Assembly: GCA_033442325.1 (NCBI GenBank)
Contig: JAWQFM010000009.1
Location: 1,281,672-1,345,671, forward strand
Direction: 5' to 3'
DNA length: 64,000 bases
Origin: Salpingoeca rosetta
Lineage: Eukaryota > Protista > Choanoflagellata
In this document: piece after piece, positions 1-64,000 of the stretch
How positions within the stretch are numbered: the first letter of the stretch is position 1
How the letters are laid out: the number at the start of each line of letters is the position of its first letter
Notes under the pieces: generated by a model
The model's input: only the letters and a program-made list of their open reading frames with translations
Database searches by the model: none
What the model was told of the DNA's origin: nothing
Translations under genes and position numbers: made by a program

Positions 1-320
1 CCAGCCTGCAGGTACAGCGTGCCGTTTGTGGTCCACATCTGCGGCGCTCCATTTCCGTTGTCGCTGCCGGCAGTGCCGAAGCATTCCCGCAGGTCTGCAA
101 TCACCTGTGACACTGCCGGGTCCGACTGGCAGTTGAGGGTGGCCGTGCAGGCGAGGTAGCTGGTGAGGCCTGCACACGTCGTCGGCACGGTGCATTGCTG
201 TTGCAGCAGCATCGTGTCGCACGTGTCTGCTCCCTGTGCATTCACAACACCAAGAACATTGCTCCAGTACACCAGCACGAGTGCCAGCAGCACCGACACG
301 CGCGCAGTCACGCCACACAT
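1..320 (-). CDS. Secreted or surface Cys-rich protein, N-terminal part (truncated at window edge)
   Basis: Hand translation from ATG at 320 reads MCGVTARVSVLLALVLVYWSNVLGVVNAQGADTCDTMLLQQQCTVPTTCAGLTSYLACTATLNCQSDPAVSQVIADLRECFG... and stays open to position 1. It has a hydrophobic signal peptide with a VNA|Q-type cleavage site and six further Cys. Confidence 0.7.
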   Translation of the reverse strand, partial: MCGVTARVSVLLALVLVYWSNVLGVVNAQGADTCDTMLLQQQCTVPTTCAGLTSYLACTATLNCQSDPAVSQVIADLRECFGTAGSDNGNGAPQMWTTNGTLYLQA

Positions 321-536
321 TGTGTATGTGTCTGTGTGTGTATGTCTGTGTCTGTCTGTGTCTGTGTCTGTGTGTCTGTGTGAGCAGCTGGTTGCGGTGT
401 GGAGGGGGCAACAACAAAACAACAGCTTGCTTCTTTCTTGCTTCTTGTGATTTGAAAACAAAACTGAAATCAGTTCAAATCGGGAGCTTTTGTCAGAATT
501 GCATTTCCTGATCAGAGCAACAAACAAGCAAGGACG

Positions 537-577
537 ATGCGACTGCTCGGGATTGACACGGCGTCCTGGTACATGGT

Positions 578-657
<80 letters not shown>

Positions 658-1387
658 ACAACAAACATAGTGTCGAAGACGCGCTTTCTATCCCTCCCCT
701 TACTCCGCACAGACACGATCACTCACTTTCATTGCACACACACACACACATATCAGGACTATGAGGGCCAGAAGTTGATGGAGGGCTTGTTCCAGTACAT
801 TATTCTTGGGTTCATGACACTTGGGTTTGGTTGGGGATACTACTGCCAGCGATTTGAACAAACCATCTACGTCACCCTCGGCGGCGTGGCCCTCGCGTTT
901 CTCGTGAGTCCGCTGTGTGTGTCTGTCTGTCTCTCTCTGTCTCTCTCTGTCTCTGTCTCTGTCTCTGTCTCTGTCTCTCTCTGTCTCTGTCTCTGTCTCT
1001 GTCTCTCTCTGACACACACTCTCTGTCTCTCTGTTTCCTTCTGTATGTGTCTGTGTGTGTGTGTCTAAGTTTCCTTATCTTCCCACCATTGCCGTGTCTC
1101 CCCGCCTTCTTCCCCCTCCCACCTTTACCCTGTCTCTCCCCCCGTACCCCTGTGGCTCGTGTCGACCTGTAGCAGCCATGTCGTGCTGTTGCGGCTGCGA
1201 ATGGTTTCTGTTCATCTGCTTCTCACGAGCACCTGGCCCCTTCTCACGTCCACAACCCCCTTCCCATGATTCTCTCGCTTTATCATTTCTACAGATCTGC
1301 CTGCCACCCTGGCCCATGTATCGACGACACCCAATCAAGTGGTTGAAGCGACACCCAAAGCAGAAATCAGCACCAGAGACTAGTTGA
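537..1387 (+). CDS. SPCS1: Signal peptidase complex subunit 1 (SPC12), 3 exons (~537-575, 757-903, 1295-1387)
   Basis: Spliced product MRLLGIDTASWYM|DYEGQKLMEGLFQYIILGFMTLGFGWGYYCQRF...ALAFL|ICLPPWPMYRRHPIKW matches the MDYxGQKL...PPWPxYRRHPxKW signature. Introns are GT-AG. Confidence 0.93.
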
Positions 1388-1641
1388 AATCGCTCGCGTA
1401 TGTGCGTACCTGTGTGCGCATGTATGCATGATTTGATGTGCTCGTTGTAGATTGACCAACCTCGTATCTTCCTCGCCTGATCCTTTTGCGGTACTTTCCT
1501 TGCGCCCCTGGCGACAAAGCCATGTTATAACAATTTTTCTCTGCCAACAAAAGCTGCAAGTACGCATCTGTCCGCCCGTCTGTCTGTCTGTGTGAACGAA
1601 TGACTGTTGCCCAGTACCCTGCCGGGTTGCTTGTTCCTTTT

Positions 1642-1642
<1 letters not shown>

Positions 1643-1672
<30 letters not shown>

Positions 1673-1716
1673 TGTTGTTGTTGTTGTTGCTGTCGTCGTC
1701 GTCGTCGTCGTCGTCG

Positions 1717-1766
<50 letters not shown>

Positions 1767-1770
1767 GCTG
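1643..1770. repeat. Compound (GTC)n/(GTT)n trinucleotide microsatellite between the convergent 3' ends of SPCS1 and CEP104
   Basis: Directly visible. Confidence 0.95.
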
Positions 1771-2063
1771 TTCTGTTCATTGTTTGTTTTGAATACAGTA
1801 GCGGCATAACAAACCCAGTCCACACTGTGTCCCACGACCAGGCATCACATCACATACACTATGTACACGAGCGTGACAGACACAAGGACCAGAGGGAAAA
1901 CGCGACAGATCAAGCGCAGTGGCGGGCGGTCAACGCCCCAACTTCATTCAGCAGCGCCAAGATACACAGGCACAGCAGTTGGTAGCGAGCAAGAGAGTAA
2001 CATGTACTCCACATGAACCATCATAATTCAACCTCACACACACGCATGCACACTGTAGCTTAG

Positions 2064-2351
2064 CTATGACACGGGCGGGTTGGCGATGCGCACAGACTTC
2101 TTCTTGCCCTTACCGCCCCATCCAAACCGGTTCCGCTTCAGGTTCCCCTTCAACTTGGCGCCCTCGCCTCCTTTCTGATTCTTCCCGGCCTTTGTGCCTT
2201 TCACCGCCGGCATTTCCTCTTCCTCCCCTTCTTCCTCTGCTGCCGCTTCACCATCACTATCGCCACCATCACGACCGCCATCGTCATCATCACCGTCGTC
2301 ATCAGCAGCCTTGGTACTTTTCTTCTTGTTCTTCTGTTGTTGTTGTTGTTG

Positions 2352-2382
<31 letters not shown>

Positions 2383-4152
2383 TCCTCCACCTGCTTCTGC
2401 GCGGCCTTGACAGCCTTGAGTTGCTTCTTCAGCCGTGCCACCTCCTCCTTCTGCGCCTCGTCCATGTCGTCGTCATCATCGTCGCCGCCACCAGCGCCAA
2501 GCTTCTTCCGCTGCTTGCGTGCAGGCAACGCCTCACCCTTCTCCTTTGCAACCGCCTGTCGCACCGCCTTGAGCAACCCGCCGTCCTTGTCCTCCCTCAG
2601 CCCCCACAGCTTCTCCGTCTGCGCCGCGTCAACCACGTGGCACTTGGCCACCAGCGTGATGGCGCCCCCGCGCACCTCAACCTTCGCGTGCCGCAGTGCC
2701 GGCGCTATTGCAGACATGACATCCGCCACCCGCAGCTGTGGTGGTGCACCGCCCCTGCCACCCTTGGGCGCTTTGCTCAGGCCGTGGTCGCTGACGAGCC
2801 GCGACACCGCTGCCACGCGGCCTTTGCCCTGCCGCCAGTTGATTGTGGGCTTCAGCGGCGCAAGAGCAACGCTGCTCACCTGCGTGTGGTCGATGCTGTA
2901 CATGCGGCTCAGCAACGCCAGCGCCTCGTCCACGGTTGCGGTGGCAACCTCCCCTGTTCGCGCCAGCACAACGGGCGCGGCGAGATGCCAGATGGGGGCG
3001 AGCGCAGACGAGGCCGCACTGTCACTGCTCGCCTCAACGGCGTCGCACAGCTTCGCCAGCACCTGCAGGCCACGCTCCACCACCTTCTTCACCTTGTGTC
3101 GCAGTGCTTGCTCCAGCACGCATCGCAATGCCGGCACGGTGTGCGCCACGCCCTTCGCCTCCGCCACCTCATCAAACCCATTGAGCACCTCCTGCAGGCC
3201 GTCCGCCTTGTTCGCCCACTGGGGCGACATGATGTAACGAGCCGTGTCCTCCCCAAATACACTGATGCAATCGCTCGCAATCCCGCGCTTCACGTCGTCA
3301 AGCTCTGGCGGCTCGTCCTCGCTCAACTTGGCCGTCGCCCCTCCCCTGCCGCGCCTTGGTGGACCACCGGTCCGCTTCGCCCCGCGCGCACGTGCGCGTG
3401 CGTTTGCTGCTGCTGCTGTACCCGCACCGCCGGGCTTTCGCGGTGCCGGCTTTGCCTTTGCGCGTGGTTTCCGCGCTGCTGCAGACCGCGGCTTGGCTGG
3501 CGGTCGTGGCGGCTGTGGCGATGGTGCTGTTGGCGAGTCGCGGAAGCGACTGGGAAGGCTGTCATCGTCAGCATCAGCAGCGGCGTTGCCAGGGAACCCG
3601 CCCTCCTCCAGCCGCTTGCGAACAGCAGGCAACGGTGGCGACGACGATCTTGCTGCTGCCGTGCGCTGTGCAGGGAGCGGTGGGGAGGTCGGGTGCTGCT
3701 GCCGAGATTGTTGCTGCTGCGACTGCTGCTGCTGCACATGTTGGGGTGACTGTGGGTACTCAGGTATGTGTTGTTGCTGGGACCGGTTCTGTAACGCTGG
3801 CAGAGGCGGTGATGACGCTCGCTGTTGTTGCTGTGGTGGTTGTGGCTGCTGTTGTTGCTGCTGTTGCTGTTGCTGCTGCTGCTGTTGCTGCAGGGAGACG
3901 GATGTGTTGGACGGCGAAGCAGAAGAGGACGGGATGCTCGGCAGCGGCGTGCTCTGCAATTGAACACATGCGTACGCGTGGGCAGAGGGTGATGGCGCTG
4001 AGCAGACAACACTTTGGGAGCAAGTTTTGTTTGGGAGCACTAGCAAACACGGGATGCGTACACGTGCACACGTGCACACGTGCTGGTTATGCACGTACCG
4101 TTGGTAAGCTGCCCATGGCAAGGGCCGTCTGCAGTTGCCCCGAAAGCTGCCC

Positions 4153-4215
<63 letters not shown>

Positions 4216-5390
4216 CGCGCGAACGTAAGTCTGTTGTGACAGAAGGACAATACGCCATCACAGACACGGCCAACACCATCAAACGGGACGTCACGACTCA
4301 CGTGACGCTGTCGAGTTTCGCTGCTGCTGCGGCTTGAGAAGATTGCCCAATCCAAGCTGTGTTTCGAGCTGCACAGCAATCGCAGTACACAACACAGGGA
4401 GTCGCGATCAGAACCATGAGGAGCGTGAACACACACACACACACACGAGTGCAATCGATATGCAAGCACACATGATGCTGCCGTCATTACAGAGCAGAAA
4501 CAAAAGTGCCCTCATTGCCGACAACACCACAAAACACCACCACCATCATATCATCATCATTGTCGTCATCATCACCTGCATCCTGATACGGTCAATCTCG
4601 TCCTTGATGGCCTGCGCCGCCTCAAAGTCCTCACGGGAGACCGCCGCAAGCTTCTTCGTCTCCATTTCCCCGAGCAGCCGCCCGTTCTCAATCAGCGAAT
4701 CAATCGCCCCTTTGATTCGCCCAGCATCCGCATACCGCTCTCTGCAGCGTGCAGCGTGTGTGTATGTGCGCGTGTGCGTGTGCGCGCGTGTGCGTGCGTG
4801 TGCGTGTGCGTGTGCGTGGTTGTTTGTAAAGGGTGAGAACAGCTGTGTGTGTGTGAGTGTGAGAGAGAGTGTGTGTGTGTGTGGTTGAGTGTCGACATGC
4901 TGCAGTGTGCGTGGCGGTTGTAGTGTTGAAGCCGGTGCGATCGTGGCGGGACGGAGGGAGACCTACTCTGCAATGGCGCGCTGTTTCTCTGCTTTCAGCT
5001 GCAATATTCTCTCCGCCGTCTTTGGGTCCTGCACACAAGCAAAGACACATGCATACGTGCATGTGAACGGTAACCTGCTCCAAAGGCATCAACAAGAACA
5101 GTGCGGTACATACGCTATTACCATCCAACCGCACACACGCACACACACACACGCGCGCGCGCGAACATACACGCACGCACGCGCGCGTACCTGTGTGAGC
5201 GAGAACTGCATGTCGTCTGTCTCGTCCACGGTCGCTGGTTTGTTGATGAGCCCGAGCACGCGCGGGTCAAGGCCGTCGTCACCGCGCGATGATTCATCGT
5301 GGTAGTTCTGGTGCAACGACATGCCGATCAAATGCAGGAACCACACGTATGAACAAGAAGATGAGGTTGGCTAAGTATGTGCATGCGTGC

Positions 5391-5430
<40 letters not shown>

Positions 5431-5965
5431 GTGTGCGTGTGTGTGTGTGTGTGCATGTGACTGTTGCCTAGTCCATCTCCATCCCAGTCTGTGCCCCTGG
5501 ATCAGTAGCTGCAGTGCCCACCTCGTCGTTGATGCGTCCAGACGTCAGCACATCCACCATCGACGAGCTCTTCGTTGTCAGCGTCTGCAGCGTTGGCGGC
5601 GTCACGGGCAGCATCTTCTCAGCCAGCTGTTGCGTGTATGTGTGTGTGTGTGTCATTATGAATACATGTGCGGGCGCGACCACGAGCAGCTCAACATATC
5701 CCCCCAAACACGCATTCACACCCGCATGAGCAACAGCTTGCCATGAGCACGTACCCGAGCGAGGCTGACATCGCCTTGTGTGCGGATGGAAACACCACCG
5801 GGCGCCCCATCGCCAAGAATGTTGAGTGCAACCAGGCCAACCTGTTTGTTGTTGCAACATCGCACGCATGGAGGTGTCGAAAGCGTTAGCAGAGACACTT
5901 TGCAGTGGAATCACAGTGCCGAAATCGGCCATCATTGTTCCCTACACACCCTCGCACACACACAC

Positions 5966-6015
<50 letters not shown>

Positions 6016-7593
6016 GCACACGCACACACACACACGCACACGCACACGCACACACGTGTCACATAACCTGGTTGTAGATGTTGTGTGGGTTGAGGTGGTT
6101 CACATGAAACTGGAGCTTGACATACTGCCCGACGGCGTCCACGTGTACCGATTTGAGTTCGCGCGAGGCAAAGTCTGATGCAGTGTTGTCAGACAGCTTC
6201 ACATGGCCTGCGGATCGGTGAAACGAACCACCCGTGGTGATGGGATCAGCGTGGCATGCGTGAGTGCGCAGAACACATGGCAGAGGCATGCGGATGGTCA
6301 ACTCTTCATGTTTACGTATGGATACAGACAGATACACACAGGCACTCACACTCACACATCTACACATTTTCACACACACGCTGACACACACACACACATA
6401 CACACATGTACAAGCATTCAAGCTCTGTTTGCACACACCGAGTTTGGTAAAGGTGGTGTCCTTCAAGGTGTTGCTGCTGCCGTCCTTGACGGCTCCAACA
6501 TACAAATCCACTTTGGTGGCTGCGCAAGGTAATGCAAGGTGGGATGTGTACGCATGTGAGTGATGTGGTGGCGTGCCCGCTCATCACTGTCGTTGCGGAT
6601 TCAATGCACAGTACACAATGCACGACACAATGCACAGTACACAATGCACAGTACACAATGCACAGTACACAATGCACGACACAATGCACAGGACATAATG
6701 CACAGGACATGGCACACACGTCAGCTGAACAAACTGGAAGCGCACCGATTTTGTATTGGTGTGAGAGCATTTGGATCTTGCGAACGCGCGTGATGGTGTG
6801 CAACTTCAGGATGATGACCTGGGTATGACGAGAGCGGGAGCAGACAGCAAGGCCACGTGCAACGTGAGCACCAATGAGCTGGGACAGACAAAGGGCAGAC
6901 AAACAAGCAGTGATCACGTGGCACAATACCCACACGCATGCACATGTGCGTGCGCACAGTTGCAGATAGACCAGCCATATGAACACAGCTAACATGCCAA
7001 CTACAGGTACCTGAGGCCACTGACAGAACTTTGGGGACTGCCAGCCCTTGGCAGCTGGGTTCGGTATCTGCCATGATCATACACACGCACACACGCACAT
7101 GCACACACGCACGCGCACACACGCACGCGCACAGGTATCACAGGTAGGAGACGCCGTCAGCACCTGGTTGGGGGAGGGTGGTGATTGCGGTGCATGCCCT
7201 GCCGTGTGCTTGGCGCTCTTGATTGATTGCCGTTGCTTCTCGCTTCTTCCCATCTCTCGCCCCAACATCCCCGCTCGCTTACCTCCAGCTGTGTCGCGGA
7301 GAAGCCATCGTCAGCGCCTGGCACACACAAGCGGCGATCCAAACAAGGTGAGCAGGACGGCAACCCGTGTGTCTCGCTTCATCAACGCATGCACGCACTC
7401 ACACTCACGCACTCACGCTCACGCACGCACACGCATGCACACTTACGCACACGCACCTGAGCAGTACACTCACACACACGCATGCACACGCATGCACACG
7501 CACGCACACTCACGCACACTCACACACACGCATACACACTCACGCACACGCACCTGAGCAGTACACCACTTGAAAAGGGATGCGTGTTGGCAT
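2064..7593 (-). CDS. CEP104: CEP104/FAP256-like ciliary-tip protein (jelly-roll N-terminus, coiled coil, TOG domain), multi-exon
   Basis: Exons give [14 protein letters not shown]|[11 protein letters not shown]|[19 protein letters not shown]|[24 protein letters not shown]...[35 protein letters not shown], which is typical of the CEP104 N-terminus. The last exon (2064-~3960) encodes HEAT/TOG-like helices. Confidence 0.88.
6603..6710. repeat. Intronic ~14-bp minisatellite (AATGCACAGTACAC-like, ~8 degenerate copies)
   Basis: Directly visible tandem units inside a CEP104 intron. Confidence 0.85.
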
Positions 7594-8398
7594 CTCGACC
7601 GGCCGCAGCGGAGCTGATTCCTTTTAATTTGCGTGTCTTGTGTAGTGTGTTGTTTATAGCCAGCCAGCCCTGCCTGGCCTTGTATCCCTTGTGTTTTGTG
7701 CGGTGTTGTGGTGGTGGTGGTAAGTCGCCCTTGCTCAAGACTACGAATGCTTTGCCCGCTCCTGCCGGGCCTCATCAGCGACAACAGCCAGCCAAGCGAG
7801 CGACTCAAAGCAGCGTCGTCGTCCTCCTCAGAAACCCTTCTTCTTCGTCCTTGCCCACCAGTTTGTTTGTGTGCGTTGTGCTGTTGTCCAAGATTTGCAC
7901 AAAGTCTTTAGTGAATTTTCCGACAGGGTGTTAGATTGACATTGAATCTTACCCGGGCCGTTTTATTTTGTTGGTCAGGGGTTTGGTTTGCCTGCACGCA
8001 AAAAATTTTTGTGTTGTGGCTTTGTTTTTGTGGCTGGAGAGAGAGAGAGAGACCATTCCAAGCACGCCACCACCCAAAACAACCTCCACCCACCCAACAC
8101 CACCAACCAACCAACAAGGGTGCGGCCAGGGCCAACCCACTCCCAGGAGAAGGAAAAGACAAGTCCCTCCCTTCCTTCCCACCACGCGCGCGAGACAACA
8201 AGAGAGAGAGAGAGAGAGACAACAAGACAACAAAGAGCCACCCAGCGCTCTTGCTTTCGTGCTTTTCTTTCTGCCCCCTTTTTTTTTTTCTTTTGCCCCA
8301 AGGACTTGCTTGCTTCTCTCCACTTGTTCTCGTTGCTCTTCTCCTCTTCCTCTCCTCAGCTCAAGACCACTGCGTGGCGTGGAACGGCGGCGCAAACC

Positions 8399-9833
8399 AT
8401 GGTGGTGGCTGTGCTTGGCATCATCTTGTTGGCACTTGTGAGTGTCAGCAGTGGTTCCACAAGCGTGGACCAGCAACCCGCTGAAGCAACCACCTTTGAG
8501 CGCCTCGATCAATCTCAGACTGGCCGTGTGACCACCTTCCACGTGCGTTCCATCCATTTTGCCCCACACGTCATATCTGTCTGTCTGTGTGTGTGTGGTG
8601 TGTGTGTGTGTGTGTGTGTGGTGTGTGTGTGTGTGTGTGTGTGTGCCCGTCTGTCTGTCTGTGTCTGCCTGTCTGTCTGTGTCTGTTTCCCTTTGCGTCT
8701 GAGTAGTGAGTGTGTGTTTTCGATGTGAGGGTTGAGCCGCTTGATCATTTTTCACACACGAATCCCTCAATCTCACAAGCTCACATGTCACGCACTGCAT
8801 CTGCACTCACTCGTCTCTCACTTGGTGACATTGTCGCTGTGCAGATCCCATCGAGCGGAGTGTGGCAGAGTTTCACTGCTGGTCTCACTGGAAACCTCAC
8901 TCGCCTTGATGTCCTCCTTGGCCAAGCAAAACCCGGTACGCAGCATGTGTGCGTGCGTGCGTGCGCGTTCGTTTGTGTGGTATGTGTGCGCACGCGTACT
9001 TAATTACTTACACTCACCCGCTCACGCCCCACCTGCCTCGCCTCCACCCCTTGCTCACTCAAACCTCCCGTGGTGTTCATTCTTGTATTTTGCAGGGGAC
9101 ACATGCAACACGTATGATGGCGATCTTGTGCTGTATGAGGGAAGCGGTCGCTTCCAGGCGCCGTTCTTCTCCCAGCACTCCCAATTGACCAGCCAACGCG
9201 TCGTGGGCTCGGAATGCCGGTGCACCAGCAAGGTACAACTAACTACCCATACATTCAGCACACAGAGAGATTTGTCAGTCGATGGCAACTCTGCAAATGG
9301 CGTGCACTTCTGGTGAAAGGAGGAGGTGCTTGACCTTGCTCTTCGCGGGGTTGCTGCGGCTGTGACGCTGTTCATCCCCCCGGGTTCATTCGTTGTTTAT
9401 TTTCGCAAGTTCGCACTCTCACTAGCACTTCTCCACCCCAACCGAACACTTTCCATGGCCCATGAACCGTGATGTCCACTATGGGCAGGACTGCGTTGTG
9501 TGGCAGTCATTTGTGCTGAGCTCCGCTGTTCCTGTCGTAGCTGGAGAGCGCTACTCTTTCTTCCTTTCCCCTCCACACCGCCACCGCCGTATATCCTTCC
9601 GCGTTGGCCTGGCCGTCGCCGACCTCTACACTGCCGGCAGCAACCACTTTGCGGTGAGCTTTTGTGTGTGTGTGTGTGTGTGTGCGTGTGCGTGTGCATG
9701 TGCGTGTGTGTACGGCTGAGTCTACACGTGGCATGTTTGTTCCATGTTTGTGCGTGTTTGCGTCTTTAGTTCCCTGCTTCAGCAACGTGCACTGCGCATC
9801 AACACTCACTCGCACACGCACACACACGCACAC

Positions 9834-9872
<39 letters not shown>

Positions 9873-10753
9873 AACGCGTATGTTCTCTCCCCCAACTCCC
9901 AATTCAGGCACCCGGGTATGACTTTACGTTCAAGACCTATGTCAACGTGGACAGCGACGCCGTGGATCTGAGCCAGCAAGAAGACAGCACGCAGCCCACC
10001 GGCAGTCCCGAAGGATCCACAGCAGAGCCCACCGACCGCAATGCCAGCAATAGCGCAGGTAGCGCCGTGCAGACGTCGCTGCTGGTGGCGGGCCTGGTGT
10101 GTGCAGCCACCATCTTCGTGGTGCTGGTGATGGCGTTTGTGCGGCGGCAGCGTCGCCGCGGCGCGCGGGTGCTGGCACTGGGCACATTCGCACCGCGCGG
10201 CACCGGAGACAAGAACAGCCGCATGCGTGGTGGCGACGCTGCAGATGTTGACGCCGTGGTGTTTGACGATCTCTTCTACCACGATGACGATGCGGCGGCA
10301 GCAGGGACGTGGCGGCAGACGTTTGAGGCCGCACTCGACGGCCAGCCGGTACAGCGGGCGTGGGATGCCGAGTCACAGCACTTCACGACAACCGTGTCCG
10401 GCGACGCTGGCCTGTGGCAGCGCCACCCTTCACCACTGTCGCACGAGCAAACCGAGGATGGCGGGCGTGGCGAGGGTCATGGACACGGGTGTGATGCTGA
10501 GGAGGCTGCTGCTGAGGCTGAGCTGCATCGGCATATGGGTGGTGTGGGTGCACGTGCTGCGCAGATGCGGGCGCGTGGGCACCAGCATACTGTGCTGTGG
10601 CTTGAGTTCAACGAGCCGTCCGCACATGACGGCGTGATGATGCCGTCAACCACACACAGTGGCAGCGGCGGCGATCGTGGTGGTGATTGGGATAACTGGG
10701 ACAGCGCTGACGTCTATGTTGATGACGCACACGCGAACGTGTCTACCACATAA
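8399..10753 (+). CDS. Single-pass type I membrane protein with a beta-rich extracellular domain and an acidic cytoplasmic tail, 5 exons
   Basis: Signal peptide MVVAVLGIILLALVSVSSG. The exons join in frame at GT-AG sites (LDQSQT...WQSFTAGLTGNLTRLDV...DFTFKTYV). The TM segment LLVAGLVCAATIFVVLVMAFV is followed by RRQRRR. Stop at 10753. Confidence 0.8.
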
Positions 10754-11347
10754 CGAGTGTGTGTGTGTGCTTTGTGTGTGCGTGTGTGTGCTGTGTATGC
10801 GTGCTTTGTGTTGTTTGTGTCGTCGTGTCTGTGCATGCGTGTGCTTGTTCGTTGCCTGCTGTAAACGAGTGGCTTGCTGTGGCAGGCTGGCAGGCTGGAT
10901 GGCTGGCTATTGCTCAGCGTCTCAGTCTCCTTGTCAGCCTCCGACCGAGTCCAAGCTGCGTCTTCTTCTGCGTCTTCTCTTCTTCTTCTTCTTCTTACCT
11001 TTGGCTCTGTGGAGCGCGTCTTGCCGAAAACCCTGGCCTAATGGCTTCCTGTCCCTTTCCCTTCTTCTTTCCCCTCCTCTTCAGTTTCTTCCTTCTCTTC
11101 GACCTCTTCCTTGCACCATGTACAATGACCAATACAGAGAAAAGGAGAAAAGGAGAAAGGTGACACTGGCTCCCTGCCTGTTGTGTGTGTGCGTGTGGGG
11201 GAGGGGGGAGCAGAAGCAGCCAGCCCAACGTATCGGTGATATTTGGCGGAAGATGTCATTAATTTTCGGTAACCCTCCGCCAAAGCAGCAGCGGTTTGTG
11301 TCTCGCTCTCGCTTGCGTCTCGCTCACTTCTTCAACCTCCCACATAC

Positions 11348-11500
<153 letters not shown>

Positions 11501-11549
11501 CGCGGACGCAGACAAGCAAGCGTGTCGCATCCCTTTGTTGTCGGACGCA

Positions 11550-20549
<9,000 letters not shown>

Positions 20550-20934
20550 AAGTGATGTGAGTTGAATGTGTGTGTGTGTGTGCGGTTTGGTATTGCGCGT
20601 GCATGCTGCTGGTGTGTGCTCGTGTGTCTGCCCGTGTACTTGTTGGTTTTGGTTTGCTTTCTGGACTGGTGTTTGTGGTGGTATTTCTGGCGCTAAGCGT
20701 ATGTATGTAAAGTATTTGAGCTGATGAAACACGTCTACAAACGATGATGACAAGCGCACATGAACACGACGCATGAGCACGGTTGCTCGGTAGTTTGGCC
20801 AATTCGCATCACTCGCTGTGTACAAGACAAAGTTCAGGTGGGGGGGGGGAAGCAGGAAAGGGCAAGAGGAAAGTGGGAGGCAGCACATTCGTCAATGAAG
20901 CAGTAAGCAAGCAGGCCAACAGGCCAACAGGCCA

Positions 20935-20975
<41 letters not shown>

Positions 20976-21532
20976 CCACGGCACCATGCATGGATACGGT
21001 TGCAAACACACGAAGGGTCTTGTTCCATCACACGACACGTTGTGAAATGACGTGTGTGGTGCACAGACCAAGCCACAAATGCAAACACACACAGGTACAT
21101 GGGCTGGTGCTACAACCGCCACACTGACACACCCATCGTCAGTGGCTTCACTACAGTTAACAGACACACGAGCAAGTCATTCAAACGCAAAAGAAATGGT
21201 ATGCGTCGCAAACCAAACAAGTGTGGGCACACATACACGCGCATATGAGAGGACGACGCTGTGCACAAACACCGACGACACACGGAAGAGAAGGTACACA
21301 CACACGCGCGCGCGCAGATGATAACAAGACTGTCATGCACATGCAGTCGCTCGCATTATGACACACACGCACACATGAATAAACAAACAAACAAACAAAC
21401 AAACAAACAAACAAACAAACGCACATACACACACACACACACGCACACGCACACACGCACGCACACACGCACGCACACGCACACACGCACACAAACACAT
21501 TACAGCCCGTCCGTGTTGTGTGACATGACATG

Positions 21533-22732
21533 TCACCAGTCTGTTACGTTGTCGTCTCTGAAGATGATTTGGCTGATGCGAGTTGGAATCATGTACAAGT
21601 ACTGCAGGAAGGAGATGACCCAGCCCATGTTTTTGCTTGCGGGGGTTACGTGCTTCTTGGCCGATGTCTCCACAAACTCAACCATGTCCACGCAGTCCGC
21701 GGCGCGGAAGGGGCGCGCGTCAAAGGTGTAGTTGACAGCCTGCGCAATGGCACGCTTGGCCGATGCGGCGTGCTCGTAGTTGACGAGGAACCCGTTGACG
21801 CCGTGACGGACCTGACTGCGGAAGCCGTTGCCGTCTTGCACGACAACCGGCGTGTGGCACAGGAGGGACTCGTGCACGGTCATGCCATATGTTTCAAAGT
21901 CGGACGCGGAGACGGTGACGTCTGCGGCCTTGTAGTAGAGGCGCAGGTCGTGCTGGCTCAGCATCTCCGCCACGACCACGATGCGGTTGTCCTGGGCCTG
22001 CCGCTGCATAAACTCCTCGCGCAGGCTGCCATCGCCGACAAGCGCAAGCACAAAGCCGTCGGGGATGCAGTCGAAGAGGAGGCTGATGCGCTTCTCTGGC
22101 GCGAAGCGGCCTGCGAACAGCATCACCTTTGTGTCGGCGGGGTGGCCCTTGATGAGGCGCTCCCGCACGGCAGCGACGGCGGCTGGCTCATCGTGCTCCT
22201 TGAAGACGTCGGCCTTGAAGCCTTGGTCAATGTAGCCGGAGATGCGGAAGCCGCGCTTGCGGAGCATGCACATGTAGTCGTGGCTGGTGGTGAGGATGTG
22301 GGTGAAGGCTGATCCGTAGCTGCGCAGGAAGAAGGTGCTGGCGGCGTCGTAAAACTGGAAGAGAAACGCGTTGAGCACGTGCTTGCCAATGGCCATGAAG
22401 TTGGTGTGGATGACCCATATGCTTGGCACGCCCAGGCGCCAGCACTCGAGGCCGATGCAGGCGACTAGCGCGCTGTCTGGGCACACCACGACGTCGGAGC
22501 GCTTGATGGCCTCGCGGATGATGTCCATGTTCTTGAGGCTGACCTTGATCATCCGGAAGCCCGGGTGGGGGCGGAAGAACGCATGTTCCAAGGACCCGTT
22601 CCACGAGGAGAGGACCTCCACCTCGTGGCCGCGGGCCTTGAGCTTCTCTGTCAGTACCTTGTACGTGATGGCCACGCCGCCGCCAACGTGCATGGCCTCA
22701 CTCGACACAGGCGCAATCACAAGCACCCGCAT
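21533..22732 (-). CDS. GT-B fold family 4 (retaining) glycosyltransferase, glycolipid synthase-like (SQD2/monoglucosyl-DAG synthase type), intronless
   Basis: MRVLVIAP...GGGVA...LKARGHEVEVL; MLFAGRFAPEKRI; ASDFETYGMTVHESLLCHTPVV, carrying the E-x7-E GT4 motif. Confidence 0.85.
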   Translation of the reverse strand: MRVLVIAPVSSEAMHVGGGVAITYKVLTEKLKARGHEVEVLSSWNGSLEHAFFRPHPGFRMIKVSLKNMDIIREAIKRSDVVVCPDSALVACIGLECWRLGVPSIWVIHTNFMAIGKHVLNAFLFQFYDAASTFFLRSYGSAFTHILTTSHDYMCMLRKRGFRISGYIDQGFKADVFKEHDEPAAVAAVRERLIKGHPADTKVMLFAGRFAPEKRISLLFDCIPDGFVLALVGDGSLREEFMQRQAQDNRIVVVAEMLSQHDLRLYYKAADVTVSASDFETYGMTVHESLLCHTPVVVQDGNGFRSQVRHGVNGFLVNYEHAASAKRAIAQAVNYTFDARPFRAADCVDMVEFVETSAKKHVTPASKNMGWVISFLQYLYMIPTRISQIIFRDDNVTDW

Positions 22733-22978
22733 GCTGCCGTCGCTTTGAGATGGTGGTGGGTGTGAGGTGGAGGGAAGGGAGTGCGTGCTGCACAGCAGGC
22801 GTTGTTGTGTGGTGCCTGTGCTGCTGTAGTTGTGTGTGACAACTTGTGTGGGGTGTGGGAAGGGAGAGGAAGAAGGTGCGTGCTGCACAGCGAGTCTTGT
22901 TGTGTGTGTGCACGAACAGCACAACAGTTGTTCCTCCTGTCTATTTCGTGCAATTGCATCAAAAACCACTTGTGTGGT

Positions 22979-23090
<112 letters not shown>

Positions 23091-23293
23091 TCGAGCTATG
23101 GTGGTTGACGTGCTCAAGACACGCACGCACACGCATACTCGCACACGCGCGCACACATGCACACACACTCGCACACGCGCGCACACATGCACACACACTC
23201 GCACACACGCACACTTATGCACAGTCTCAGTCCTGTATTTGTCATACACACTACGTGCAAACGAGCGAGCAACAAGCGAACGAGCAAACACGC

Positions 23294-26200
23294 CTAGAAG
23301 CCGCTATCTTGGCCCAGGTATTCAGACACATCATCAAAGGACACGACGCATGTCTCGTTGTCCTCGTCCTCAAACTGCACGACAACTTGCTCCTTCTTGC
23401 GAATGCGCTGTAAACATCATCCACGCATGAACGTGCAGGTGTGTGTGAGTGAGTCAGTCGGCGCATGGTGGAGGAAGTGGGGTTGCATGAGGTGCGAGAT
23501 GCGTCTCAAAGAAGGCCACGACAACCACTCGGAATTTGTCACATAACACGAATAAACAACAACAACAACAACAACTTAAACAACTTAAACAACTTATACA
23601 ACAACTTAAACAGCAACACGACATGAACGCACGCAAAGACACGTGCACATGCATAACACACCTCCAACATTCTGCCGACTTCGCCGCGGTGGTTACCGCG
23701 AACGCAGAGCACGCGCGCATTTGGCTGCTTGGGCACAATTGTCTCCAAGTCGCGCTGTCGCAGGCCTGGATGGTGTCGAAGAGTCGCGTGTGCATGTGTG
23801 CGTGTGTGCATGTATGTGTGCATGTATGCATATGTGCATCGGCGTGTGAGTTTGACCATCAAATGCAAATGGGTATCTCAATGTGGATGCGTATGTGCAC
23901 TGCACAAGGGGCGCTGGCGGCAGCGAAACACGGCACCTCATCCATATACAATAAACACAAACATCCAAGTGCGCATAAAACCACACATACGGGGGAGAGA
24001 ACGCGCAGGTGCATTTACCTTCAAGCATGGAGCCTTCGTCGGTGATGCACGTGATCTCATCCACAGACATGACATCCATCACCCGCACCTGTAAACAGAT
24101 GGCGTGACAAGCAAGACAACGACGTGGATGGGTAGGCGTATATACCATGTTGTGCGATGTGACGTGATGCGATGTGATGTGATGCGATTTGATGAGACGA
24201 GTTGATATGTGAGCTGGTGCCAGCGTCAGGCACATGCGTGTTCGCACAAAAAATAGTACACACGCACGCACACACACGCACACACACGCACACACACACA
24301 CACACACACGCACACACCTTGCGGTTGTAGTGCTTGCCGCGTGCAAACGTTTCGCTGATGATGCGAACACGAATATCGGGACACACCCATATCTGTCGTT
24401 ACGTTGCCGAGCATTGGTGATGAACCAGCAAAGTCGATGAGTCAAACGCATTGAGGAACGCCCACGAGCACAAAAGCTTCCGCACGCAACGTATTTGTTA
24501 AACAAACACGTGTGTCAGCACACACAAACACACATGTTCACACACAAACGCACATACTCACACTATTCCCGCTCTTCAACCCCCCCCCCCTCCACACACA
24601 CATACACAACGACGCACCGCTGGCTGCCGCTTGGATGAGGTTGAGCGCTTGGGGCGCTTGGAGATGTGCGCACTACCGTGTCCACGATGCCGGCCATCAC
24701 CACGGTAATCATCATCGTCATCATCACCAAGCACAACTGCTGCTGCTCTGTGGCGTCTTTTGCGACTGGCATCATCCGCGCCACCGTCACGACCGCGCTC
24801 GCCTTCTCCTGCGGCTCTCCTTCGGCTGCTGCTGCTGCTGCTGCTGCTGCTTGCACCACGATCTCTAACGTCTGTATCATCCCTTGGTCTCCTGTCATCA
24901 GCATCACGGGTATCATGGGACGACGACGAAGAGTCATCGTCATCATCATCACTGTCGCCACCACCCCGCCTCTCTTTCTTCTTGTGTTTCTTGCCCTTCT
25001 TGCCCTTCTTGCTCTTCTTCTCCTTCTTCTTCTTCCTGCTACCACCTCGTGTCGCATCATCCTCAGGCGATTGCTCGCGCCCGCTTCTTCTCATATCCGC
25101 ACTCACATCCATGTCGCCGCCACCACCATCACGTCGCCTCCTCGACCGGCCGGCATCATCACCGCCATCGTCGTCGCCATCATCCCTGTGTCCACTGCCA
25201 CGACCCCGGTCGAGTTGCCTCGACTCCCTGCCACCATCACCACGATCACGATCACCATCACCACGATCACCATCGCGACGGCTGTGCCTGCGCTCTTGCT
25301 CTTGCTTGGCGAGGACGGCATCGACGCCCCCCGATCGCAGCAGCGCCACGCGGGCCTTGTAGTCTGTGGAGGCAACGGGCCGCACACGCCGCTCGTCCAC
25401 CGTTATCACGGCCCCGCTCAGCGCCAGGCGCACGTCAACTTGCAGGTTATGCAGCCGCGTGATGGTTCCTGCGTGGCCCTCGTGTGCACCGCTGACAACG
25501 AACACGTATGCGCCGCGCTGCATGCGCACAACTTCTTCCTCATACACCTGCTCGGACGCCCGCTTGATGTTGCGCGCCCGGCCGTCTGCGCCAATCTTGG
25601 CCGACACCTGCGACACGGAGGTGCGCTTCTCCCCCGGCTTGATGTACTTCTTGGCCATGTGCTTGTAGTCTGGTTTGAGCTCAAGATCGCGCGTGGCGCC
25701 GAGGCCGAGCCGGTTCATGCGCGGCACATACTCGATGGGCTCAATCAGGCCCTGGAAGGTCCCGCCAATGGCCTCCCCTTCCTTCCACCCCATACCGCGC
25801 AGCATGGCTGCGCCAAACGCGTCCACAGGCACGCGGTCGTAGTCGTCGAGCTTGGACTCGTCTGGCCGCTGCGCCACATCCATCTTGAACTTCTCGTCGT
25901 CCGTTTGCGCCTGCTCCGTGCCCGGCGCCCGGTTGCGCATGAGCAGCGGGATGGCGTCAATCTCTTCCTTTTGGACGTCCTCCTTTGACGACAGGATGGC
26001 CTCGATGGCTCGCTGCTCCAACGTTTTCTTCTTGCTCGCAGCAGCAGCAACAGCAGCAGCAGCATCGGCTGTGCTCCCAGACAGTGCCGCGCCCGACTCC
26101 TGCTGCTTCTGCTTGCCAAGGGCAGCACGCAGCTTCTCCTCCGCCGTCATGTGCTTCTCCTTTTCCTTTTCGTTCTGCTTTGCGCGCTCCGCTTCCTCTG

Positions 26201-26720
26201 CCGCTGCCTTCTCCGCTGCGGTAGGGTCCTGCCACGCGTTGACCTTCTGCAGCGGGATGACAAGGTCCACCTTCTGCGACTTTCTCACTTCTTCCAGCGG
26301 CCGCGCATCATCAAAGGATGAGAGGAACTGCACGCTCCCAGCAGTGCCTGAAGCATCGTCATCATCATAGTCATCGCCATCGTCGTCGTCGTCCTTATCA
26401 TCGCGACGACTGCTTCCGTGTTTTCTACTCGTCCTTCGTGAGGATGACGATGACAACGACGATGGCTTCGTCTTTCCACCACCGAGTGCAAATGAGATGG
26501 GCTTCTTGCTGCGGTTGCTGCTACTGCCACTACTGCTGCTGCCGTTGCTGCCGTTGCTGCCACTTTTGACGCCACCGAGGCTAAAGGAGATTCCTCTGCT
26601 CCCTTTCTGTTCCCGTTGTTGTTCCTGCTGTTCCTGCTGTCGCTGCTGCTGTTGTGACGGTCTTTGGTCCTGCCCAGCAGCACCACCATCGCCCCGATCG
26701 CCGCCGCTGCCACCCACCAT
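23294..26720 (-). CDS. GPKOW: G-patch and KOW motif protein (GPKOW/Spp2/MOS2 splicing factor), ~5 exons
   Basis: DYDRVPVDAFGAAMLRGMGWKEGEAIG...RLGLGA (G-patch) and a first KOW (VVSGAHEGHAGTI). The spliced C-terminus WVCPDIRVRII...HYNRK|VRVMDV...LETIVPK...RGNHRGEVGRMLE|...FDDVSEYLG ends at the stop at 23294. The start could alternatively be the in-frame ATG near 26801. Confidence 0.9.
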
Positions 26721-27614
26721 GCTGCTTCGCTTGTCTTTCCTCTTCTTGCTTGTGTCGGGTTCTTGTGTATCGTTCGCTGTGGCTGGTGTGTAAATGAGCA
26801 TTGAATCAGTTGCAGAACAAACAAAAATAGCCGTCAGTTTTTCTCCTATGTTGTTCGTGGCAACGGCAACTAACGCAAGCGAGCGAGGCAAGCGAAGCAC
26901 AAGGGGGCAAACAGCAGGGGCGATCACCAACCACACCAAACCCACTGCTGTTCTTGTGCGCGAGGCCCCTCCTCTCTCGTTGGCAAACAAACAAACCCGG
27001 CACTCGTACGCTGTCAGAGCTGCTGCTTCACACACGTGCGCACCGGCCGCCGACGCTTGCAGAGAGGTGTGCACTGCCACCACTGCCACCACCACCAAAC
27101 AACAACAGCAACAGCAACAGCAGCAGGCCTTGCGTCGGGTGTATTTTGCGTGCAATTTGCGGAGTGGCGTACCCAACCGTTGCCTGTCCCGTTCGCGCCC
27201 TCGACCGCTGTCCACCCTGCCTGACAACCAGCACAAACTGAGCGAGCATCGCATCAGGTGGGAAGGAAGAAAGAAGGCGAGACTGAAGCCCCGTGTGCAA
27301 TGGTGGTGTTGTGCATGCATGGTTGTTGTTTTTCCTTTGCGCAGACCGCTACTTTTCCTTGCGTCTCCGTTGCTTTCCCTCGTCTTCTTCTTATTATTCT
27401 TCTTCTTCTTGTTCTTCTTCTGTTGCTCTTGCTTCTTCTGCAATCATCGTCTTGTTGTGCGAGCTCGGCCAGCAAGCAACGCAAAGAGCAAGCGTCGCAT
27501 CACGCAAATCTCACTCACCACAACAACGATCAAACACATACACACACACGCACACACGCACACACGCACGCACACACGCACACACACACACACACACACA
27601 CACGCACGTACGCC

Positions 27615-28117
27615 ATGCAGGGATTGTTGGCTGCACCAAGCGGCGGCATGAGTCGGCGTCCATCATTGCTGAGCCAGGCCCATCTGCGCGATGCTTTCCT
27701 GGTGCTCGGCGGTAAACGAGCAGATGACCCTGGCCCGAAACAGACCCGGGTCAAAGCGGTCGCAGACGTGGTGAGAACAGAAGACTACATCAGCCTCGAC
27801 TCCATGAAGGTGCGAAACAAACAAATGCATCACATGCATCAAATCAAATGCATCGTGCCCGTCATGCTTTGTTTGGCAGTGGAACGCCGTGTTCATCATC
27901 ACTGCAAGCACATGCATACATGCATGGGTACCGTGCAATGCGAGACTCACACCAAACCCCCCCCCCCTTCCTCCCCTTAACCATTCGTTCATGCGCAACT
28001 GAACAGCAATTGATTGTCAAGTTCAAGGAGCATGACGACAAGATGACACCGGAGGAATTCCACGACGCCGTCGCTTCCGTATGTTCCTGCCGTGCATGTT
28101 GCACTTGCTGTGTGTTT

Positions 28118-28206
<89 letters not shown>

Positions 28207-28962
28207 CGTGCGCTTGAGAACACGTAGAAACAGCTATGGTAAGGCACCAATGCTGTCCGCTTCTCACCTCCCTCCTCGTCCCACCACCACCACCACCACC
28301 ACCACCACCACCACCGCCACCACACGACACATGTGCGTTTCCGCGTGTCCCTTGCAGGTGATTGAGCCCGGCCCGGACTTTGACAAGCGCATGGACATCC
28401 TCTTTAAGAAAATGGACACAAACCAGAACGGTGTGTTGCGCGCGGTGTGTGTGTGTGTGCACGCACTTTCGGTTGCTTGAATGGATGCATGGGTACGTCC
28501 ACATCGATTGACTGTTACGCGCGCTCAACCCACACCACCTGCAACATGCCCGCGCCATTCCCCCTCCCACAACATCCACACACATCGCGTCCTGCTTTGC
28601 GCTACTGCAGGCCTGGTTGAGCTTGATGAGTTCTGCTCGCACTTTATGGCGGATCTCGAGGAAAAGCACAATCTCCGCAACGAGCGAGAGGTGCCGCTGC
28701 TGGTGTGCCCGCACCTCTTTGATAACCCGCACCGCGGCACCATCCTGCGCATTGACGCGCGCAGCAACCCGACCCGCCTCATGACTGTCAGCGACGACGG
28801 CATCGTCGCCATGTGGACCGCCAAGATGACCGTGCAGCGGTGGGTTGATGGTGGTGGTGGTTATTGCATGGTGGTCAGAGTTGTACCGTGCCCATTCTTG
28901 AATCTCGCTCCGCTGATTGCGTCCGTTAATTCACACGATCACACACACACACGCACACGCAC

Positions 28963-29022
<60 letters not shown>

Positions 29023-29070
29023 GCACACACACACACACACACACACACGCACGCACGCACGCACGCACGC

Positions 29071-29134
<64 letters not shown>

Positions 29135-29382
29135 ACACACACACATACACACACACACATACACACACACACACACACAAAACATTGCCCCTCCTCCCCT
29201 CCCCCCAACAATCCGTCCCACGGCAGCACGATCACCCTGCACCAGATCAAGTCGCTGAAGCAAATATCGGTGACGGATGCGGTGCTGCTGACCAACGGGT
29301 TCCGCCTCGCCGTCTCAACCACCAACCGCGACCTCTGCTTCTTCGAGTCCACCTCAGGCGGCCTGTGCCACCGCATCGGTAT

Positions 29383-29422
<40 letters not shown>

Positions 29423-32400
29423 GTCTATCTGTCTGTCTGTCCGTCCATCTGTCTGTCTGTCTGTCTCTGTGTGCGTGGTTATGTGGTTGTTTGTGACAAC
29501 ACTGAAGCAACCGTCACTGTTACCACAACCACTACGAACCACCATACACCACAACCAACTAATTGTCACCACCACCGCTGCTGCAGTTGGCCTGTCGGAC
29601 ACAATCACGTATCTGTACTACGAAGCGCTCTCGTCCGAAACAGGGCTGCTCATCTGGGGTGACATGGCCGGGTGAGTTGGCGTATTGGCTCACACGCCAC
29701 CCCAGGTGGTGTTGATGCTCTGTGGTAGTTGGTGATCCGCGAATTTTGTGCATATGTGATGCAGGCGGTCAAGTCATCCGTTCTTTTTCCCACACAAGCG
29801 CATGCATGCATGCACATACGCACGCGTACGCACGTACACATACGCACGTGCACGCGCGCAACACGAAACAAGCCTCACCAACCCCCCTCTCCGCTGGCCA
29901 ATTATGCTTCGTTAGGGCAATCAACATGCTCCGCTTCCGGAAAGTGAGCAAGATGCTGTTTCCAATGCACAACACGCCGTGGAGCAACAACCTCGCCATC
30001 AACCTGCGTGACATAAAGCTGTGCGACCCAGACATTGTCACCTACACCAAGTATCGCCCGCACACGCCCGGAGCAGAGGAGGTGGACAGGAGCATCAAGA
30101 AGATCATGTGTTACCCGGAGCTGCAGTTCATCTTCTCTGGTGTCGCGTTGGAGAAGACGTCACTCGTCATCTACGACCTCGCACGCGAAGACTACAGCTC
30201 AATCAACATTCCAAAGGTGCGCATGTTTGTTTGTGTGTATGTGTGCGTGTGTGTGTGTGCGTGTGCGTGTGTGTGTGTGTAAGTGTGCGCGCGTGTGTGT
30301 GCGTGTGTGTGTGCGCGCGCGTGTGTGTATAAATGTGCAAGTGTGCATGTTTGTGTGTGCGTGTTTGTGTTTGTGTTTGTGTATGTGTGTATGTGGTTGC
30401 ACTGAACCACGCCCTTTCCCAGGCTGCCTCAAACTCTCTTCCTCGTCCTTACCATCCCTGTTCCATCTCTCCCACTTCTGCCCTCTCCACCTCCACCCCC
30501 AACCTCTCTCTGGTTCCCCCTCCCAAACCACCAAACCACACAGGGCGTGTTCACATTTGACTTCTCTGAGGAGCTGAACATGATTGCGACGGGAGGGGCC
30601 GACTGTGCGCTGCGTCTGTGGAATCCGTATGTGCCGTCCAATCCGCTGGCGGTGCTACCGGGGCACTCCAGCCCCATCATCCACCTCGCCTTCAACGTCA
30701 ACTACAGCCAGGTTGTCACCATCTCCCTCAACGAGATCATCAAGATCTGGGACATCAACGAGCACGTGTGCATGAACACGCTCGCTGCTGTTATCCCGCA
30801 CCGCTCCATGCAGAAGAAGTTCCCGATTGCGTGTATGCTCTGGCACGAACAGACGCAGTGCCTCGTGACCGCGTGCAAGGACGAGCTGTGCGTCACGCAA
30901 ATGTCGCGACAGGAAGAAACATCCGCCAGTCTGACGTCACACAAGGCGCCCATTTCTTGCATCAGGGTGCTGCCCGAGTTTGGGCACGTGGTCACCGCGT
31001 GCACACAGGGCGACATCAAAGTGTGGGACCTGACGACTGGCGAGCTGCTGCTTGAGCTGTCGTCGACACACGGCTCTGCCGCCATCACTGCCATGACAAC
31101 CGCAGACAACAACACCCGCGTCGTCACAGGAGTGCGTGCGTGTGTGTGTGTGCGTGTGCGTGCGCGTGTACTTATGTACATACATGTGTGTGTGTGTGTA
31201 CTTGTGTATGTGTGTGTGTGTGTGTGTACTTGTGTATTTGTGTCTGTGTGTGCATATGTGTGTGTGTGTCTGTGTGTGTGTCCCCTTTGCTTGTGTGCCG
31301 TACGTCGTTGTTGCTGGCACACAAATTCGCGTCGCTTGTCAACGGCGTGGTATTGACTCACATGTCCCGTGTGCATCCTGCATGTCATTGCTGTTGTTAG
31401 GGGTCGGATGGATCTGTTATCGTGTGGAACACGTTTAGCGGGGTGCCAACACAGCGGCTCGTCACGTCGCACGGAAAGGAGGTCACAGATATCGCCACAT
31501 CCAAGGTATGCGGTGACGCTTCATCGGGAGTTGATGTTGTGTTGTGCACCAGCGACCATGCGTTCCGCTTTCGGCCCTCACCTTGCACGTCGTTGTTGCT
31601 CTCACAAAATCCATGCCCACACAAACACTCCTTCACACACTCACACAACACTCGCACACGCTCACTCTCCCTCGCATACTCAACACTCCCACGCTTGCGC
31701 CCCATTCATTTACCACCATCAATCGCACGTGTTTGTAGGATGCGGTGTACTTGACAGGATGGGGCGGGTCTGTGTCGTGTTTCCGCCGCACACCAGCCGA
31801 CCTCCGCAAGGACAAAGTATGAACAAACAACACGCGCCTGCAAGCAATCGTAGTGTCTGTCCGTGCGCGTGTGTGCGCGTGTGTGTTTGCGTTGCTGCCC
31901 AAATGTTTCCGACCTCAACCATGCAGACGCCCGTTCTCACACAAACACCCTCAAATGTACACATGCACTCCACCAGCTGTATCCCGATCCAATGTGGCAG
32001 CCTGAGGGCGGGCACTCTGGCGAGATCTCCACGATGGCATTCCTCCCGCCGGCACTGCTGGCCACGGGCGCAGCGGACGGTACCATCCGAGTGTGGAACA
32101 CCAACCTGATGAAGACGGTGGCCGAGTTCAGCCCACGCGAAGCCATGCGCCACCGCGTGCCGAGTGCGCGCCAGACGACCGGTGTGCAGTCGCTGCTGTC
32201 AACGGCGAACAAGACGCCCGTTGATCGCGTGCTGTGGCTGCGCACGCGCATTCGCGGCGGGCGGCGCCTCAAGACAGCCTCGCTTGTCAGTTCGGGACAG
32301 GGCGGCATGTGCCAGTTCTGGAGCCCGTTCAAGGCCACCCTGCTCGGATGGTTCACAGCCGCACACAGCAAACTCGCAAACGAGGTGCGTGTCTCTGTGA

Positions 32401-33934
32401 GTGTCTGTTTCTCTGTGTGTATGTCTGTGTGTCTGTCCGTGTGTATGCCTCTGTGTGTGTATGTCTCTGTTTGTGTGTCTGTTGTGTGACAGTGTGCAAA
32501 CACTTTGTCACCTCGCTCTTCCGCCCCCTCATGCATACACATCACCCCCCCCCCCCTCCCCCAACGTCCCCGACTACAGAAAGTGCGTGCGATGGCAACA
32601 ACGGAGGATGACGCGTTGCTGGCGACTGCAGACACGCAGGGCTACGTGTTCCTCTGGGACATCTCCAACTACTGCACGAACAAGCCTGACACGCTGAAGG
32701 GCAGCGAGGCGCCGCCAATCACCGCCCACTGGCGCGCACACGTGCAGCCCGTGACAGACATCACGGTGCTCAACAAAAACATTGTCATCACAGCCTCTGC
32801 AGACTGCTCCGTGCGCGTGTGGTCGCTCAAGGGCGATTACATCGGCACGTTTGGCGCAACGACAGAAGGGTCCTGGATGCTTCCCCAGACAACGAGCATG
32901 TCATTGGAGGAAGCGGAGGCCAAGGCGGCGCAGCAAGGGCCGTCCACCACGCAGACATCGGCTCGCGGCAGCCAGCTCTTCACAGGTCTAGTTTGGCTCG
33001 AGGAGAAGGGGGGGGAGGTTTGAAGCGTTGCACATATGAGCTTGAGACGGATTGTGTGTGTGTGCGTGTTGGTATGTATGTGTTGTGTGTCAGCTTGTGA
33101 GTGGGTGTTGGGGTGTGTGTGCATGTGTGTGTGCATGTGTGCGTGTCGATGTTGAGGGCAAGTGTTTGGGTTGTGTGTTTGTATGTGTGTGTGTGTCAGC
33201 TTGTGAGTGGGTGTTGGGGGGTGTGTGTGCATGTGTGTGTGTGTGTGTGTGTGCGCGTGTGCGTGTCGATGTTGAATGCAAGTGTTTGGCTGTTAAGGTC
33301 TGCCTGTGTTTGTTTTGCAGAATACTGATACGATCCTATTTTTGTCGTGTTGTGTGTGTATGTGCCGTTGACAGCGATGGGTTCGCTGATGGAGGAAACG
33401 GACGACGGGAGCGCACGCGGGAGCATGAGCAGCGGTGCTGGTGATCAGCCGGCCGCCGACGCCAGCAACGAATCAAACCTTGATGATGACGATGAGGAGG
33501 GTGGCGCCGATGTGGTGGTGACGGTGCCAACAGATGTGCTCGGCAAGCACGTGAGGAGCCAGCTCCACCTCAGAACGTTGGCCAAGCAGGAAGTGCGCAA
33601 GGCAAAATCAGAGTACGTTCGTGTAGTGTGATGCGGTGTGGTATTGCACTGCGCTGTGATGCGTTGTGCTGTGCCGTGGTGGAGCCAGTGCGTGTTTGGT
33701 GGGATGACTGTGGGGTCAGCCAAGTTGTCATCGTGCTGTCGCCCTTGCGCCTCACCATCACTGCCACCAATCCCCCGTGCGTCATACGAGCAGAATTGAC
33801 TTTTCGAAGACGGAGCAGCCTGGATTCCAGTTCTGCGCGCCGTATCGGGTGCTGGAGCCGACCGAGCTGAAGACCGTCAGCCCACGCCGCACAGCCCACG
33901 CCGACCACAGATGGTTAGGGGGGGGAGGTGGCGA

Positions 33935-33967
<33 letters not shown>

Positions 33968-34099
33968 GCCCGTCTGTCTGTGTCTGTGGGCGTGTTGTCA
34001 ACATTTCCGCGTGAGCATTGTCGTCTCACACATCGTGCATGTTGTGCCATGTCTCGCTGCCATCACCACTATCAGGTCGCCGAGCCTCAACACATCTGA
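27615..34099 (+). CDS. EF-hand plus WD40-repeat protein, WDR49/WDR64/WDY (ciliary) family, many exons; 3' end approximate
   Basis: EF hand [11 protein letters not shown]|[10 protein letters not shown] repeats include [17 protein letters not shown]...[24 protein letters not shown] and HWRAH...[23 protein letters not shown]. Confidence 0.8.
33085..33289. repeat. Imperfect ~105-bp tandem duplication in an intron
   Basis: TGTGTCAGCTTGTGAGTGGGTGTTGGGG...GTGTCGATGTTGA..GCAAGTGTTTGG occurs twice. Confidence 0.85.
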
Positions 34100-34541
34100 A
34101 CAGTGATTCCAGGCGGGCGCGTGATTTTTGGCTGTTGCTTCTGCCCGTGTCTCTCGTGTTACCCCTTTCTTTGCATGCTGATTAAGCAAGCCGTGGTGTG
34201 TACTCTTGCATGCCCCCCCCCCCCACTCCCCTCTCCCTTCCCTCTCCCTCTCTCTTCTTATTTTCGTGATATAGGTCTTGCATACACACGTACCGCACAC
34301 CACAAGCCTCCTCTCCACCTTTCATTCCGCGTTCTGTGCCGTGTTGTGTTTCAAGTGATGCTTCTGTTTTATTTCTCCTGTTGCACGTAACCCACGCTCC
34401 CCTCTCGAATAACAGACTCGCAGCATTCAGTTAACAACAGCAGCGTCAAAGCGTGGCGAGAGATAAGACAGAGGGAGTTTGGTGGTCTTGGATCCCCCCC
34501 CCGCCCCCAAACAAACAAACCAACCAACAAACACAGCGACC

Positions 34542-36005
34542 TCACGGTTTGGTGGCGATGATGGCGTCCAAGTAGACGCCTGTGCGCTTGCACTGCACAT
34601 CGGTGAATCCCGCATCATGCAGCAGTGTGGTGTATTCTCGACAGGACCGTTCGCGCCCGTGTGTCTGGACGAGCATGTTGAGAGATTGCAGCTGGGCTGC
34701 CACAGGTCCACGGTGCGTGTCGTCGCGTAGCAGCATTTCCGCCAAGAGCACTTTGCCTTTGGACGGAAGGGCGGTGTGGCAGTTGCGAAGGATCCGCATG
34801 CATCGCCCATCGTCCCAGTCATGCAGGATGCGGGAGAGCATGATCAGGTCCACCTGCTTCCCTTCTCCCTGCTGCTGCTGCTGCTCCTCCTCCTCCTCCT
34901 CCTCCTCCTCCTCCTCCTCCTCCTCCTCCTCCTGCTGCTGCTGCTTTGCATTACCATCATGAGCGCCACCGAGCGTTGTGCTCTCTTCGATGGAACCAGC
35001 GGTAGCCGGGTGGGTTGGCGACGAAACAGTGCTCGGGATGGTTTCGAACATGTCCACTTCAGTGGTGGTGATCCGTGCAGAGAGGTTGGCGTCTGCAATG
35101 TAGCGGGTGGTGACAGGTAGCACATCTGGCAGGTCTGCCACGCAGGCAACGGCATGTGGGTAGCGGTGGCAGAGAGCCATGGCAAGATGGCCCGTGCCGC
35201 CTGCGACGTCCAGCGCAACGCGGCAGCGCGAAAGGTCAAACGCGTCGACAACCTTGGGTGACGAGAGCGATCCCATGCTATGCATACCTGCAAGGAAGCG
35301 CTCAAGGGATTTGGAGTCGGCGTACATGTTGGCAAAGACCTCCTGTGGGCTTGCGCCAAACGCCTCCTGCCAAACGTTGCGGCCTTGCTCCACCGCGGTG
35401 TTGATCTGGCCCCACAGCGGATACAGCACGTCCTTGGAGTGGCGAACATACCCGACAAAGGAGTGTGGGCTGGAGGATAGCAGGTGAGCACGTGCCACGT
35501 CCGTGTTCTCAAACAGGTGCCCTTGCTTGCGCAGGAGGCCGAGGCCACAGCATGCGTCAAGCAAGCGCGTCGCACCGTCCAGGCTCAACCCAAGACCGTT
35601 GGCCACGTCCTCCGCAGCGGGTTGCTCGGCCTCCACAAAGTCAAACACGCCCAGTGACACCGCCGAGAACAGTGTCTGCGATCGCCGAAAGCCATCCAGC
35701 AAGTCCAACACGTGCCGGCCTGTCTCCGGAAACGCATGCAGCGACTTTGATGATGATGATGATGATGATGATGTTGATGATGGGGACGAGGGCGTGCTGC
35801 TGTCACTGCTGTCGCTGCTGCTGCTGCTGCTCTGTCTGCACTGCACCAATGCGGTGAGTTGGGCCGGACGCATGTGTGCGAGTGACTTCCCTTGTCGTTG
35901 CTGCTGCTTCTGCTGTTGCAGGGTGCTTCTTGTCGGTCTCCGAGCTGCGCTGGCCAGCAGCGAGCGCCAGTATTGCCTGCACGCCTGCACACAGCGTCGT
36001 TGCAT
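34542..36005 (-). CDS. Acetylserotonin O-methyltransferase-like (ASMT/HIOMT family) SAM-dependent O-methyltransferase with an N-terminal leader, intronless
   Basis: Dimerisation domain GFRRSQTLFSAVSLGVFD; AFDLS...DVAGGTG (SAM-binding); LSRILHDW (catalytic His); GPVAAQLQSLNMLVQTHGRER...LDAIIATK, which resembles the vertebrate ASMT C-terminus. Confidence 0.87.
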   Translation of the reverse strand: MQRRCVQACRQYWRSLLASAARRPTRSTLQQQKQQQRQGKSLAHMRPAQLTALVQCRQSSSSSSDSSDSSTPSSPSSTSSSSSSSSKSLHAFPETGRHVLDLLDGFRRSQTLFSAVSLGVFDFVEAEQPAAEDVANGLGLSLDGATRLLDACCGLGLLRKQGHLFENTDVARAHLLSSSPHSFVGYVRHSKDVLYPLWGQINTAVEQGRNVWQEAFGASPQEVFANMYADSKSLERFLAGMHSMGSLSSPKVVDAFDLSRCRVALDVAGGTGHLAMALCHRYPHAVACVADLPDVLPVTTRYIADANLSARITTTEVDMFETIPSTVSSPTHPATAGSIEESTTLGGAHDGNAKQQQQEEEEEEEEEEEEEEEEQQQQQGEGKQVDLIMLSRILHDWDDGRCMRILRNCHTALPSKGKVLLAEMLLRDDTHRGPVAAQLQSLNMLVQTHGRERSCREYTTLLHDAGFTDVQCKRTGVYLDAIIATKP

Positions 36006-36793
36006 TGTCTTGCTTGGCTTCTTTGAGAGGTTGGCGGGAAATTTGAAATGCGCGCGCGCGCGTGTGTGTGTGTCTGTGTGTGTGTGTGTGTGTCTGTGTG
36101 TGTGTCTGTGTGTGTGCGTGCGTGTGTGTCTGTGTGTCTGTGTCTGTGTCTGTGTGTGTCTGTGTGTGTCTGTGTGTATGTATGTGTGTGTCTGTGTGTA
36201 TGTATGTGTGTGTCTGTGTCTGTGTCTGTGTGTGTGTGTGTGTCTGTGTGTCTGTGTGTGTGTGTCTGTGTCTGTCTGTCTGTCTGTCTGCAAATGTGTG
36301 TGTGTGTCTGTGTCTGTCTGTTTGCCTATCTGCAAATGTATGTGTGTGCGCTCCCACACACAAGAACAGCCAACACAACACGCACAGCTGCTGTGTATTG
36401 CCGTTTACTACTGCAGGTGGTTGACCAAACGAACAAAGGACCAACGAACCGAGACAGACCAGGGACAGGAGTCACAAACATGGCGCTATCACAACACATC
36501 ACATCACAGCACAGCGGAAGCACTAACGGACCCACGGCCCTGTTGTGAAGCCTCCCTCATCAACCACCACGAAAGAAAAGACTACAACAAGACAAGCAAG
36601 CAAACGAGCAAGCAAACAAGCAGACCGAGCGTGTAAAATGTCTGCAAAACAAACGAAAAGACACACAAAGACCAAGCCCAGCCAAACAGACAGACAGCGT
36701 ACAGTGCAGCTTGCATTACATTCGGAAAGGTTGTCCTGTCACGTCCTCAGACTGCCACGTGTGCGTGAGGTCTCGGAATTTCATCCCATCACA

Positions 36794-44043
<7,250 letters not shown>

Positions 44044-44052
44044 GTCTGTCTG

Positions 44053-44087
<35 letters not shown>

Positions 44088-44191
44088 TGCTGTGTGTGTG
44101 TGTGTGTATGTGTCGTCGTTGTCCACAAACACAAGCAAGAAGTCAGCAAGAAGGAAAAGGAGAGAGGAAATGCAAACAAAACAATGGTTGC

Positions 44192-44263
<72 letters not shown>

Positions 44264-44582
44264 TGTGTGTGTGTGTGTCTGTGTGTGTGTGTCTGTCTGT
44301 CTGTTTGTCTCTCGGTCCATGCCGTACTTTGCTCATGAGCCACTCGCTTCACAGCTTCAATCACTCATTCATATGGCAAGCAAGCCCACAAATGCTATGC
44401 TATGTTCACACACAAGAAGACCAAACACAACAGCCAAAAAGGACACCCCGCACACACACGAACACGCACGCGATAACACACATGACCACGCACGCATACC
44501 AAGCACACAACAACACGCATACACAAAAACACAACAAGACGCATACACAAACACATACACACGCACACTCACAATCACACCG

Positions 44583-45705
44583 TCACTCCTTGACGCCCTT
44601 GCCGTTGCCCTTCCACGGCTCCAAGAGAGTGACCTTGCAGCCAAGGTCCCGCAGCGCCGCCTTTGCGTCCTCATATGTCTCCTTGCGTTCCATGGCAACA
44701 TTCAGATAGTGCTCGGCACTCTCCGCCAAGATGGCCGCCCGCAGGTCCGGGTTGCGTGCGGCAATGTTGCGCAGCGCCCTAAGGCGTGGCGGTTGTGGTG
44801 AACAGATTGGGTGGGGTGAGGGAAAGGTGAGATGCAATGGTGGGAGCGCAGAGAGGGGAGGTGAGGGAGACAGTGAGAGCAGTCAGGGGGTGAGGGAGCG
44901 AGGCAGGATGGAGGGAGAGAGAAAGTGAGTGGATGGGTGAGTGAGGGAGTGGTAGACAGGGACACTAGTGGGTGGAGTGGATACTGAGATGCACACATGC
45001 GCACACATGCACGCACATGCGCACTCATGCACGCAGCGCATGCACAAAAGCCACGTGCTCCTTGCTCACCTGGCGGCGTTCTTCTGTAGACTTGCGCTGT
45101 CTGGGAACATGACCATGGCCTTGACAATGGCGTGTGCGCCACCAGCCTCAATCACCGCCTTGCTATTCTCGACATCGCGGAGGCACACCGCAGCAAGCGC
45201 AGCACACCCTTTGTCCTGCACGGCTGTTGTGCGGTGTGGAATAGCATGTGTAAGAGGGAGGGGTGCACAGAAGGAGTGTGAGGATGGAAGATGGAGGGAG
45301 AAGCACAATGAAAGGCCACTCAGCAAAAGCACGTTGAAGGTGTCGTTCAACACGTGCATACACACACACTCACACACATGGAGAGCACGCCTGTACACAG
45401 CACGTACCGCGCTGTTTGACGTGCCGGGTCATGACTGCGATGATGGCCTCCACACCACCCACTTCGCGAATCTTCGCCTTGACGTCGTCGTTGCCCGCAA
45501 TCGCACGCAGCACCTGCAGCGCAGACACAGCAACCTGCACGCAACGCACACCCGAAGCATACACGACGCACAAGAATATATGGATGTGAGGGTGTTGCAG
45601 TGGCACTGACGCACGTGCACGTGCAGTGCAAAGAGAAATGGTAACACAAAGGAACCCCCAACTCACTCACACACACGCACGCACAAACACACACACACAC
45701 ACACA

Positions 45706-45745
<40 letters not shown>

Positions 45746-46847
45746 AACAAAAGTACGCGCACGAACTCAAACAAACAAACACACAAAACACACAAATCAC
45801 CAAACACACAAAACACACACTCTAGAGCTCAACACACACACACACACAGAGATACAAGCACATACACACGCGCACAAACGACCAACCTCGACGCTGTCCT
45901 CGTGGGCTGTGAGCGATGGCAGGAGGAGCTTCAACCCGCCCAGGTCCACAATCTCCTGGCAGTATTCATTGCGCACGGCAAGCTTGGCCAACGTCTTGCA
46001 CAGCTCGGCCGTGGTGGCAGCGTCCTCCGTAAACGCCGCCAGGGTGTTCATGATGCGGGCGAGGGCGCTGTGCTGGTTCACCATCAGCTTTGCGTGCTCG
46101 TGGCCCTTGCCAAAGGCAACGCGGATGTCGTCGTCAAAGGTGAGGATGCGCAAGCACCGGGCCGCCTCCCCAACCGCGGCCGGATGCTCCGTGTGCTTCT
46201 CCACGCAGTGCAGCAGAAGCTCAATCAGCCCCTCTGCGACAAACGTTTGCCGGTTTGTTTCGTGTTTGGTGCACGCGTGGCGGATGGCTGTGATGCCGTG
46301 CTGCTGGATGTGGCCCACGTGCTTGAAAGCCGTCATGTGCTCGCACAGCTGCTTGATGTGCTGGTGGTTGTCGTGGACCTCAGCCACGACGCTGTCCGGG
46401 TTGGGTGGTGTGACCAGATCCGGCTGCCCTTCTAGCAGTGCCGCGAGTGTCTGCAGAGCGACGCCCAGGGCGTGTGTGGCCTTGGCCTTGGCGTCCTCAC
46501 TGTGTGGCGCATCCTCCGCAGCAAGCTGCGCCACGCGCTCAATGACGGCAAGCAGGGTGGTGAACCCGCCCTTGGCCCCCGCCAGCGCACGGTTCTCCTG
46601 TTCCGGCAGCAGCTCAAGCAGCTTTGATAGTGGCGCTTCCACTTCGGCTACAGCTGCTGTGACGGCGCTGTCCAGATCCTGCCCCTCGCTGGCTGCATGA
46701 TCGCCCTGTGTCCATGTTTTCAGCTCTTCCAACAAGCCCACAGCCGGGCTTTCGCCTGCTTCTCCAGCTCCTACGGCTTCCAACGCCAACGCCTTGACAA
46801 TGTTCGACAAGTCGATCCCTTTACGCGTTGGCAGTGTGCGTTGGTGG

Positions 46848-46926
<79 letters not shown>

Positions 46927-46963
46927 GTTGTTGTTGTTGTTGTGGTGGTGGTGGTGGTTGATG

Positions 46964-46998
<35 letters not shown>

Positions 46999-47339
46999 GT
47001 GTTGTTGTTGTTGTTGTTGTGGTGGTGGTGGTGGTTGATGTGTGTGTGTGTGTGCGTGCGCGTGTGTGTGTGGCATGTGCGTAAGAAAGTGTGCAGAGCA
47101 CCGTGCAAGCATGGATGAGAAAGCGACGACACATGGAAGTAGCAAAGCGCAATCACCCACACACAGTGCTCTGAGATCTCTTGCATCCACCATGCCGAGC
47201 GTGTGCCGTTTGCTGCACCTTGCGCTGTGAATTGTTCCACTGCGTCGTTCACGGCCTCCTCCGGCGACATGTCAAATTCGGTGATGTTCTCCTGGACCAC
47301 CTCATTGAAGGTGTCCTGCGTGATCTGCTTCTTCACCAT
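44583..47339 (-). CDS. ARMC6: Armadillo repeat-containing protein 6
   Basis: MVKKQITQDTFNEVVQENITEFDMSPEEAVNDAVEQFTAQG|IDLSNIVK; LTFDDDIRVAFGKGHEHAK; LAVRNEYCQEIVDLGG; AKAALRDLGCKVTLLEPWKG. Confidence 0.93.
46853..47055. repeat. Duplicated compound microsatellite (GT)n-(GTT)n-(GGT)n in ARMC6 intron 1
   Basis: The same compound block occurs twice in tandem. Confidence 0.85.
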
Positions 47340-47463
47340 GCCTGTCTGCCTACACTGCGAGCCGCTGCGCTGATGGACTGAAGGAGGTTTGTCTGTCTGT
47401 CTGTTTGGTTGGTTGATGTGATGTTGGTGGTCGTTGGTTGCTGTGTGTATTTTGGGTGTCGCG

Positions 47464-47483
47464 GACAACGTTGTCGTGAAAAC
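47464..47483. promoter_or_regulatory. Palindrome GACAACGTTGTC overlapping an X-box (RFX)-like 14-mer GTTGTCGTGAAAAC
   Basis: Motif lies ~130 bp upstream of the ARMC6 ATG. It fits GTHNYY-NN-RRNAAC; sequence match only. Confidence 0.3.
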
Positions 47484-47901
47484 TACCCGAAAATATGTAA
47501 AAGTTTCTACAGTGCCGAAAGCAGGAGAGGAGGGAGAGCTAGAGGAGGGAGAGGAGGGCCTGAGGGCGGTGGTCTGGTGGTGCTGTCTGCTCTAGTGCTC
47601 TGTCTGCTGCGGGTTCCCTTCAGCCTCAACAATCTCCCTTGCTCTTCTCCTTCACCCATTCTCAGCTTCTTCTCAACCCTCCTTCCTTCCCAAGTTTCCT
47701 TGCTCCTCTCTCAAAGTCTCAAGAAATAGCAAGAAGATCTGTCGGTCGTTCTGTCGTCTCGCTTGTCCGGTCGCAGCTGAGCGATGGTGTGATGATTCGT
47801 GTGTGATTTGCTGCAACTTTCGGTGGGTCTTGGAATTGTGGGGTTTATTTGCTCATGGCAGGCAGCCCATTGAAGGAAGGCTTGTTGTGTTTGATTGTTC
47901 A

Positions 47902-47961
<60 letters not shown>

Positions 47962-48105
47962 ACACACACAACGCAACAGGGAATCAAAGCAGCACCCACC
48001 CGAAACGGCTGGTGCTCGCCTCTCCGCGCTCTCCACCCACCACCCGACCTTCTACCCCAACTGCAAGTTCACGAGAACAAAATACACGCGACGTACGCAG
48101 GCACG

Positions 48106-51100
48106 ATGCAGGCCCACACGCGCGTTCTGCTGGTGCTGGCAGCGCTCTGCGTTGCGCGCGGCTATGCTGCCCAGTTCGCTGTTCAATGGGCACCGTCCGT
48201 TGACGATGCCACCTTTGACATCCAAATCTCCATCGGTACGTTTGTTGACCATTTATCCGAGTCGGGGAAGCATTCCCACGACCAAGGTCTCGTGGGGCAC
48301 CCTTGACGCGTCTCTGCACTGGCACACACACGTACACACACATACACACATACACGTACATACACTCACACACATTCAAACACATGCATAGTCGCACATG
48401 TGGACACATTGATGTTCAACCATGCACACAGACACGCGCACACACAGAAATACCTTCACGTGCAAACACACTCACACCCGCACACAAACACCTTCACATT
48501 CACACACGTACGTAAACACACACACACGCATATTCACGCAAACATCTCTCCACAGGCGACACTGTTGTCTGGCAAAACATCGGTACGCGCCCGGAGTCTG
48601 TGACCGAGGTTCGTGGCACCGACTACGAGGGCATCGACGGGTACCTGCCCCCAGGCGATCGTTTCCGCTACACGTTCAACCGCCCGTCCTACGCACCTGG
48701 AGACGTTGTCGTCTTCGTCAGCCAGGCTGACCCCGAGTACATGCGTGGTACTATCACTATTGTCGGCCCAAGGTGCGTGGTGTGAGCGTATTTATGCGAG
48801 CGTGCGCGCAGATGTGCCGGTATGTGAACGTGCGTGTGTGGGTGCGTGTGCGTGTGTGGGTGCGGGTGCGTGTGTGGGTGTGTGTGTTGTGTGCTAAACT
48901 GCTGTGTTTGTGTGGAGTCCTGGCATTGGCAAGTGAGTAGGCGCCAGCGCCGTCCACCATGTCTGCAGCAGGTTCACCCCTGTACATGTTGAGATGTGCT
49001 GAGAAGATACTCATCCACCCGCTTCCCTCCATCTCCTTGCGTTCTGCTTGCCTCGCTGTCCCCTCTTCCTACTCGTTTCCCGACAGCACGACGACCACGA
49101 CGACCACTACCACCACAACTACCACCACCACAACGACGACCACCACTACCACCACCACAACGACGACCACGACGACCACCACAACTACCACAACTACCAC
49201 GACGACCACCACAACTACCACGACGACCAGCAGCTCCACGTCTTCATCCAGCGTCTACACCACTGTTGTGCAGAGCACGCCCTCGACCCGGGACGTTGGC
49301 ATCGTTGTTGGTCCTGCCATCCCATACGCGGTACGAAACAATCATTTCCACGCGCGTGGCAATGTCAGCCAGCCCTTCGTTGCACCGTTCAATCTCAAGC
49401 CGTTCCCTCGTGTCGAATTTCAACCCTGCTTCCACTCGCCATGCCATGGAAGGGCATGACACGCTTGGCGTGGTGAAGGTCCTAATGTACCTGCAATCTG
49501 CCTTTCTTCAATGCAACAGGAACGCCGCTTCTGCGAGGAGGGCTGGGAGCTGCGCGGTGACAAGTGCCTGCGGTATGAAGCGAGGCGCCAGCCTTCGGCA
49601 TACCACGCGCAGGTCATGTGCCAGCAGAACGACGCCTACCTGGCCACCATCCAGAGCCTTGACGACTCCATTTGGGTGCGTGATATTGTGCAGGAGAACG
49701 AGGACACCTCCTTCCCGTTTATCGGCCTCTTCTACGATCCCCTGACGGACGTGTTTGGCTGGTCCGATGGCGAGGAAGTCTCGTATGAAAACTGGCTTGA
49801 CTCCACGATCATTGGCCCCGCCACTTGCGTCATCGCCACTGATGGCCTTCGCGGTGGCTCCTGGAAGACTGTCTCCTGCTTCGACCGCCGCCCATACATC
49901 TGCGAAAAGCCAGCAGGTGTGTGTGTGTGTGTGTGTGTGTGTGTTGGTGTGTGTGTGCGTGTGTGTGTGTGTGTGTGCTGGTGGGGGCGCGGCTTGATTG
50001 TCGTGGCTCTACCTGCGTTGATTTCCAGCCACCTCACGTTATATGTTGTGCACGTGCATGTCCTGTAGCCACCCGCTTCCTGTACGAGCTTGATATCGGC
50101 GTCGTGAGCGTGCCGTCGTTTGGTCCGGAGGTTGTCGTGGACATGATGGCAGACCACCCAGATGCGTGCCTGCGCGCATGCGATTCAAACGAGTCCTGCC
50201 TCCGCATGGCCATCGAAGTGAGCAGCATGGACGACAGCAAGGTGCAGTGTTTCGGTGACTCCAACGACCAGAGCACTGGCAGCACGCTCGACCTCACCAG
50301 CGTCGGCACCGTGTATACCAAGCTCCAGGAGATTGACATACCACCACCCATCATCACGGTCGGTCTTTCAGACGAGAGAATGTGTCCATGCGACGCAATC
50401 GCGTTGGTTGAGACTGTGTGTGCGTGCGCGCGTGTGCGTGCGTGCGTGCGAACAAGTGTGTGATTGTGTGCATGTGCATGTGCATGTGCGTGAGTGCGTA
50501 CTCTGTTCTGGCCTTCAGTCCAGCATCAGCATAAGCTGTCGCTCACTGCCCGCTGCGTTGGCGTGGTGTTGTGCTGTTGTGGTGATAGTACTCTGTGTAC
50601 GCGGAAGGATCGAATGGTTTTGCAACGGGCCTGCGACCTGTGAACATGTTCGAGTCTGCAGACATCCTCGACATCTTCTATGGCCTCTCTGTGGAGGACT
50701 GCCAAGCGGAATGCACGCACGTCCAGAACTGCGTCGGGTACGTGTCGTGATCACGCCCATCCTTGCACCTTGCCACAAGGGCTCGTACGTTTGAACACAC
50801 GTGTGGGAAGGATGCAGCGACAACAACCCCCTCCCCCATATTCAACGCTGACTCGAACAGCCTTGCAATTCCTTCGATGTCCTCCTCACCCCCTGCACAA
50901 GTCTTCACGTACACATGCGCTCACATGCGCTCACACGCGCTCACTTTGCTTGCCACGCACACACATACACACACACTCTCTCATTTCCACGTACTCGCAT
51001 GTGAACACGCCTGTGCCCCGTTTCCTGAATTGACATTCACCAACCACCCAACACAGCATCTTGAGAAGTCGCAACCCATCGTCCAACTACAAGTGCCGCC

Positions 51101-51180
51101 TGATGGCGCGGTTTGGCGAGCTCGTCACAACGCAGCTCATGGTCGACACCTACGAAAAGGTCATCAGCGAGCCCATGTAG
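48106..51180 (+). CDS. Secreted modular protein: signal peptide, cupredoxin-like domain, Thr-rich mucin linker, C-type lectin-like domain, two PAN/apple-like domains (~7 exons)
   Basis: MQAHTRVLLVLAALCVARG; IG|DTVVWQN...LPPGDRFRYTF...MRGTITI; poly-Thr exon 49085-; CEEGW...KCLRY...FIGL...WSDG...YENW...WKTVSC...PYICEK; ACLRACDSNESC and DCQAECTHVQNCVG. No TM segment before the stop at 51180. Confidence 0.8.
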
Positions 51181-51846
51181 GAGGAGAAGGGGGAGGAAGC
51201 ACCCGAACAGCAACCGCGTGACAACGCGTCTTGTGCATGATTCACTTGACTTCCAGCCATTTCTTGTTCCTGTCTCATTGTTGTTTTGAACCAAATATGT
51301 ACACCACAATGGTCCATGCGTGCACCCTTGAACTGATTCCCTCAGTGTATCGGCTTGTGAGGTCTGCATTGTTTCGTGTAGTGTAGTGTTGCATTGGGTT
51401 GCGTGTCGTGAGATTGTGTGAATGTGTGCACGTGTGTGACAGTTTGATTCAAATGAGTTGGTTCCGTGGCAGTGGCAGTGGCAGTGCGTGTTCGTTTGTT
51501 CCCATCTACCCACGATGAGTTTCCGGCCATGTCTTGCGTGCACCTTCGTGTCTGTGTGTCGGGGTTTCCTACACACTCATACGCGCGCGCGCGCTGTCTA
51601 CAAGAACGCTGCACAGTTGGCAGTGGTCTGTTTTCATCGGTTTTGCTTGGTGCACTGCCCACTGGCACAGGTCGTACCATGTCTATTGGTCGCCTCATCT
51701 TTGTTGCATGTGTTTGGAAAAGAAAGCCCGCCATAATTTGTACATGCAACGCAAGCAGTGCAGCAGAAGGGCGACACGTGAACGTGCTCGTTGTATTGTA
51801 TTGTATTTGTGACAGGGAGAGGAGGGGAGGGAACACAGATGGGCAA

Positions 51847-52082
51847 ACATGCACGCGCGTGGGATGGATCACGACACATAACGAGGGCAAAGGAAGAACG
51901 AACACAAACGTGGTGTATAGATGTGAATGCATGTGTGCGCACGATCGCAAACAGCTGCTGCAACACACATGCACGCGCGTGGGATGGATCACGGGACATA
52001 ACGAGGGCAAGGGAAGAACGAACACAAACGTGGTGTATAGATGTGGATGTATGTGCGCACGATCGCAAACAGCTGCTGCAAA
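51847..52082. repeat. ~120-bp near-identical tandem duplication immediately 3' of the SDR stop codon
   Basis: ACATGCACGCGCGTGGGATGGATCACG...CACGATCGCAAACAGCTGCTGCAA occurs twice. Confidence 0.92.
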
Positions 52083-52130
52083 AACTGTGACATCAATGAG
52101 CCAGGCAAAAGGGCCACTCGATAAAACCAA

Positions 52131-53691
52131 TCAATACACGGCCCGGCCACCGGAGAGATCGAAGCAGAACCCCGTGTTGAACGATGCCTCCTTGCTCACG
52201 ATAAATGCAACCGTTGCTGCCACTTCCTGAAGCAGGCCGCATCGCTTCATGGGTATCTTGTCCGTCATGTACTTGATCTGCTCCGGCTTCATTCCGGCAA
52301 CCATGGCTGGCGGCGCGGGGGAGCGAGTGATTGATTGGTAGCGGCACGGCGTGTGAGGCGTGGGTGCAGGGCGACAGACATTCACACACACACACACATA
52401 GACGTAGACGTAGACGTAGACAAAGACACACGGACACAGACACAGACAGACAGACAGAAAGACAGACAGACAGACAGACACAGACACAAAGGCACACAAA
52501 GGCACACGAACACACAGGCACACAAAGGCACACGAACACACAGGCTCAACCTGTTCTGATGACGGCTGGGGCCAGCGCGTTGACGGTGATGTTGGTTTCT
52601 GCATATTCCTTGCCGACAGCCTTGGCCAGCCCAATCACCCCTGCTTTACTTGTCGAGTAGGCACACATGCCCTGGAGCAGCAGCGAACGACAGCGGACCA
52701 GGCAAGGTTTGAGGGCACTGAAACGAAAGGTGGAACGGAGACATGGGGGGGGAGGTCGAGCAGAGATGCAACAGCACAGACACGCAGACGCACACAGACA
52801 CACACGCACGTACACAGACGCAAGCACGCACACACTCATACATACACATCACAGATGCTGGTGCTACGTACGGCGTTGCCATCTTTGCCGGCGATTGAGG
52901 CGATGAGCAAGATGCGTCCGTAGTCGTGCTTTGACATGAGCGGCAGGCAGTGTTTGGTCATGTTGAAGCTGCCTCTGAGGTTGACGGCAAGGACGCGATC
53001 AAACGCATCCCCTTCCACGTCCTCGATCTTGACACCGTGGGGCCCTGTAGCACATATTTGCATGTGCATGTGTGTGTGTGTGTGTGCGTGTGCATGTGTG
53101 TGTGTGAAAACACGTCTGTAGAGATCATGTGGCAAGAAAACGACACATACAAGACACATGCACACACGTAGCTGTAAGCGCACAAACGTGCAAGCTCACT
53201 TGGCACACACGTCGCTGTAAGCGCACAAACGTGCAAGCTCACTGGTACACACAATTTACACACACCATGCACACACAATTTACACACACCATGCACACAC
53301 AATTTACACACACCATGCACAATGCACACAAAAATACACACCATGCACACAAAAGCACACACAGACACACACAGGCAGCCACACACGCCTTGCACGTACC
53401 AACGATGCCTGCGCAGTTGATCATGATGTCGAGACGACCGTGTGCAGCCTCTACCGCTGCAAGCGCTGCCTTGACGCTCTCTTCACAGGCCACATCCACC
53501 TTGTGACAGCTCACATGCTTGATGTCATGCTGGGATGCCAGAGCATCTGCCGTCTCCTGCATGGCGTCATCCTTGACATCGAAGATGCAAATGGTGGCGC
53601 CCTCCTTTCCCAACCGCTCACACACCGCTCTCCCAATCCCACTCGCCCCACCAGTCACCACAGCCACCTGCCCACTGAACCGCTGCGCCAT
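52131..53691 (-). CDS. Classical short-chain dehydrogenase/reductase (FabG-like), 4 exons
   Basis: VVTGGASGIG; INCAGI; IASIAGKDGNA|GMCAYSTSKAG (YxxxK); C-terminus SFNTGFCFDLSGGRAVY. Confidence 0.92.
53161..53320. repeat. Intronic tandem repeats (2 x ~42 bp, then 3 x ~24 bp CACACAATTTACACACACCATG-like)
   Basis: Directly visible. Confidence 0.8.
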
Positions 53692-54580
53692 CGTGGGAGC
53701 TGCTTGCTGGCTTGTTTTTGTTTTTGTTGGCTTGCAGAAAATCGTGTCAAGATATAGCAAACACGTTCTTCCACACCCACGTGGCGATTTTTCTTTCATG
53801 CCCCTTCTTTCGCGTCTTGTGCTTCTTCGCTCGCCTCGCGTCCCTTGCCTTCTTGTTCGCGACTTTTTTCATGTGGTTGGTTGTGGGTGTCGAGCCAAAC
53901 AAACACTCCGCCTTCTTCGTATCTGTTCGCTTGCTTGGGTCTTGTGTCTTCCAAGCAAGCAAGCAAGCCATCGCACCGTTCTTGCGTGTGCTTCCTTTGC
54001 CTTGTTTCCTCCCTCCCTCCCTCCCTCTCTCTCTCTCTCTCTCTTTGTGCTGCTTGCTGAAGTGGCAGCGCCTTCCGACCACCAGGTTGCTGTCTTTGTG
54101 TGTGGAAGTCAGAATCACACCGCACACACACAAGACACACGACACACGATTGTAACGTCACACAACATCATCGCGGTCGGTCACTTACGGTGCACCACAA
54201 GCAAGCAATCCCGGCTCTTTTATTTGGTTGGTTTTGCGGGGTTGCACCATCGCACAAGGGCGGCAGCAACACTTGCTTTTGGCGGCTGACTTTTGGCTTT
54301 TGTTCTGGTTTGAGCCGCCGACCTACCTCAGTCACAACCACGTCCACGAAAAGCCACCTTCCGCGGGTGTGGTGCTACCTCTGACGTGAAGCATCGTTTC
54401 TTACCTCCACCCGTCTCAAGTGGAGCCACAACTCAAGGCACCCCAAGCCTTATTGACACACCCGTGTGTTCCCGATCCGCTTCTAGTTCCCACCTTGTTT
54501 CTGAGTGGTACACCACGCTCTTCTCAACGCGTGTTTGTTTTGAGGGGCCCCCTCAGCGAACTTGACTCAGCACCATCATC

Positions 54581-55672
54581 ATGAGCTCCGAGAGCGCCAA
54601 CAGTAAGTCCATGTGCACACACTTTGCGTGTGCTTGATGGTTGCGTGCGTCATGCGTGTGCGTGATGGTTGTGTGTGCGTGCCTCTGTATGCATCGCGTG
54701 TGCATCCGTATTTGCATGCCCTAGTGTGCTTGTCACCCCTGCATCGCGTGCGCTCACGCAGATGGCATTCAACTCGATTCCGTTGTCTGATTGTGGCGCA
54801 CCCATACAGGCTCTCGGACGACGTTCGGCGACGTGTGGTTTATTGGTAGCGCACACGTCAGCCATCACAGGCGCAGCGAAGATGTTGTCGGAGCCATGCG
54901 CGGCCTGACTCAGCTCAACTCTCCACAGTACGTTCCATGCCGTTCTTGCTGCTGCCATATTGCCATCATGTGGTGTCTGTGCGTGCGTGTGTGCGTTTGT
55001 GTGGTGCGTTGTGGGGCATGTGTGTGTATGTGCTGCGTTGTGCCACGTGTGTGTGTGTGTTCTCATGTTGTTGTGTCGAGCCAATGAACGTGGTGATGAA
55101 AAGCACTCGTATCATCCTGAGCTCACGTGTGGTTGGCGTTGCTCCAACCCGCAACAGATACGTCGCTGACGCAGACGCCGTCCAAGTGACCTTTGCCATC
55201 ACTCCTACACATGTCAAGTGCTTCACAACGAACAACAAGGTATGTTGCCGCTTGGTTTGTTTTCCCGCCAGCCTGCCGTGGTCGTCGTCTACATGGAATG
55301 TACACATGTGAAGGTTGGCGTGTGTGTCGATGTGTCGACTTGAATCCTTCTATCACCACTCAAGCCACATTTCACTTGCTGTGCTTTATTTAGGAGGAGC
55401 GCCTGTCTTCGCCGCTCCAACAAATATCCTACTCCTGCTGCGGTCCCGTGACAACAGAATTGAGGTGCGTTCACACCTCAAGTAGCAGCTGTGCTCTTTC
55501 GTTATCATATGGTGTTTGTGTTTTTGTGTTTGTGTGGTGTATGTGTTTGTGGTGTTTGTGTGTGTGTGTGTGTGGTGTTTGTGTGTGTGTGTGTGTTTCA
55601 GATTCGTCGATTGCATGGATCGTGGCCACGCATGATACACTCACTTTCACGCTCACACACGCTCACACGCTC

Positions 55673-55707
<35 letters not shown>

Positions 55708-56176
55708 CACACTCACACCCTCACACTCACATACTGCAGGCAGTACTTTGCGTACGTATGTACCAACTTCATCGGGGATATGCCGCTTGGGTTTATCTGC
55801 CACGTGTTTCGGGCGCAAGACAAGGAGGCCGCCGAAGCGGTGGTGACAGCCCTGGGCGAGGTGTTCCGCGCAGCGCGGGAAGGCAGCAGCACGGACACCA
55901 CCAGCGTGAGCGGGCGCTCCCTGCAGAGCGGTGACTCTGTGATATCGCAGACAAGCGAATCGCTGGCGTCGCGATCATCGCGGCTCAGCGGGCCCGCATC
56001 CGCCTCCATGGGCAGCGCACACGACAGCTGCGTCACCCAGTCCCCACCTGAGGAGAGCAAGAGCCTCATGTCGGCCGCTTCCGGCTCCAAGTCACTCGGT
56101 GGCGACACGGCCACACCACACAGCCACCTGGCACAGCCGCGACTGCAACAATTACAGCACCAGCAGCAGCAGCACC

Positions 56177-56208
<32 letters not shown>

Positions 56209-58839
56209 AATGACCATACACACCGCCACCACGAGTCGCAGGCGCAGCACAAGCGACAGCGTCACCTCCATGGGCCGTCTCAGTCGCCTGCGCAGGTGCA
56301 ACGGCTCCGTGGCAAGGGCCACCGGCGCACGCGCAGCGAAGGCGCCAATTGGACCATCACCAGGACATCGAGTGCCGCCAACGTGACCGCTTCGGGACAG
56401 CCGACATCGCTGCAGGTGCTGGAGCAGCGCGCCGCGCGTATCCACGCCCGCCTCCGCGCCCTGTCCATGCTCAAGGAGCACAAGGACGAGGAGGGCCAGA
56501 AGCACGCGCGGTCCTTCACGGGCGACGCCATTGTTACGTGGCTCGTCTCCCAGAAGGAGGTGGAAACGCGCGCCGAGGCGGTCCAGTTTATGCAGACGCT
56601 TTTGAGCAACGGCGTGATTGATGCCGTGGGCGCCAACCCGCTGACCCAGTTTCGCGACGGCAACCGCCTCTATGCGTTTGCTGTCGACGTGAAGCGCGCG
56701 AACCGGCGACGCCGCCAGCAGCAGCTGCAGGAGCTTGGCCTGTCCTCGAGCGGGCGCGGTGGCGCTGGCGGACGACAGCGCACGCGCGTTGCATCGTGGC
56801 ACGCGGCCGAGCTCTCTGGCAGCATCGAGTCGCTCGTGGAGCGCAACCGCAACGAGAACATGCCCTCGGACGAGCTCAGCCTGCACGTGGACACGAAGAA
56901 CCCGCTGCTGAACAAGGCGCTTGTGAGCATCCGCACCAATGACGGTGACGCCCTGGCAGAGGTGCTGCCCGAGATTGAGAAGAGCGCATCTGTGGAAGCA
57001 GAGGACGACGACGGCGCCGCAACTGGCGCAGCAACCCCTGTTGAGGCAGATGGCTCTGCCTCTACCACGTCGACGACGACGCCCACGCCCACGCCCATGC
57101 CCACGCCCACGCACGGCGATGACCGTCCAAGTGCCGATGCTGGTGGCGGGGACCGCCCGATTTCCATCCCGCGCGAGCAAGTGCTGTCGCAGCTGCTTTA
57201 TTTATCCCTGTCGGCAGAGGCGAGCCAGTGCACGGAGCACTTGCTGCATGTGCGATGCGTGGATGTGAACGCGCCACTGAACCAGGAGGGCGACACGGCC
57301 CTGCACCGTGCCGCCGCCTGCAACAACAAGGCGGTGGTGATGCAGCTGCTGGACAACGGCGCGGACGTCAACGCCACGAACGACAGCGGATGCACGCCGC
57401 TCTTCTTTGCCGCGCAAAAGGCAGAGAACCACGAGTGCAGCATCTTGCTGGTGGAGAACGGCGCCTGCGTGCGAGCGGTCAACGCAGACGGCAAGCGCCC
57501 GATTGACCTGCAGCCGGCGCTGGCAGAGGCGCAGCGCTGCCTGTGCCAGTCCATTGGCGATAACCTCGCTGGCGGCAACGACGAGCTGGGCTCCCTGCGC
57601 ACGCTGGCGCGGCTGTCCATCAACCCGGAGACGCACGCGCTCCTGTGTGACGAGCTGAAGAAGGAGAAGGTGTTTGACGCCCTGCAAGCACTGTGTCAGC
57701 GCAACGCAGACGCGTCTGCCCTGGTCGAGGCGTACGTCCACAACTCGACTGCGCTCACGGGCCGCGGCCTGCTGGACGAGGACATCCTGCAGACGGTGCT
57801 CACGCTGATCCACGTCGGGGGCGAGGTGCAGCAGACGTGCCTGCACTCGCTCCTCACGGGCCTGCACGCGTTTCCAGACCAGGACGTGGACTTTCTCGTC
57901 TCCCTGGCCAAGCTCGACTTCTTGCCGCTCTTCACCATGGTGTGCGATGCGGAGGCCAACAAGCAGGTGCGAACGGACCTGAGCGCGCTGCTTGTGCTGC
58001 TGACGCGCCTGCCCAAGGCTCGTCGGCGGCTCTGCGCAGATCACAGCAATCTTCAGCGCCTCGTCTCAGCCGTGCAACGCGAATTCGCCATCATGCAGGC
58101 AGAAGAGGAGGAGGAAGAGGCAAACGGCCAAGGGCGCGGGATGATGGGCGCGGAAGCTGTTGGCAATGACGTGTTCACGTCTGCTGCTGCCGCTGCTGCT
58201 GCCACGGACATGCATTCGCCTGGCTTGGTCGGCATCACTGGCCGCCTGCATGGTGCGGATGGGGATGGCCAGTCCTCGCTCCCAGCCCCCGTGCCGAGCG
58301 TTGGCAATGGTGATACACGCAGCAATAAGAGCAACAACAACAGCAACAGCAGCACCAAGGACAAGGGTGGTGCCGTGGGCGAGGAGAGCTCAGAGGAGGA
58401 CATTCAAGACGACGAGTTTGTGCACGGGTTCACGGAAGAAGACATTTTGCGCGCGGAGGCGCTTGAGGCCGAAGAAGCAGAGGCTATTCGCCGCGGTGAC
58501 AGCGGTCGACGTGGCGGCGATAGCGATGATGGCGACGATAGCGACGATGGTGACGATGTGGCAAGCGATGGTATTGTGTGTTCTCGGCGCACGAGCATGG
58601 CCACGACGGTGCTGACGGGCCTGCCCTCGCTCACGGCGGGCCTCTTATCCAACCTCGTCAGCATGCTCTCCAACCTTTGCCATGACCTGGATAGCCACAA
58701 GGTGCTGGAGCAAATGGGTGTTTCTGACCTGTTGGGCAAACTCTTTGCGCAGCCCCACGCGGCCATCCACAACGAAGCTGTCCTCTCCCTCGTCATCCTC
58801 GGCCATCAAGGTGCTTTGATTCGGCCCATGACTCCACGT

Positions 58840-58891
<52 letters not shown>

Positions 58892-61800
58892 CACGGCGAA
58901 GGGCCTCGGCTATTTTTTTTTTGTGTTATCTTGGTATCGTGACGCACTTCCTTTCGTCCACGGTACTTTCTCATCTCACTCACTGTGCTGTGGCATGAAC
59001 AGACGCTGGCGATGTGGAATTGCTAGCGCCTCTCCCAAACCCCGGCCCTCTTGTGCTCAACACAGATGAAATGATCATTGGTGAGCCCCAGCATGCGTAA
59101 TTGCTCTTTCTCTTCTCGCACAATGTTCTTCTTCTTCTTTTTTTTTTTTTTTTTGGCTCTCTCCGCTGCTCTCCGCTGCTCTCCGCTGCCTTCTCGCCTG
59201 TGCTTCTCCTCATCCTCATAATCGTCGTCGTCGTCATGGAACCGCACGCTTCCTTCTCAGACCATGCTGCTTTCCTTCTCGTCACCTTTACACTCACCCC
59301 CACTTTCACTCACCCACCACCGACCGCCACCACGGCTGCATTCACCGATCAACCGCTACAACTTCCCTTCTGTTCGCCTTCGTGTGCGTTGCAGATGCGA
59401 CATCTGGGCGTGGCTTGGCCGAAGATGATGGAGCTGGCGACTCGCCCATCGACGTGCGTTCACGTGCAGACACTGGCGCGACTACAACCACGGCCACCCT
59501 TTCGTCCACCCGCGGCTCGTTTGCTGCCCCAGCACCATCCGCCACAGTCGTGGGCGGTGCGGCACTGGGCGTGGCAGATGCCGAGGGCTTGTGGCACAAG
59601 CTGCGTGCGGGCAATCTGCTGACGTGTCTGTCGCTGCTGCTGCACCACAACATGCCGACCATTGCCACGATGGCCACGCTGCTGATTGTCCACCAGCACC
59701 ACGAACCGCTCGTTGTGTTTCGCCTGCTGGCACACGAGTTCCGGCGCCGCGGCGCCATGTCTGCGGATGTGTTTACGACGCATGACGAAGTGGCAGTCAC
59801 GCCGTCGCACGCGCGCACACTGCGGTTGCTGCGAGCGTGGCTGTTTGCGGTGCAGCCGCTGATGCATGAGCGCTCGGCCATGCAGGCGGAGGTCAAGGCA
59901 TTTTTGGAGCACATGCGCCTGCTGGGCCCCGCGTACGAGGCGGAGGCGGCGTGCTTGCAGCAGGTCCTGCGCATGGCGGAGAGCAGCGACCCAAACCCGT
60001 TTGGAAACGGCCCGCGCGCGCTGACGGAAACGCGCCACCAGTCGTCGTACGCCCAGGCTGCGCACAACCGGCTGTACGACAACGCCCGCCAGCGTGTGCT
60101 CTCCGGGAGCATCCCGATTCCAAAAGACATTGCTGCGACCTTGGCTGCGGTGCAGCTGGTGGTTGAGGAGTCAATTCGCCGCAAGCTTCTGCCGCACCAG
60201 CGATTGCCGCCAGACGTCACGCCGGCGTTCAAGGTCAAGTCGATCATGCCGCCCGCCTTTGCGCGCGGGCGCGACGTGCCTGCCCTGATCAAGGCCGAGT
60301 TCCAGAACATGTGCCGGCAGAGCGAGCGCGACGCCAAGCACACGTACGTCCACCTGTACAACCTCTCTGTTGCGCACGACTGCGTGTACTTCAACGTGAA
60401 GCAGCCGACCGACTCGAAGCGCCGCATCCCGCGCATCCTGGGCATCTCACCGCAGTACGTGTTTGTGATTGACGCCAAGACGAAGCGCGTGTTGCACACG
60501 CACGAGATTGTGTCGCTGCGCCGGTGGGAGCGGACGCGGGACCGCTCCGGCTGGTCCATGTTTGGCGCCAAGCAGGCATGCCTCATCTTCTTCTTCAGCA
60601 GCACGGAGCTTGTGGTCTACGCCGACGACGCACTCGTGGAGGAGGTGAGCGAAACGCTCATGGAGAAGATCCAATCGCACCCGTGCCTGCAGCAGCTGAG
60701 GGATTCGGATCACCAGGTCCTGTTTCCCACGACCATCACCAACCCCGGCTCGAAGAAGCGAGGCGCGCACCCGCCCCGCCCCTTGATGATTACGCCCTCG
60801 CGGTCCAAGCCGGCGGCAGGCCTTGCCCAGTCGGCACCGGCGTCCGGCGTGCGCACTCGCGCGGGCACCAGCACAGGGGCCAGCAGGGCGCAGGCCGCGG
60901 CGGTGGCGGCAACAGCATCGACGCGGGCGTCAATGGCGTCTGCGATGACGGCTGCAGACGAAGGCGGCGACAAGCTGGGCGCGCTCGGCGGGGCTGCTGC
61001 CAACCGCAACCAGAACGTGCATGCTGGCATGCGGCTGCGGTCACAGCGAAGCGGCACGTGGACGCAGGGAACATCCACAGCGGCGGGCGTGGGCGGGCGG
61101 TCGTCTGTGTCCACAAGGCCGGCGGCGTCGTCGTCGTCATCGGCGGCATCTGCGTCGACAGCCGCCATGTCTCCGGGTGCAACGGCAGCGGCGGCGCTGC
61201 GGGGCCGAGGCGGCAGCGGGCGCTCGCACGACGAAATGTCTGACGATGCCAGCGATCTGGATCTAGACATGTTCACGCCAGCCGACGAAGTCGCTGCGAA
61301 GAAGAAGCGTGAGCAGGACGCGCCAAAGCCAGGCGAACCACAGCCACAGGCACAGCCACAGGCACAACACCGCCAACAACGACAGCACCAGCACGAAGAT
61401 GCTTCACAACAGCAACAGCAACAACAAGGAAAGGGCCAAGAGCCGACCATGGGTGCGCAGCGGCGGAGCACTGCGCTGTCGCAATCACCGCAGCACGCCC
61501 AGTTCCGTGGGCGGGCGCACTCCCACTCCATCTCGCCACTGCACAAACAACTTCACGGTGGCAGCCGTGCTGGGCATGGTCCGGCTGGCAGCGGGTCACC
61601 GCTTCGCTCGCCGCTGTCGCAGCAACTGACGTCGCTGCTGTCATCACCTGCGGCCACGGGAGACAAGTCGTTCAGCAGCCTGCACAGCGGCAGTGAACGT
61701 GGCGTGTCGTCGCCAGAGACCAGCGTGCCAACGACGCCGCGGCCAGGGACGCCCATGTACACGGTGCGCAACACGCCAACAGGCTCTCGCGCCCACACGC

Positions 61801-64000
61801 CGACGCAGTCACGGCAGCAGTCCATGCCCACGTCGCCGCAGCTGGTGCGTCGCGCGGCAGCTCCTCCTGCGTTTTCACTATCCGTGTCACCACAGATGGC
61901 TAGCTCCCCTGGCACACTGGCGGCGGTTGCCCCTATGCACACGCTGTCCCCGTCCCGTCGGGCCGGCATTGCCGGCACCGGCACCGGGGGCGGTGCTGTT
62001 CCTCATCCGCAGCAGCCACGCCGCTCAACGCTGGGCGGGCCCATCAGCAGACCTACGCGCCAAGGCAAAGACGCCTCGCCCATGGCCACACAGATGGAAG
62101 GGGTGAGCGCAACACAGCCGCGGCAACAGCAGCACCAGTCGCAGCGCCAGCAGCGGCCACGGCGTCACAGCGATGCCGCGGCGTTTGTGCGGTCGCGCCG
62201 ACGCCTCAACTTGGAGGATGACAGCACGACGGCTGCTTCTGTTCCTGGCGCAGGTGTGGATTCAAAGCCGCGGCGCTCATCGTCACTCGTGGAGGAGGAC
62301 GAGGGCGATGTGGATGACGCACGCACCGGCAGCGCAGGGCAGTCGAAGACGCGGTCAGCCGGGCGAGGCCGCCGGAACAGCAGCAGCGATAAAGGCAGAA
62401 ACAGCAGCAGCGGCGGTAGCAAGAGCGGCGGGGGCTTCAGGATGAGTTTGCGGCGCGCACGGAGCAAGAGCGTGAGCAGCGGCTCGAGTTGTAGCAAGAG
62501 TGACACCCGCGCGTCGTCGTCGTCGTCGTCCTCACGTGGCGGGGCGGGCAGTGCAGCTTCACACAAGACGTCTGATGAAAACCACCAGCGTCGTCGTCGT
62601 GGCATTGCTCCGGGTAGTGGCAGTGCAGCTCTCGACCGCAACAGCGGCAGCAACAACGACAATGCCAATGCCTCGGATGGCAACAGGGCCAGCGCCTCTG
62701 ATGAGCGCGGGCGGAAGGACCAGCGCCAGCGTCAGCGCGGTGGCGACCAGCAGCCGCAGCCGCGTCACAGTGGCAGCAACAAGAAGAGCGGTGGTGCTCT
62801 CACGCGCGTGTCTGCGTCTGCTTGTGTTTTGTTTCCGACAAGCACGCGGGGCAGCGCCACTGCGACGACAGCCAGCGGAGGCACAGCCACGCTGGAGGTT
62901 GAGCTTCGTGGAAACATGGAGCTGTTGTGCGTGAATGAGCCTGCGGCGGTGCTCGCTGCCATGAACGTGGGCGGCAATAGCGGTCGCAGCAACGGTGGGG
63001 TTGGTGGTGGCCGCCCGAATCCGAACAACCAGCCCGTGCGGCGCGATCGCGTTGCATCGACGTCGCAGCCGCGCTCCAACATCTGCGGCTGTCCTGGTAC
63101 GCCCATGCTGCCGCCAACGTTTGATGTGCAGCGCATCACGGTGCGGGCGCTGTTGGAGTGCCCCGTGGAGCTTGCGCGGCAGATGACGCTGATTGAGCAC
63201 GACCTGTTTAAGGACGTGACCGTGGCGGAGTGCTTCCGCCGCATGGTGACGCCCGCGTCGCCGACGGCATCGTCGTCGCTGCCGTCGCTGCCGGGCCAGC
63301 ACGCGGACGCGGTGGTGCGGTGCATTGTGCGCTTCAACCAGGTGACGTCGTGGGTGGCGACCATCATTTTGGACGAGGAGGCGCTTGAGCAGCGCTGCTA
63401 TGTGATTGAGCAGCTGCTGCACGTGGCCCACCACTGCCACAAGCTGCGCAACTTCAACGGGGTAATGGCCATCATCTCTGCGCTTGGCACGGCGGCCGTG
63501 CGCCGGCTGAGCGACACGTGGGACGCACTGTCGGCCAAGGCGCTTGAGCTCCACGTGCGCCTGTCGACGGTGATGGCTGCGGAGAACAACTTCCGCAACT
63601 ACCGCGCGCTGCTGCGGGAAACGGCTGCGCCGTGCGTGCCGTACTTTGGCATGTACCTCCGCGACCTGACGTTCCTGCACCAGGGCAACCAGGACTTTGC
63701 GCGGCGTGGCATGCTGAACGTGACCAAGATGCGGCTGCTTGGGTCGCTGCTGACGGAGATGGCGGCGTACCAGGCGGGCACGTACAAGCTCTTGCTTGTG
63801 CCGGAGATTCACACGTTCCTGCTGCATGTGCAAGGGAAGAGCGAGGACGAGCTGTTTCGCCAGTCGCAGCAGCTGCAACCGCCGACGCTTCGCAAGCTGC
63901 AGCGGTCTGCCTCTCGTCAGCGTCCGCCATCTGCTGGCCGCAAGCAGAGCCTGTCCCGCAAGCTCTCCAGCCACAACCTCTCCTTTATGCGCGGCGCGTT
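54581..64000 (+). CDS. Large Ras-family GEF: PTB - DEP - ankyrin repeats - helical (ARM-like) region - REM - talin-like FERM F2/F3 - low-complexity linker - CDC25 domain (3' truncated)
   Basis: Exons ~54581-54602, 54810-54927, 55158-55239, 55394-55464, 55740-58810, 59066-59080 and 59395->64000 join in frame. Motifs: WFIGS...FAY...FICHVF (PTB); FTGDAIVTWL...FRDGNRLYAF (DEP); GDTALHRAA and GCTPLFFAA (ankyrin); ELARQMTLIEHDLF...LRNFNGVMAIISAL...PCVPYFGMYLRDLTFLHQGN (CDC25). Confidence 0.88.

What the first reader, a model, noticed from the sequence alone, without database searches (positions are those of the whole stretch)
54581..64000. One-protein signalling module: PTB-DEP-ANK-REM-[talin-type FERM]-CDC25 RasGEF
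Seen: hand splicing joins a PTB domain (54810-55875), DEP (~56500-56690), ankyrin repeats (~57270-57520), a REM-like segment (KLRAGNLLTCL...RTLRLLRAWL, ~59600-59850), a FERM-like F2-F3 (AATLAAVQL...AKHTYV...YFNVKQ...IPRILGISPQYVFVIDAKTKRVL...SLRRW, ~60060-60680) and a CDC25 domain (~63150-63880). The ORF track misses the >4.6-kb last exon. Knowledge: the F3 stretch follows the talin head pattern (FFLVKE...PRLLGIT...DEKTKEV...IKRW). DEP+REM+CDC25 is Epac-like, ANK+FERM is KRIT1-like, and PTB and FERM-F3 are both NPxY-reading folds. I know no animal RasGEF with this architecture. Inference: a receptor-tail reader fused directly to a Ras/Rap activator, possibly coupling receptor or adhesion signals to Rap in a pre-animal lineage.
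Basis: partly seen in the sequence, partly recalled or inferred. Interest (0 to 1): 0.85.

Follow-up and report, generated by a model that had tools for sequence, protein, structure and literature searches.

The report
Giant RasGEF with talin-like FERM
This is one real, expressed 2,684-residue gene for a Ras-family activator with two NPxY-reading-type domains, and it belongs to an unnamed protein family shared by choanoflagellates, Capsaspora, sponges and cnidarians that no search found in bilaterian animals.

Summary
RNA-seq junctions and assembled transcript contigs join seven GT-AG exons (54581 to 64007, seven bases past the window end) into one 8,055-nt ORF.

Every domain call was confirmed:
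- a Dab-type PTB
- DEP
- ankyrin repeats
- REM
- a talin-type F2-F3 with no F1 lobe
- a complete CDC25 domain

In a model of the closest ortholog, REM packs on CDC25 as in SOS, RasGRP2 and yeast Cdc25. F2-F3 and a long disordered linker therefore form an insertion inside a canonical catalytic module.

The architecture is not a one-off of a pre-animal lineage. The same PTB-DEP-ANK-REM-F2F3-CDC25 order occurs in at least four other choanoflagellates, Capsaspora (CAOG_03360), the sponges Oscarella and Sycon, and many cnidarians (Nematostella LOC5521422, Hydra, Acropora). All are labelled uncharacterised. No bilaterian member and no paper were found.

The most likely function is a Ras-family exchange factor recruited to the membrane or to receptor tails. 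The target is unresolved. I class it as a new variant of a known kind, of moderate interest.

The parts
54581..54602 (+). Exon 1, with the start codon at 54581
   Evidence: Junction 54602>54810 in three RNA runs and one contig. The N-terminus is collinear with choanoflagellate orthologs.
54810..54927 (+). Exon 2 (first part of the PTB)
   Evidence: Junctions 54602>54810 and 54927>55158, GT..AG.
55158..55239 (+). Exon 3 (PTB)
   Evidence: Junction 54927>55158, with 31 spliced reads and one contig. Junction 55237>55392 with cut +2 gives 55239>55394.
55394..55464 (+). Exon 4 (PTB)
   Evidence: X8 contig record 1 joins 55462>55738, with an ambiguous 'ag' on both sides. The GT..AG placement gives 55464>55740.
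55740..58810 (+). Exon 5: end of the PTB, Ser/Gln/His-rich linker, DEP, ankyrin repeats, conserved helical region
   Evidence: Continuous ORF, covered by RNA reads and contigs, with Pfam hits.
54810..55881 (+). Dab-type PTB/PID domain (residues ~13-145), split over exons 2-5
   Evidence: The family PTB profile gives 103 bits end to end on the spliced protein. The same profile hits ARH/LDLRAP1 at 3e-18, GULP1 at 2e-14 and Numb at 3e-14.
56476..56691 (+). DEP domain (residues ~344-415)
   Evidence: Pfam DEP 3.2e-14. The nearest solved structures are DEPTOR at 1.6e-17 and P-Rex1 at 5e-9.
57229..57546 (+). Ankyrin repeats (residues ~595-700)
   Evidence: Pfam Ank_2 2.3e-12 and Ank 3.3e-12. Generic ankyrin hits among solved structures.
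57547..58810 (+). Family-conserved helical region (residues ~700-880 and ~1046-1121), interrupted here by an acidic Gly/Ala/Asp/Glu-rich insert (~880-1045)
   Evidence: Collinear phmmer blocks with orthologs: 563-877 and 1046-1130 against P0003. No Pfam or solved-structure hit beyond the ankyrin part. Composition.
59003..59080 (+).
   Evidence: Junctions 58810>59003 (36 spliced reads and one contig) and 59080>59395 (25 reads and one contig).
59395..64000 (+). Exon 7, 4,613 nt, running to the stop codon at 64005-64007 just past the window end
   Evidence: The ORF is open from 59085 to the window end. The stop lies two codons further on in L001.
59574..59987 (+). REM (RasGEF_N) domain (residues ~1208-1345)
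   Evidence: The family profile A3 hits the SOS2 REM at 2e-10, and 11 of 14 family members hit Pfam RasGEF_N. All-helical in the AF2 model. Superposes with the REM of SOS, RasGRP2 and Cdc25 in the ortholog model.
60060..60371 (+). FERM F2 lobe (residues ~1370-1473)
   Evidence: Pfam FERM_M 27.7 bits, above the cut-off of 23.8. Talin F2-F3 by sequence at 1.6e-11 and by fold.
60384..60704 (+). FERM F3 lobe, PTB-like fold (residues ~1478-1584)
   Evidence: Pfam IRS 22.8 bits, above the cut-off of 22. Seven strands plus a C-terminal helix in the model. Aligns with talin's FFLVKE...PRLLGIT...IKRW stretch.
60720..63077 (+). Ser/Ala/Gly/Arg/Pro-rich linker of about 786 residues between F3 and CDC25, predicted disordered
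   Evidence: Composition. The equivalent linker of the ortholog (about 320 residues) has pLDDT near 30. No Pfam hits.
63078..63917 (+). CDC25-homology (RasGEF) catalytic domain (residues ~2376-2655)
   Evidence: Pfam RasGEF 2.6e-55 over the full profile. RasGRF1 1.5e-35, yeast Cdc25 7e-31, SOS2 3e-28. The hairpin motif PCVPYFGMYLRDLTFLHQGN is conserved across the family.

Best explanation
The locus is a single expressed gene of seven exons for a 2,684-residue multidomain exchange factor for a Ras-family GTPase.

**Catalytic module.** It is a canonical REM + CDC25 pair. The two halves lie about 1,030 residues apart in sequence, because a talin-type F2-F3 module and a long disordered linker are inserted between them. 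This is the position where Epac and PDZ-GEF carry an RA domain.

**Accessory domains.** The N-terminal half holds a Dab/ARH/Numb-type PTB domain, a DEP domain, ankyrin repeats and a conserved helical region.

**Most likely mechanism.** The PTB and the talin-like F3 are both NPxY-tail-binding folds. They, the basic membrane-facing surfaces of F2-F3, and the DEP domain would bring the protein to the plasma membrane or to cytoplasmic tails of receptors. That would place the REM-CDC25 module next to its lipid-anchored GTPase and switch it on locally.

**Shown here:** transcript continuity, the identity of each domain, the talin-type nature of F2-F3, conservation of the whole architecture across Holozoa, and canonical REM-CDC25 packing in a model of the ortholog.

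**Inferred, not shown:** exchange activity, NPxY and lipid binding, recruitment as the regulatory principle, and the identity of the GTPase. I lean towards Ras/R-Ras-type over Rap, at about 55:30.
For: **One transcript.** Spliced reads and contigs join all exons, and the library's strand bias is uniform across the locus. The ORF is intact at 2,684 residues. The spliced protein is collinear from PTB to CDC25 with complete transcriptome ORFs of other choanoflagellates, for example P0003.

**Domains.**

**REM-CDC25 packing.** In the AF2 model of ortholog P0001 (51-55% identical), VIA-align superposes model residues 17..988 on REM+CDC25 structures:
- RasGRP2: Z 29.1, 349 residues aligned
- yeast Cdc25: Z 28.2, 375 aligned
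- SOS1: Z about 26, about 370 aligned
- the CDC25-only chain 2ije: 232 aligned

The extra ~140 aligned residues mean the REM is docked as in known GEFs.

**Conservation.** The hairpin motif PxVPYFGxYLxDLTF..GN and many CDC25 positions are invariant across 18 family members. The full architecture is conserved from choanoflagellates to cnidarians, which argues for selection on the combination.

**Talin-like features of F3.** It keeps the basic loop (KQPTDSKRRIPR against talin's KEKMKGKNKLVPR) and the R-W of talin's IKRW.
Against: - No biochemical evidence exists for any family member, and no paper was found.
- The window's own REM is too diverged for Pfam.
- REM-CDC25 docking was modelled on the ortholog, not on the window's protein, and AF2 may reproduce the canonical arrangement from learned structures.
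- The FERM lacks F1, so it is not a complete FERM.
- The Trp of the talin-like 'RW' is replaced in some family members: M in P0003, F in P0005 and P0009.
- From my own knowledge, not tested here, choanoflagellates lack beta-integrins, so talin's classical ligand is probably absent in this organism.
- The acidic pair of the CDC25 hairpin ('EEG' in most GEFs) reads 'HQG' here. Its significance is unknown.
Confidence: 0.72

Rival explanations
1. The protein is a Rap-specific GEF that links adhesion-receptor tails, read by the talin-type F3, directly to Rap activation. It would be a one-protein version of the Rap1-talin adhesion axis.
For: - F2-F3 is specifically talin-like.
- The REM-insert-CDC25 layout and the presence of a DEP recall Epac and PDZ-GEF.
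- The best structural superposition of the catalytic module is RasGRP2 bound to Rap1B, at Z 29.1, but that is tied within about 1-3 Z units with Cdc25 and SOS.
- The family is present in Capsaspora, which has integrins (my own knowledge, not tested here).
Against: - The CDC25 sequence is clearly nearer the Ras-type GEFs: RasGRF1 126 bits, yeast Cdc25 111, SOS2 102. The Rap GEFs score lower: RasGRP2 82, Epac2 82, RAPGEF6/2 about 80-85.
- No cNMP, RA or PDZ domain is present.
- The DEP is of the DEPTOR/P-Rex type.
- The Rap-binding lobes of talin (F0, F1) are absent.
Confidence: 0.28
2. The PTB, F2-F3 and DEP domains act mainly as intramolecular regulators or scaffolding surfaces, for example by autoinhibiting the CDC25 site or binding other cytosolic proteins, rather than as readers of receptor tails. 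The protein would be activated by release of autoinhibition, through phosphorylation of the long Ser-rich linkers or through lipid binding.
For: - Many multidomain GEFs (SOS, Epac, P-Rex, RasGRP) are autoinhibited by accessory domains (established knowledge).
- The linkers are very long and Ser/Arg/Pro-rich.
- Talin F3 itself takes part in autoinhibition by binding the talin rod (6r9t appears among the hits).
Against: - No conserved internal NPxY or NPxF motif that could serve as an intramolecular ligand exists outside the CDC25 hairpin.
- The tools report no inter-domain confidence, so no contact between F2-F3 and REM-CDC25 could be assessed.
Confidence: 0.2
3. The CDC25 domain is catalytically inactive, a pseudo-GEF scaffold like BCAR3/SH2D3, and the protein is an adaptor only.
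For: The hairpin acidic pair is replaced by His-Gln in this species. Inactive CDC25 folds exist (established knowledge).
Against: - The Pfam RasGEF match covers the full profile at 187 bits.
- A REM is present and is modelled in the canonical supporting position.
- The hairpin and many catalytic-core columns are invariant over more than 600 Myr of divergence.
- The animal members keep an acidic residue (IAEGN, ITDGN).
Confidence: 0.06
4. There are two adjacent genes, PTB-DEP-ANK and REM-FERM-CDC25, joined only by read-through or by an assembly artefact.
For: The contigs of run X8 break at 56147-56218, and the closest ortholog contig, P0001, contains only the last exon.
Against: - The break lies inside exon 5, at a CAG repeat, not between the two halves.
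- One 7,870-nt contig and 61 spliced reads bridge 58810>59003>59080>59395 in frame.
- Independent complete ORFs in more than 10 species carry both halves.
Confidence: 0.02

Closest known systems
Talin head, F2-F3 subdomains
   Same: It is the best match by sequence (talin-1 F2-F3 at 1.6e-11) and by fold (the top 24 Foldseek hits, TM 0.73-0.82 by target). The F2 'SxRDAKHxY' helix, the basic F3 loop, the 'PR(I/L)LGI(S/T)' strand and the 'RW' are shared.
   Different: There are no F0 or F1 lobes, no rod, no vinculin- or actin-binding sites. F2-F3 sits between the REM and CDC25 of a GEF. Identity is only about 22-30%.
SOS / RasGRF1 / yeast Cdc25 (REM-CDC25 Ras exchange factors)
   Same: These are the nearest CDC25 sequences. 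The REM profile hits the SOS REM. The modelled REM-CDC25 packing superposes at Z 26-28 over about 370 residues.
   Different: There are no DH-PH, histone-fold, IQ or SH3 modules. REM and CDC25 are separated by about 1,030 residues holding a folded insert. The accessory domains are entirely different.
Epac (RAPGEF3/4) and PDZ-GEF (RAPGEF2/6)
   Same: A folded domain is inserted between REM and CDC25 (RA there, F2-F3 here). Epac also has a DEP domain.
   Different: There is no cyclic-nucleotide-binding, RA or PDZ domain. The DEP is of another subtype (Epac2 at E 0.037 against DEPTOR at 1.6e-17). The CDC25 is less similar than to the Ras-type GEFs.
KRIT1/CCM1 (ANK + FERM, Rap1 effector, binds the ICAP1 PTB)
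   Same: Ankyrin repeats lie upstream of a FERM-type module. KRIT1 appears among the fold hits, at E about 1e-7.
   Different: KRIT1 has a full F1-F2-F3 directly after the ankyrin repeats, a Nudix-like N-terminus with NPxY motifs, and no GEF domain. Here about 670 residues (helical region plus REM) separate ANK from F2, F1 is missing, and talin is clearly the closer relative.
FARP1/FARP2 (FERM-DH-PH RhoGEFs)
   Same: They are a functional analogue: a FERM module fused to a small-GTPase exchange factor, thought to target it to membrane receptors. This is from my own knowledge and was not tested here.
   Different: They use a different GEF fold (Dbl-homology, for Rho GTPases) and a complete N-terminal band-4.1-type FERM. 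They are not homologous as a whole.
ARH/LDLRAP1, GULP1/CED-6, Numb (Dab-like PTB adaptors)
   Same: The family PTB profile matches these at 3e-18 to 3e-14. They are phosphotyrosine-independent NPxY readers of endocytic and engulfment receptors (established knowledge).
   Different: Those are small adaptors without enzymatic domains. Here the PTB is the N-terminus of a 2,684-residue GEF.

Membership tests
CDC25-homology RasGEF superfamily | CDC25-homology catalytic domain | tested here: met
   Pfam RasGEF 2.6e-55, profile positions 1-181 of 181. RasGRF1 1.5e-35.
CDC25-homology RasGEF superfamily | REM (RasGEF_N) domain | tested here: met
   The window's own sequence has no Pfam hit. It aligns with orthologs of which 11 of 14 hit RasGEF_N, and the family profile hits the SOS2 REM at 2e-10.
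CDC25-homology RasGEF superfamily | REM packs against CDC25 in the canonical orientation | tested here: inconclusive
   Met in the AF2 model of ortholog P0001 (VIA-align Z 26-29 with about 350-375 residues aligned against 232 for CDC25 alone). Not modelled for the window's own protein, and it is a prediction only.
CDC25-homology RasGEF superfamily | Nucleotide-exchange activity on a Ras-family GTPase | not testable with these tools
   Needs a biochemical assay.
FERM domain (three-lobed F1-F2-F3) | F2 acyl-CoA-binding-protein-like helical lobe | tested here: met
   FERM_M 27.7 bits, above the cut-off of 23.8. Helices 176-279 of the model.
FERM domain (three-lobed F1-F2-F3) | F3 PTB/PH-like lobe | tested here: met
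   IRS-type PTB 22.8 bits, above the cut-off of 22. Beta-sandwich plus C-terminal helix. Talin F2-F3 fold match.
FERM domain (three-lobed F1-F2-F3) | F1 ubiquitin-like lobe | tested here: not met
   Only a low-confidence linker of about 25 residues lies between the last REM helix and F2. No strand-containing domain lies upstream, in any of 13 family members.
Talin | F0-F1 lobes, helical-bundle rod and I/LWEQ actin-binding domain | tested here: not met
   There are no such Pfam hits on either long exon. Only F2-F3 is shared.
Epac / RAPGEF3-4 | Cyclic-nucleotide-binding domain and RA domain | tested here: not met
   There is no cNMP_binding or RA hit at E<=1, nor in 11 orthologs.
KRIT1/CCM1 | Nudix-like N-terminus with NPxY motifs, and KRIT1-type ankyrin repeats joined directly to a full FERM | tested here: not met
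   The window's protein has no NPxY/F motif. Ank_KRIT1 appears only at 18 bits against a cut-off of 80, in the Nematostella member. F1 is absent.
Dab-like (phosphotyrosine-independent) PTB domains | Sequence-profile similarity to ARH/GULP/Numb/Dab PTBs | tested here: met
   The family profile scores 3e-18 against ARH, 2e-14 against GULP1 and 3e-14 against Numb. The window's spliced N-terminus matches that profile at 103 bits.
Dab-like (phosphotyrosine-independent) PTB domains | Binding of NPxY peptides and phosphoinositides | not testable with these tools
   Needs peptide and lipid binding assays.

The most novel reading that the evidence does not exclude
This would be an ancient holozoan exchange factor, predating animals and retained in sponges and cnidarians but lost in bilaterians. 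Its talin-type F3 and Dab-type PTB would dock directly on NPxY tails of adhesion or endocytic receptors. A receptor tail would then switch on Ras or Rap through a single polypeptide, without the Grb2-SOS or Rap1-RIAM-talin relays used in bilaterians.
Probability: 0.3. Interest if true: 0.72.

Novelty: new variant of a known kind. Interest (0 to 1): 0.55.

Why it matters
Ras and Rap exchange factors are classified largely by their accessory domains, and these determine which upstream signal they read. This is a whole family with an undescribed combination. A talin-type F2-F3 is inserted inside the REM-CDC25 module, and a Dab-type PTB, a DEP and ankyrin repeats lie upstream.

The family is conserved from choanoflagellates and Capsaspora to sponges and cnidarians. 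None of the searches found it in bilaterians. That pattern makes it a candidate for ancestral holozoan adhesion or endocytosis-to-GTPase signalling that model-organism biology would have missed.

It also adds a talin-related F2-F3 outside talin itself, which bears on how the integrin-adhesion toolkit was assembled before animals. Choanoflagellates, Capsaspora and Nematostella are genetically tractable (my own knowledge), so the hypothesis can be tested directly.

Two cautions apply. Lineage-specific domain shuffles are common in choanoflagellate signalling proteins. No function has been shown for any member.

Tried and rejected
- **Literature.** Searches on RasGEF+FERM+choanoflagellate or Nematostella, on 'CDC25 homology domain', and on the accessions CAOG_03360, LOC5521422, A7RH05 and A0A0D2WMZ1 found nothing on this family.
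- **Earlier notes of this scan.** Nothing relevant came up by place or by words.
- **Internal NPxY/NPxF ligand.** A scan for a conserved motif that could bind the PTB or F3 in cis found none outside the CDC25 hairpin 'GNPDY'.
- **Foldseek on the 1,028-residue ortholog model.** It aligned only the CDC25 domain and could not show REM docking. VIA-align could.
- **ESM Atlas feature search on the CDC25 domain.** It returned only generic 'RasGEF domain-containing protein' clusters, with no information on specificity.
- **CDC25 phylogeny for Ras versus Rap.** Not attempted.
- **Frame error.** One search of solved structures failed on a frame error and was repeated in the right frame.
- **By-eye exon.** An exon I read at 55081 was rejected, because RNA-seq puts the acceptor at 55158.
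- **Paralogs.** The genome has no second copy of this F2-F3.


Full report
**Setting**

The window is G000:C9:1281672-1345671 of a 55.4-Mb, 68-contig eukaryotic genome. It has GT-AG introns rich in CA/TG microsatellites and GC-rich exons, about 65%. The closest relatives of the protein are choanoflagellate sequences. From genome size and these relatives I take the organism to be a choanoflagellate, probably Salpingoeca rosetta.

**Gene model**

The ORF list omits the last exon because that ORF runs off the window. Plain frame translation shows two long open stretches: 55636-58884, and 59085 to the window end. The flanking genome locus L001 shows the second one ending two codons past the window.

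I laid three stranded RNA-seq runs and the contigs of a fourth run on 54401-60400. After the stated 'cut' offsets this gave GT..AG junctions at 54602>54810, 54927>55158, 55239>55394, 58810>59003 and 59080>59395. Contig pieces add 55464>55740, where raw reads were skipped over a CA repeat. Nearly all pairs have the first mate on the minus strand across the whole locus, as expected for one plus-strand transcript in a standard stranded library.

One 7,870-nt contig runs from 56219 across both downstream introns to beyond 60400. Another runs from upstream of 54401 through exons 1-4 to 56146. The gap between them (56147-56218) is a CAG repeat inside exon 5, not an intergenic space.

Joining the seven exons gives 8,055 nt, 2,684 codons, with no internal stop, and all splice sites are canonical.

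The junction 58810>59066 is wrong: the acceptor is at 59003, so exon 6 is 78 nt. My own by-eye exon at 55081 was also wrong.

Independent support comes from homologs. The spliced protein is collinear, block by block from PTB to CDC25, with complete transcriptome ORFs of other choanoflagellates. Its N-terminus, residues 13-178, matches a PTB profile built from orthologs end to end, with no disturbance at the exon joins, at 103 bits.

**Domains**

| Domain | Evidence |
|---|---|
| PTB | The family profile hits ARH/LDLRAP1 (3e-18), GULP1, Numb, ANKS1B, APPL1, X11, Fe65 and Dab, which are the phosphotyrosine-independent 'Dab-like' class |
| DEP | Pfam 3.2e-14; nearest solved DEPs are DEPTOR (1.6e-17) and P-Rex1; Epac2 only 0.037 |
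| Ankyrin repeats | Pfam Ank 3e-12; generic ankyrin hits |
| Helical region | Follows the ankyrins, conserved in the family, no known-family match; split here by an acidic low-complexity insert |
| REM | The window's own sequence misses Pfam RasGEF_N; 11 of 14 aligned family members hit it; the family profile finds the SOS2/SOS1 REM at 2e-10 to 3e-8 |
| FERM F2 and F3 | FERM_M 27.7 bits and IRS-type PTB 22.8 bits, both just over the curated cut-offs |
| CDC25 | Pfam RasGEF 2.6e-55 over the full profile |

The FERM calls are much stronger by other measures. A sequence search of solved structures gives only talins: talin-1 F2-F3 at 1.6e-11, then 23 more talin entries, then myosin VIIa at 0.0078. 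An AF2 model of residues 1195-1600 has mean pLDDT 77 and shows a helical REM, a helical F2 and a seven-stranded F3 with a C-terminal helix. Its top 24 Foldseek matches are all talin F2-F3 or talin head, at E about 1e-10 and TM by target 0.73-0.82. KRIT1, kindlin, myosin X/VII, ERM and FAK follow at 1e-7 or weaker.

There is no F1 lobe. Only a low-confidence linker of about 25 residues separates the last REM helix from F2, in all family members. 'Talin-type F2-F3' is therefore correct, and 'FERM' is correct only in part.

**Catalytic module**

The nearest solved relatives of the CDC25 domain are RasGRF1 (1.5e-35), yeast Cdc25 (7e-31) and SOS2/SOS1 (3e-28 to 1e-26). The Rap GEFs RasGRP2 and Epac2 score about 5e-22. 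In the large protein database the nearest named non-family hits are insect SOS and a fungal RasGEF, then RAPGEF6/2.

The helical-hairpin motif PxVPYFGxYLxDLTF..GN is conserved across the family. Choanoflagellates read 'LHQGN' or 'LHHGN' where animals read 'IAEGN' or 'ITDGN'.

The window's protein is too long to fold whole. I therefore modelled the 1,028-residue ortholog P0001, which has the order REM, F2-F3, a linker of about 320 residues, then CDC25, using an 18-sequence family alignment. The folded parts are confident and the linker has pLDDT about 30.

VIA-align superposes model residues 17..988 on REM+CDC25 structures: RasGRP2 at Z 29.1 with 349 residues aligned, yeast Cdc25 at Z 28.2 with 375, and SOS1 at Z about 26 with about 370. 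The CDC25-only chain 2ije aligns over 232 residues. The roughly 140 extra aligned residues are the REM. The model therefore places REM on CDC25 in the canonical way, and F2-F3 plus the linker form an insertion within the catalytic module. This is the position that the RA domain occupies in Epac and PDZ-GEF. It is a prediction on an ortholog, not a measurement.

**A conserved family, not a one-off**

An exhaustive HMMER search with the REM-F2F3 stretch found 14 proteins matching across REM and FERM, ahead of the talins. Pfam on 11 of them shows the same order, PID-DEP-ANK-RasGEF_N-FERM_M-IRS-RasGEF. Individual hits drop out only in the weaker or partial sequences.

Their sources:
- Choanoflagellates: Salpingoeca infusionum, S. 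macrocollata, S. urceolata and Choanoeca perplexa.
- Filasterea: Capsaspora owczarzaki CAOG_03360, 'hypothetical protein'.
- Sponges: Oscarella pearsei and Sycon ciliatum. The Sycon protein's source calls it 'Talin-1', which is a mislabel driven by the F2-F3.
- Cnidaria: Nematostella vectensis LOC5521422, 'uncharacterized'.
- Several environmental contigs.

A search seeded with the Nematostella REM-F2F3 found orthologs in Actinia, Actinostola, Oculina, Acropora, Rhopilema and Hydra, plus Sycon, and no bilaterian.

The family is thus holozoan-wide and present in non-bilaterian animals. Its absence from Bilateria is an observation within the sensitivity of these two searches, not a proof. The genome of the window has a single copy of this F2-F3 and roughly ten RasGEF loci.

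**How it probably works**

Shown here:
- one transcript and one ORF
- a complete, conserved REM-CDC25 module
- a talin-type F2-F3 and a Dab-type PTB
- a DEP domain and ankyrin repeats
- conservation of the combination over very long evolutionary distances

Inferred from established knowledge of these domain families:
- Dab-like PTBs and talin F3 bind NPxY-type tails, and both also bind acidic phosphoinositides.
- Talin F2-F3 lies flat on the membrane through basic patches. The corresponding F3 loop here is still basic, and the R-W of talin's IKRW is kept.
- DEP domains are membrane- or receptor-targeting modules.
- CDC25 GEFs act on lipid-anchored GTPases and are commonly controlled by recruitment.

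The best reading is therefore a Ras-family GEF recruited by membrane or receptor tails. The long Ser/Arg/Pro-rich linkers may serve as regulatory (phosphorylation) or tethering segments.

The target GTPase is open. Sequence proximity favours Ras-type GEFs. The layout (DEP, an insert between REM and CDC25) and the talin link make Rap a live alternative. I found no conserved internal NPxY motif that would suggest cis-autoinhibition through the PTB or F3.

The observation and the core architecture are confirmed. The Epac and KRIT1 analogies are superficial. There are no cNMP or RA domains, the DEP is of a different subtype, F1 is missing, and talin rather than KRIT1 is the nearest FERM. The claim that the layout is unknown in animals is corrected: cnidarians and sponges have it, uncharacterised.

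**Novelty and score**

No paper or annotation describing the family was found, and every database name is 'hypothetical' or 'uncharacterized'. It is a new variant of a known kind, a CDC25-type RasGEF. It is of interest for the evolution of adhesion and endocytosis-to-GTPase signalling at the origin of animals. That interest is tempered by the frequency of lineage-specific domain shuffles in these organisms and by the lack of any functional evidence.

Noticed in passing
window 57079-57112: RNA depth rises about five- to ten-fold over a 34-nt (ACGCCC)n-like stretch that codes TPTPTPMPTPT. About 100 reads per run have loose ends on both sides, and there is an apparent T>C at 57098. This looks like cross-mapping from another abundant transcript that shares the repeat, not editing or a variant of this gene.
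   Followed up: partly
window 56147-56218: A CAG/CAC repeat coding a poly-Gln/His run (QQLQHQQQQHHHHHHQQQQQQ) lies inside exon 5. Short-read contigs break here and reads were skipped as repeats.
   Followed up: partly
window 57547-58810 (residues ~700-1121): A helical region after the ankyrin repeats is conserved in the family but matches no Pfam family or solved structure. In this species it is split by a 166-residue Gly/Ala/Asp/Glu-rich insert. It could be a new repeat or ARM-like domain.
   Followed up: partly
window 60720-63077: The linker between F3 and CDC25 is about 786 residues here, against about 320 in the closest ortholog, P0001. It is Ser/Ala/Gly/Arg-rich and predicted disordered.
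   Followed up: partly
window 52836-53799, minus strand: The divergent upstream neighbour looks like a short-chain dehydrogenase/reductase. It has the TGGASGIG Rossmann motif in the ORF 53239-53799, with a further exon around 52836-53183.
   Followed up: no
P0010 (Sycon ciliatum, EukProt): The sponge family member is labelled 'Talin-1' by its source, although it has ANK, RasGEF_N and F2-F3 and no talin rod. The likely cause is annotation transfer from the F2-F3 match.
   Followed up: partly
G000:C16:219129-219689: A second strong RasGEF locus in the same genome, at 191 bits, lies in an 1,844-residue open frame. It did not appear in the search with this F2-F3, so it is presumably another large multidomain RasGEF.
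   Followed up: no
L002:1-97: The ortholog contig P0001 has an in-frame stop and a T-rich tract just upstream of its first Met, at the position of the window's intron 6 acceptor. The contig is probably genomic or unspliced and shows only the last exon, so that species' N-terminal half is unknown.
   Followed up: partly
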